From Mobula birostris (lineage: Eukaryota): a stretch of DNA of 64,000 bases. The stretch is from contig NC_092379.1 in NCBI RefSeq assembly GCF_030028105.1, positions 28,575,821 to 28,639,820 on the forward strand, read 5' to 3'. The notes under the pieces were generated by a model. It made no database searches and had not been told where the DNA came from. It was given only the letters and a program-made list of their open reading frames with translations. The position numbers were made by a program, and so were the translations under genes. How positions within the stretch are numbered: the first letter of the stretch is position 1; each line of letters opens with the position of its first letter. Shown piece after piece: positions 1-64,000 of this stretch.

Positions 1-149
1 GTAGTTACGCCAGAGTTACTGTTGTGTTCTCTCTTTCTCAAACTTTAATTGAATAGAAACCTACATCACTGTATTTATTTTCACTCAATACAAGATAAAA
101 TGTTGGAAGGTCCCTGGCTTGCACTAATCTTACTAGAAATCAGTTTGAC

Positions 150-508
150 GCCACTTTCCGACACTCGCTGGGCAAAACGCCAGTGCAAACTATAACGAAC
201 AAAGGAGTTGCGCATGGCGTCGTGCTTCTGACTCTGTCGAAAAGCAGTCTAGTTCCAAGTAGCTACTTTTAATTGACAGATATGGAAATCGTTAGTATAA
301 GTAAACTTCAGTGTTATGGTCAGCTCTTCTTCGAGCGTTAATTCAGGAAGGTCCTGTTTCACTAAATCTTCCCTCTCGCTTCTGCAAGAAAGAACACATG
401 TATGAGCATCCCTGGTTTGTAATACAACCATGGGGCACTGATTGTCCATCACAGATTCTCACCATGCAGAACAGATAATGTAATTAGTAAGGAACGGAGG
501 GGACGCAT
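150..508 (-). pseudogene. TCR V pseudogene, divergent family, 3' end decayed
   Basis: Leader 508-463 reads MRPLRSLLITLSVLH-G (46 nt) with a GTGAG donor. Acceptor cttgcAG at 383-382. The exon from 381 reads ..EDLVKQDLPELTLEEELTITLKFTYT (V FR1-like, Cys23 replaced by F), then stops. No RSS found; the lower boundary is approximate. Confidence 0.65.
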
Positions 509-2845
509 AGCACAGGTGATAGATCATAAACGAATTTGTAGGGTGAGAATAGATCAGCGACATCGATCTCCGTGGGTAAGACTTGGGGCGTTTTCCTGCT
601 AAAGTGCTAGATGAAAAAGCGGAATCGGGCTTATTTAGGCAGAAATCGGCATCCGTTTTAGTTCTTTTCCTCGCTATTAATTTTCCATTCGATCAATCAT
701 CGAAGTCATCAGGGAATCTGATAAATATCGCTGCCCTAGAGTCTCTCTACACCCGACATGCCTACCTTTCCACAAGTGTTTATTTTTGTCGTTGCCTCTC
801 TACCGATTGTGATCTTCCTCTCATGCTCCCTGCTCCGTTGGAGTCGCCGAAACATTGAGTTATTGAGGCTCCAAGACAAATGAGTGACATGGCCGAGTGT
901 TCAAGATGGACTAAATTTCCATTGCCTCTACTTGCGGGGGTCCAATCCCACCCTGGTCTATTGAAGTAATTTCTGCTTCTGTTTATCGGTGACTTTTTTT
1001 TTAATGGAAAGATTGCCGTTTAAATCTGAAATGACGCCTAACGGCGACTCCTTTGCTTGCAACTTCGGAAACAGCTCTATTTCCATCTTGAATATCTCTT
1101 TTTTTTCCCCCTTTCAGGGTTCTTTTGAAGAGCCTAAACCGGAGTTACATGCTGACTTCAGTTCTTTGCAGAAATGGGGCTCGCTCCCGGGGTTCCACGA
1201 CTGGTCGTTAATGATATCAAGGATGCGGACTAAGAGATTAGGGGCTCTGGAGACGGGCGGTGCGAAGGTCGGTGTCTCTGCAGAAATCCGGTATGTCCAG
1301 TGCACGGAAGAACGAAAGCAGCGAGCTGGCTGCTGGCTGTGTGCCCCTAGACCCTCTTTATTTGGGCACAGCCCGGAAAATGGACTTTTGCCATCGCAAA
1401 TCGCCGATGTTTGCTATGTCTCCCCTCTGAATGTGAAACCGAGACACCTCTTTCTCCGTTATAAGGGAGAGAGAGACCTGTAGTATGTCGAATATCGGGT
1501 GAGCAAATAGTCTATCGTGTAGTGGAAGTCTGTGTCTCTGCTGATGCTTTGTTGCTCGCTTAAGTGCACGGTGGTGGGTCCGATGCTTTTTTTTTGCTGG
1601 TGGGGGAGTGAGGATTGTTGATTTGCTGCTGTTTACGCGTTGGACGGAGGAACTGGGGCTCGACTTTAGGGTTCTAACATTTAAGTGTCGCTAATTCTTT
1701 GGAGGAACTCCTCTGTTTTTCCCTGGAAGATTGCGAAGAAAATATATTTTAGGATGTATGTGGTGTATATTTCTCTCAAATTAATTGTGCCTTTGAAGCC
1801 TTTGAAATCTAATCAGTGTTGACAAAAAGAGAAATAGGGTCACATGACTTGAAATATTCGGCTAGTCTAAAATGGTCTGAGGGGAGAGGACGTTCAGGCT
1901 TTACATCAGCACGATTTACTGAAAATGTCAAAGGACATCAGCGCAAAAAAAAAATAAATCTCATATATTTTATATTTATCAGGATGGCCATTGCTGATCC
2001 AGGGTGAGAGGGTGAACGTGATTACGGCCCTCCTTAGCTCAATTTATCGTAAAATGCAACTCGTTGAAGTCAACGTGGAAGAGCACAGCCTTTCCAAATC
2101 AGTTTGAAGTATTCTATATGCGTTTTGAACAGAAGAGAGCAGCTGCACAGAGATCTTCCAATGCACCTGAAGCCACAGTCAGCGCCGTGGATGTAAGTTC
2201 CATCATCAGGAGAGTGAATCCGTGGAAAGTACCAGGACTGGGTGGTGTCTAAGGCACTGTGGTTAGTAGTTGTTGAACAACTCAGTTCGCGGGGCTACAT
2301 GCTGAACATTATCACCTCGTCCCACTTCAATACGAGGCTTCTAGCTGACTTAGAAGATCACTATTAAGTTTGTACCTCAGAAAAAAATAAAGTAACATGC
2401 CTTATTGACCACCGGCCAGTGAATCTGAATCTCTGAATCCATCATCATTACGTGATCATGGCACAGATTAACTCCAGCTATCCAGCCAAACTCGACCCAC
2501 TGCTGTTCACTACTGCCAAAGCAATTCAACAGTGGACGCCTACTTCCTAGTCTTACATGCATCTACAGGTGTACTTTAAGCGAACCCACATTCTCTCGCC
2601 AGCTGTTATCGGCTGCGCTATGTAAAGTCCCAGTTGAGGTGCGCGTTGTAATCAGGAACAGTTCCTTTATCTGCGGCGCCCTGTGCTGCTGATTGCAGCG
2701 CTCTGAAGTAAGGCAGGAAGCCGTGGCTGATTTTCGGGTGCGCCCCTCCCACTTTCTGGGCGAAACGACGCCCTCCACTGAGAAAATTTTGCATTATTCA
2801 GGGCCAGTTTTTCATCCGGACCCGCCATCTGCATTCAACTATATG

Positions 2846-3279
2846 ATACTCATTGCACAAAGATACATGCTGAAGTCTGAAACATGAGCTTAAACGATCT
2901 ACAATTGAGCTGTCTTGCTGACTTCATGCAGACTAGCGGTGAATCTGACTCAGCAATCTGGATGCCGCTCCATTCTTCCTGTGCTATACACCGTCAGCAA
3001 ATAACTTGGAGGTTTTCCACAAAGCTGAATCCACCCAATGATATCTACATCATCGTTGGTATAATTACAGTTCAGTGTTATGGTCTGTCCTTTTTCAGCC
3101 GTTACGTCGGGAGGATCCTGCGTCTTTGAGTCATTGAACTACTCGTCCCTGCAATAAAGGGCAGAATACATCAACATCGCTGTCATGTATTGAACGCCGG
3201 AGAAATTCGCCGGCCACCTTCGCAAAGACCCACCAGGCAGCACAGCCAATGCAAACACGAATGAACAGAGGGAAATTAT
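2846..3279 (-). pseudogene. TCR Valpha/delta pseudogene, family A
   Basis: Leader 3279-3234 with ATG changed to ATA, 85-nt intron, exon 3148-2846. A 1-nt insertion near the exon start, in-frame stops (HPDC*VRF, QL*IV*) and an ending of YLCAMS. The RSS is decayed (heptamer CATATAG at 2845-2839). Confidence 0.9.
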
Positions 3280-4086
3280 GGTGTCTAATTTCTTGTCGGA
3301 TTGACCGGCAGACTCCTTCCAGGTCGCAAATATCACTTAGCAGTTACTGTTGTGTGGCATCGTTGAAGCGGTTTTACTATGTGTGACAGCGGGAACGTTT
3401 CCCTGGTTAAAGAATTCGCGAAAACTAAGAACCGTGCCTTTCTGAGCGTCAGTCAGAATCCGCTTTGTTTCCATTCGTCATTCTGGATTTTTTTTTTCCG
3501 CTCAGTCAAGGCCCCGCGTCCACCCCCCGCCCTATCCCGTCTCTCTGTCTCTCTTTCTCTCTGTCTCACACTCTCTCTTTCTCAGTGTGCCCAAATGCCT
3601 CTGCCCCCTGTTCTCTGCATAATCACAGCATATTCACATACTTATCGATGTGTAATCCAAATCAAATATGAAGTTCACCTGGTCATTTCGTCGTCTCCGT
3701 CAATATTACGCTGGAAGTATTTATTTATTCATTCGTTTATTTAGTCAGTAATTTGGAGATATATCCCACAATTGTCACTTAGATCAACATTTATCAGTCT
3801 TCCGGCATTGAACTAGTTATTCAATGCCAGCAAGTGTTCATCTGGTTGTTCCCTAATCTTTGTTGGCTGTTAGGGAGCCAATCTCCTATCCACGCCAATA
3901 GACTCCTGACATCACCCTTTATGCAGCCACCACTCCTTTCGTTAAAAAAAAAAATAAAATAAACTCACATCTGTCAGTCCCCTTGTAATTTTTCCCATCG
4001 CCTTAAAATATCTGCCTCTCGCATAACCTATTTCCACCATTAGGTTGCCCATTCTATCTTGCCTCTTGTCATATTATAGATACATA

Positions 4087-4270
4087 GGGGTGTATGGGGT
4101 GTCAGGGAGAGGTAGCACCTCTGGTGGGGGAAAATGTCGCCGCCTTTTCAGGGCGGTTAGTCCACCTTTGGTCCCCACCTGGCACTCAGCTCTCACCTGT
4201 GGCTCCCAGTAGCTGTTTGCATGCGGCCACACCCCGAGCAACGGCTTCGACAAGCCGGCTAATCCAGGTG
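4087..4270 (+). ncRNA. Candidate HDV-like self-cleaving ribozyme
   Basis: P1 GGGGTGT (4087-4093 or 4096-4102) pairs ACACCCC (4229-4235). P2 CACCTG (4194-4199) pairs CAGGTG (4265-4270). P3 GGC (4201-4203) pairs GCC (4226-4228). L3 starts TCC. GAGCAA follows P1. P4 CGGCT pairs AGCCG. J4/2 is GCTAA with C at 4259. Confidence 0.6.
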
Positions 4271-4647
4271 AAGGTAGCCGACGGGTCTCAAACCCTCGGT
4301 GAGATAGGGAGTTGTCTATCCCAGCATGTGAAGACAGACTCTGGCGGATTGAGCGGACGAGACCAATGAAAGGTCCAACGGTCAAGAAGGCGGTCTCTGC
4401 AAGCGTCGTGGAACGTGTACAGCAGGACAAGACACAGAAGGCATCCTGGTCATCCACTGCGCCTAGTCCCATCTCCAGCCGTCTAGACTCTGTCTTGCCA
4501 CTGGATCGAGATGGGAATTGGGAAGAAAGAGTGAGGCTGACGCTGCGCCACTCTCCCTCACTTAAATCCAGATCACGCGCGAGTCTTGACACCATCATAA
4601 TGGTGTCGAGGTCCTCATCGACGTCAACGATGGACGAACAACCAACC
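4087..4647 (+). mobile_element. Non-autonomous RTE-like retroelement (5'UTR plus 3' tail) with target-site duplication
   Basis: ACATA(G) direct repeats at 4082-4087 and 4648-4653, and a (CAAC)n-like tail at the 3' end. It interrupts an older CR1 remnant that is uninterrupted in the paralogous modules near 10080 and 43790. The RTE assignment comes from recalled 5'UTR similarity, not a search. Confidence 0.7.
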
Positions 4648-5889
4648 ACATAGTAATTACCTAACCCCTCATCTTCCGTCTTTTCAAAAAAAAAAGGCAC
4701 TTGTTCTCAGAAACTGAGATGTCCCGGGAAATATCCATGCGCTTGCGGTGTGCAACTGAACTTCAGCATTCGTCCTCCTTTAGTCGTCAATGCAGAGAGC
4801 TTAATCCTTCCCAAACAATTCTACAAAAGAAGGACAAAATGACTGAACATCCATTGCTCCTGCTGCACCTGCAAGACACCCACTGTATATTCGCCCAATG
4901 ATTCACCGGGCAACACAGTCCATATAATCAGAAAGAATCAAGGAAGCACATGGTGTCCCCTTTCACGCGCGATCTAAATCCAGATTACATACAAGAAGCT
5001 AATACCACAAATTTGAAAGAATGCTATCAGTTACGCTGCACCCTTCATTTTGTGTAAAACCTGCGAACATTGCTCTGCTAAATGGGAATTGAACCGGGGA
5101 AGGCACAGCCTGTTTAGCCACCGATCTGACTGGAACTACTACACTCTGTTTAGTTCTATATTTCTGTTCTACTTGTCGATTTCAACCCTCATCTCTTCGT
5201 TCCTTCTTTCTCCTATATTTCCGTCCTTGTGTCACTCAATCGTCCTCTGACTACCTGTATATTCCAATCTCCACTGATTCTAAATCATCAATGTAGATTT
5301 TAACTAGTTGTGGGGACATAGTTTAATCCAATTCCAGTCCACTCGGGATTCATTTTAAATCCGAAAGATAAACATCCATTTAACTCCTCTTTGAGGAAGC
5401 TAATGTTAAATGACGCCACCTGAAAATTATCTTCATCTAAGCATTTAGTGTTATAGCTAATAGGATGCTGTCTGGTCATATACACCCTCAGTATCTCCAG
5501 GTTGCACTCAGTGTCACTGCTAATCCGTCAAAGTAGTGAAAAATGATGTCTAACAAAAAATAAAATAGCCACAAGGTATTGTTATAGGCAAGAAAGAGCG
5601 ACATGGTCACCGAATTGTAGTGGAAGTGTTCCGGATAAATGCCACTATATCCCTAGGTAAAGCTAAATTTAAGAAGTGTTTCACAAACTTGAGTGTTTAT
5701 CATTGCTGAACTGTTGCATTTATTATCCTTTCAATTATTGTGTTGCTTGTTTCTTTAATAAAACTTTCTTAGATCTAGTAATCCAGACTCCAACTGAGTG
5801 ATCCATTTCTGCTGGTTTGGCAACCCAGTTACGGGGTACGTAACAGGGTCAATATCACAAATGACCCGACTTGGTCCAACTAAGCAGAG

Positions 5890-5995
5890 TCCACCGCCAA
5901 AAGGCCTTTACTTCCTGAGAAAGCTAAGGAAATTAGGCCTGTCCCCTGAAACCCTCACTATTTTTTATAGATGCACCGTAGAAAGCATTCCCATG
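5890..5995 (+). mobile_element. LINE RT C-terminal fragment (L2/Rex-Babar type) replacing the 3' end of a V pseudogene
   Basis: Translates as GLYFLRKLRKLGLSPETLTIFYRCTVESI, a typical RT-tail motif of fish non-LTR elements. Confidence 0.75.
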
Positions 5996-6004
5996 ACAAG
6001 TTTT

Positions 6005-6400
6005 ACACAGATGCGAGAATTCAACAGAACAACTCGAAGGCTATGCAATTGAGCCGTCGGCTGCCTATATGCAAACTAGTGATAAATCTCACTGGGCAAT
6101 CTGGATTCCGCTCCATTACTGCTGTGCTACAATTTATTTCAGCAAATTATTTGGAGTTTCTCCACAAAGTTGAATGTACCAAAATGTATCTGCATCAGCG
6201 TAACTGTAATCAAATGTGAGTGTTATTGTCTATCCTCTCTCAGCCGATCAGTCGGGAGGATCTGGCGTCACTGAATCTTTACCACTCGTTCCTAAAATAA
6301 AGGACACAATGCATCAACATAGCTGACTTGTATTGAACGCCGGAGCAATTCGCTGTCCACCTTCGCAGACACTCACCAGGCAACGCAATCAATGCAATCC
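6005..6400 (-). pseudogene. TCR V pseudogene, family A, truncated at both ends
   Basis: Exon from 6291 (GTSGKDSVTPDPPD*..., FWYIQ, NPDCPVRF) with stops and frameshifts. Donor at 6376-6375. The leader is cut at ~6400 by a LINE 3' tail with an (AATCT)n end, and the YxC and RSS are replaced by a LINE fragment. Confidence 0.88.
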
Positions 6401-6531
6401 GTCTAAAACCGAGATTAGATTAGATTAGGTTAGATTCAACTTTATTGTCATTGTGCCGAGTACAGATACAAAGCACACCACCCCCACCCATCTCTCTCAA
6501 TCTCCCTCTCTCCCTCTCCCCACTCTCTTTA

Positions 6532-6585
<54 letters not shown>

Positions 6586-8756
6586 AATGGGAGAGATTAC
6601 TGCCGATTCCCTGTTAGGGATATCGGTATGAAAAGAATACTTAATATTGACTGTAACATCGAAATAGTGACTGCTGACTCTTCTCTCGCTTTTGAACGAG
6701 TCATATCAGTCTCTCATTTATTAGTGAGAGAGAGAGAATGCTTGTGAAACGATGAAATGTTGCAGTAAACAGCTAGCTTTTGTTGTACTGTAGACCAAAC
6801 CCCTCTTTGTGTTTGTGGTTGTTTCGATGGTGGTTGGTGGTGGGCATTCTGATGCGTTATGCTAGAATAAGTGAGAGATGTAGATGCTGGTCAGGTTAAT
6901 GCTGCTTATCGCTGATTGTTCGAGGGATGTGGCAGGGGACTTTTAGGATTTTATCTTTTTTCAGATATTGATCCTTTGTGTTTTTATTCTGTTTTACGGA
7001 TGTCTGTGGAGAGTGTAAATTTCAGGTTGTGTATTTTGTACCTCTTTGATTTTAAGCAGAGCAATTGAAGCAAGCTGGGTATTCGTTTCGCTGTACCCTG
7101 GTACAACTGACGACAGCAAATATATAATATGCATAAACCAGTTTGATGTAACTGTGAGCGTCTGCAAAGTGAAAGAATATATCAGGCTGTCCTTGATTAG
7201 TTCATAGAAAATGGGTTGAGCCGGAAAGTGGCGGCGATGGTGGTGGTGGACTGCAGAGAACCTATCATGACACCCTGGCATTATCTGGTATCATGTCCCA
7301 GGGATTCGGTTCGACTTAGGTTTTCAGTTTCCACAATTCCCGAGTTGCTATATTTTCCACTACCCAAAAAAAGAAGACGCTCTTGGTAGCATGTGCTCGT
7401 GATCGGAGGGTCAGTGAATGTACATGTTAAGAGAAATTTGGGAAATTGGACAGATAAATCAGTTGACAATAAGACCATAAGATATTGGAACCGAAGTAGG
7501 CCATTTAGCTTGTCGAGTCAGCTACGCTATTTCGGAACTGAAGGTGTCGTGATGGAATTATTCGATACACTATACATATAATTAAAAAGAGGTTTTCAAA
7601 AAGTCGAGATGTACCTTTGGAAATAGATGATATCAGTTTGTGTTCTTTCGACAGTAACCGGACGTTCTCACTGTTTGTCTCTTCCATCGGTGGGAAAACA
7701 CAGAGTTCACAAAACAAGCTCCAATGAAACAACAATAGACTATTACCACATTCAAGGGTATTAAACTGTAGGATGAAATTGAATCGTAATCTTGGTATGA
7801 CCTTGCTCTTTATGTCCTGCCTGCGCTGCATTTTTATACGTCTGCTACAGTTTATTTCTGTATTCTTTTATTGATTTACTTTGTACTACCTCGATAATAT
7901 GTGTAGTGAATTCATCTGTATAAAAAGAATCAATGCAATGATGCGACAATAATTAACAAATTCCGTTTTCAATTTAGATATGTAGCAAAATACTACACGT
8001 GGTGATAACATCGGATCCGTTAAATCCGATTGGGAAACTAGATTATACTAGCAATCAATCTGTTGTGATCCCATTCCCTCTCTCTTTCTTCGCTCGCTTT
8101 TATACTGAAAATGCCTTCAAAAATATGAATCTCGGGGTAGTATGCGGTCACGTATATGTACTTTAATCATAAATTTAATTCAAACATTGAACCTTTTTCT
8201 CACAGCTTGAGAATGCAACGACCAAAATAGTATCTGCTTTCTCCAACACGATAAGCATTCGCAATTCTGCCGAATTATCTAAGTACTCCGCATAAATACA
8301 ATATCAATACAATGTAGCTGCTGCAACATCCTTAATTTCAGTAGCATGTCACTTGCAAGTATTTGTCAATTTGAAAGCGACCAATGTTCACACCCTCTGT
8401 TTTCCTTTATTCAGCCATTGTTCCATTTAACTATTTTTCAGTTCCAAACCATCATCGTTCTTTCACACTGCAGATACTTGAACAAAGACGATGTCAGACA
8501 AGGCTGTCCATCGTGTTATGTCGTTGCAGCAAAAGATGGTGGATGATTGCAAATTCTGGTATCCCAGAAAGTTATACAGCTCAGTTTGTGTCCGCTTTGT
8601 AATCAGGAACTGCACCTTTACCTTCGGCACCTTCTGCTGCTGATAGCAGCGCTCTTCCGTAGGGCACGTGACTGTGACTGATTTCTGGGTGCGCCCTCTG
8701 CAGATTCCTCAGAAAAAGGCGCCCTCCAGTGAGAGCTTTTTGCAATATACAGAAGC

Positions 8757-8795
8757 AGTTTTTGCACGGACCCGCCGTCCCCATATAACAGTGTG
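8757..8795 (-). other. 23-RSS
   Basis: Heptamer CACACTG (8795-8789), 23-bp spacer, nonamer GCAAAAACT (8765-8757). Confidence 0.93.
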
Positions 8796-9218
8796 GTGCT
8801 CATTGCACAGAGATACATGGCAGAGTCCGACACAAGAGCTTCACGGATATTCAATTGAGACGTCTTGCTGCCTTTCTGTAAAGTAGCAGTAATCCTCTCT
8901 GAATACCGCTGCGTTCTTGCTGTGCTATATAGCTTCAGCAAATAATTTGGAGGTCTTGCAGTATGTTGAATGTACCAAAAGATATATGCATCACTATAGG
9001 TGTAACTACAGTTCAGCGTTATGTTCTGTCCTTCCTCAGTCGTTACATCGGGAGGATCCTGCGTCACTGAATCTTTCCCACTCGTTCCTGCAAGAAAGGA
9101 CAGAATATATCAACAACGCTGGCTTGTATAGAATGCCGGGCAAACTCGCTAGCCAGCTTCGCTGAGACTCACCAGGCAGCACAGCCAATGCAATCAGCAA
9201 TGAACAGAGGGAAATCAT
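8796..9218 (-). CDS. TRAV: TCR alpha/delta V gene segment, apparently functional (family A variant)
   Basis: Leader 9218-9173 MISLCSLLIALAVLP, GT-AG intron 9172-9088, open V exon 9087-8796: GTSGKDSVTQDPPDVTTEEGQNITLNCSYTYSDAYIFWYIQHTARPPNYLLKLYSTARTQRYSERITATLQKGSKTSQLNIREALVSDSAMYLCAMS. Cys23, Trp41 and Cys104 are present, followed by a 23-RSS. Alpha versus delta use cannot be told from the sequence. Confidence 0.92.
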
Positions 9219-9467
9219 GATGTCTAACTTCTGGCTGAATCGATCGGCAGATTCCTTCCAGGGCTTTATTAGCACAACAGATATTGTGGTAGTAGATTGG
9301 TTCAGCGATACATTTCATCTTGTGTAAAACCGGAGGTGTTTCTCTGGTTAAATGATTGGCTGACAGAAATAACAGAGCCTTCTTGAGCACCAATCAGAGC
9401 TGCTTTGTATCCATTCGTCAGTCTGCCTGTTTCTCCGCTCTTACAATGTCCGATATTCATCCCTCTC

Positions 9468-9632
9468 NNNNNNNNNNNNNNNNNNNNNNNNNNNNNNNNN
9501 NNNNNNNNNNNNNNNNNNNNNNNNNNNNNNNNNNNNNNNNNNNNNNNNNNNNNNNNNNNNNNNNNNNNNNNNNNNNNNNNNNNNNNNNNNNNNNNNNNNN
9601 NNNNNNNNNNNNNNNNNNNNNNNNNNNNNNNN
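9468..9632. other. Assembly gap (165 N)
   Basis: Run of N starting right after a CT-repeat start (ccctctc). Confidence 1.
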
Positions 9633-10507
9633 CACATACGTATCAATATGTAATCGAACATAATTAAGAGTTTTCGGGAGTTTGCTTCTTCAAAATTGAC
9701 AATATCCCGCTGGAAGTAGTTGATTCCTTTATTGTATTTGTTTTGTTGGTTAATTATTTGAAGATATATCCTACAGTAGGCCCTTAAGTCAATATGTTTC
9801 AATCTTCCTGCATTGAACGACTTATTCAAAGGTCATCAATAGTTGATCTAGATATTTCCTAATCTTTGTTTGCTGCGAGGGTGCCAATTTCTTATCTACG
9901 CCGATAGACTCCTGACAGCACTTTCTGTGTAGCCACCACTTTCTTCGTAAAAAAGAAACTCACATCTGGTATCTCCCTTGTAATGTCTTCCATTCGCCTC
10001 AAGATATCACCCTCTCGTATGAGCCATTTCCATCCTTCGGTCAAAGCGCTAGTTGTCCACTTTATTTATGCCCCTTATCATATCATACACAGCTATAAGT
10101 GACCCCTTACCTTCCGTCGTTCCAAAAAGAAACGTCCTTGCTCACAGAAACTGAAATGTCCCGTGGAATATAAATGCACTTGCGGATGTGTAACTGAATT
10201 TCAACATTACGATTCGTCCCCTTTTAATCGGCGATGAAGAGAGATAAATCTTTCCCAGACGATTCTGAAAAGAAGGACAAAATGACTGAGCATTCAATGC
10301 CCCCATTGCATATGCGAGACACCAGCTGACTATTTGTGCAAAGGTACGCCGGGCAGCATAACCCATATAATCGGTATGGATCTGGAAGCACATGCAGACT
10401 TCTTTCAGGCGAGATCTGAACCAGATTACATTCAAGAAGCTAATACCACAGACTGGCGAAAATTATGTCAGCTACGCTACATCCTTCACCTCGTGAAAAA
10501 CCTCCGT

Positions 10508-11617
10508 TGTTGCAAGGGGGCGTTTAAGGAGCCGACCCAAATGCAAGACACAGACCGAAATACTAGGAACTGGACTAAGATTATCAAGAATGCAAGGGAA
10601 GTCGGGAAGCAAGGATTGATTAGAGGGTAATCCAGGAAAGATCAAAGCGCAAACGGGAAAAAGCGTAGCTCGACTCGGACCCAGGCCCTGGACTAGACTA
10701 GGACTCAGGGCCTGGGATTGGACTTGAACTTGGAGCACAGGACCCGGATGTGGAAATTGGAACAAGGACCCTGGAGTAGGAACTCAGAACTCCGGAACCA
10801 GAGTCTGGACAGGGACTCGGTACCTGGGTCTTGACTAAGACCAGGAACTCGGGCCTGGACTAGGACTCGGTCTAGGATCTTGGCTAGCACTCGGGAGGAG
10901 GACTTGGATCGGACTTCAATTCGACTGGGACTTGGATCGGAATTGACACTCGACTGGGACCTGAAACACGAGGCCTTGACATAGACTAGACTGGAACATG
11001 AAGCATTGATTTCGCCTGGACGAGAAAACGAATCCTTGACCTGGACTGGACTGGAACACGAAGTCTTGACTTGGACTGGACTGTAAAACGAAACACAGAG
11101 CCGGGACCCCTCCTTGGATACAGGATATGGGGCCGGGACTCCTCTTAGAAACGGAACACTGAACACGAAGAGACAGATCTCGACTCAAGGTAGCGGCAAA
11201 GAGCTGGACCTCCTTAGCGAATGTGAAGACACGAAGAGACAAGACCACACAACAATAGACTGTTCCTTATATTGACGAGACAAAGCTTCAGTCTCACTCC
11301 GGAGGGTTAACTTGAAGGGGATTCTGACAAAGTCACAGACGCGGTTGCAGACGAGGTCATTGACGAAGTCACTGACGATGGTAGCTGACAAAGTTTCAGA
11401 CGAGCTTACAGAAGAGGTAACTCATGGGGTTCTGAAGGGAACGGTCCAGCCACTACCACTGGAACACAGAGCTATTTATGTTGGCAGCCCGAGACGAGAA
11501 TAAGATGCCTCAGTTAAGGCCCCCGGTGGAACCAGGGGAAAACGAAATAACCAGAGCACCAAAGACACGGACTGGACCGTGGACCGGAATGCGCACTTCA
11601 CGGACGGGACCGTGACA
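10508..11617. mobile_element. Solo LTR with 5-bp target-site duplication
   Basis: TG...CA termini (TGTTG...TGACA) with TCCGT duplicated at 10503-10507 and 11618-11622. The flanks rejoin to match the uninterrupted paralog near 33980 (aaaacctgcgtaatttactctgct). Internal degenerate GGACT-rich tandem repeats at ~10660-11090. Confidence 0.85.
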
Positions 11618-11923
11618 TCCGTAATTTGCTCTGCTAAATGGGAGCTGAACCGGGAAAGGCAGAACTGAGCCTATTTAGCCAGCGATCTGAATGGAAATAT
11701 GACTCTGTCGGTTTCGCAATAATTTACTCTAATTCAAATGTATTTGTCGATCTCAACTTCCGTCCTTCGTTGTACTTTAAATGACAGTTCATTTCTAGCA
11801 ATGGATCGCCGTCCTTGGTCCGTCCTTCGTGACTCTCTTAAAATTCCGTCCCCGCGGCACGCTGTGTCTGTCTCTGTAGTCCAATCTAGTCCTTTATTTG
11901 TCTCCCTATACCCACGCTGTCCA

Positions 11924-11964
<41 letters not shown>

Positions 11965-12515
11965 TCGCTCCCTAGCGCTGTGGGCATATCCGTTAATAAG
12001 CTGCCAGTTCAACCGGTATTCCGGTATTCATTGTCAATGTGAAAAAAAAAAATCAATTGTTCTCTACTTTTAAGAAGCTGATGTTAATAGAGTCCATCTG
12101 AAATTTATCTTCATCAGAAGGATTTACATGACAGCTTAGCCGATGCTGTCTAGTCAAATGCACCCTCAGTATCTACAGGTTGCACTCATCTTTACTGTAA
12201 ATCGCGCAATCTCGTCAAAAATTATGTCCAGCCAAATGTTAACCACACAATATTGTTATAGGCAACAGAAACACAATATTGTTATGGACACTGAGATATA
12301 GTAAAAAATGTTTCGGAAAAATGCAACAGTAACCGGAGGTAGAGCTGAATTCAAGAAGTGTTCCTCAATGTTTGGCGCATTTTGCTGCTGAATGCAGCAT
12401 TTTAAGTCGACCACGTGATCCTTATGCTTTGTACGTGCGGCAGTTCCAGTCGCCCAACTAAGGCGCCCTCTAGTGATCACACGTCCGGACCCGCTGTGTC
12501 CCAGCAATTCTGTAG

Positions 12516-12943
12516 GGTGCATTGCACAGTGGTATACACCAGAGTCTGGGCAAGAACTCCAAATATACATAAATGAGCTGACTCTGCCTCTGTGTATATC
12601 AGCTAAAAATCTCGCCGAACATTCTGGATGTTGCTCCAGTGCTCCTGAGCCATCTACCTTCAGCATTTATTTTTCGATATATTCCGTGATGCTGAATGTT
12701 ACAAAAATATTTGCATTAGCTCTTGCGTAATTTCAGTTTAGTATTATGAGCTGACTTTCGTCAGCCGTTAATTTGGTAGCATGCTAGATCACTGAACCTT
12801 TCTCTCTCGTTCCTGCATTAAAGGACAAAATGCACTAATATCCCAAACTTGCACTGAACTCACCTGGCACTCTGTGGCCATATGTGCAGCGTCCTACCTG
12901 TCAGGATGACGAATGTAATGAATACGAAACAAAGGGAGCACAT
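12516..12943 (-). pseudogene. TCR V pseudogene, family B
   Basis: Leader 12943-12898 MCSLCFVFITFVILT with a GTAGG donor, 85-nt intron, exon 12812-12516. Stops (SVI*, LN*, EK*), Trp41 lost, ending HPECSARF...PDSGVYHCAMH. The heptamer is decayed and the nonamer deleted. Confidence 0.9.
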
Positions 12944-14000
12944 GCTTCTGGCTTCCGCCTCGATTGGACGGCAGATAACGTCCAAGAAATTATCACTATG
13001 GCAGATGTTAGGGAGTAAAACCGTATCAAAAAGAGATTTCTCAGTGCCCTGCTCAACGATTGGTAGATGAAACGGAGCCGAGGCTCTATGAACACGAAAA
13101 ATAACCGGATTTCGTTGATTTCCGCCCTCTGCATTTCCCCCACACACTATAAATCTTTCTCCACATCTCTCTCTCTTTTCCCTTCTCTCTCTCCACTCCC
13201 TATCTCTCTCCATCTATCTATCTTTCTTTCTTTTCGTTCTTTCTCTCTCTGTTTCTCTTTCTCACTCTCTTGCTCTCTCCCCACCTCTTTCTCTCTCTCC
13301 TTAGCTCTCGTTCCGAACATCGTTCTCTATTTATCTACCTCTTTTGTTAGCTTCAGGAATTCATTCTCTCCTCCCTTGCCTCTGCTCTCTCCCTTCTCAC
13401 ACCATGTCACCCTATACTAAACAGCGTATTACTGAGTCATCCACCATGTCATGACTTTCTACTGGTCCTGCTATTTATCTTATCGATAGTTTTTTAAGTC
13501 ATTGACGAAATGCCTTTCAATCAATCAGCATCCCGCCAGAAATTCCTTGTCAATAGCATACCAAATATTTACTCCCTAATGTTTTTCTATAAGTGAGCCA
13601 ATCTCCTATCCATGGCAACAGACTCAATTCAGAATTTATTTTCTGCAGTTGCCTTCGGCCTCACATCTTAATGGCTCCTTTCTCAGAATGTAAAGACCCT
13701 GTAAGTCCTGTTCACCGTGTACCATGAAGGAAATCTTACGGAGAGTTCAAAGTCGTGACCGTGTATTGTAGACAACAAGGGGAAATGGATATTAAGATGT
13801 CTCGAAAATCTTTTAAGTTCTTGTTTGTACCTAAAAACTGAATTTAGGCCTAGACGCCTGCGATCCTGAGAGCTGCCAGGTTAAGGTGAACGAGTGACCC
13901 TTCTTCCTCTTTGCGTCCATTCTTGATGCGCTCTCTAGTCAGCGCTCTGTGCACCAGCTAGCGACAGTAATTCCGTGTCGATTATTCCCTTTTAATGGTC

Positions 14001-14105
14001 CGTGCTGCATGGCAGAAAGATACAATGCAGAGTCCAACACAAGAGCCTCGGTGATGTATCATTGAAGCATCTTGGTTCATTTCGCAAAGCAGTGGTAAAC
14101 AGCAC
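14001..14105 (-). pseudogene. Orphan 3' V fragment (family E)
   Basis: Reads ITEALVLDSALYLSAMQH (Cys104 changed to Ser). The 5' part is missing. Paralog of 46822-46925. Confidence 0.7.
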
Positions 14106-14199
14106 AACATCAATTAACGACAAGTTGGGGTGCGGAAAAGAGACAGAGATGATGCTATGAAGACAGTATCCTCAGTATCAGCAAAAGAAATGAACGGGT

Positions 14200-14830
14200 C
14201 ATTGACTTCATAAAGGGAGAGGGCGAGAGAACATAACCAATAACTTTTTCAGGGTCAGCACTTAGGCGCCATGTCCAAGGAAGCTCAAAAATGCCATCAA
14301 GACCTCAGTTGGCAAAATAAAATTTATATGTCCCCACTGACCTGGACTAATTTTTGATGAACCCTATTGAAAGCATGAATTTCAGGCGCATCATGGCTTA
14401 AATGACAAATATTCTGCCCGTGACCTCAAGAAACTCGGCCGTGCTATAGACGCAACCTAGCACATTACCGGTAGAACATGAATTGTGCCTGCACTTTTGC
14501 TGAATCAATGAAACACCAGGTCCTTTTAAAATATTACCCATTCTGGACCTTCGTTCATTTCTCCCCTCCAATCCGGCAACAGATACAGAAGCATCAGAGT
14601 TAACCTCTAAAATCCATTAAAAGACAACTGCATAGTTCCTCTGTAAGAGAAGTTGAGCACGTGACCTCACAAACTAAATCAAACGAAATTCACTATTTCG
14701 TCAACTTGCACAACACTTTCTTTGGAGCTGCTTAACTGTATTCCCAATTCTGTTGTTGACTCAGCTTTCACACCTTCAATGCACAATGCATTGATCTGAT
14801 ACCTGTAAAGATATGCAAGGCATATTTTGA
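14200..14830 (+). mobile_element. Old LINE RT 3' remnant (L2/Rex-Babar type)
   Basis: Degenerate NF..TIES..AW.G.CSA.D.KKL motif region. Paralogous copy at ~47090-47560. Confidence 0.5.
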
Positions 14831-15285
14831 CTGTACCTCGATAGATAAGTCACTCTCTAAGCAAAGCCTAAACCAACTGCCCAGTCTGTGTGAGTAAGCA
14901 GGGTGAGACAAGAAATTAAGCTGGCAGTTTTGAAAGTGTAGGATATAGGGTTAGCGAGTAAACGTGACGGCGGTCGTTTTCGGAGGTATGTTTTATTTGT
15001 CGCCGTGATAAATGCTGCCCCCTGATTTCTCCAGGAACCCTACTTCAGTTCGAACACTGAAGATGTCTGAAGGTATGTCTTGACGTTCCTACGTGTCTCA
15101 CTTCTTCCGGAAACCGAAAGACCAAAAGCCATAGGGAACGAAGTATGTCATTCGGCCCATCGTAACCGCTCTGCAATTCGATCATGGGGGGATCCAATTC
15201 TTCCAGTCATCGCGATTGCTCTGCCTTCTATCCCTACCCTTTGACGTCCAGGCTAATGAACAACGTATTTATCTCTGCCTTAAAT

Positions 15286-17305
15286 CAGTGGTCCCCAGCC
15301 ATCGGTCCGCTACCGGTACCGGGCTGCAAAGCATGTGCTACCGGGACACAGGGAAACGATATGATTTGGCGATATGAAACGATATGAGTCACCTGCACTT
15401 TTCCTCATTCCCTGACACACTCACTATTGAGCTTGAACGCACGCGAGGTCATTACTCACGCGAGGACATCAGTCGGTTATTAACCTGCAACCACTCGATG
15501 AGTAAAAAACAAACGTCGCTTGAGAGTTTCTTTGAAAGAGAAGGCAGGAGACATGAATGGCCTAACGATGATGATAACGCAGAGACAGCTGAAGCCGAGA
15601 ATGCAAAAATAAAAGAAAAGTTTCCTTCAACAGAAAATGCACCGAGTCGTACATAAAATATGGCTTTATTTCGACCGCGGACTCTCACGCTCCAATCCCC
15701 CTGTGTGTGATATGTGCAGACAAGCAGTCTGATGAGGCAATGAAGTCCTCAAAACTGCTTCGGAACCTTGAGTTCAAGCACACTGCACTTAAAGACAAAG
15801 CCGTTGATTGTTTCTTAAGCGGAAGAAACGTGAGCATGCGGAACAGAAGCAAGTGCTGAGAGCCAACACCTCCACAAGTGCTGCTGCTCTGAGAGCGTCG
15901 AACTTAGTGGCCAGCTGTATTGATAAGGCTAAGAAGCCAATCACTGTTGGAGAGGAATTGATTCTGCTTGCTGCCAAAGACTTGTGCCGTGAACAGTTGG
16001 GAGAAGCTGCAGCTAACAAGATGGCACAGGTTTCTCTTTCAGCTACCACGATCTCAAGACGAATCGATGACATAGCGGAGGACATCGAAGCACAGCAGTT
16101 GTGACGGCTTAACGAGTCTGGTTTCACTACCCGAGTCAAAGAGGTTGCTCCCGAATGACAGTCTACACACTGTGTCACACACAGGGAAATGCTGGTTAGC
16201 CAAAAAATGTGTCACCTGACCTTAACAGATAATTGAGTGACTTTGTTGAAGTTATCAATCACATCAAAGCAAAAGCTCTAACTGACGTCTGTTTGAGCAT
16301 CTTTGCGATGAAATGGATACAGAGCACAAACGCTTTCTCTTACACACTGAAGTCAGCTGGCTATCAAGGGGCAGAGCCCTGGCTATGGTTTTCGAGATAA
16401 GAGGGCAGCTACAGAGATTTATTTCGAGAAAAAAAAAGTCATCACTGGCAGCACACATCAGTGACGAGGAGTTGGTAGCAAAACTCGTTTATGTCTGTGA
16501 CATCTTCAACCTGCTCAATGAACTCAATTTCCCACTTCAGGGGAGAAAGACAGCTGTCTTCAAGTTGTCAGATAAAGTGTCAGCTTTCATAACCAAACTG
16601 GAACTGTGGGGTCGGCGAGTGGACAGGGGCATATTTGACATGTCCCCAACATTAGCTGGGAATTTGGGAGAGACTGAGGCTCACAGCAGGTGCACGAACA
16701 TTTATCTTCGCCGTCGACAGAATTTGACCGTTATTTCCCAACTGCAAATGACCCAAGATGTGCAAAGGAATGGGTCCGTGACCCATTTGTGAATGTCCCC
16801 GGTGAATCATCTCTGTTAGTGCAGGTAGAAGATGAACTCCTGGAGTTTGCAAAGGACAGTGGGCTGAAAAGTATGTTTGACATAACGTCTGTTCCGGCTT
16901 TCTGGATCAAAATATAGGATGAGTATCCTGAGAAAGCCACGAAAGCAGTGCAAACGTTGTTTCCATTTCCAACATCATATCTCTGTGAAGCGCAGATCTC
17001 TGCAATGAATGCAATGAAAACTAAATTGCGGAAGAGACTGGAGATAAGGAACCCCCTTATAATTGACTTATCACTATATTCATGCGAGGAAAATATGCGC
17101 TGTGTGTTTGATATTAAATTCGCCAAATAAACGCTTTTGGAAGCGAAATTGAGTGTATCCGCCACTGATAATTGACTTACAGTTGACTTATCACCTATAT
17201 TCCGGTTGTGATTAACACATGCTCCCCCACCCCCAGTCGGCCAGTCCGGAAGACTATGGTCAAAATTAAACCGGTCCGCGGTGCAAAAAGGGTTGAGAAA
17301 CCCTG
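15286..17305 (+). mobile_element. hAT (Buster/Charlie; ZBED5/SCAND3-like) DNA transposon remnant
   Basis: Imperfect TIRs CAGTGGTCCCCAGCC and GGTTGAGAAACCCTG. Broken transposase pieces KKQTSLESFF, KAKKPITVGEELIL...SRRIDDIAEDIEAQ, LLHTEVSWLSRGRAL and FPTSYLCEA...MKTKLRKRL. Confidence 0.88.
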
Positions 17306-17309
17306 CTCT

Positions 17310-18980
17310 AATAAACCCAGAGTTTGTGAGAGGTGCCGGATCCTTCTGGGTTGAGTTAAGAAATTGCAAGTGTTAAGGAACCCTGCTGCCAGCTATGCAC
17401 AAGCCTCCCGACAGTATGTAGAATGCGGAGCACAGATCACAAGAGGAAATAGAAAAGGCGTCTCAAAGGGTAATGTTATGTTAGTCATGGGAGATGTCAA
17501 CATGCAGGCTGATTGGGAAAGTCAGGTTAGATATGGAGCTCAAGAGAGTGAGTTTGTTGAGTGCCTATGAAACGACATTTTAGAGCAGATTGTCCATCAC
17601 CCTACAAAGCGATCAGTTGTACAGGATTGGGTGTTGTGAAATAAACTGGAGATAATTAGTGACCTTAGGATAAAAGAATAATTTTAATGCAGTGATCCAA
17701 ATATGATTGATTTCAACTCGAAATTTGCCAGTGAGAAAGTAAAGTCTGATGAAGCAGTATTTCAGCACAGTAAAGAAAATTTCAGTGGTGTGAGTGGGGA
17801 GTTGGTCAACGAATTCAGAATGCAGGATTTGGAAGGACAGGCTGCAAGAGAGGACAACAGAGCAGGAAGGGCGTGAATTTCTGGGTAAAATGAGAAAGGT
17901 GTCCGATAGCTGTATCCAAAAATGAAGAAATAGGCAAATGAAAAGGTAGTGCAACCGTGGCTAACAAAGGGAGTCAAAGCTAATGTAAAAGCAAAAGAGC
18001 GGGTATACAACTAAGCAAAAATTAGTAGCAAGACAGAGGATTAGGAAGCTTCCAAATCCATAGAGAAAAACTAAAAGTGTCATTAGGAGGGAAAAAGATA
18101 ATATATGAGCGAAAGCTAGCAAACAGTATCAAAGTGGATAAAAACAAAGGTTTCTTCAAGAATGAAACAAAAAATAAAAGTGAGATGAGAGTGCATATAG
18201 AAAGCAAGAAAATGTAACCGAAGAAATAATGCTGGAGGACAAGTTGATGGCAGATGAACAATATGAGTATTTCGCATCAGGATTCACTGTGGAAGACCCG
18301 AACAGTGGGTCAGACGTTGAAGGGTCCGAATGAAGACATGTAAGTGCAATTACAGTTACAAGGGTGAAGGTCCTCAAAACGCTGAACAACACAAGAGTAT
18401 ATAAGTCATCCGAACCAGATGAACTGCATCCTTGCTCTCTGAAACCGGTAGCGGTAGAGATTGAGGAGGTATTGGGAATGATTCTTCAAAATAATTGTCT
18501 ATGATATAGATGATGGAATACATAGCTGTGTTGCCAAGTTTGTAACTGATACAAAGATTGATGGAAGCATAATCGTTCTGAGGAAACATGCAGTCTACAG
18601 AAGAGCAGAAAGATGGAGAGAATGGGAAAGAGAGTGGCAGACGAAGTGCAATACACAAAAACGCATGTCATGCACATTGGTATAAGAAATAAATGTGCAG
18701 ACTATCTTGTAAGCGGGGGAAATAATCCAAAAATCTCCGATGCAAGGATACTTGGAGGATCCAAATTTAGAACACGCTGACGGTTAACTTGCAGGTAGAG
18801 TCAGTGGTGAGGAAGGAATACAATGTTAGCATTCGTTTCAAGATGTCCAGGATACATGGGCAGAGACGTAATGTAGAGTATTTATGAGACACGTGAGGCC
18901 TCACCTTGAGCATTCTGAACAGTTTTGGGTTTCTATTCTAACAGAGATGGACTGGCATTGGCAAGGATTCAGAAGGCATT
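17310..18980 (+). mobile_element. CR1 LINE ORF2 remnant (APE and partial RT)
   Basis: APE-type text (WVELRN, VMLVMGDVN..DWE, EFVECL) and later RT/3' pieces, with many stops. Close paralog at 62770-64000. Confidence 0.8.
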
Positions 18981-19179
18981 TACATGGGTGACACAATCAG
19001 TCCCGCAAGCAAAGCAGCTGTCCAATTAACGGAAAAATGTAGTCAGTAATTTCTCCCCTTTCCCCTGGAGTTTCGCCTTCTTAACTCATTCACGTGACAG
19101 TGTTGGATAAGTGCTTGCGCCCCCGCTGTTTTCCGGCAAAGGGCTCCCTCTAGCGAGCGCTCACTGCATCACGGAGGTC

Positions 19180-19218
19180 GGATTTTGTCCAGAGCCGTCA
19201 TCGCCTTGCAACACTGTG
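19180..19218 (-). other. 23-RSS with a consensus heptamer
   Basis: CACAGTG (19218-19212), 23-bp spacer, ACAAAATCC (19188-19180). Confidence 0.92.
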
Positions 19219-19641
19219 GGCTTCACGGCACAAAGGTAAACGGCGGATCCGACACAAGAGCACCAGAGATGTTCAAATGGGCTGCCTTGCTGTCACGCTG
19301 CCAATCAGCGGTAAACATCGCTGGATTCCATTCCACCGCGCCTGTGCTATATACCGTCAACAAATATCTTGGAGATTCCTCGCGATGCTGAACGTACCAA
19401 ACAATAGATAGAGGATTGCCAGTGTAATTACAGTGCAGTGTTACATTTTGTTCTTCCGCAATCGTTAATTCAAGAGGCCATTGCGTCACCGAATCTTTCC
19501 CATTTGTTCCTACAATAAAAGGACAGAATGCATGAACGGATCGGGCTTTCTTCGCACATATGGAACAGATATAGGCCGTTACCGAGGAGACTCACCGGAC
19601 ATCATAGTCAATATAATCAGCATATAACACGGAGAATTCAC
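19219..19641 (-). pseudogene. Near-intact TCR V gene (family C) with a 1-nt deletion before YxC and a GTG start
   Basis: Leader 19641-19596 (GTG)NSPCYMLIILTMMS with a GTGAG donor. Exon 19509-19219 is open to ...NISGALVSD, then gat-cc-gcc-gtt-tac-ctt-tgt, one base short of DSAVYLCAVK. Canonical RSS. Confidence 0.88.
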
Positions 19642-20374
19642 GGTGTCTGGCTTCAAACTCGATCGAAAAAGAGCTTACTTCCAAAAAGTTAATATCCTTG
19701 ACTGATATTGAATAGTAAAATCAGAGCTGCAACATATTTCAGCTGGCGTAAATCTGGGGGCGTTGCTCTGCCAATGGATTGATTGGCTGTGGGCATTAAT
19801 CTGCACCGGTCCGAGCACCAATCACAGATCGGTTTGTTTCAGTTCATCCATATGCTTTTATATATCCGACACTTGGAGCTGTAAATAGCGTCGCGCTAAC
19901 CACTGTGCTAGAGTGGTTATACTTCACTCTCGCTCTTGCATTCTTCTTCCAGTCAGGCTCTCCTCCCGATGGTTATCGCTCTACTTTCTGTTCTATCGAT
20001 CACCATCACTCGCACTCTCACTTCTTCATTTCTCTTAAGTCTCCCCGTGTTATCCACCTTGTCATTCCATCATACCAAACCGCCCACTTTCTCCCCCCCC
20101 CCACCATTTTACTCAAAATATCGACTGCCCACCGTTCTCCCTGGATATCACTTACTCTGCCCACTCGCCAAACGCAATTCACACTCAGACGCATTTATCT
20201 TCATATTTCTCCACTCCGGCGAAGGGGGAAACGCCACTGAGGCAGACAATAAGAAAAAACGTCTTCACTTGGGGGAACGGGGGATGTACTTTTTGTGTTA
20301 ACCTCTTGTCTCTCTGCTCCTCAGCCTTCCCTCTCCAGAAAGTTCTTGTCGCTTGAGTCTTGTGGACGGACGAG

Positions 20375-20620
20375 AGTTGGATGAAAAAATTTGCAGATGC
20401 TGAAAATCCAACGCAACTCACAGAACTCTGGAGGAAGTCAGCAGGTCAGGCAGAACCTGGGGAAAATGTAAATAGTCGGCTTTTCGGGCCGAGACCTTTC
20501 TTCAGGACTGAGTAGTAAGGAACGAGATGCATAAATTAAAATGTGAAGGAACATGTAAGAGCCTGACTAAAAGACTAAAGGGGAAACCAGGTGGGACAGG
20601 CCAAGGGCTGTAGAAGAAAG
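20375..20620 (-). mobile_element. Penelope-derived pseudo-LTR/SINE-like fragment
   Basis: Same motif family as 57550-57750 (gcagatgctg..aaatcc..ctggaggaa.tcagcaggtcaggcag; CTGAAGA..GGCCCGAAA). Confidence 0.7.
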
Positions 20621-20949
20621 AAACTGATGATTTTATTAAGGCATGATCTTATTCAATTGCGGAGCAGTTTCGACGGGTCAAATGCAATACTCCTAGTCTT
20701 ATTTCTTATGGTATTACGTTCTGCCCTTCCACGATCATTAATTCGCTCACATCCTGAGTTACCGAATTTACCCCACTCGTATCTGTAACGACTCTCGCAG
20801 AACGTGAGTGGCGCCGAATTGTAATGACGGTGTAGAACACGCGCAAACGGATGAAGAAGAAATTACCCAGACAGAGCAGCCATTCAAGTCAGCAACAAAC
20901 ACAAGGGTGATATGGAGTCTGCATTAACATAAAAAAAAGGATTTTATCA

Positions 20950-23395
20950 AATTGTGAGCCACGTGAAGGTTAATTACGTCACGTCAGGAGCATCAGAGGC
21001 TCGGGGGAGACACGTGCCCTTCCTCTCGAACCGGATTGGTGTATTGCCTGTGATGTGCCTTGGAATCGACCGGCGTGTTCAGATTCTCTTAGGGCTTCAT
21101 TTTACCCCTCTTACTTTACATAGTGTAGTAGATGGCTGTTGTGTTTTCTTAATGGCAGATGTTGGAGACCTGGGAGATCCAGAGACTCCCAGGGAACTAC
21201 ATCTGCAAGGAATGCATCTGGATGAAGCTCCTTGAAGACCATGGTAGGGATCTGGAGTGACCAGCTCAATGACCTTCGGCTTGTACGGCAGGGCGAGAAG
21301 ATAATAGATCGGAGTCATAGGGAAGTAGCCACCGCGAAGCTGCAGGACGCAATTGGCTATTGGACTATCAGGAGAAATGGAAATATGAAAGACAGTTAGC
21401 GCAGCGTACCCTGTGGTCATTCCTGTCAATAGTAAGAATATTTTCTGCATACCGATGGGGGGGATGAACTCCCAGGGGAATGCTAGGGAGACAGGGCTAC
21501 TGCAACAGAGCACGGCCCGTGCTACAGATGGGAAAGAGGAAGAAGAAGGGAGTACTAGCGATAGGGGACTCAGCAATCATGGGAACAGAGAGCAGATTCT
21601 GTGGACGTGAGCACAGCACCCTGATGGTATGCTGCCTTCGACATGTCAGTTTCGAATCGCGTCCACGACATGTTAGAGAGGGAGGAACAGCATCCAGATA
21701 TCATGGTACACATTGGCGCTAATGGCACACGAAGGAAAAGCGAAGAGATCCTGAAAAGCGTATTTGCGGAGCAAGGAAGACGGCACTAGCAGATGTTGAC
21801 GGATACGAGGGATGTGCAGTTACTATTACAAGGCTCAAAGAGCCTAAAGAGCTAAGTCAACTGTACCAAATGAATTGCAACCTCAGGTTCTGAAAAAGTA
21901 GTGGTAGAGATTATGGCGATATTATGAATGAACTTTCAAAATTATTGGACTGTGGCATGGTGCCAGAGGAATGTAAAATGCGAAACGTCACTGTACTTTT
22001 TAAGAAAAGAAGAAATTTAAGACCTGCTAGCCTGATCTTAGTGGTTGGGAAGATGGTGGATTCAATTGTTAAGGATTAAATTATGGAGTATTTGGTGACA
22101 CAGGACCAGATAGGAGAAAGTCAGCATGGTTTCCTTAAGGAAAAATATTGCCTGACGATCATGTTGGAATTATTAGAGGAGACTACACGTAGGTGATATA
22201 GAAAGGGTGCAATGGATGCTGTATGTGAGGAGTTTCTTAAGGCCTTTGCCAAGGTGCCAAACATGAGCGTGTTTACCAAGTTAAGAACCTATGGTATTTC
22301 AGGAACTTTACTGGTCTGGTTATAGCACTAACTGTTTGGCAGGAGTTAGAGACGACGCGAAAACAATCACTCTCCGTTTGGCTGCCGGTGACAATGGTGC
22401 TCCGCAGTGGTCCGTGCTGGCACCAATGCTTTTGTGCTGTACATCAGTGATTTAAATGATAGAATCCTTCGCTTTGTTGCCAGGATTACAGATGATACGA
22501 GACTGATGAAGCGTCGTGGTGTATTAATAAAACAGGTCATCTGCAGAAGTGCTGAGACAAATAATCAGAACGGGAAAGAAAGTAGCAAATGATATATGAT
22601 GTTGGAAAATGCATGGTCATGCACTTTGTTGGAAGAAATAATTGTGCAGACAATTTTCTGAATGAGGAGAAAAGCCAGAATTAAGATGTGCAAAGATGCA
22701 ACGGGGCTTGGTAGTCCTTGTGCACAGCACCCTAGAGGTTAATTTTCTCCTAGAGCCGGCGGTCAGGAAGGTAAATCCAATGTTAGAACTCATTTCAGGG
22801 GGTCGAGAGTACAAGAGTAGGGATGTGACGCTGACTCTTCAAGGCACTGGTGAGGCCCCACTTTGAATATTGTGAACATTTTTGGGCTCCTCATTCAAGA
22901 AAAAATCCGTTCGCATGGATGATTCCAGTAATGCCAGTGTTATCATAAGAGGAAAGTTTGAGATTTATAAGTCTGTGTCAGTTGGAATTTAGAAGGATGA
23001 GGGGAATCTCATTGAATCCTTTCGAATGTTGAAAGGAATAGACAGAATAGATGTGTAAAGAATGTTTCATATGGTGGGGGAGTCCAGGACAAGAAGGCAA
23101 AGCCTCACGCGAGACGGGCGTCAATTTAATACAGAGATGCGGAGAACTTTCATCAGCGCGCGTGTGATGAATTTGTTGCATTTATTAGCACGGGAAGTTG
23201 TGGAGGTCAGGTGGTTGGGTATGCTTAAGGCAGAGCGTGATATGTTTTCAACTGGCCACGGTAGCAAAGGTTCCGAAGGGAAGGCCGGGAGTGGGGCTGA
23301 GGAAGGATCAATCAATCAAGCATGATTTAAAGGCGGAGCAAGTTTGATGGGCCAAATGCCCTAATTCTTCTGCTAAGTTCTATGGTCTGATGGTC
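20950..23395 (+). mobile_element. CR1 LINE remnant with ORF1 (Cys-motif plus SGNH esterase) and RT/3' parts
   Basis: NYICKEC and VLAIGDSAIMGTESRFCG (GDS esterase motif of CR1 ORF1). RT fragments such as SQHGF, DFxKAFxKV-like and a 3' region ending ..ctatggtctgatggtct. Confidence 0.8.
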
Positions 23396-23639
23396 TTACC
23401 CTCTCTTTCAAAATGGGCAGTTTGGGCAGACTGCCAATTTTTCGCTCTCGACCCTTCTCGCGCGTCTTCTTCTTGCTGTATCCTTGCCAGGAGATGTCTC
23501 CTTTTCCCTCTTTGTCTCCCTTAATCACTCTCATGATCTGTTTCTTCTCTTTCTGTCCATTCTCTGTACCCTTCTCTTTCCTTTTCTCTTTTTGTTTGTA
23601 CTACACTTTTCTCGCTAACATTCGTTCACTCACTTTCCC

Positions 23640-23640
<1 letters not shown>

Positions 23641-23716
<76 letters not shown>
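23641..23716. repeat. (CT)n microsatellite
   Basis: Perfect dinucleotide run. Similar tracts at ~6540-6578, 11932-11960, 25494-25540, 28952-29010, 33019-33087 and 38937-38971. Confidence 0.95.
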
Positions 23717-23722
<6 letters not shown>

Positions 23723-24913
23723 GTCCCTCTATCTATCTATCTCTCTTCTACCTATCTCCTCCCTCTTTTCCACGGAATTCCCGTGGATGCTTCTAATCGG
23801 CAAACATTTGCCCACGCATCCGTATATTCCTCCTTGTACTAAACTACTGCTAGTGGTTATGGGTGTTTGTAGAAATTGCCCCCTGCCCCTTCACTCACTT
23901 GTAGGCTCTGAGCAGGGAGGTTGTGTTGTCTCCGGACTGGGCGTCGTTCGATGTTGAGCAGGATGCGGTGAGCCGCGGGCGCCATCTATTCCATGCGCGC
24001 ATTGTACGCAGGATCTGTTCTGTCCAGATCGGCAATCGCACTGCATTAGGGAGGGCTGATCATGCAAATACACATAGTGGAACCCGGCAAAGAAACACTG
24101 AAGATATTTGAATGCAATCTGTTGCCATTTCATGTCCGAACAACCTGATATCTTCGCCGATGTCGTTTGCTACTGAGTTTGAGTTTCGCTCTCATAAGTC
24201 AACCACGTGGTTCTCGCAAATATTTGGGTGCGAAACTTCGACTTTTCTAGCACGACCCGCCCTCTAGCGACGGTTCACTGCATCACACCTCGCACACACA
24301 CTGTGCACTTTGAACATAAATTCACTTTGACCAATGACCATTTCTCACGGCCCGGAAATGCAACGACCAAAATACAATTTGCATTCTCTATCACGCTAAA
24401 CCTCCGCAGGATCTGTCACATTATCTAAACACTGAGTATAAATCATAAGTAACCAATGCAACATTCTTACTTCAGCAGCATGGCATTTGCTGGTCTTTGT
24501 CAAACTAAAAACAACGAATTTGCCCAGTGTTCTACTTAAATATATCGCAGTTCCACTCCGTCCTTATTACTTCTCCATGCAGAAGCTCGAACAATGTGGC
24601 CAAAGACGACGTCATACTACGTTGCCAATCGCGATATGCAGTTGCAGCAAAGAGGGTGGGTGAATGCACATTGTCGTATCCCGGAAATATATTATAAAGA
24701 TCCAGTTTGGGTTTGCGTTGTAGTCATGAACTTTTCCATTACCTTCGCCGCCTTGTGTTGGTGATTGCAGCGCTCTTAGGTAGGGCACGTGACCACCGCA
24801 GATTTCAATGTCGCCCTACCACTTTCCCGGCAAGAGACGCCCTCCAGTGAGAATTGTTTTGTATTACACAGAACCAATTTTTGTCGAGATCCGCCGTCTT
24901 CATGCAACAGGTG

Positions 24914-25376
24914 GTCCTCATTGCAGAAAGATAGATGCCAGAGTCCGACACAAGAGCTTTAACGATATTAAGTTGAGCAGTCCTGCTGCCTTTGTACAGA
25001 GGTATACTCCAGAGTCCGGGACAAGAATTCCAGAGATACTTAAATGAGCGTTGTGCATTACAGCTGTAAACTGCGCCGGACATTCTGAGCTCACGTCAGT
25101 TTTCCTCATCATAGAGCTTCAGCAGCTCTTAGGAGATTCTCCACGATGTTTATCTTAGTTCGTGTGTAACTGCATTTCAGTGTTATCATCTGACTTCCGT
25201 CAGTCGACAATTCAGGAGCATCCTGATCACAGAGATGTACTTTGTCGTTCCTGCCATAAAGGATAAAATGCAGTGACTTCCCTGAGTTGCACTTAACTGC
25301 GCTCTCGCTGGTCATGTGTGTAACGTCTTAGCTGTCAGGATGACGAATGAAAGCTATAAGAAACTGAGGGTCACAT
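24914..25376 (-). pseudogene. Chimeric V pseudogene: family B gene fused to the 3' end of a family A gene
   Basis: The B leader is dead (ATG TGA, donor changed to CT). The B exon from 25250 runs to ..DSGVYLCTK, then switches at CTGTACAAAGGC (~25000) to the family A sequence KGSRTAQLNIVKALVSDSGIYLSAMR. An A-type RSS follows (nonamer 24884-24876, 23-bp spacer, heptamer with a 1-nt deletion). Confidence 0.88.
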
Positions 25377-25493
25377 ACTCACTCGCTTCAGCCCCAAAGG
25401 GATGGCAAATCACTTACAACAATTTATCCACATGACAGATAATGGAGAGTAAAATGTACCAGAAGTTGACTGAATGGTGCAATGCTCAACGTC

Positions 25494-25550
<57 letters not shown>

Positions 25551-25554
25551 CTTT

Positions 25555-26497
25555 AGAACATAGAACATAGAATAGTACAGCACAGTACAGGCCCTTCGGC
25601 CCACAATGTTGTGCCGGCCCTCAAACCCTGCCTCCCATATAAGCCCCCACCTTAGATTCCTCCATATACCTGTCTAGAAGTCTCTTAAACTTCACTAGTG
25701 TATCTGCCTCCACCACTGACTCAGGCGGTGCATTCCACGCACCAACCACTCTCTCAGTAAAAAACCTTCCTCTAATATCCCCCTTGAACTTCCCACCCAT
25801 TACCTTAAAGCCATGTCCTCTTGTATTGAGCAGTGGTACCCTGGGGAAGAGGCGCTGGCTATCCACTCTATCTATTCCTCTCATTATCTTGTACACCTCT
25901 ATCATGTCTCCTCTCATCCTCCTTCTCTCCAAAGAGTAAAGGCCTAGCACCCTTAATCTCTGATCATAATGCATACTTTCTAAACCAGGCAGCATCCTGG
26001 TAAATCTCCTCTGTACCCTTTCCAATGCTTCCACATCCTTCCTATAGTGAGGTGACCAGAACTGGACACAATACTCCAAGTGTGTCCTAACCAGAGTTTT
26101 ATAGAGCTGCATCATTACATCGCGACTCTTAAACTCTATCGCTCGACTTATGAAAGCTAACACCCCATAAGCTTTCTTAACTACCCTATCCACCTGTGAG
26201 GCAACTTTCAGGGATCTGTGGACATGTACCCCGAGATCCCTCTGCTCCTCCACACTACCAAGTATCCTGCCATTTACTTTGTCTGCCTTGGAGTTTGTCC
26301 TTCCAAAATGTGCCACCTCGCACTTCTCTGGGTTGAACTCCATTTGCCACTTCTCAGCCCACTTCTGCATCTCTCTGCAATTTCTGACAATCCTCTACAC
26401 CATCTAAAACACCACCAACCTTTGTGTCGTCTGCAAATTTGCCAACCCACCCTTCTACCCCGACATCCAGGTCGTTGATAAAAATCACAAAAAGTAG
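25555..26497 (-). mobile_element. Young 5'-truncated CR1 LINE 3' end
   Basis: The 249-aa ORF 25621-26370 (WAEKWQMEFNPEKC, YKTLVRTHLEYCVQFWSP, RRRMRGDMIEVYKI, FFTERVVGAWN) is followed by an (ATGTTCT)n tail at 25555-25570. Confidence 0.95.
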
Positions 26498-27002
26498 ATG
26501 TCTCTCTCCATCCATCTATTTGTCTGTCTTTCTCTCTATATCTCCGTATATCTTTCTCACTCTTTAGCTCTATTCCGACCTACTTCTTTCTCTCGTTCTC
26601 ACGCCGGGCATTCATTTCTATTTTTCTATTTATCTACATATTTGAACGCTCTAACAACTCACTCTCGATTTTTTGCCATTCTGCCCCTGCTCTATCCTTT
26701 TTCACACCATGTCACTCCATGCTAAACAGCGTATCCACAACGATTCCTACGAGTCATCCACAACGTTTGGACTTTCCGCTGCTGCTGTCATCTAACTTAT
26801 TATTAACCGTTTAAGTTATTGACGGAATACCATTGAATATTCCAGGACCGGATTAGATATTTCTTGTCAATAGCACGTGAGATATGTATTCCCATGAAGG
26901 TGCTAGGATTAGATGTTTAGCGGACATGAAGGCATCGGATACAGTAGGCAAACATTGCGGAAACTGAGGTCTCCAGGTCCTGTATTGCCGTGGGAAGTTG
27001 AG

Positions 27003-27337
27003 TGCTGAACTGCGCAAAGTTATTCAGTGGAGTCCGGCAGGATGCCCCCGAACTTATTTAAGAGGAACATCTTTGCCAGAGACCCGAAATATTACTGGAC
27101 TTGTCTTCGCGTAGAACAATACAGTGACAGGTCTGCTCTTCCACGTGCAATTAAGTCCCTCCTTTTGGGGTTCACAAAATCTGCTTAACTCCTCCCTTTA
27201 ACAGGCTCCGAATGTATGAGGGGCGCCAGAACGCACTGACCCTGCAGGACGCGCTCCGACCAATTAGACAGATTCACCAAGCAGAGTAGTCGATACAAAG
27301 ACCATCCAGGAGTGGCTGTAGCGGGAACATCGTACAT
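27003..27337 (-). pseudogene. TCR V pseudogene, family D, internal deletion
   Basis: Donor GTGAAT at 27277, exon from 27195 (ADFVNPKRRDL..), FR2 region deleted, 3' end LNKFGGILPDSTE*LCAVQ, decayed RSS. Confidence 0.75.
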
Positions 27338-28351
27338 TGAATAAAATAAACACAGAATGATTTGAAGATATTTCTCCGATAAAACAGAAGTTATTCAAGT
27401 AAAGACAAGCAGAGACCTTCTGGGCAACTCGGCGCATTCATTTCAAAGTATATGCAGATTTTTTTTGTTCTCTAAATACTGGGTTGATACCAACCAGAGG
27501 ACGGTCTGGCGTTAATTGACTCACCTCTCCCCCCCACCGCCCCCCCCTCCTTCGTCTCCGTCACTGTCTGATCTCTCTCTCTCTCTCTCTCTCTTTGTCT
27601 CAGTCCATTACTTTTGGCTCTGCAGCTCCGATTATCCTCCGAATCGTCTCCCTCCGTATCTCCCTCACTCACTCTCACTTTCAAGTGGATGTGAAGGAGC
27701 TTCTGTTTGCATTCTTTTACTCTTTCACTTTGTACTACCTCTATAAGCTGTTTAATTAATGCATCTGTTATATCCCAGTCAATGCAATCATCCGACAAGA
27801 ATAAACAAACATATCCAGCAAAATGCCCCACGTGGTGATAACATCAGATCTGTTAAATCATTTGGGAAGCCAGACGATACAAGCTATCACTCTCTCTCTC
27901 TCTCTCTCTGTCTCCCGCTCTCTTTTCTCCTGAAAATGGCTTCAGAATATAAGTATATGGGTAGTATGTGGTCAAGTTTATGTACTTTAATCATAAAGTT
28001 ATTTTGAACATTGTTCCTCTTATGCTATCACGCTAAACATTGGCAGGTTCTGTCGCATTATCTAAATACTCAGTATAAATCAATGTCGCTGTTGCAACAT
28101 CCTTAATATCGATAGCATGCCACTTGCAAATCGTTGTCAATCCGACAACTATTTTTCCTACCTGTGTTTCCCTTTGTCAGCAATTGTACAAGTTAAATAT
28201 ATCTCGTTTCCATTCTGATTGTTTCTCGCTGCAGACACTCGAACAAAGTGCCCATAGACAAGGTCAGGCCGTGTTGTCGATCGTGGTATGCAATTGCAGC
28301 AAAAGAGGTTGGGTGAAAAATCAATTAAAATGCAATTCATCCGTACAGTTG

Positions 28352-28691
28352 TCCTTCTGCAACTAGCTGTAAATCTCACTGGGCAACCTTGATGCCTTTC
28401 CAGAACAACAGCAAATAATTTAGAGAATGCCCATAATGTTGAATGTCCGAAAAGATATTTGCAACAGCTTCAATGTAATTACATTTCAGTGTTATGTTCT
28501 GTCCTTTCTCAGCCGTCACTTCTGGAGGATCCTACGTCACTGAATCTTTCCTGCGTGTTCCTGGAATAAAGGACACAGTAAGTAAACGTCGCTGTCTTGT
28601 ATTGACCGCAGGGGAAATTCGCTGTCCACCATCGCAGAGACTCACTGGGCGGCACAGCCAATGCAATGCGTAATGAACAGAGGGAAAGCAT
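28352..28691 (-). pseudogene. TCR V pseudogene, family A, 3'-deleted
   Basis: Leader 28691-28646 MLSLCSLRIALAVPP, 85-nt intron, exon from 28560 with SVT* and W41S. It ends near 28352, where a deletion joins it to the downstream flank (no YxC, no RSS). Confidence 0.88.
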
Positions 28692-28941
28692 GGTGTCTAA
28701 TTTCTGTCTGCATCGAACGGTAGATTCCTTCCAGGACGTAATTATCACTGTACAGATATTCTGATGTGAGGTAGTTTCAGTGATAGCTTTCACCTTGTTT
28801 AAGACCAGCGGCGTTTCCCTACTTTTTTGATTCGCTGACATAAAGAACCGAAATCTTTCAGAGCAACAATCAGACTCTACTTCATTTCTATTCGTCTTTC
28901 TATTCGTTTCTCCATTCTTTAAAGATCGGATGTGTCTCCCC

Positions 28942-29014
<73 letters not shown>

Positions 29015-30450
29015 GGTTTTGGTACTCTTTGGAAGATGTCTGTGAAGGGTGTGAATGAATTTCGTATTATGTATTGTGCACATTCTCTGATTTACAGGGA
29101 ACCCTTGAAGCATGCTGGATAGGTTTTTTGCTGTTCCCTGGTACATCAGAAAAAAAATTAATGAACTTTAACCAGCTTGGAGTAAGTGTGAGGGACTGCA
29201 AAGTGTAGGAATATATCAGGCTGCCCTGAAGCTCATAGAATACCGGTTGAGCGGAAAAAATGGAGGTGTTGGACTGCAGAGAACCTAGCATGCGGTGCGG
29301 TGATATTTGGTGCCACGTACCCAAGGATCCGGTTCGATTCCGACTTTCGATTCTATCAGCAGATACCCATGTGCTCAGTTTCCTTATTTCCCGCTTTATC
29401 ATGTTTTGAACGTCCCGTATAAGATACTCTGGGTAGCCCGTCTTCCTGATCGAAGGGTCACTAAGGTAGGTGTTAAGAGGAATTTGCGAAAATTCGATAG
29501 GTAAATCTGTTAACCATTAGAGCATAAGATAGAGGTTCAGAATTAGGCCATTTTTTTTCCAATCGAGTCTGCTCCGCCATTTCAGTTGAAACAGTGTGAT
29601 AATGGAATTTTGCGAAACGGTAAACATACCATTTAAGTAAGAGTTTCAGAAGGTCGAAATATAGCTTTGGAAACAGATGTAATCAGTTTCTGTTCCTTCT
29701 ACAGTAATCGGTCCTTCTCTTTGTTTCTGTCTTCCATCTGAAGGAAAACACGGAAGTCTAAAAGCACGTTCCAATGTGCACAAGTATACATTCTATACGG
29801 TTATAAGAATATTGAACCAGATGATATAATTGAATCTCAATCCATATCCACCTCGGTATGATTTTGTTCTTTATTTCCTGGCTGCGCTGCATTTTTATCC
29901 GTTTGCCACACGTTATTGGTGCATTGTTTTATTGTTTTACTTTGTACTACCGGAATAAACAGTGCAGTGAAATCATCTGTTATAACCGAATCGATGCAAT
30001 CATGCGACAGTAATAAATAAATTCCGTTTGCAATCTAGATATATATACCAAAATGTTCCATGTGATGATTACATGGGATTCGTTAAATCTGGTTTGGAAA
30101 CCAGATTATACAAGCTTTTCACTCTGTTGTGATCCCATTCCCTCTCTTCCTCTCTCGCTCTTTTATTCTGAAAATGTCTTCAAAATATGAAACTCGGGGT
30201 AGTATGCGCTCGCCTATATGTATTTTAAGCACAAAGTTACTTTCAGCACTGAACCCCTTTCAGACAGCACGGGAATACACCAACCAAAATAGTATTTGCA
30301 TCTCTGTCACTCTAAATATCGGCAGGTACTGTCGAATTATTTAAATACTCAGTAGCTGTTGTATCTTCATAATTTCAGTGGGTTGTAGATTTCTGGGTTT
30401 CAGTAGCATGTCACTTGCAATTCTATGCCATTCTCGAAAACACAAATGTT

Positions 30451-31935
30451 GTCACCCCAACATGAGAAAATCTGCAGATGCTAGTGTTAAATACTTCATG
30501 GAAATCTTGTGACTGTATTATGAGGATGATGTAATAGTGTTGCGGAGGTCACATACGTATTTTTCCCGCCGATGTGAGGTCATGTGATGACCTGTTCTCA
30601 CCAGGTATATAAGGGCAGACTCCCAGTGAGGCAGTTAGTTATTCAGTCAGATCGTCAGTCAGATACTCCACTATGCTGCGTATTCGTCCCATAACGCAGT
30701 TTAGTTTTCAAACAGAGTTTTACTTTCTACTGTAAGGTGCAGAAGTGTTGGGCCGGCAGTTTCACCAATAGTTGCAAGCTTTGTTGGTGTAGCTTTTCAT
30801 TAGTATTGGAGAGTGAAGACATTACTAAAGTACGGAACCTGAAGGACTCGAGTAAAGCTGATATCGTTGGCGGTTTTGGAGAGGATCGACCTTTATTGAA
30901 TCATCGTTCAAGTAAAAGTGACTGCAACTGAGATATCCCCTGCTAAAGTAGTAGGATAGTGCAGTGTCTAATCGCCAGAGGAAAAGGTCAGTTCCTTGAA
31001 ACCGTTTTATTTCCATCATCATGAATCCTGCGGTCAAGGCAGGTTCCAGCTGGGATCAGCAGTAACGACACGTCCACGAGGAAATCTTTACTGCAGGAAA
31101 TTCTCTGCTAATTGACTGTATAAATCTCTTGAACTTTCGAATTTGTTATTCTAAGAAGGGTGTTCGAATTTACCACTTTAAGAACTGATTTCCCATTTAC
31201 CCTTTTAAGAACTGTTCCAGAGTTCCCGTATAGCAGTTAACTTCCGGTTAAATTAGTCGTAGAAATACATGCCACTGTTTTTGAGCAAGATTTAATAAAT
31301 GTTTGTTTGTTTTTATAAAACCTGTCTCAATTCTATAGTCATTCTTGCCGGTCACGTGACACGGGAAATTCAAGCAATACACTCAAAATGCTGGTGGAAC
31401 GCAGCTATCCAGACAGCAACTGTAGGAAGAAGTACAGTCGACGTCTCGGGTCGTGGCTCTTCGTCAGGTCTGACGGAAAAAAGCGACAGTAAGTGATTTG
31501 AAAGTGGGAGGGGAAGGAGAGACCCGAAATGATAGGAGAAGACAGCAGGGGAGGGATGAAGCCAAGAGCTGGGAAGTTGATTGGCAAAAGGGATACAAGG
31601 CTGGAGAAGGGGGAGTATCCTGGGATGGAAGGCCTTGGAAGAAGGAAAGGAGTAGGGGAGCACCAAAGGAATATGCAGAACAGGCAAGGAGCTATTGTGA
31701 GATGGAAAGGGAGAGAAAAAAAGATAAATAAATAAGTAGAGATGGGGTAAGAAGGGGAGGAGGCGCACTAACAGAAGTTAGAGAAATCATTGTGCATACA
31801 ATCAGGTTGGAGGTTACCCAGACGGAATATAAGGTGTTGTTCCTCCAACCTGAGTGTGGTTTCATGTCGGCTGTACAAATGGATTGCCATATCGGAATGG
31901 GAATGGGACGTGGGCACTGGGAGATCCTGCTGCCC
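30451..31935 (-). mobile_element. Penelope-like 3' fragment (GIY-YIG tail plus pseudo-LTR) interrupted by a solo LTR
   Basis: 31440-31935 matches 55722-56150 (EEQHLIFRLG.LQP). The pseudo-LTR start at 30451-30484 continues at 31342. Confidence 0.8.
30485..31341 (+). mobile_element. Solo LTR related to the Gmr1-type element LTRs
   Basis: TGTTA...TGACA termini. Shares blocks with 59575-60464 (ggaggtcac, gatgtgaggtca.gtgatgac, gtgaatcctg, aacttccggttaaa). Putative degenerate 4-bp TSD CTAG/CGGG. Confidence 0.75.
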
Positions 31936-32309
31936 CTGGCGGGCACCCTCTGTTTACCTTTGGTCAGCTATTGACCACTTCAAATATATCCCGGTTCCAC
32001 TCCGTCCTTGCAAACAAACGAAGAAAGTGGCTGAAGACAATGTCAGTTAAGGCTGTCCATCGTTATATAACCTTACAGCAAAAGAAGATGGCCGAATGAA
32101 CATTACGTTATTCAGGAAAAGAATTGCAAACTTCCAGTTTGGTTGCGCCTTGTAATGAGAAACTGTTCCTTCAGCTTCGGTGCCTTGTGCTGCTGCTTAC
32201 AGCGCTCTTCAGCAGGGCACGTGACAAAGGATGATTTCCGGGTGCACCCCTTCCAGATCCTCCGCGAAAAGGCGCCCTCCTGTGAGAGTTTTGTGCATAA
32301 TACAGGACT

Positions 32310-32348
32310 AGTTTTTGTCCGGACCCGCCATCTGCATACAACAGTGTG
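32310..32348 (-). other. 23-RSS
   Basis: CACACTG (32348-32342), 23-bp spacer, ACAAAAACT (32318-32310). Confidence 0.94.
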
Positions 32349-32780
32349 GTGCTCATTGCACAGAGATACCTGCCAGAGTCCGACACAGGAGCTTCAATGA
32401 TATTCAATTGAGCCGTCTTGCTGGCTTTCTGCGAACTAGCGGTAAACCTCAACGGGCAATCTGGATGCCGATGCATTCTACCAGTGCTAGATACCTGCAG
32501 CAAATACTTTGGATGTCCTCCACTATGTTGAATGTACCAAAAGATATATGCATTATCGTAAGTGTAATTACAGTTCATTGTTATGTTCTGTCCTTCCTTG
32601 GCCGTTAGGTCGGGAGGATCCTGCGTCACTGAATCTTTCCCACTCGCTCCTGTAATAAAGGACAGAATACATCAACAAAGTCGGCTTGTATTGAACGCCG
32701 AGGAAATTCGCTGGCCACCTTCGCAGACACTCACCAGGCAGCACAGCCAGTGCAATCATTAATAAACAGAGGGGAATCAT
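32349..32780 (-). CDS. TRAV: TCR alpha/delta V gene segment, apparently functional (family A)
   Basis: Leader 32780-32735 MIPLCLLMIALAVLP, intron 32734-32650, open exon 32649-32349: GASGKDSVTQDPPDLTAKEGQNITMNCNYTYDNAYIFWYIQHSGGHPKYLLQVSSTGRMHRHPDCPLRFTASSQKASKTAQLNIIEAPVSDSGRYLCAMS. Followed by a 23-RSS. Confidence 0.93.
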
Positions 32781-32844
32781 GGTGTCTAATTTCTGGCTGA
32801 ATCGAACAGTTGGTTCCTTCCAGGACGTAACTATCACTCAATAG

Positions 32845-32990
32845 ATATTGTGGTGTGAGGTTTTTTCAGCGGTACCTTTCACTCTCTATAAGAGAGGGGG
32901 CGTTTTCCTGGTTAAAGGATTGGCTGACACAATGAACCGCGACTTTCTGAGCACCAATCAGAATCTGTTTTCTTTCCATACGTCATTCTC
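32845..32990 (-). promoter_or_regulatory. Putative V-gene promoter (RUNX, CCAAT and CRE-like motifs)
   Basis: TGTGGT at 32849-32854, ATTGG at 32919-32923, CCAAT at 32954-32958 and TACGTCA at 32979-32985. Similar spacing upstream of other family A copies (~9280-9400, 38790-38910, 43075-43190). Confidence 0.55.
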
Positions 32991-33016
32991 GGCTCTTTCA
33001 AAGTCCCACATTCTTC

Positions 33017-33090
<74 letters not shown>

Positions 33091-34819
33091 AGTGTGCCCT
33101 ACTGCATACCAACAACATATTCAAAAACTTACCAATGTGTAATCATGCCCAGTTAAGAGTTTTTCACATGGTTGCTTCTTCGAGTTGGACAGTATCCCAC
33201 TGGAAGTAGTTCATATATCTATTTGTTTGTTTAGTTAGTTATTTGGTGATATATCCCACAATAGTCCCTTAGGTCAACATTTTTCTATCTTCCAGGATTT
33301 AAGTAGTTATTCAATGTCAGCAAGTGTTCATCTAGCTATTCCCTAATCTTTCTTTGCTGTTGGGGAGCCAATCTGCTATCCACGCAAATAGACTCCAGAA
33401 AGCACATTCTGTGTAGCAAACACTCCCTTCGTTGAAAAAAAAAATGCTCACAACGGCACGCCCCTCGTAATTACTTCCAATCGCATGAAAATGTCGTAAT
33501 TTCGCATAAGCCATTTCCACTCTTCGGTCAAAGGGCTGATTGTCCTCTCTATCTATGCCTCTTGACAGTTATTAAGTTGTTAAGTTACCCCTCATCTCCT
33601 TTCGTTCCAAAAAGAAAGTTCATTTCTCGCAGAAACTGAAATGACCTGTGGAATATACAGGCACTTGTGTATATTAACTGAAGTTGAGCATTACGATTCG
33701 TCTTCCTTTAAACGTCGATGCAGAGAACTAGACCTATCCCACACGCTGCCACAGAAGAAACACAACATGACTGAAAATCCAGTGCTCGTATTGCACGTGC
33801 GAGACACCCACTGTCTACCTGTGAAAAAAAATCGCCAGGCGGCAGAGACAATATAATCAGTGAGGATCAGGACGTACATGAAGCCTGCTTTCACGCGCTG
33901 TCTTAAGCCAGATATCAAGAAGTTAACACCACAGATTTGAGGGAATCTTGTCTGATACGCTACGCTCTTCACATCGTGCAAAACCTGCGTAATTTACTCT
34001 GCTATTCGGTGTTTAACCGTGGAGCTCAGAGCTGAGCCTATTTAACCACCGACGTTAATGGAACTAATACACTCTCTGTTTATTTATCATTCACTCTACC
34101 TATATTCTATTTGCCAATCTCACCCTTCCCTTCTTCGTTCTATTTGAATTAACACTTCACTTCTTGCAATGCATCTCCTTCTTTGTTGCCCATTTTTTTA
34201 CTGTCCTTTCTTTCCGACGCTCAATGGCTTTTCGTTTGCATCTGTATTCCAATCTGCAATTTCACTGAATCATCAATGTAGCTTTAAACTCATTGTGGGA
34301 ACATCCTTTAATCCAACGCCTGTCCACTCGGTGTTAATTTTCCAACCATAAAATAAACATCTATTTATCTGCCATTGTCGTAAGATAATGTCAAGAAACC
34401 CCAAATGAAATTTATCTTCATCAGAAGCATTTAGTGTGACAGCATGTCCAATGCTGCCTAGTCATATACAACCTCAGTATCACTAGGTTGCACTCATGTT
34501 CACTGTTAATCCCTCAAGTGAAGTCCAGCAAAAAATTAACCACACGATATTCTTGCAGGCAACAGAGAGACATGGACACCACCATATAGTGGAAATGCAT
34601 ATAGTGGAATTGCTTTGCAAAGCCGCTACAATATCCCTAGAAAAAGCTATATTCAAGAAGTGTTCCACAAGTTTGGTCGTAATTTGCTGCTGAGTGCAGC
34701 ATTTCAAATCGACCATGTGATCCTCATGCTTTCTGCGTACAGCTGTTCCAATTCCCCAGCAAAAGGCGCCCTCTAGTGATCACGTAACACTGGATTTTGT
34801 CCAGACCCGCAACACTGCG

Positions 34820-35076
34820 CGGTCCATTATACAGAGGTACTGTATACACCAGAGTCAGGGGCAAGAATAATTCTTGAAGAATTCCAGAGATACTTGAATG
34901 AGCTGACTCTGCGTCTGTTAGCCTGATCACAGAATTGTACTTTCTCGCTCTTGCAATAATGGACAAAATGCAGTGATTTCCCTGACTTGCACTAAGCTGC
35001 GCTCTCGCTGATCACGTGTGCAGCGTCTTAGTTGTCAAGATGGCGAATGAAATTGATAAGAAACTGAGGGACACAT
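34820..35076 (-). pseudogene. TCR V pseudogene, family B, large internal deletion
   Basis: Frameshifted leader 35076-35032, donor changed to CT, acceptor changed to AA. Roughly 170 nt of the V exon are missing. The RSS has a 12-bp spacer. Confidence 0.85.
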
Positions 35077-35827
35077 GCTGACTCGCTTCAGCCCTGATAG
35101 GATCGCAAATCACTTACAAGAATTTATCAACATGACAGATAATGGAGAGGAAAACGTATCAGAAGAAGACTGAATGGTGGAATGCTCAACGGTTGCTAGA
35201 TAAAATCAGAACAAAGGCACTAAGCAGAATCCAGTTGTGTTGAAAGCCTTTTCTTTTCCTTTTCCCACAATATAAATCTCTCTTTCTCTCTCTCTCTCTC
35301 TCCCTCCCGCTGTTTCTTTCACTTTCTTACCCCTCTCCCCACTCTACCTCTCTCAATCTATCTGTATCTCTTCATCACCGTCTCATTCTTTTGCTCTATC
35401 CATACCTACTTCTCTCTCTCGTTCTCACTCTGCGTATGATTTCTATTGTTCTATTTATCTACATTTTTGAACGCTCTAGCAACTCACTCCCGCTTTCCTT
35501 GTCATTCTGCCCCTGCTCTATCTCTTTTCACACCATGTCACTCCATGCTAAGCAGCGTATCCGCGACGATTCCTACAAGTCAACCACAGAATTATGACTT
35601 CCCGCTGTTTCTGTTATCTAACTTGTATTAGCCTTTTATGTTATTGACGAAATACCTTTCAATCTTCCAGAACTCCGTTGGATAATTCATGTCAATAGCA
35701 CATGAAATATTTATTCCCATGGACGAACTGGAATCAGATGTTTAGTGGACATGGAAGGCACGGTTAGAGCAGGCAAACATTGCGAAAACTGAGGTGTCCA
35801 GATCCTGTATCGCTGTGGAACGTTGAG

Positions 35828-36163
35828 TCTTGAACTGCGCAAAGCTATTCAGTGGAGTCCGGCACGATGCCCCCGAACTTATTTAGGCGGAACATCTTTG
35901 ACCAGAGACCCAAAATATTACCAGACTCACTTCGCATAGAACAATACAGTGACACAGTCTGCTCTTCCACGTGTAATTAAATCCCTCCTTTTGGGATTCA
36001 CAAAATCTGCCCTACTCCTCCCTTTAACAGGCTCCGAATGTATGAGGGGCGCCGGAACACACTGACCCTGCAGGACGCGCTCCGACCGATTAGACGGATT
36101 CACTAAGCAGAGTAGTCGATACAAAGACCTTCCAAGGGCAGTACTATCGGGAACATCGTACAT
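35828..36163 (-). pseudogene. TCR V pseudogene, family D, internal deletion
   Basis: Near-copy of 27003-27337 with the same deletion; ends PDSTE*LCAVQ. Confidence 0.75.
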
Positions 36164-38306
36164 TGAATAAAGTTTGAAGATATTTCTCCGATAAAAGAGA
36201 AGTTATTCAAGCAAACACAAGCAGAGACTTTCCAGGAAACCGGTGCTCTATTTCAAAGTATATGCTGTTTTTATTTCTAAATCAGGGTTTATACCAACCA
36301 CAGGATTGTCTGGCGTTAATTGGTTCCCTCTCCGACCCCCACCGTCTCTCTCTTACCGCCTCCCCCGCCACCGTCTATCTCTTCCACTCCTCCCCCTCTC
36401 TCTCCCTCTCTCTGCTCTCTCTCTCTCTCTCTCTCTCAAGCTGCTTTGGGTTTTTGTAATGTTTGGAGGATGTTTGTGGAGGCTATGAATTTCGTGTTCT
36501 ATATTGTGCACATTCTCTGATTTTAAAGGGAACCATTGAAGCTTGCTGGAAAGGTTTTTCGCTCTACCCTGGTACGTTAGAAAAAGAAACAAAAATATAA
36601 TGAACGTTAACCAGTTTGGGGTAAGTGTGAGGGTCTGCAAAGTGAAGGAATATATCAGGATGTCCTACACCTCATAGAATATCGGTTGAGCGGTAAAATG
36701 GAGGTGATGGAATGCACAATACCTAGCTTGCAGTGCGGTGATATCTGGTACATTGTCACCAGGGATCCGGTTCGATTCCGACATTCAATTAGATCAGCAG
36801 ATACCTATGTGCTCAGTTTCCACGTTTCCTGCGTTATCATGTTTTCAACGTCCCGTGAAAGATACTCTGGGTAACATTCCTCCTGATCGAAGTATCACTG
36901 AGGCATGTGTTAAGAGGAATTTGCGAGAATTCGACAGGTAAATCTGTTAACCATTAGACCATAAGATATAGGAACAGAATTCGGCCATCTGTCCAATCGA
37001 CTCTGCTCCACCATTTCAGATGAGACAGTGTGGTAATGGGATTTTACGGAACGGTAAACAAACCATTAAAATGAGAGTTCCAGAAATTCGAAATATAGCT
37101 TTCGAAACAAGTGCAATCAATTTCTGTTCCTTCAACGGTAATCAGTTGTTCTCTCTATTTGTCTCTTCCATCGGAGGAAGAACACAAAAGTCAAAAAACA
37201 CGTTCCAGTGTGCAGAAGTATACATTCTACCCGATTATAGGAGTACTGAACTGTAGGAAGAAATTGAATCTCAATCCCAATCCACCTGGGTCTGATCGTG
37301 TTTTTTATTTGCTGGCTGCGCAGCATTTTCATACGTCCGTTAAACTTTATTTTTTACATTGTTTTATTGTTTTACTTTGTACTACCGCGATAACCAGTGC
37401 AGTAAATTCATCCGTAATAACCGAATCGATACATTCATGCGACAATAATATACAAATTCCGTTCGCAATCTAGACATATATACCAAAATACTCCACGTGG
37501 TGATTACATCGGATCCGTTAAATCTGGCTGGGAAACCTGATTATACAATTTATCACTCTGTTGTGATCCCATTCCCTCTATTCCTCTCTCCCTCTTTTAT
37601 ACTGAATATGCTTTCAAAATATGAATCTTGTGGTAATATGCGGTCGCCTCTATGTATTTTAACCATAAAGTTAATTTCAGTCCTGAACCTCTTTCACACA
37701 GCACGGGAATACACCGACGAACATAATATCTGCATCCACTATCACGTTAAACATCCACAGGTTCTGTCGGATTATCTAAATACTCAGTATAAATTATGAG
37801 TAGCTGTTGTATCTTCCTAATTGCAGTGGGTTGTTAATTTCAGGGTTTTGTTAGCATGCGACTTTCAATTCTTTGTCATTCTGAATAGCACCAATTTTGC
37901 CACCCTCTGTTTTCCATTGACCACTTTAAATATATCCCGGTTCCACTCCTTCCATATTATTTTTCCTTGCAAACATTCGAGCATAGTGGCCAAAGACAAT
38001 GTCAGTCAAGGTTGTCCATCGTTATATACCCTTAAAGCAAAAGAAGATGGGTGAATGCCCATTGTGTTATTCAGGAAATGAATTGCAAACTTCCAGTTTG
38101 GTTGCGCCTTGTAATGAGAAAGTGCTCCTTTAGCTTCGGCAAAGTGTGCAACTATTTACAGCGCTCTTAAGCAGGACACGTGACCAAGGACGATTTCTTC
38201 GTGCACCGTTCCAGATTCGCCATGAAAATGCGCCCACTTGTGAGAACTTTCTGCATAATACAGGACTAGCATTCGTCCGGACCTGACGTCTCCATACAAC
38301 AGTGTA

Positions 38307-38720
38307 GTACTCACTGCACAGAGATACCTGCCAGAGTCTGACACTAGAGCTGTATGGATGTTTAACTGAGCTTCTTCCTGACCTGCAAACTACCGGTAAA
38401 CCGGTTCATTCGATTCATTCCTCCAGTGCTAGATACCTTCAGCAAATAATTTGGAGTTTCTCCACTACGTTGAATGTACCAACAAATATGAATTATCGTA
38501 AGTGTAATGACAGTTCAGTGTTATCATCGGTCCTTACTTGGCTGTTAAGTCGAGCGGATCCTGCGTCACTGAATCTTTCCCACTCGCTCCTGCAATAAAG
38601 GACAGAATACATCAACAACGCCGGCTTGTATTGAACGCCGGGGAAAATCGCTGGCCACCTTCACAGACACTCACCAGGCAGCACAGCCAATGCAATCATT
38701 AATAAACAGAGGTAAATCAT
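38307..38720 (-). pseudogene. TCR V pseudogene, family A
   Basis: Intact leader 38720-38675. The exon 38589-38307 has TAA (AK*), a frameshift at Trp41 and deletions, and ends SDSGRYLCAVS. Heptamer TACACTG and a decayed nonamer. Confidence 0.92.
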
Positions 38721-38934
38721 GGTGTCTAATTTCTGGCTGAATCGAACGGCAGATGCCTTTCAGGACGTAATTATCACGCAATAGATCTTGTGGTGTGAGG
38801 TTTTTTCAGCGATACCTTTCACCTCATGTAAGAGCGGGTGCGTTTACTGATTAAAGTACTGGCTGACACAACGTGGCACCAGTCAGGGCCTGCGTTGTTT
38901 CTTACGTCATTCGGTCTTGTTCTCAGCTCTTTCA

Positions 38935-38974
<40 letters not shown>

Positions 38975-39713
38975 GTGCCTCAGTTACCCTGTTCTCTGCA
39001 TAATCACAATATATTCAAAAACTGATCTCCGTGTAATCCTACCCAATTAATTATTTTTCACATGATGGTTTCTTCAACTCGACAGTATACCGCTGGAAGT
39101 AATTCAATTATTTGTTTGTTTGTTCAGTTGGTTATTTGGTGATGTATCCCACAATAGTCCGTTAGGTCAACTTTTTTTCAATTTTCCGGCATTGAAATAG
39201 TTTTTTCAATGTCGGCAAGTGTTCATCTAGTCTTTGTTTGCTGTTGCAGAGCCAATCTGCTATGTAAGCCAATAGATTCCTGAATGCACACTCTGTGTTG
39301 CCAGTAAATTCTCTCTTTCTTACTCCGGACATTGATTCATATTCTTTCGATTTATCTACATGTTTGAACAATCTAACAACTCACTCTCGCATTCTTTGCC
39401 ATTCTGCCCCTGCTCTATTCTTTTTTTACTCCAGGCTAACCAGCGTATCCGCGACGATTCCTCCGAGTTATCCCTAAAATTATGGCTTTTCGCTGTTGCT
39501 GCCTTCTGACTGATTATTAGCCTTTTAACTTATTGCCTGAACACCTTTCAATCTTCCAGGTCTCCGTTGGATATTTCTTATCAATAGCACATCAAATATT
39601 TATTCCCATCGACGAGCTGGGATTAGATGTTTAGCAGAAATGGAAGGCACCGTTAGAGCAGGCAAACATTGCAAAAAATGTGTCCAGATCCTGTATCGCC
39701 GTGGAGCGTTGAG

Positions 39714-40099
39714 CGCTGAACTACGCAAAGCTATTCAGTGGAGTCCGGCAGGATGCCCCGGAACTTATTTAACCGGAATATCTTTGCCCAGAGTCCCGAA
39801 ATATTACTGGACTGTCTTCCCGAAGAAAAATAATTTCATCAGTTTTCCAGAACACTGAACGCACAACAAATAGGTTCTGCCAAATTCCGAGTAACTGCAG
39901 CTCAGTGACACCGTTTGGCCTTCCATGGTCATTAAATCTCTCCTCCTGAGGTTCACAAAATCTCTCCCACTCGTCCCTGTATCAAGCCCCGAAGGTGTTA
40001 GGGGCGCCGGAATGCAGTGACCCTGCAGGGCACGCTCTGACGAATTCGGCAGATTCACTAAGCAGAGTAGTAAATACATAGAACCTCGCATGGGAACAT
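39714..40099 (-). pseudogene. TCR V pseudogene, family D
   Basis: The exon from 39976 reads GTSGRDFVNLRRRDLMTMEGQTVSLSCSYSEFGRTYLLCVQCSGKLMKLFFFGKTVQ* (W41C) and ends PDSTE*LC. Decayed 23-RSS at 39713-39675. Confidence 0.8.
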
Positions 40100-42537
40100 G
40101 TTAATTTGAATAAAATAAACAGAGGAAGATTTGAAGATGTTACTCCGATAAAACAAAACTGATTCAAGTAAATACAACAAGAGACTTTCCGGGAGACAAG
40201 CCGTTTTTTGTTTCGATGTATATTCGTCTTTCTTTTTTTAAATTTGAGGATTATACCAATGATAGGGATGTGACTGGCGTTAATTGACTCCTCCTCTATC
40301 TCCCTCTCTCTCTCTCCCTCCCTCCCAGCCTCTCACTCTCTCTCTCTCTATCTCTGTCTCTTCCTGTCTCTCTTTTACTATGTTCCTCTGGGGGAGTTTG
40401 AAGTCGATTACCAATCAGAAACATTGGAATTAAAATAATGCTTGACTGTAACGTCGAAACAGCGACTGCTGTCTCCTCTCCCGCTTTCGAACAAGCCTTA
40501 TCAGACTCTCCCTTGTTAGTGTGAGAGAGCGAATGCCTGTGACACGACGAAATGTTGCAGTAAACAGCTTTTTTTTCTTGTACTGAAGGCCAAGCCTCTC
40601 CTTTTACCTTTGTCGTGACTTCAACGGTGGTTGATGGTGGAAATGGTCATGCTTTATGAAACAGTGAGTGAGAGAAGTAGAGATGGGTTAGGTTAATGCT
40701 GCTTGCCGCTGATTTTGCGGAGATGTGGCAGTGAGAGTTCATGTTCTTACCTTTCTTCTGACATTGATGCTTTGAGCTGTTGTTCTGTATTAAGGATATC
40801 TGAGGAAACTATCAATTTCAGGTTGTGTATTGTGTCCATTCTCTGATTTTAAAAGTAACTGTTGAAGCATGCGTGACATTCTTTTCGCAGTACTCTGTTA
40901 TATCTAACAACAGCAAAATATATATTATAGACGTAAAACAGTTTGGTGTAACCGTAAGCGTCTGCAAAGTGAAGGAATACATCAGGCCGCCTTTCATTAG
41001 TTCAAAACATATCGGTTGAGCGGGTAAGTGGCAGTAGTTGTGTACTGCAGAGCGCCTATCGTGGTACCCTGCTGATATCTGGTGTTATTTCACGAACGAT
41101 CCGGTTGGATTCCGACAATTTCGATGCTGTCACCAAATACTTCTGTGCCCAGTTTCCACGTTTTGTGCGTTACCAAGTATTACACTGCCCGCAAAAGACG
41201 TTCTGGGCAGCATGCGCCCGTGATCGGAGGACCACTGAGTGTGTACGTAAAAAAGAATGTGCGACAATTGGGCCGATAAATCAGTTGAACATCAGACCAT
41301 AAGAATCGAGGAACGGAATTAGGCCACTTGACCTATCGAGTCTGCTCCAACATTTCAGATGCGACAGTGTGGTAATGGAATTCTTCGACTCAGTAAACAT
41401 ATAATTAAAATAATAGGTTCAAAAAGTCGAAATATACCTTTGGAAATAGAAGATATCACTCCGTGCTACCTTGCTAGTACCGGGACGTTCCCTCTTTTTG
41501 TCTCTTCGATCGTGAGGTGATTCAAAGTTCTAAAAGCAGCAATAGATTATTTCCTTTGCAAGAGTACTGAACGGTAGGATGAAATTGAATCTCAATCCCA
41601 TCCACCCCGGTATGACATTGCTCTTTAATTCCTGTCTGCGCTGCATTTTATACGGCTCTTACAATTTATTTTGGATTTATTTTAGTGTTTATGTTTGTGC
41701 TACCTCCACAAGGGATGTATTGAATTCATCTGTAAAAACCGAATCAAGGCAATCAGGTGGCAATAATAAATAAATTCCTATCCAATTTACATATGCAGTG
41801 AACTTCACGTGGCGATAACATTAGATCAGTTAAATCTGTTTGGGAAACCAGATAAGACAAGCAATCACCCTGTTGTGATCCCATTCCCTCTGTCCTCTCT
41901 CGCTCTCTTTTACACTGAAAGTTCCTTCAAAAATATGAATCTCGGAGTAGTATGGGAACACGTATATTTAGTTTAATCATAAATTCACTTTAAGTATTGG
42001 ACCTCTTTCTCACATCAACGACCAAAATAGTATCTGCATTCTCTATCACGCTAAGCATCCGCAGGTTGTGTCGCAAATCTAACTTCTCAAAATAAACAGT
42101 AAGTAGTTTTTCCAACATCCTGAATTTTATTAACGTGCCACTTGCAATTCTTCATCAATCGGAAAACCACAAATTTTCACACCATCTGGTGTCCTTTAGT
42201 CAGCCATTGTGTCATTTAAATATATCCCGAATCCACTCCGTTCTCATTATTTCTCACTGCTGACACGCAAACAAAGGGCCATAAGACAATGTCAGACAAG
42301 GGTCTCAATGGGGATATGCCGTTGCAGCAACAGAGCGTGGGTGAATGCACATTCCGATATCCCGGAAAGTTGTGTAGTTCCAGTTTGGGTCCGCAGTTGT
42401 AATCAGCAACAGTTCCTTTGATTCGCCGTCTTGTGCTCTTAGGTAGGATACGTGATGTTGGCTGATGGGTGCGCCCCTTCGAGTTTCGTCGCAAAACGAC
42501 GCCCTCCAGTGAAAGCTTTTAGCATCATTCAGGACCC

Positions 42538-42576
42538 AGTTTTTGTTTGGACCCGCCGTCACCGTACAACAGTGTG
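42538..42576 (-). other. 23-RSS
   Basis: CACACTG (42576-42570), 23-bp spacer, ACAAAAACT (42546-42538). Confidence 0.94.
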
Positions 42577-43008
42577 GTGCTCATTGCACAGAGATACATG
42601 CCAGAGTCCGACACAAGAGCTTCACTGATATTCAACTGAGCCGTCTTGCTGGCTTTCTGCAAACTAGCGGTAAACCTCACTGGGCAATCCTGATGCCTCT
42701 CCATTCCTCCAATGTTATATAACTTCAACAAATAATTTGGATGTCTTCCGCTATGTTGAATGTACCAAAAAATATTTGCACTAGCGTAAGTGTATTTACA
42801 GTTAAGTGTTATATTCTGTCCTTCTTCGGCCGTTAAGTCCGGAGGATCCTGCGTCACTGACACTTTTCCACTTGCTCCTGCAATAAAGAACAGAATACAT
42901 CGACATCACTGGCTTGTATTGAACGCCAGGGAAATTCGTTGGCCAGTTTCGCAGATACTCACCAGGCAGCACAGTCAATCCAATGAATAATAAACAGATG
43001 GAAAACAT
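42577..43008 (-). CDS. TRAV: TCR alpha/delta V gene segment, apparently functional (family A)
   Basis: Leader 43008-42963 MFSICLLFIGLTVLP, intron 42962-42878, open exon 42877-42577: GASGKVSVTQDPPDLTAEEGQNITLNCKYTYASANIFWYIQHSGRHPNYLLKLYNIGGMERHQDCPVRFTASLQKASKTAQLNISEALVSDSGMYLCAMS. Followed by a 23-RSS. Confidence 0.93.
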
Positions 43009-44717
43009 GGTGTCTAATTTCTGGCTGAAGCGATCGGAGATTCCTTCCAGGACGTAATTATCACTTAATAGATATTGTGGTGTGAGATCGTTTCATCAAT
43101 ACCTTTCACCTATTGTAAGGGCAGGGGCGTTTCCCTGGTTAAAGGATTTGCTGACGCAATGAACCGAGCCTTTCTGAGCACCAATCGGCATTTGCTCTGC
43201 TTCGATTCGACATTCTGCCTGTTTCTTCGCTCTTTCAACGTCCCGCATCTCCCTCTCTCTCTCTCTCGCTCGCTCTCTTTGTCGTCTCTCTGTCTTTCCC
43301 AGCGTGCCCTGCTCCCTCGATTTCCCAGTTCTCTGCATTTTCCGGACACATACTTATCAATGTATAATTTATCACAAGACTTTTCACGATGTCGCTTCTT
43401 CAACATCAGCTAAGTCTGAGTTTTGCGACGAAACTCGCAGGGACGCAGCCATCAGCCATGGTGACGTATCCTACCTAAGAGCGCTGTAATCAGCAGACTA
43501 AATTTCAGTCTCCCGGCATGGAACTAGTTTTTTTCAAGTGTCTGCCATATTTATTCGCTAAGGTTTGTATTCTGTGAGAGAGGCATCTCCTATCCACGCC
43601 AATAGACTCCTAGCAGCACACTCTGTGCAGCCAACACATTCTTCGTTAAAAAATACTCACTTCTGGCACACCTTGTAATTTCTTCCAATCGTCTTAAAAT
43701 GTCGTCCTCTTGCAGAAACCATTTCCACCCATAGGTCAAGGTGTGAGTTGTCCACTTTATCTCTGTCTCCTATCGTATCATACACACCTAAAAAGCTACC
43801 CTCATCTTCTAAATTTTCAAAAAGAAAGGTCTTTGCTCGAAGAAACTAAAATGTCCCGTGGAATATAAATGCGGTTGGGTTGCAAATGTGTAAATGTAGT
43901 TCAGCAGTACGACGTGTTCTATCTTAACCGTCGATGCAGAGAGATAAATCTCTCCCCTACGAGACAACAACTATTTGTGCAAAGATTGACCGGGAAGCAT
44001 ACTCAGTAAGGATCAAGGAAGCACATGGTGTCTGATCTCAGGCACGATCTAATGCCAGATTACATTTAATAAGCTAATACGACAGATTTGTGAGAATGAT
44101 GTCAGATATGCTGCACCTTTCACTTCGTTTGAAACTTGCGGAAATTGCTCTGCTAATTGGGAGCTGAACCATGGAAGTCAGAGCTGAGTCTATTTAGACG
44201 CTTTCTGAATGGAAACACAACGTTCTCCGTTCCAAAAACTTCCGCTCTAATTTTATTCTATTTGTCGCTCTCACCCCTCCCTCTTTCGTTCCACTTTGAC
44301 TGACACTTCATTTCTAGCAAAGCATCTCCTTCTCTATTCCCTCTTTCGATAACTTACTATATTTCCGTCGCTGAATCGCTCAATCGCTCTCTGTCTGCCA
44401 CTGTACTCCGATCTAGTCGATTTTTGTTGACCCCAAGCCCCTAACGCCCATCTCTCTCTCCACAAGATATTGTTAACCACAAGATATTGTGATAGGCAAC
44501 AGAAAGAAACATGGACACCGATATATAGTGGAAATGCTTCGGAAAGCTGCCGCAATATCCTTAGTTAAACAGGAATTCAAGAAGTGTTCCTCAATGTTGT
44601 GCGCATTTTGATGCTGAGTGCAGCGTTTTAAGTTGATCACGTGATCTTCATACTTTGTGCGTCTCGCTGTACCAGATTCCTAGCAAAGGCACCCTGTAGT
44701 GATCACGCAAGCCTGGA

Positions 44718-45343
44718 CTCAGAACACGCTGGAGGAACTCAGTGAGTCGGGCAGCATCCGTGGAAAAGATCGGTCGACGTTTCGGGCCAGAACCCTTCGT
44801 CAGGACTGTAGAGGGAAGGAGCAGAAGACCTATAAAGAAGCTGGGGGACCGGTGGAAAGGAGAAGGCTGGTAGGTTCCAGGTAAAAAAACAGTAAGGGGA
44901 AAGGTAAAGGAGTGGGGAGGGGAGGCAGGGAAGTGATAGACAGGAAAGTTGAAGAAAGAATAGAGGAAAAAACAATGAGTAGTAGAAGGAGGCAGAACCA
45001 TGAGGGAGGTGATAGGCAGCTGCGGGAGGGGGCAGAGTGACATAGGGATAGGGGAAGGAAGGGTGAGGGAATTACCGGCAGTTGGAGAATTCTATGTTCA
45101 TACCAAAGGGCTAGAGGCTACCTAGACGGTATACGAGGTGTTGCTTCTCCAATCTGAGTTGAGCCAGATGAGGTTAAGCTCAGGTTGGAGGAAAAACACA
45201 TCATATACCGTCTAGGTAGTCTCCAGCATCTTGGTTCGAAATGTTGACCGATCTTTTCCGCAGATGCTGCCCGACCTGCTGAGTTCCTCCAGCGTGTTGC
45301 AAGTGTCGCTTTGACCCCAGAATCTGCAGATTATTTTGTATTT
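44718..45343. mobile_element. Penelope-derived element with inverted arms and a 13-bp target-site duplication
   Basis: ACGCAAGCCTGGA is duplicated at 44705-44717 and 45344-45356. The left arm (minus) and right arm (plus) are inverted pseudo-LTR pieces. Confidence 0.85.
44771..44808 (-). ncRNA. Minimal type I hammerhead ribozyme motif
   Basis: The minus strand reads cagtc-CTGACGA-agggttctggccc-GAAAC-GTC-gaccg: intact core, short stem I (gtc/gac) and a palindromic ACGT stem III. Confidence 0.65.
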
Positions 45344-45392
45344 ACGCAAGCCTGGATTTTCCCGACCCGAAGTCTCCCTGCTCATCCTGAAG

Positions 45393-45821
45393 GATCCATT
45401 GCGCACTGGTATACGCCAGAGTTTGGCACAGGAACTCCAGTGATATTTAAATAGCTGACTCTTCCTTTGTGTACATCAGCTTTGAAACTCACCAAACATT
45501 CTGGAGGCCGCTCCAGCTTTGCTGAGCCATATACTTTCAGCAGTAATTTTTCGAGATTTGCTACGATACGGAGTGTATCAATAATGTTTGCATTAGTTTG
45601 TGTGTAATTGCAATTCAGTGTGATGATCTGACTTCCGTCAGCCGTTAATTTAGGAGCATCCTAGATCACTGAATCATTTTTCTCTCGTTCCTGCATTAAA
45701 AGACAGAATGCAGTAATATTACTGACTTGCACTGAACTCATATTTCACTCCTTGGTCATATATAGAGCGTCTTATCTGTCAAGATGGCAAATATAATCAA
45801 TGACGAACAGAGGGAACACAT
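45393..45821 (-). pseudogene. TCR V pseudogene, family B
   Basis: Leader 45821-45776 MCSLCSSLIIFAILT with the donor changed to AT. The exon from 45690 has a frameshift and SVI*, lacks Trp41, and ends PPECLVSF...PNSGVYQCAMD. Decayed 23-RSS at 45392-45354. Confidence 0.9.
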
Positions 45822-46821
45822 ACTTCTGGCTTCTCCCTCGATAGGACGGCAGATAACTTCCAAGAAGTTATCACTATGACAGGCATTGGAGAGTAAAATC
45901 GTGTTAAAAGTAGACTTCACAGTGCCCCACTAAACTATTGGTAGATAAAATGGAACAGGAAACTGAATCTGATTTCGTTGAATTCCCCCTCCCTCCGCCA
46001 TTTTCCCTCAGTATAAACCTTTCTCACAGCTTCATTCCCTCTACCTCCTCTCTCTGTCCACACTGTCTCTCTCCATCTATCTACTTATTTATCTTTCTTT
46101 CTTTCTCTCTGTCTCTCTTTCTCGTGCTCTCCCTACATTTCGCTCTCCTTCCGAAAAAATATTTTTTTAATTTATCTTCCTCTTTTGTTCGCTCTAAGAA
46201 CTCTCTCGCACTTTGTTTGCTATTCTGTCCCTGCTCGCTCGATTCTCACACCATGCTAACCAGCGTATCACTAAGTCATACGCAAAATTATGAAATCCCA
46301 CTGGTCATGTTACCTATCATGAGTCTTATAAGTTATTGACGAAATACCTATTAATCTACCAGCATCCCTTTCGATATTGCTGGTCAAAGGCACAACAAAT
46401 ATTTATTCCCTTTTTTTTCCATAAGTGAAACAAACTCCTATTCATGACAATAGATTCAACTGAAAATTTATTTCTGTTGTTGCCTTCTGTCTCACGTCTT
46501 CGTGGCTCCTTTCTCAGAATGTAAAGAGCCTGTATGTAAGGAAATCTTTAGATGTGTTCAAACTCGTGACAGACTGTTGCAGACAACCGATGGATATGGA
46601 TATCAGTTGCCTCGAAACTCTTCAAGTTCCTATTTGTACCTACAAACTGAATTGAAGTCCGGAAGCCTGCGATGCCAAGTGCTACCAGATTAAGAAAACC
46701 AGCTGAATTACGTTTGTCATTGCTTCCATTCTTCTTTCTGTTAAAACTCGCCCGCTATTTTGCGCTCCTTACAACAGTTAGGCGCTGTGTTTTCCGTATC
46801 CATTATCTCCCTTCAACTGTG

Positions 46822-46925
46822 CGTGCTGCATGGCAGAAAGATAAAAGGAAGAGTCCGAAGCAAGATCCTCGGTGATGATTCATTGAACCGTCTTCCTTCA
46901 TTTTGCAAAGAAGTAGTAAACAGCG
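46822..46925 (-). pseudogene. Orphan 3' V fragment (family E)
   Basis: Reads ITEDLASDSSFYLSAMQH followed by heptamer-like CACAGTT (46821-46815). Paralog of 14001-14105. Confidence 0.7.
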
Positions 46926-47929
46926 ATTAACTGCGAGTGGGGTACGGAAAAGAAACAGAGATGATGCTATGACTACAGTCCCCTCAGTGTCAGCAAAACA
47001 AATGAACTGGTATTGACTTCAAAAGTGAGGGGGAAAGCGAGCATCAACAATAGTTCTTTCAGGATCAGCACGTAAACACCATGGCCAGGAAAGCTCAAAC
47101 ACGCCATTAAGTTCTCAGTAGGCAAAATAAAATTGGCATGCTTCCATCGACCCTGTCCATTTCTTTGATGAACCCTATAGAAAGCATTATTTCCAGATGT
47201 TTAATGGCTTGGAATGGTAAATGTTCTGCACGTGACTGCAATGAATTGCGCAAAGTTATAGACACAAATTAGCTCATCACTGATGGAACAGGAATTCTAC
47301 CTGCATTCTTGCTGAATCAGTGAAACACCCAGCATGATAAAAATCTTACCCATTCCAGGCATTCGTTCATTCTCCCCTCCGATCGGGCAACAGATATAAA
47401 AGCATTAGGGTGACCATCTAAAATGGTATGAAAAGAAAAATGCGTAGCTCCCCTGTGAGAGAAGTTGAACACTTGAACTCACAACAAAATCGGGATGACC
47501 TTGCAACATTTCGCCACCTTGCACAACATTTTCTTTGCATCTGCTTAACTGTATTGCCAACTCTGTTGTTAACTCAGCTTGTACAACCGCAAATCCCAAT
47601 GCAATGACTTTATCCTTTTAAGGATATGCAAGACAGTGTTTTCACTGTACCCCGGTAGATAAATCAATACCTAACGAAAATCTAGCTTGGTCAGTCTGTG
47701 TGAGAAAATGGGGTGACGCAACAATTCAGGCCGTCATTATTAAAAGCGTAGGGTAGGAGGATAGCGAAAAAAAACGTGGCCGTGGTCGATTTCGGATGTA
47801 TGTTCTATTTGGTGCCGTGGTAGAGGCTGCATAGTGATATCTCCAGGAATCCTGTTTCAATTCGACCACCCATCTTGCCTGAAGTATGTGTGCAGCTGCC
47901 CATGTGTCTTGTTTTCTCCGGAGTCCCAA

Positions 47930-49640
47930 AGACTATATGACCATCAGATATAGGAGCAGAAGTAGGCAATTCGGCCAGTCAAGTCTGCCCCGCCATTCAA
48001 TCATGGGTGTCTCTAATTCTTCCAGTCATCCCCACTCCCCTGATTCTCTACATACCCATTGATAGCTCGGCTAATCAAGAACTTACCTCTCTACCTTAAA
48101 TGTACCAGTGACTTGGCCTCCACAGCCGTTCGTTGCAACACACTCCGGAGATTTATCACACTCCGACTAAAGTAACGTCTCCGCATCTCTGTTCTAAATC
48201 GACTTCCTGCAATCCTGAACTCGTCTCCTCTTATCCTAGACACCCCTACCATGGGAAATAACTTTGTCATATCTAATCTCTTCAGGCCTTTTAACATTCG
48301 AAATGTTTCTATGAGATCCCCTGTCATACTCCTGAACTCCAGGAATTGCAGCCCAAGGGCTGTCAGACGTTCGTCATACGGTAATCCCTTAATTTCTGTA
48401 ACCAATCTCGTGAATCGGCTCTGAACCTTCCCCAATGTCACTGTATATTTTCTAAAGTAGAGATCCCAAAGGTGCAGGCAAAGTGTTGTGCTTTAAGGAA
48501 CCTGAACGTCACATCTCTGCTCTTATATTCTATACCTCTACAAATGAATGCCAACATTGCATTTGCCTTCTGCACTACGGACACAACCTGTAGGTCATCG
48601 TGAACAAGGACTCCGAATTCCATTTGCATCACTGCATTTTGAATTCTCTCCCAATCGCAATAATATTCTGCAAGTTTATTTCTTCCACCAAAGTGCATGA
48701 CCATCCATGTTCCAACACTGTATTTTTCATTTGCCACTTATTTGCCCCTTTCGCTGATCTATCTGAGTCTGCAGACTCTCTGTTTCCTCAACAGTCCCTG
48801 CTCCTCAACCTATTTTTGTATGATGGGCAAATTTACCAACAAATTCATTAATCACATAGCCCAAATCATTGGCTTACATCATAGAAAGCAGCGGTCCCAA
48901 CACCGACACCTGTGGAACTCAACTGGTAACCGGCAGCCAGCCAGAATAGGATCTCTTTATTCCCACTCTCTGTTTTTTTTTGTTTTGTTGATGTTCTTTT
49001 TTTGGCAGACCAGCCACTGCTCCACGCACTCTAGCCACTTCCCTGTAATTCCAAGGACTCTTATCTTGCTGAATAGCCTCGTGTGAGGTGCCTTATCAAA
49101 CACCTTCTGAAAATCCAAGTACAGCACATTTACTGAAACTTCTTTGTCTATCGTGCATGCAATTTGAAACAAAGTTGTTGTAGGTTAGTGGGAAAGGATT
49201 TTCCTTTCAGGAAACCATGCTGGCCCTGGCCTATAATATCATGTTCCGTCAAGGTATTCCGTAATCTCATCCCTAACAATCGATTCCAACAACTTCCCAA
49301 CTACTGATGTCAGGCTAACAGGTCCCTTTCTGCTGCCACCCACTCTCCTTAAATAGCGGAGTAACATTTGCAATTTTCCAGTCATCTGATAGAATGCCAA
49401 ATACTATGAATTGATGAACGATCATTGTTAATCCCTCCACAACCTCTGCAACAACTTCCTTCATAACGCAAGTGTGCATTCCAACAGGTCCAGGAGATTT
49501 ATACAACATCGGACCATTAAGCTTCCTGAGTACCTTCTCAGTCGTAGTTTTCACTGCACGTACTCTACTTTCCTGTCCGGGATACTGCAGATGTCTTCCA
49601 ATGTGATGACTGATGCAAAATCCACATTCAGTTCCTCTGC
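47930..49640 (-). mobile_element. CR1 LINE ORF2 remnant
   Basis: RT pieces KSPGPVGMH..MKEV, DDWKIANVTPLFKE, VLYLDFQKVFDKAPHTRL, KVQSRFTRLV and GDLIETFRML. Confidence 0.9.
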
Positions 49641-51342
49641 AAGTTAGTCGCACTGGTTCCTAGCTGGTCATGATTACAAGAGAGATCTGGATGAAAACAC
49701 TGGAAAGTTCGTGACAGGGAAATAGGCTGGGCGGTGTAAAAAGACGGCAAACATAAAATAAAAATAAGGATTGTTGAAAAAAAAATGAGAAAAGTTTTGC
49801 AACGATGCTTAAAATTTGTGCAATCCTTCGGCAGGAAACCGGGTGTATTTGCCGCGCCCTCTCCCAGCAATCAGAAGATACAAAAGCCTGAAACAACGTA
49901 GAATAGCATGAAGAATATCTTCCAGCTTGGTCGTATGACAGTATTGATGGGATGAAATATTGATCCACACCATCGTCTTCCTTGTTATGTCTTTACGCTT
50001 TATAGTCTCTCTGCTCTACATTTTTTTCGGAAGATGTTGCACTTTAATTTGCTTCCTGGTATTGTTTAGCTTTTTCAACCACGTTGCCCTGTGTAATAAA
50101 TCAATGGGAATGAACAAGACATTTCAAGACATTATTTCCCTGCATCTCATAATACGTGGGAATAATAAAGCAATTCCAATTCCATCTACGGTCAACATCG
50201 GATCCGTTATACCAAGCTGACAGATTAAGCTCTAATGAATTTGGCACTCTTTTTAAAATCTGTTTCTGTCAACCCTTCTTCTCTCTCCTTTTCCCTCCCC
50301 CTCTCTCTCTTTCTGTCTCTTTATCGCTCGCTCTCTCTTTTTTTATTTTTTCCCTTTCACTGCCTCATTCTTTCCTCATTCCGTTCCTACCTTCACTGGG
50401 AATTCTTCAATGAAGGGTAGCAAATTTGTCAAAAACAAGTCCAGCAAAATTATCAACTCTGATATGATGTTGAGTGCAAAAGAGCTATGACAAGAACATC
50501 AAATTGCACTGGACGTTCATTATGAAAATCACATTTGTATCTCTGTGCACGCATTGATTTCGAGATTTGTTCCTCAGTCTTGAGCAGATGTTGCTCCTAA
50601 TCGTGGCTCCATTAAGTCTCCAGAGATCTCTTTCCTTCCCACTTCTTCTTTCCTCACGTGCATTTTTCTCTCTTCCCCGCTTTATCCATCCCTGTGTCTT
50701 GTTTCTCCTTCACCACTCTCTTCCCAGCTAGTCTTTCACTCCATATCAATCCAAGTTCCCTCCTTTACCCACTCCAGCCCTTCCCGCTCCCTGGCTCTTT
50801 CTCCGACCTCTCTCTCTCTCTCCTCCGACATCTCCTTGCGCTATCTTCTACTTCCCTCTGTTTGGCATCATTTTTCTCGCTCTCGCTCTGTGTCGCTCTC
50901 GTTCATTTATTTACTTTCTATCGCCCTTCACCATATTTCGCTCTCCATATTTCTTTGGCTATCTTGCTTTTTCGTTTCTCAAGCATTTTTTCTCGAAATC
51001 CTTCTGTCCGCTCCTCAGACACAACACACTGTTTACATTCATCCTCATCTTACTCCGGCTTACTCTATTGCACATCTGAACCCATACATAAGGGCCATGA
51101 CACTGACAATAGAGAGAAAGAGAGCAGAATTTGCTCGGAGGAGGGGTGGTAGTGCTTTGCAGAGTGTATCCCCCGTCGCTGAAGCCTTGACCAGCCTCTC
51201 CGGGTGGAGAATGCGATGACGTCTTCGCCCCATGGACGAGCTTGATTTGAATGTTGAGGGAACACCGAAGGCACCCGTTAGAGCAAGCAAACACTAACAA
51301 CTCTGTGGCATCCGGTTCCTGTATTAATGTGGAACGTTAAGT

Positions 51343-51755
51343 ACGGAATTGCGCAATGCTATCCGGTGAGGCCAGCAGAATCCTCCCGAACATATTTAAG
51401 CGGAACACCTGCCATTTTTGTACAGAGACCCGAAGTCCTGACCGATCTGTCTTCGCCTAGAACTATATCTCCAGTCATGAATGTTTTCATAGTTTTTACA
51501 GAATATTGAACTCCGCCAGATTGCAAGTTACTGCAGCGCAGTGACAGGGTCTGCCTTCCCAAGGTCATTAAATCCCTCCTATTGGTGTTACAAAATCTGC
51601 ATCACTCGACCCTGTTACAAACCTCAAATATTTGAGCGGCGCCGGAACGCACTGACCCTGCAGGACACGCTCCAACAGAATAGACAGATTCAACAGGTAG
51701 AAAAACCGATAAAAAAGAACATCCATGGGGTAGTTGTATCGACAACATCGTACAT
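51343..51755 (-). pseudogene. TCR V pseudogene, family D
   Basis: Donor changed to TT, exon from 51611 frameshifted. Contains GRQTLSLRCSN and ends ..G*HCAIP. Intron and flanks align with the other D copies. Confidence 0.72.
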
Positions 51756-52658
51756 TAAATCAATTAAACAGATCATGATTTGAAGACGTTACTGCGATAT
51801 AAGACAGGTGATTCAATTAAGGACTAGCAGTGACTTTCTGGGAGACTCTGTACTTTCGTTTCGAAGTATGTTCGCCTTTTACTTCTAAAATAGGTCATGA
51901 GAATGGACTGACGTTTATTGACTCATTTCTTCTCTTCCTATTCTCTCTCTCTCTCTCCCTCTCTCTCTCTCTGACTCTCTCTCTCTCTCTGTCGCTGTCC
52001 CAGTCACCCTTCCCTCCCCCCACCCCCTCATTCCAACCGCTATCATTTTTATTTCGTTTCGGCTTTCTACTGTATTTTCCTTTCTCCTTCACTGTCTGAT
52101 GTCTCTCACTGTCTCACTTCATCTCGCTTACGTCCGCCTCTCTATGTCCTCATCCTATTCGACTCTCTCAGTTTCTCTCTGTCACTGTCAAGTCCTCTTT
52201 CTAATTCCTGCATTCTCTATCCTGCCTTAAGATCTTTCCCATCCACCTCTCCGCAGCCCCTTTCCCAGATGCTGAAAACGGCCCCAGATAAATAAGTAAC
52301 AATATAAAATTGTGATACGAAAATTTGTTTCCAGCGGATGATGTCTTGCAATCCTCTCTCACAAAGAGCTGCGGAAGCAGTGATTTCCTGTAAAACACAG
52401 AGATTATGTTTACATCGTCAAGAACTCCAGGATATCTGCAAGCTTCTGTAAAATATAAACAGAGAATTTTGAGGGGTCTCAGATAGTTTGGTCTTTCTCT
52501 ATTCGCCTTTGAATGTAAACGTGGAACTAGTCCTGGTTACGGCGACAACTACTCCTTATTCGAGTATCCAATGTCCACGTCTCGCATACTTACAAAACAG
52601 AGTAGGGAGATACTGCAACAATGTTTTACGGAAAGGGAAATCCTGACCACAAAGATAA

Positions 52659-53857
52659 AGGCTACGTCCTCACTAGACCGGATAATTTTGAAAACAACAG
52701 GCGTCCACACTAGGCGTTTATCAAAATATCTGTACACACTGAAACGGATATTTGGGCGATACTACTCCACTGTGCAAGCGCAGAGCCATCTACAGAAAAC
52801 AAGCGAAGAGGAAACGGGTTAATATTTACGTTTCCGCGGCGGCGTTGTGCTATTTTCATTGCTGAAAAACTAGAGTACCAGTAACACCAGCGAAAGAAAG
52901 TTTTCAGCAATGTCTTCGAGGAATACAAAGAAAACCTCTGCTGGGAAAATCAGACCGGACTTCTTTGTTTAGACAGACAATGAAGTCGAGCTGTTTCTCC
53001 GAGTTACAAACGACTACGCAGTCAGCAAAGCAGTGGAGATGTTTAATTCCGAACAAACTATTAACGTAGACAATAAAGTAAACAACACACGCATGAAACC
53101 GTCCTCTACCCATGATCAACAAGATCAACAATTACAAAATGTTAAATGGTCAACACGACATAGAGTACCAATCCCACATCAAACCCAAACCAATTAGGAG
53201 CAGAAGAGGGCATTCAACTGAATTTGAAATACTAACTACCAAGTAGATGTGTGCAGAATTTCATTTTTCCCCCGTACAATGAAAGCATGGAATAACCTTA
53301 ATCCGAAAACAGTCACACAACCAAACCAAATTAAATTTAAGGCAGCTTTTCTTCTTCAAAAATCTACTTTTAAAGCCCACTCTCCGCCACCTCCAGTTTA
53401 AATTCCATGCGGAATATCTTGGAGGATCAAGAACCAAGAGAGTGGAATCTTCCGCCGGTAGACCTGCGCAGTATTTCTGACAGTAATATTTTTAAAGGTA
53501 GACTCAATCAAATCAATTTAGGGGATCTAGTCAAAAAAGCTCACTTTACAATTTAGCTCTCACTCCGTTCACACCACACCGACTGCACGTTATAACAACT
53601 GCCCGGCAGTGCTTGCGCAGTAGCAAGCAGAAGCAGGAAAAAAAACATTGTTGTGGTGGTGTTGTCATGAAACGTTTCACTACCCGGTTCTCACTACAAC
53701 GCGAAACACTTGTTTTCAAATTTACACACCCTGGAGAGTGTTTTTCTAAAATCTCCGTTTTCGGCGGATGAAAACGCCGTTTCAGTGAGACGGAGGGACA
53801 AAGCGAAAAGAAAAATCTTCGTTTTCAAAATTATCCGGCGTAGTGTGCACGTAGCCT
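52659..53857. mobile_element. PIF/Harbinger-type non-autonomous DNA transposon with a nested LINE 3' fragment
   Basis: ~37-bp TIRs AGGCTACGTCCTCACTAGACCGGATAATTTTGAAAAC and GTTTTCAAAATTATCCGGCGTAGTGTGCACGTAGCCT, flanked by TAA/TAG. The internal piece at ~53135-53430 translates RRGHSTEFEI...SFFPRTMKAWNNL (LINE RT tail). Confidence 0.8.
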
Positions 53858-54050
53858 TAGGGTGAGGTGGATGTTCTTTCACCAGAATATCGGGCATGTT
53901 TGATGTTTTATGAGCTATGTTTGCTTGTCTGCTGAAGAAATAGCGGTGATCGAGCAGTTTCGATCTGTATTGGAGATCACAGGGATAGGTGATGCTGGTG
54001 TAAATCAGTGTGACTATTGAGAGGGCAATGTGAATATTGAGAGCACAATG

Positions 54051-54326
54051 GGCTGAAAGGCACAAAGCTAAACGATGGAATCCGGAAGAGTCTCGGAAAT
54101 ATATAAATGATACTGCTGGCCAGCTTTGTTCAGAGAACCTGAAATCCTGAACGGAATGCCTTCAGATTGAACCGCGTTTCCATTCCAGAATAGTATCAAC
54201 AATTTTTTTCGAGATTTTCCAGGACGTTACCAGTTTCCGAGTAGCTGCATCTCAGTGACACTGTCACTTCTTCATCAATCATTAATTCCGGTCAATCCTG
54301 AATCACAGAGTTTGCCCCACTTGTAT
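54051..54326 (-). pseudogene. V exon of a D-related pseudogene whose leader lies at 60593-60548
   Basis: Acceptor AG at 54328-54327. Reads DTSGANSVIQD*PELMIDEEVTVSLRCSYSETGN...PDSIV*LCAFQ. Decayed 23-RSS with CATTGTG (54050-54044) and TCAATAGTC (54020-54012). Confidence 0.85.
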
Positions 54327-55083
54327 CTGTAATGTTACATGCTCAAGGAGATATGTAATAGTCTTTTGGAGGTCACCTGATGTGATTTTCTCGCCGATGT
54401 GAGGTCACGTGATGACATGTGCCCCGTGACTATATATGGGCCGACCCAGGTGACGCAGGAGTCTTTCTTTTAGTGTGTAGATTTCCAGGTAGAACGTGCT
54501 GTATCCCCGTTTCTGTTGCGTGTTTGTTTTTGGTGACGTAGTTTTATTTTTAAAACGGAGTGTGCGTTCTGTTGCAAAATAGCAAACTGGACTATTTTGC
54601 TAGATGTGTTGATTTAATCAATTCCAACATTAGAAGGGAGAGTGAAGATTTTATCGAAGTTACAGGATCGAAGGACCAAAAGGAGTCGGCATCATTTGGA
54701 AGTTCAATAAAGGATCTACCTTATTGAGTCTTCGTTGGAGGAGTAGCTACCTGCATCGAGATAACTCTTGCCAAAAAGAGCAAGGAGTTCATGCAAAAAA
54801 GTGCTCTCTCTCTCTAAAGCAATTTAAGGTCAGTTGATTTAAATTGTTTTTTTTCGGCATCGTGAATCCTGTGGACAGAACCAGCAGGAAAGTTGCGTCT
54901 GTGAAGAAATCCTTCTCCAGAGAAGTCTCTGCCAATTGAACGTGTAATTCTGTTGGACTTCCGAAGTTTAAGTTTTTATTTATTTTTTCCTTATCGTTTA
55001 TCCGTGTTTCATAAATGTTTGATGGGTTTTATATAACCTGTCTCGATTGATATTCATTGTTGCCGTTTACGTAACTTAAACAG

Positions 55084-55100
55084 TGGGGCTCGGTCCGGAT
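55084..55100 (+). other. Primer-binding site, tRNA-Pro-like
   Basis: TGGGGCTCGGTCCGGAT, close to the canonical PBS-Pro TGGGGGCTCGTCCGGGAT, just after the 5' LTR. Confidence 0.7.
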
Positions 55101-55721
55101 ATGTTCCGATTTTGAGTTTAAGTGCTGGTAATTGCCATTTTGATTTGGAAAATTTGGAAAACTGACCCGATTTTTTTTTTGATTGGTGTGCGTGTTTTTT
55201 TCGGCAAACAATAGATATTAACGGGTTTTTGTATACGCCTGATTCGAGATCTTTAGAGAATGCCAGAAAACCTGAGGTATTCGAGATTTCAAGGAAGTTG
55301 GGTATTAAAGGAATTACGAGAAATTCTACGAAGGCTTTCATACAAAGAAAAATCGCTGAACGTTATATGAATTTGGAATTGTCTGATGCTGAGGTGTTAG
55401 AGCAGTTTCCACTGAGTATTCTGGAAATGCAGTTGCATCTTCAACAGTTAAAGTTTGAAAGATTTAATGTGGAAATGATAGAGAGAGAAGCTGAAAACCA
55501 GAGGAAGTTTGAGCTAGAGATAGAGAAAATAAGGTCTGTGAGTCAGTCTTCTGGTTCTACGGAACAGGTTATTGCTAGTCTTGAGTTATTTTGGCTCCTC
55601 CATTTAATGAAGCTGATGTGGACACTTATTTCCAACATTTCGAAATAGTTGCTCTGCGTTTAGGGTGGCCGAAAGACCACTGACCTGTGATGTTACAAAG
55701 TGTATTTATAGGCAAGGCACA

Positions 55722-57750
55722 ACGAGGGGGAGGGATGGAGCCAAGAGCTGGACAGGTGATTGGTAAAGGGGATATGATAGGATCATGGGACAGAAGGTCC
55801 GGGAAGAAAGACAACGGGGGGGGGGTACCCAGAGGATGGGCAAGGAGTATATTCAGAGGGACAGAGGGATAAAAAAGAGAGTAAGAGAAAGAATGTGTAT
55901 ATAAAAATAAGTACCAGATGGGGTACGAGGGGCAGGTGGGGCATTAGCGGAAGTTAGAGAAGTCGATGTTCATGCCATCAGGTTGGAGGCTACCCAGACG
56001 GAATATAAGGTGTTGTTCCTCCAACCTGAGTGTGACCTCATCTTTACAGTAGAGGTGGCCGTGGATAGACATGTCAGAATGGGAATGGGATGTGGAATTA
56101 AAATGTGTGGCCACTGGGAGATCCTGCTTTCTCTGGCGGACAGAGCGTAGGTGTTCAGCAAAGCGGTCTCCCAGTCTGCATCGGGTCTCGCCAATATATA
56201 AAAGGCCACATCGGGAGCACCGGACGCAGTATATCACCCCAGTCGACTCACAGGTGAAGTGTTGCCTCACCTGGAAGGACTGTTTGGGGCCCTGAATGGT
56301 GGTAAGGGAGGAAGCGTGTAGCACTTGTTCCGCTTACATGGATAAGTGCCAGGAGGGAGATCAGTAGGGAGGGATGGGGGTGACGAATGGACAAGGGAGT
56401 CGCGTAGGGAGCGATATCTGCGGAATGCAGAGAAAGGGGGGGAAGGGGAGATGAGCTTAGTAGTGGAATCCCGTTGGAGGTGGCGGATGTTACGGAGAAT
56501 AATATGTTGGACCCGGAGGCTGGTGGGGTGGTAGGTGAGGACTAGGGAAACCCTATTCCTATTGGTGTGGCAGGAGGATGGAGTGAGAGCAGATGTACGT
56601 GAAATGGGGGAGATGCACTTAAGAAGAGTTGATAGTGGAGGAAGGGAAGCTCCTTTCTTTAAAAAAGGAAGACATCTCCCTCGTCCTAGAATGAAAAGCC
56701 TCATCCTGAGAGCACATGCGGCGGAGACGGAGGAATTGCGATAAGGGGGTGGCGTTTTTGCAAGAGACAGGGTGAGAAGAGGAATAGTCCAGATAGCTGT
56801 GAGAGTCAGTAGGCTTATAGTAGACATCAGTGGATAAGCTGTCTCCAGAGATAGAGAAAGAAAGATCTAGAAAGAGGAGGGAGGTGTCGGAAATGGACCA
56901 GGTAAACTTGAGGGCAGGGTGAAAGTTGCAGGCAAAGTTAATAAATTCAACGAGCTCTGCATGCGTGCAGGAAGCAGCGCCAATGCAGTCGTCGATGTAG
57001 CGAAGGAAAAGTGGGGGACAGATACCAGAATAGGTATGGAACATAGATTGTTCCACAAACCCAACAAAAAGGCAGGCATAGCTAGGACCCATAAGGGTGC
57101 CCATAGCTACACCTTTAGTTAGGAGGAAATGGAAGGAGCCAAAGGAGAAATTATTAAGAGTAAGGACTAATTCCGCTAGACGGAGCAGAGTGGTGGTAGA
57201 CGGGAACTGATTAGGTCTGGAATACAAAAAGAAGCGTAGAACTTTGAGACCTTCCTGATGGGAGATGGAAGGATGGGTAGCCTCCAACCTGATGGCATGA
57301 ACATCGACTTCTCTAACTTCCGTTAATGCCCCACCTCCCCCTCGTACCCCATCTGGTACTTATTTTTATACACACATTCTTTCTCTCAATCTCTTTTTTC
57401 TCCCTCTGTCCCCCTGAATATACCCCTTGCCCATTCTCTGGGTACCCCTCCTTGTCTTTCTTCCCGGACATCCTGTCCCATGATCCTCTCGTATCCCTTT
57501 TACCTATCACCTGTCCAGCTCTTGGCTCCATCTCTCCCCCTCCTGTCTTCCTCTATCATTTTGGATCTCCCCCTCCCCCTCCAACTTTCAAATCCCTTAC
57601 TCACTCATCCTTCAGTTAGTCCTGACGAAGGGTCTCAGTCTGAAACGTCGACTGCATCTCTTCCTAGAGATGCTGCCTGACCTGCTGCGTTCACCAGCAA
57701 CCTTTATGTGTGTTGCTTAAGTTTCCAGCAACTGCAGAATTCCTGTTGTT
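55722..57750 (-). mobile_element. Penelope-like element (RT plus GIY-YIG) with an inverted pseudo-LTR
   Basis: RT (NNFSF..KGVAMGTLMGPSYA, FLRYIDDCIG), Cys linker PCKRNKC and GIY-YIG (GVIYCVRCSRCGLLYIGET, EEQHLIFRLGSLQPDGMN). 57274-57545 is an inverted copy of 55722-55997. Confidence 0.93.
57618..57653 (+). ncRNA. Minimal type I hammerhead ribozyme motif in the Penelope pseudo-LTR
   Basis: AGTC-CTGACGA-agggtctcagtct-GAAAC-GTC-GACT: stem I AGTC/GACT and a palindromic ACGT stem III. Stem II is weakened relative to the GGCCC version in other copies. Confidence 0.6.
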
Positions 57751-60547
57751 TTAGTAATTTTATGTCTGGGTTATTTCAGCAGATAGTTTATAAACTCGGA
57801 GCAAAATAGATTGTTTCCTCAGCCTATCATCCAGAATCACAAGGAGCCTTGGAGAAATTTCATTCTACATTAAAAACTATGATTAGGATATATTGTGTAG
57901 AAAATGAAAAGGAATGGGATGAAGGTATACATTTACTACTTTTTGCAGTAAGGGAGGCCGTACAGGAATCATTAGGTTTTAGTCCTTTTGAACTTGGGTT
58001 TGAACATAGAGTTCGAGGACCTTTGGCTTTGTTGAAGGAACAGTGGATTAATAAGGAAGTACAGACTAGTTTGCTAGATTATGTTTTGAAATTTAAAGAC
58101 AGATTGTACAAAGTTTGTAGCTTGGCAAAAGAAAATATAAATTCGCTCAAGAGAAGATGAAGACGTGGCATGATAAGGAAGGTAGGACGAGGTCATTTAA
58201 GCCTGGAGGTAAGGAGTTGGTTCTTTTCCCAGTGCTAACGAACCCATTACAAGCCAAATTCCATGGTCCTTATGAGATTAAATCTAAGGTAAATGATGTG
58301 GATTATGCTGTAAAAACCCCAGATCGGAGAAAGACAACACAGCTGTGTCATATAAATATGATAAAACCGTATTATGAGGAGAAGTTTCTACTATGGCTGT
58401 TGTGGTCAATAATAAGTCTGATCTTGATGAGAACTTTATAGAGGAGTCATCTGAAGCGTATTTTAAACCCAACATTATTGCAGCCAGGTTACGAAATTCA
58501 AAAATTCTGGAAAATATTGATAAAAAAAATAGCTCATTTACAGCCGGAGCAGAAAGAGCAGATGAAACAGTCATTTTTTAAGTATAGAGATTTATTTCCA
58601 GACATCCCTAGAACAACCACCGTAGCTACACATGATGCAGATGTTGTAGATGCCAAACCCATAAAACAGCATCCATATAGAATGAACAGGGAAAAATGTG
58701 AACTTGCTGAACAAGAAATTAAGTATATGTTACAGAATGATATTATTAGACATTCCAATTCGATTTGGAGTTCACTATGTGTTATAGTGCCTAGGCCGGA
58801 CAATAGTATTAGGTTTTGTACAGATTACAGAAATGTGAATGCTGTGACAAAAAAAAACGGATGCATATCCAATCCCTAGAGTAGATGATTGTGTGGATAA
58901 AGTTGGACAGGCCAAATTCCTGACAAAAAATGATTTGTTGAAAAGTTCTTGGTCTGTTCCATTGACGGATAGAGGTAGAGAGATTTCAGCATTTGTAACC
59001 CCATCTGGGTTATATGAATATAATGTTCTTCCATTTGGGATGGAGAATGCACCAGGTAATTTTCAGAGGATGATAAATGGCGTGATTCAGATAAAAAGAT
59101 ACAGATGCCTAGGTTGATGATTTAGTACAGCGAATAATACGTGAAAGCATATGTTACGGCGGTGGAGAAATTATTTGAGAGACTTTCAAAAGCTAACTTA
59201 ACGACTAACTTAGCTGAAAGTGAATTTGGTAATGCCACTGTGACAGTTAAGGAAAAAGGTTAGGGCATTTGGACTCCAATTTAATACCACAGCTTAATGT
59301 TACAAGATTACAATATTTTGATCACTCATATTAAGGGTAAAGATAATATGATCACAGATTGTCTATCTAGGTGTTAAGTGGACGATAATAATTTGTTTTT
59401 TTTTTGAGTGATGTTTTAACATTTGTAACACTCCTACGGTACATTAGTTTGTAAAGGGCTGAAAGATAAGATTGTATGTATTCTGTACTTTGTAAATGTT
59501 ATACCTTTTATTATTTTTGTAAAAATTGTTAACATTTTTTTCTTCAAGAAACCAATTATTTTTTTCGAGGGAGGTGTTACATGCTTAACGCGATCTGTTT
59601 TTTTTTAGTGAGAATGATGTAATTGTCTTTTGGAGGTCACCTGATGTGATTTTCCCGCCGATGTGAGGACACGTGATGACATGTGCCCTGTGACTATATA
59701 AGGGTCGACCCAGGTGACACAGGGGTGTTTTTTTTAGTTTGTAGACTTCCAGGTAGAACGTGCTGTATCTCCGTTTCTGTTGCGTGTTTGCTTTTGGTGA
59801 CGCAGTTTCGTTTTTAAAACGGAGTGTGCGTTCTGTTGCAAAATAGCAAACTGGACTATTTTGCTAGATGTGTTGATTTAATCAATTCCAACATTAGAAG
59901 GGAGAGTGAAGAATTTATCGAAGTTACAGGATCGATGGATCGAGAGTAGTCGGTATCGTTTGGCAGTTTACTAAAGGATCGACCTTATCGAGTCTTCGTT
60001 GGAGGATTAGCTACCTGCATCGAGATAACTCTTGCCAAACAGAGCAAGGAGTTCATGCAAAAAGGTGTTCTCTCTCTCTAAAAGAATTTAAAGTCAGTTG
60101 ATTTAAACTGTTTATTTTTTGCATCGTGAATCCTGTGGATAGAACCAGCAGTAAACTTGCGTCTGTGAAGAAATCCTTCTCCAGAGAAGTCTCTCCCAAT
60201 TGAACGTGTAAATCGGTTGGACTTTCGAAGTTATCGCTTTACGAACTATATTTGACTTTAACGCTTTAAGAACTGTTTTCCCATTTAACGCTTTAAGAAC
60301 CAGAGCCGAGTGGCGAGTTGGTGAACGGCTGCATATCTGTTAACTTCCGGTTAAAGTTTTCGTTTGTTTTTTTTTCCTTATCGTTTATCCGTGTTTAATA
60401 AATGTTTGGTTATTTTTTATATAACCTGTTTCGATCGATATTTATTGTTACCGTTTACGTAACAGTAAAAACTCCCAGAGTCTGTGAGCGGAGCCGAATC
60501 GCACTGACCACGTAGGACAAGCGCTATCCAATTAGGCCGAGACACGC

Positions 60548-60593
60548 CAGGGAGAGCGGCCGTTAGGATCATCGACCAACACAGGGGAAATAT
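60548..60593 (-). pseudogene. Leader exon separated from its V exon by the LTR element
   Basis: (ATA)FPLCWSMILTAALP-G, 46 nt, with a GC donor. The intron resembles family D introns and runs into the LTR end at 60464. Confidence 0.75.
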
Positions 60594-62458
60594 GCTGTCT
60601 GCATTACAATCAATAATAGGGTTTTATGAAATTGTTACTGGAGAGAAGGTAACAGGTTCAGTTCAGGGGCAGAAGGGACTCAGGTGGACCTAGAAAGAAT
60701 GTCTTTCGCAACTCATGTGTCACTTACTTAAGGTGTAGGATTATGGAATCAATCATTACAATTATGTGTTCACAGAATCTCTCAGTTTCCCACTCATGAT
60801 CCCTCTCGGCGATCTTCTTCTTGTAGTTTGAATCTTTCCCACACTGGCCCTCCTTGCCTTGTTTCTGTCCCGTTGTTAACTTCTCACCTGTTTATCACTC
60901 TTTTCTCCTTTCTTTTTCCCCTTCTCTTTTCCTTTCACAGTTTTATTATCCCTCTCTTTTATCCAATTTGCTTTTGCTTTCTTTATTCTGCTCCCTCTCT
61001 CTCTCACACACACATACGTGCACACACACATTCTCTCTCTCTACCTCTCTCTCTCTCTCTCTCACTCTCACTCTCACTCTCCCTCTCTATCGCTCGTTTG
61101 CTCTGTGCCACATGCGAGTACACATCTTGTAGAATAAAGATTATACGATGTTGAAATTCTGAAAGAGGTTGTTTACTTGTGAGGTGCCTGGAGACAATGC
61201 AGCGATTAATATCACGTAGTCAAATTGTGGGATATGTGCAGACAGCCGAACATTGGATGCTGATGTTAGAGAATGAAGATGATACCTGGAGTGGCGAAAT
61301 GGCCTGTTCTTTCTCCTCTTGCTAATGATCGTTACGCTGTAACTCATCCTGGTAACTTTGGTTAACAGTTCAGAAATTTGATCGGCTCAGCTCATTTTCT
61401 CAGTAAACAGAGCAGAAAGCATTGTGACAATAGTCAAGGGCAAAAACGAGGTCTTCGTTCTTGTGTGGTTCCGGATTTAAAAGGAAAATGGACTCCTTCT
61501 CTACGAAGCACTTTAACGGAAGCTTCATTCGGAGTGCAGTGGCTCTCCTTGGAGCAGATGGTTCAGCAGCTTCGGTGTTTATAGTGCTGAAGATGCTGTC
61601 TGCCAAAAATAAAAACATATCGATTGAACAGTTTTCATCTGTGTTGCAGAGAGAAGGATAAGCATTATTGGACATATAAAGTTTGGATGTGGCTTACACA
61701 GTGGAGCGAGGACACTTCTCCTGGCAAAAGCAGCCGGGGTATTGAGACTTCGATAGGATTGAGAGACATTGCCTTCAGAATGTGGGCTGAATATGGTGGA
61801 ATCAGAACAGGAAAGGTAGGGAACCTGCGACCAGATAGGCGATGGCTAACGGGAAGCTGGGGGGAGCGGGGTAAATAGATTATCAAGAGGAGATGGGAGT
61901 AGGAGTGGACAGAAAATAATTCACGGGGGGGGGTGGAGCGGGTTGGATGGGAGGGACTTTCTGAGGGGACTTACGATAATCGGAATGAGAGAATGGGAAC
62001 GGGATTGCCGGAACATTTGAACATTGGGAAATAAAACTTAATAAAGTCGTTTTGCAAATACCCCATGGGAAAATACAATGCAGTCCTTCCGTTTGCATTT
62101 TGCCTAGCCCTGTTGTTGGTGGAAGCCGGCAAGGTCCGACGCTCCATTTATATAAAAACGCTATCCTTTTGTGCATCTTTCGGTCATCCTCCCCTTCGAG
62201 TTCGAAACTGTAAGCAAATAAAGAAAAGCAGTAAGCAACGTCTTTTCTGAATATAGGAGTCGGGTGTTCAATCTCTCGTCCCCTAACGGTGTTGTCTTCA
62301 TAGGGCTCTCTGCTGGGAAGGTGTGAAGGTGCCTGAGTTTCGTGACTGGGCCCACTTTGATGTGGAGGATAGGTTGAGGGAACCCTCTGGTATGAGAGCT
62401 CACTGCAGTCAGGATATATATTTTTTGTCCAGATCCGCCTGCATCTTCAAAATCTGTG

Positions 62459-62741
62459 GGCTGATTTGTGCAAAGATACAGCACAGAAACCCACAGAAGA
62501 ACTCCAGAGAGAATTTCCTGCACTGGAAATCCGACATCCTAACAGGGTTGTCTTCAGTCCGAGCCACGTGTGCAAGGATGAACATTGTATTATTTTTTTT
62601 TTCTAAAGGTTCCACGATGTTGATTGATCCACAGATAAGCAATGGCAATTCCTGAGTGACTTCAGCTCAGCGAAATGCTCTGTCCTTCTTAATTAAATAA
62701 TTCCTTTCGATGTTGCGTCAACTAATCCGCCCCGTTCGTAC
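62459..62741 (-). pseudogene. TCR V pseudogene with a recognisable 23-RSS
   Basis: Reads GTNGAD*LTQHRKELFN*EGQSISLS*SHSGIAIAYLWINQHRG...LYLCTNQ. RSS is CACAGAT (62458-62452), a 23-bp spacer and ACAAAAAAT (62428-62420). The leader region is replaced by CR1. Confidence 0.85.
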
Positions 62742-62769
62742 CTCTAACAAACCCAAAGGTTGTAAGGGG

Positions 62770-64000
62770 CGCCAGATCAATATGGGTAGAGTTAAGAAAC
62801 TGCAAGGTTTAAGGAACCCTGCTGGAAGCTATATACAAGCCTCCCGACAGTAGGTAGAATGTGGAGCACAGATTACAAGAGGAAATAGAAAAGGTGTCTC
62901 AAAGGGTAATGTTGTGTTAGTCATGGGAGATGTGAACATGCAGGTAGATTGGGAAAGTCAGTTTAGATATGGATCTCAAGAGAGTGAGTTTGTTGAATGC
63001 CAATGAAAAGGCATCTTATAGCAGATTGTCCGTCAACCTACAAGGGGATCAGTTGTACAGGATTGGTTGTTGTGCAATGAACTGGAGAGAATTAGTGACC
63101 TTTGGATAAAAGAGCAATTTGAAGGCAGTGATCCCAATATGATTGAGTTCAACTATAAATTTGCCAGGGAGAAAGTAAAGTCTGACGAAGCAGTATTTCA
63201 GCACAGTTAAGGAAATTTCTATGGTATGAGAGAGGAGCTGGCCAACAAATTCAGAGAGGAGGACTTGGAAGGATAGACTGCAAGGGAGGACAACAGAGCA
63301 GGAAGGGCGTGAATTTCTGGGGAAAATGAAAAAAAGGTGCCCAATAGCTGTATCCAAAAACGATGAAATTCCCAAATGGAAAAGTACTACAACTATGGTT
63401 GACACTGGGAGTCAAAGCTAACGTAAAAACAAAAGAGCGGGTATACAGCAGAACAGAAATTAGTAGTAGGACAGAGGATAAGGAAGCTTTCAAAACCCTA
63501 GGGAACAACTAAAACAATCATTAGCAAAAAATATCAAAATGGATACTAAAAGGTTTTTTTCAAAAATGTGAAAAAATAGAAGTGAGATCAGAGTGCATAT
63601 GGAAAGCAAGAAACTGTCGCCGAAGAAATAATGCTGGGAGACAAGCTGGTGGCAGATGAACTATATGAGTATTTCGCATCAGGCTTCCCTGTGGACGATC
63701 CGAGCAGCGGGTCAGACGTTTAAGGGTGCAGGGGAAGATATCTGAGCGCAATTACAGTGACAAGGGTGAATGTCCTCAAAACGCTGGAGGACAGGAGGGT
63801 ATATAAGTGTCCCAACCAGCTGAACTGCTCCCTTGCGCCCAGAAAGTGTTAGCGGTAAAGATTACAGAGTCATCAGGAATGATTTTTCAAAATCATTGTC
63901 AATGATATAGATGATGGAATATCTCGCTGTGTTGCCAAGTTTGTAGATGATACGAAGTTTGATGAAGGATAAGTCGTTCTGAGGAAACATAAAGGCTACA
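62770..64000 (+). mobile_element. CR1 LINE ORF2 remnant (runs off the window)
   Basis: Collinear with 17330-18600 (WVELRNCK, VVLVMGDVNMQVDWE, QDWLLCNELERISDL). Confidence 0.85.

Follow-up and report, generated by a model that had tools for sequence, protein, structure and literature searches.

A candidate HDV-like self-cleaving ribozyme at the 5′ end of a short, very high-copy retroposon of rays

HDV-like ribozymes are established at the exact 5′ junction of RTE, baggins and other non-LTR elements (PMC6765202, PMC3774820), and as far as RTE 5′ regions are concerned we agree with the first-pass annotation of this DNA, which took them as the precedent for a candidate ribozyme at positions 4087-4270 of the window, i.e., the whole stretch of 64,000 nt from Mobula birostris that was analyzed (it includes 165 N). 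The question raised by this locus is whether these letters are the self-cleaving head of a mobile element, and whether the copy in the window or the family to which it belongs carries the complete fold. In the model that we favor, and consider probable, the region 4087-4274 is the 5′ head of a ray retroposon, the family majority form of which has all the parts of an HDV-like self-cleaving ribozyme and would cleave itself free.

The insertion was delimited by direct reading and by contig depth. The whole retroposon copy spans positions 4087-4647 of the forward strand (561 nt) and consists of the ribozyme-like head and a tail (4280-4647, same strand) with no recognizable protein domain. It is flanked by a target-site duplication (TSD), read directly as 5′-ACATA-3′ at 4082-4086 and at 4648-4652, which may be 6 bp long, ACATA(G), since G4087 matches G4653 too. 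The 3′ end of the retroposon, just before the TSD, is AACCAACC, with no poly(A). No second copy of the 4087-4647 element was found elsewhere in the 64,000-nt window. The element and its flanks were then compared with Logan contigs from four DNA runs of four organisms. The summed contig depth rose at 4087 from ~10 to ~1e5 (~10,000-fold; the repeat depth begins in the bin 4078-4103) and dropped back at ~4650, and loose contig ends were located at 4087 and at 4640-4642. The match ended exactly at 4087 in 106 contigs of run X2 and 101 contigs of run X9, the letters upstream being AT-rich and unrelated, and upstream of this point the agreement of the contigs with the window copy was 0.38-0.39 in these two runs. 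Because so many contigs quit matching exactly there, next to unrelated upstream letters, G4087 is the 5′ boundary of the family; the 3′ limit of family homology was found at ~4640-4642, after which a short AACC-type repeat follows. The family is a short, non-coding retroposon of rays, and a very high-copy repeat common to several species.

A descriptor scan found the nested double pseudoknot, in the order P1, P2, P3, L3, P3′, P1′, P1.1, P4 and P2′, at 4087-4270 of the forward strand, and direct reading bore out the helices and motifs that the first-pass annotation had placed there, both in their order and in their coordinates. The 5′ strand of P1, GGGGUGU (4087-4093), forms seven Watson-Crick pairs with ACACCCC (4229-4235), which directly abuts the GCC of P3. 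This first P1 strand had been said to start at the TSD junction, and it does, because 4087 is both nucleotide 1 of the TSD-flanked element and the family 5′ boundary. P1 begins with a G at the predicted cleavage site, which would lie immediately 5′ of G4087, and its basal pair is G-C. The repetition of the P1 strand, also noticed at first pass, was seen both by direct reading and in the descriptor scan (GGGGUGU, 4096-4102). J1/2 is a variable insert of ~96 nt (4094-4189), a length that had been regarded as unusual; it is not, since the silkmoth R2 ribozymes have a J1/2 of 216-498 nt (PMC3774820). A partial internal duplication of the start of P2-P3-L3 was observed inside J1/2, at 4164-4177 as compared with 4194-4208 (CACCUUUGG-UCCCC and CACCUGUGGCUCCC, respectively).

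The 5′ strand of P2 (4190-4199, with the core CACCUG at 4194-4199) pairs with 4265-4274, i.e., CAGGUG (4265-4270) followed by AAGG, which is AGGG in the family. A second possible P2 partner, CACCUGG at 4176-4182, had also been proposed; it is indeed present in the sequence, but it was rejected, because it is broken at 2-3 positions in each of the three other full-length copies (L001, L002 and L007, described below). P3 is formed by GGC (4201-4203) and GCC (4226-4228), and between these strands lies an L3 of 22 nt (4204-4225) that begins with UCCCAG. The 3′ strand of P1.1 together with J1/4 reads GAGCAA (4236-4241), and is followed by the P4 hairpin, CGGCUU/AAGCCG with the loop CGAC (4242-4257), which was predicted in the minimum-free-energy fold, and by J4/2, GCUAAUC (4258-4264), with the candidate catalytic C at 4259.

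The window copy differs from the family majority at several of these positions. P1.1 has a single pair only in the window copy, due to a C4205-A4237 mismatch. The G-to-A change at 4237, already suspected at first pass of weakening P1.1, proved to be a private mutation of the window copy: G makes up ~99% of the depth in all four runs and is present in L001, L002 and L007, so that GAGCAA becomes GGGCAA and the second P1.1 pair is restored. At 4272 the family has G in place of A (~99% of the depth); the C4192-A4272 mismatch, which among the four full-length copies is confined to the window copy, is then gone, and P2 reaches 10 bp (CUCUCACCUG with CAGGUGAGGG). Thus, both helix mismatches of the window copy (4237 and 4272) are private mutations. 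At 4263 the family has A in place of T (~99% of the depth), by which J4/2 becomes GCUAAA, and at 4208 C is the family majority (~43-70% of the depth, depending on the run), by which the start of L3 becomes UCCCCG. None of the modelled pairs is broken by the majority differences. The parts of the family form are a P1 of 7 bp with its start on nucleotide 1 of the element, a variable J1/2 of ~100 nt, a P2 of 6-10 bp, a P3 of 3 bp, an L3 with UCC(C/U)CG and a 5-bp hairpin, two C-G pairs in P1.1, GGGCAA, P4, and a J4/2 GCUAAA with the candidate catalytic C. The private changes of the window copy, i.e., G-to-A at 4237, the A at 4208, a 6-nt deletion in L3 and the C-A mismatch at 4272, would be expected to weaken or abolish cleavage. 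Because these four private defects are located in or next to the active site, the window copy is most likely inactive, and we consider it a mutated, decayed and probably dead member of the family.

Other copies were recovered by a word-based protein search with the spurious ORFs that cross the element, and their DNA was taken from the corresponding contigs of public assemblies. The full-length 5′ set consists of four copies, namely the window copy, L001, L002 and L007 (L006 and L007 are one locus seen in two runs), and in L001, L002 and L007 the element opens with this GGGGUGU, the flanking letters before it being unrelated. L003, L004 and L005 are old, decayed or 5′-truncated, so that little can be learned about selection from the pairs broken in them; an alternative P1 in the 5′-truncated L004 was dropped, since this copy is heavily decayed and has a ~21-nt deletion across L3 and P3′. 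Two peculiarities of the full-length copies were also observed. L007 (60-110, forward strand) carries a 14-nt insertion in J1/2 and lies directly after a (TA)n microsatellite. In L002 (405-602, reverse strand) the family homology stops right after the ribozyme-like head (at the equivalent of 4279) and unrelated AT-rich sequence follows, so that L002 either consists of the head alone or is a hybrid in which a different tail has been joined to it.

As judged from the four full-length copies, the pairing of the model is well kept. The 5′ strand of P1 is the same in all four, and 27/28 P1 cells, 38/40 P2 cells and 12/12 P3 cells are paired; in the P3 of L007 one G-C pair is replaced by G-U. P2 shows a compensatory swap, from U-A to A-U, at pair 4198-4266 in L002; a competing simple stem between 4198-4204 and 4225-4231 is also possible, but the L002 swap breaks that stem and keeps P2. 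The first five pairs of P4 are kept in the four copies, a U-A pair having become U-G in three of them, and P1.1 is broken in the window copy only. The unpaired letters are kept as well: L3 starts with UCCCCG, UCCUCG or UCCUAG in the three other copies, J1/4 is GGGCAA in 3/3 of them, and C4259 is invariant in 4/4. In total, 93.7% of the cells are paired, versus 34-49% when the partners are slid by 1-3 columns. The mean identity among the four copies is 100% in P1 and 86% in the core (4190-4279), but 61%, with indels, in J1/2 (4094-4189). Mutations that accumulate once a copy has inserted should be spread evenly over its segments, and this contrast therefore suggests that P1 and the core were under constraint in the source lineages.

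A GC-rich repeat may also contain, by chance, stretches that can be arranged into an HDV fold on paper, and a relaxed structural descriptor is indeed easily satisfied: it finds 2.3 chance loci per 128 kb of dinucleotide-shuffled window sequence, so that a match is not significant alone. The sole other match of the relaxed descriptor in the window (62349-62583, forward strand) is located in unrelated AT-rich sequence and is devoid of the CAA of J1/4; as a second ribozyme it was discarded and taken as chance, because the J1/4 motif is absent and ~2 such matches per window are expected. The folding energy is likewise ordinary (z = -1.35 and -0.79 for the two copies folded) and therefore uninformative, the minimum-free-energy fold being closed by P1 in both. 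When the CAA in J1/4 is also required, however, the expectation falls to 0.135 chance loci per window, and with a strict descriptor (both P1.1 pairs plus CAA) the head of L002 passes and nothing else does in 90 kb of the loci of the other copies. The strongest argument against chance is the position: nucleotides 1-7 of the element find a complement without any mismatch in the 7 nt that separate P3′ from the G of P1.1, which at a fixed position would occur about once in 16,000. The start of P1 and the 5′ end of the family fall on one and the same nucleotide. That both helix mismatches are private to the window copy, that the core is conserved while J1/2 drifts, and that P2 carries a compensatory swap also speak against a chance resemblance, which these results make unlikely; we give it very little credit.

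Since GGGGUGU is present twice, the ribozyme could be real and yet use the second strand (4096-4102) as its P1, in which case the cut would fall 5′ of G4096, and the first strand would be a leftover or a regulatory competitor. In the window copy and in L002 both strands pair equally well with 4229-4235, in keeping with this explanation. Nevertheless, 4087 and not 4096 is the starting point of the four full-length copies and of over 100 contigs per run, and L001 and L007 have the second GGGGUGU in degenerate form only, while the first shows no variation. It is because of these two observations that the first GGGGUGU can be tied to the 5′ end, and cleavage at G4096 seems highly improbable. We therefore retain the register in which the P1 of the putative ribozyme starts at G4087.

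The short L3 of about 7-8 nt that closes the active site in HDV-like ribozymes is not found here: L3 measures 22 nt in the window copy and 27-28 nt in the other full-length copies, ~3x the usual length. The first-pass annotation had called the 22 nt unusual. The length stands, and what was added is its explanation, namely a family 5-bp hairpin inside L3, the 3′ arm of which was lost from the window copy by the 6-nt deletion. Contigs that read through L3 carry 6 letters more than the window copy; the match of many other contigs ends at 4223-4225, where they read ...ACAGCGGCCACACCCC. In L001, L002 and L007 there are 5-6 extra bases, (G)ACAG(C/A), following GCAUGC (i.e., after 4224), and these bases pair with the GCUGU arm that the window copy retains at 4212-4216. 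The internal hairpin thus has 4-5 bp in these three copies and 5 bp in the family. The first 8 nt of L3 resemble a normal L3, and in the family the 5-bp hairpin then follows. No peripheral element like this hairpin was found for HDV-like ribozymes in the literature searched.

Alternatively, the head could be a structured 5′ region, conserved and similar to the HDV fold, that does not cut. Its uniform 5′ end would then come from the start of transcription, and its conservation from promoter function, from an interaction with the reverse transcriptase, or from a contribution to translation or stability. Besides the long L3, three further observations are in keeping with this explanation. First, neither at the gathering score nor at E<=10 did the Rfam HDV-type models (HDV, CPEB3 and drz) match any of the three copies searched, namely the window copy, L001 and L002. 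A miss was to be expected because of the 100-nt J1/2, the 22-28-nt L3 and pseudoknots that are not modelled, but it still counts as a failed test. Second, covariation among copies, which the first-pass annotation had proposed as a check, came to the one P2 swap and some G-U changes and was formally not significant: with the four full-length copies there was one double change, which was equalled in 143/500 shuffles, and with six copies, i.e., after the addition of decayed ones, there were five double changes, equalled in 30/500 shuffles. Most of the modelled pairs never vary among the copies. Third, the ribozyme-like 5′ regions of R2 have also been reported to bind the protein of the element (PMC6765202).

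Against a non-cutting head, the unpaired letters that are conserved are those expected at an HDV active site, namely UCC(C/U)CG, GGGCAA and GC(U/A)AAA with the invariant C. Moreover, P1 starts exactly at nucleotide 1, and no known polymerase III head was found: a search of the element for a tRNA-, 5S- or 7SL-like head gave none at E<=10. A promoter, finally, would not require that nucleotides 1-7 can pair with the 7 nt that separate P3′ from P1.1. We regard a non-cutting structured head as rather improbable, although it deserves more weight than chance or the second register, and a self-cleaving head remains our preferred reading. Searches for the core motifs by exact pattern in public viral contigs and metagenome contigs did not find them.

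The tail was analyzed for traces of the machinery on which such an element would depend. No Pfam family was found in the tail ORF (4312-4650), and no reverse transcriptase was detected with Pfam in the ORFs of the element or of the loci of the other copies; Pfam matches in two L001 ORFs were taken for low-complexity noise, as they do not pass in any single stretch. An exhaustive HMMER search with the tail ORF gave 16 proteins, mostly short ORFs from other repeat copies, and in the eight of them analyzed with Pfam, both long ones included, no reverse transcriptase was found. The tail motif was not found in the literature searched. The 3′ end has a short simple repeat and no poly(A), as is the case for RTE-type elements; this fit is suggestive of, and no proof for, the RTE-type origin named at first pass. 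With its head and its non-coding tail the element may have a make-up like that of the short internally deleted elements (SIDEs), in which a 5′ ribozyme is combined with a LINE 3′ end devoid of coding capacity, i.e., the deletion derivatives with a ribozyme plus a tail that are known for R2 (PMC3414825).

In the Logan contigs joints were observed between 4223 and 4297-4299, and common letters preceded 4422 and 4163. In each run, hundreds of contigs have a different sequence in common upstream of 4163 and downstream of 4223, and some of them resume at 4297-4299 or at ~4422. The joints are those of mosaic subfamilies that differ in J1/2 and in the segment from P4 to P2′; in one subfamily 4224-4296 is replaced, so that its P4, J4/2 and P2′ have other letters. 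Longer relatives that share the sequence from 4422 onward probably exist, and the parent LINE is possibly among these mosaic relatives. A more far-reaching proposal, which we put forward tentatively and consider doubtful as a whole, is that the family ribozyme is an active HDV-like variant with a hairpin on the 3′ side of L3, that the duplicated P1 strand would provide a spare register or a switch, and that the head would be a mobile module recombined onto different tails. The module part of this proposal draws on L002, in which the head alone is present, and on the subfamily joints at 4163, 4223 and 4297. If the family head does cleave, the L3 hairpin would show how much insertion the active-site loop of HDV tolerates.

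How such a family would spread can be outlined as follows. Without a promoter-like head of its own, the element would be transcribed as part of longer RNAs, of host or read-through origin. Self-cleavage immediately 5′ of G4087 would next set the 5′ end of the element RNA, and a partner LINE, itself autonomous, would supply the reverse transcriptase that recognizes the tail and copies the RNA into new sites. Such a sequence of events would account for independent copies that begin at the same G beside unrelated flanks. If the family head does cleave, ribozyme-terminated non-LTR retroposons would extend to the cartilaginous fishes, and a short non-coding element would have reached a very high copy number by means of a ribozyme instead of a polymerase III promoter.

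At the locus itself the outcome is of a more practical kind. An ORF at 8621-9067 (reverse strand), ~4 kb from the retroposon copy, encodes an immunoglobulin V-set domain (Pfam E = 2e-14), and the copy therefore sits in a cluster of antigen-receptor V segments. It is probably a dead insertion between such segments, and no functional gene element. Two 'uncharacterized proteins' in NCBI, P0001 from Mobula birostris and P0002 from M. hypostoma (206 and 224 aa, respectively), show 67-72% identity with what the antisense strand of the repeat would encode, and are probably gene-model artefacts on repeat copies. Hence, what follows here is a matter of annotation: a repeat copy, together with suspect Mobula protein models.

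A close precedent is provided by the RTE and baggins elements, at the 5′ ends of which HDV-like ribozymes were reportedly described by Ruminski et al. in 2011 (summarized in PMC6765202 and PMC3774820). As in these elements, the ray family has a nested double pseudoknot at its extreme 5′ end, with a predicted cut that coincides with the 5′ junction of the element, and, as would also apply to the ray family, they lack a promoter of their own and depend on co-transcription. The ray family differs in its host, a cartilaginous fish, and in the hairpin inserted in its L3. No report of ribozymes in elasmobranchs was found in the literature searched.

The genomic HDV ribozyme has a G-U wobble at the base of P1, GGGCAAC in J1/4 and GCC/GGC in P3. 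The order of the helices is the same in the ray family, L3 starts alike, with UCCUCG (L002) or UCCCCG (the family majority), J1/4 is GGGCAAC, and the candidate catalytic C is followed by purines before P2′. In contrast to HDV, J1/2 is ~100 nt long, L3 has 22-28 nt and includes a hairpin, the basal pair of P1 is G-C and not G-U, and P3 is GGC/GCC and not GCC/GGC. The L1Tc ribozyme of Trypanosoma cruzi is also HDV-like, is located at the 5′ end of a dispersed LINE and frees the element from longer transcripts (PMC6765202), which is the role proposed here for the ray head; L1Tc belongs, however, to another clade and another host, and its fold is compact.

With the R2 ribozyme and the R2 SIDEs the ray family shares what would be a non-autonomous organization, in which a 5′ ribozyme is combined with a 3′ end that the reverse transcriptase of a partner would recognize. 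In both cases J1/2 is long and variable, P3, L3 and P1.1 are conserved, and the letters of the active site are near those of HDV. On the other hand, R2 is specific for 28S rDNA and rare, whereas the ray family is dispersed and very high-copy, and the R2 ribozymes have an L3 of normal length. Four features set the ray family apart from these systems, namely its hosts, the very large number of its copies, the additional hairpin in L3 and a P1 strand that occurs twice.
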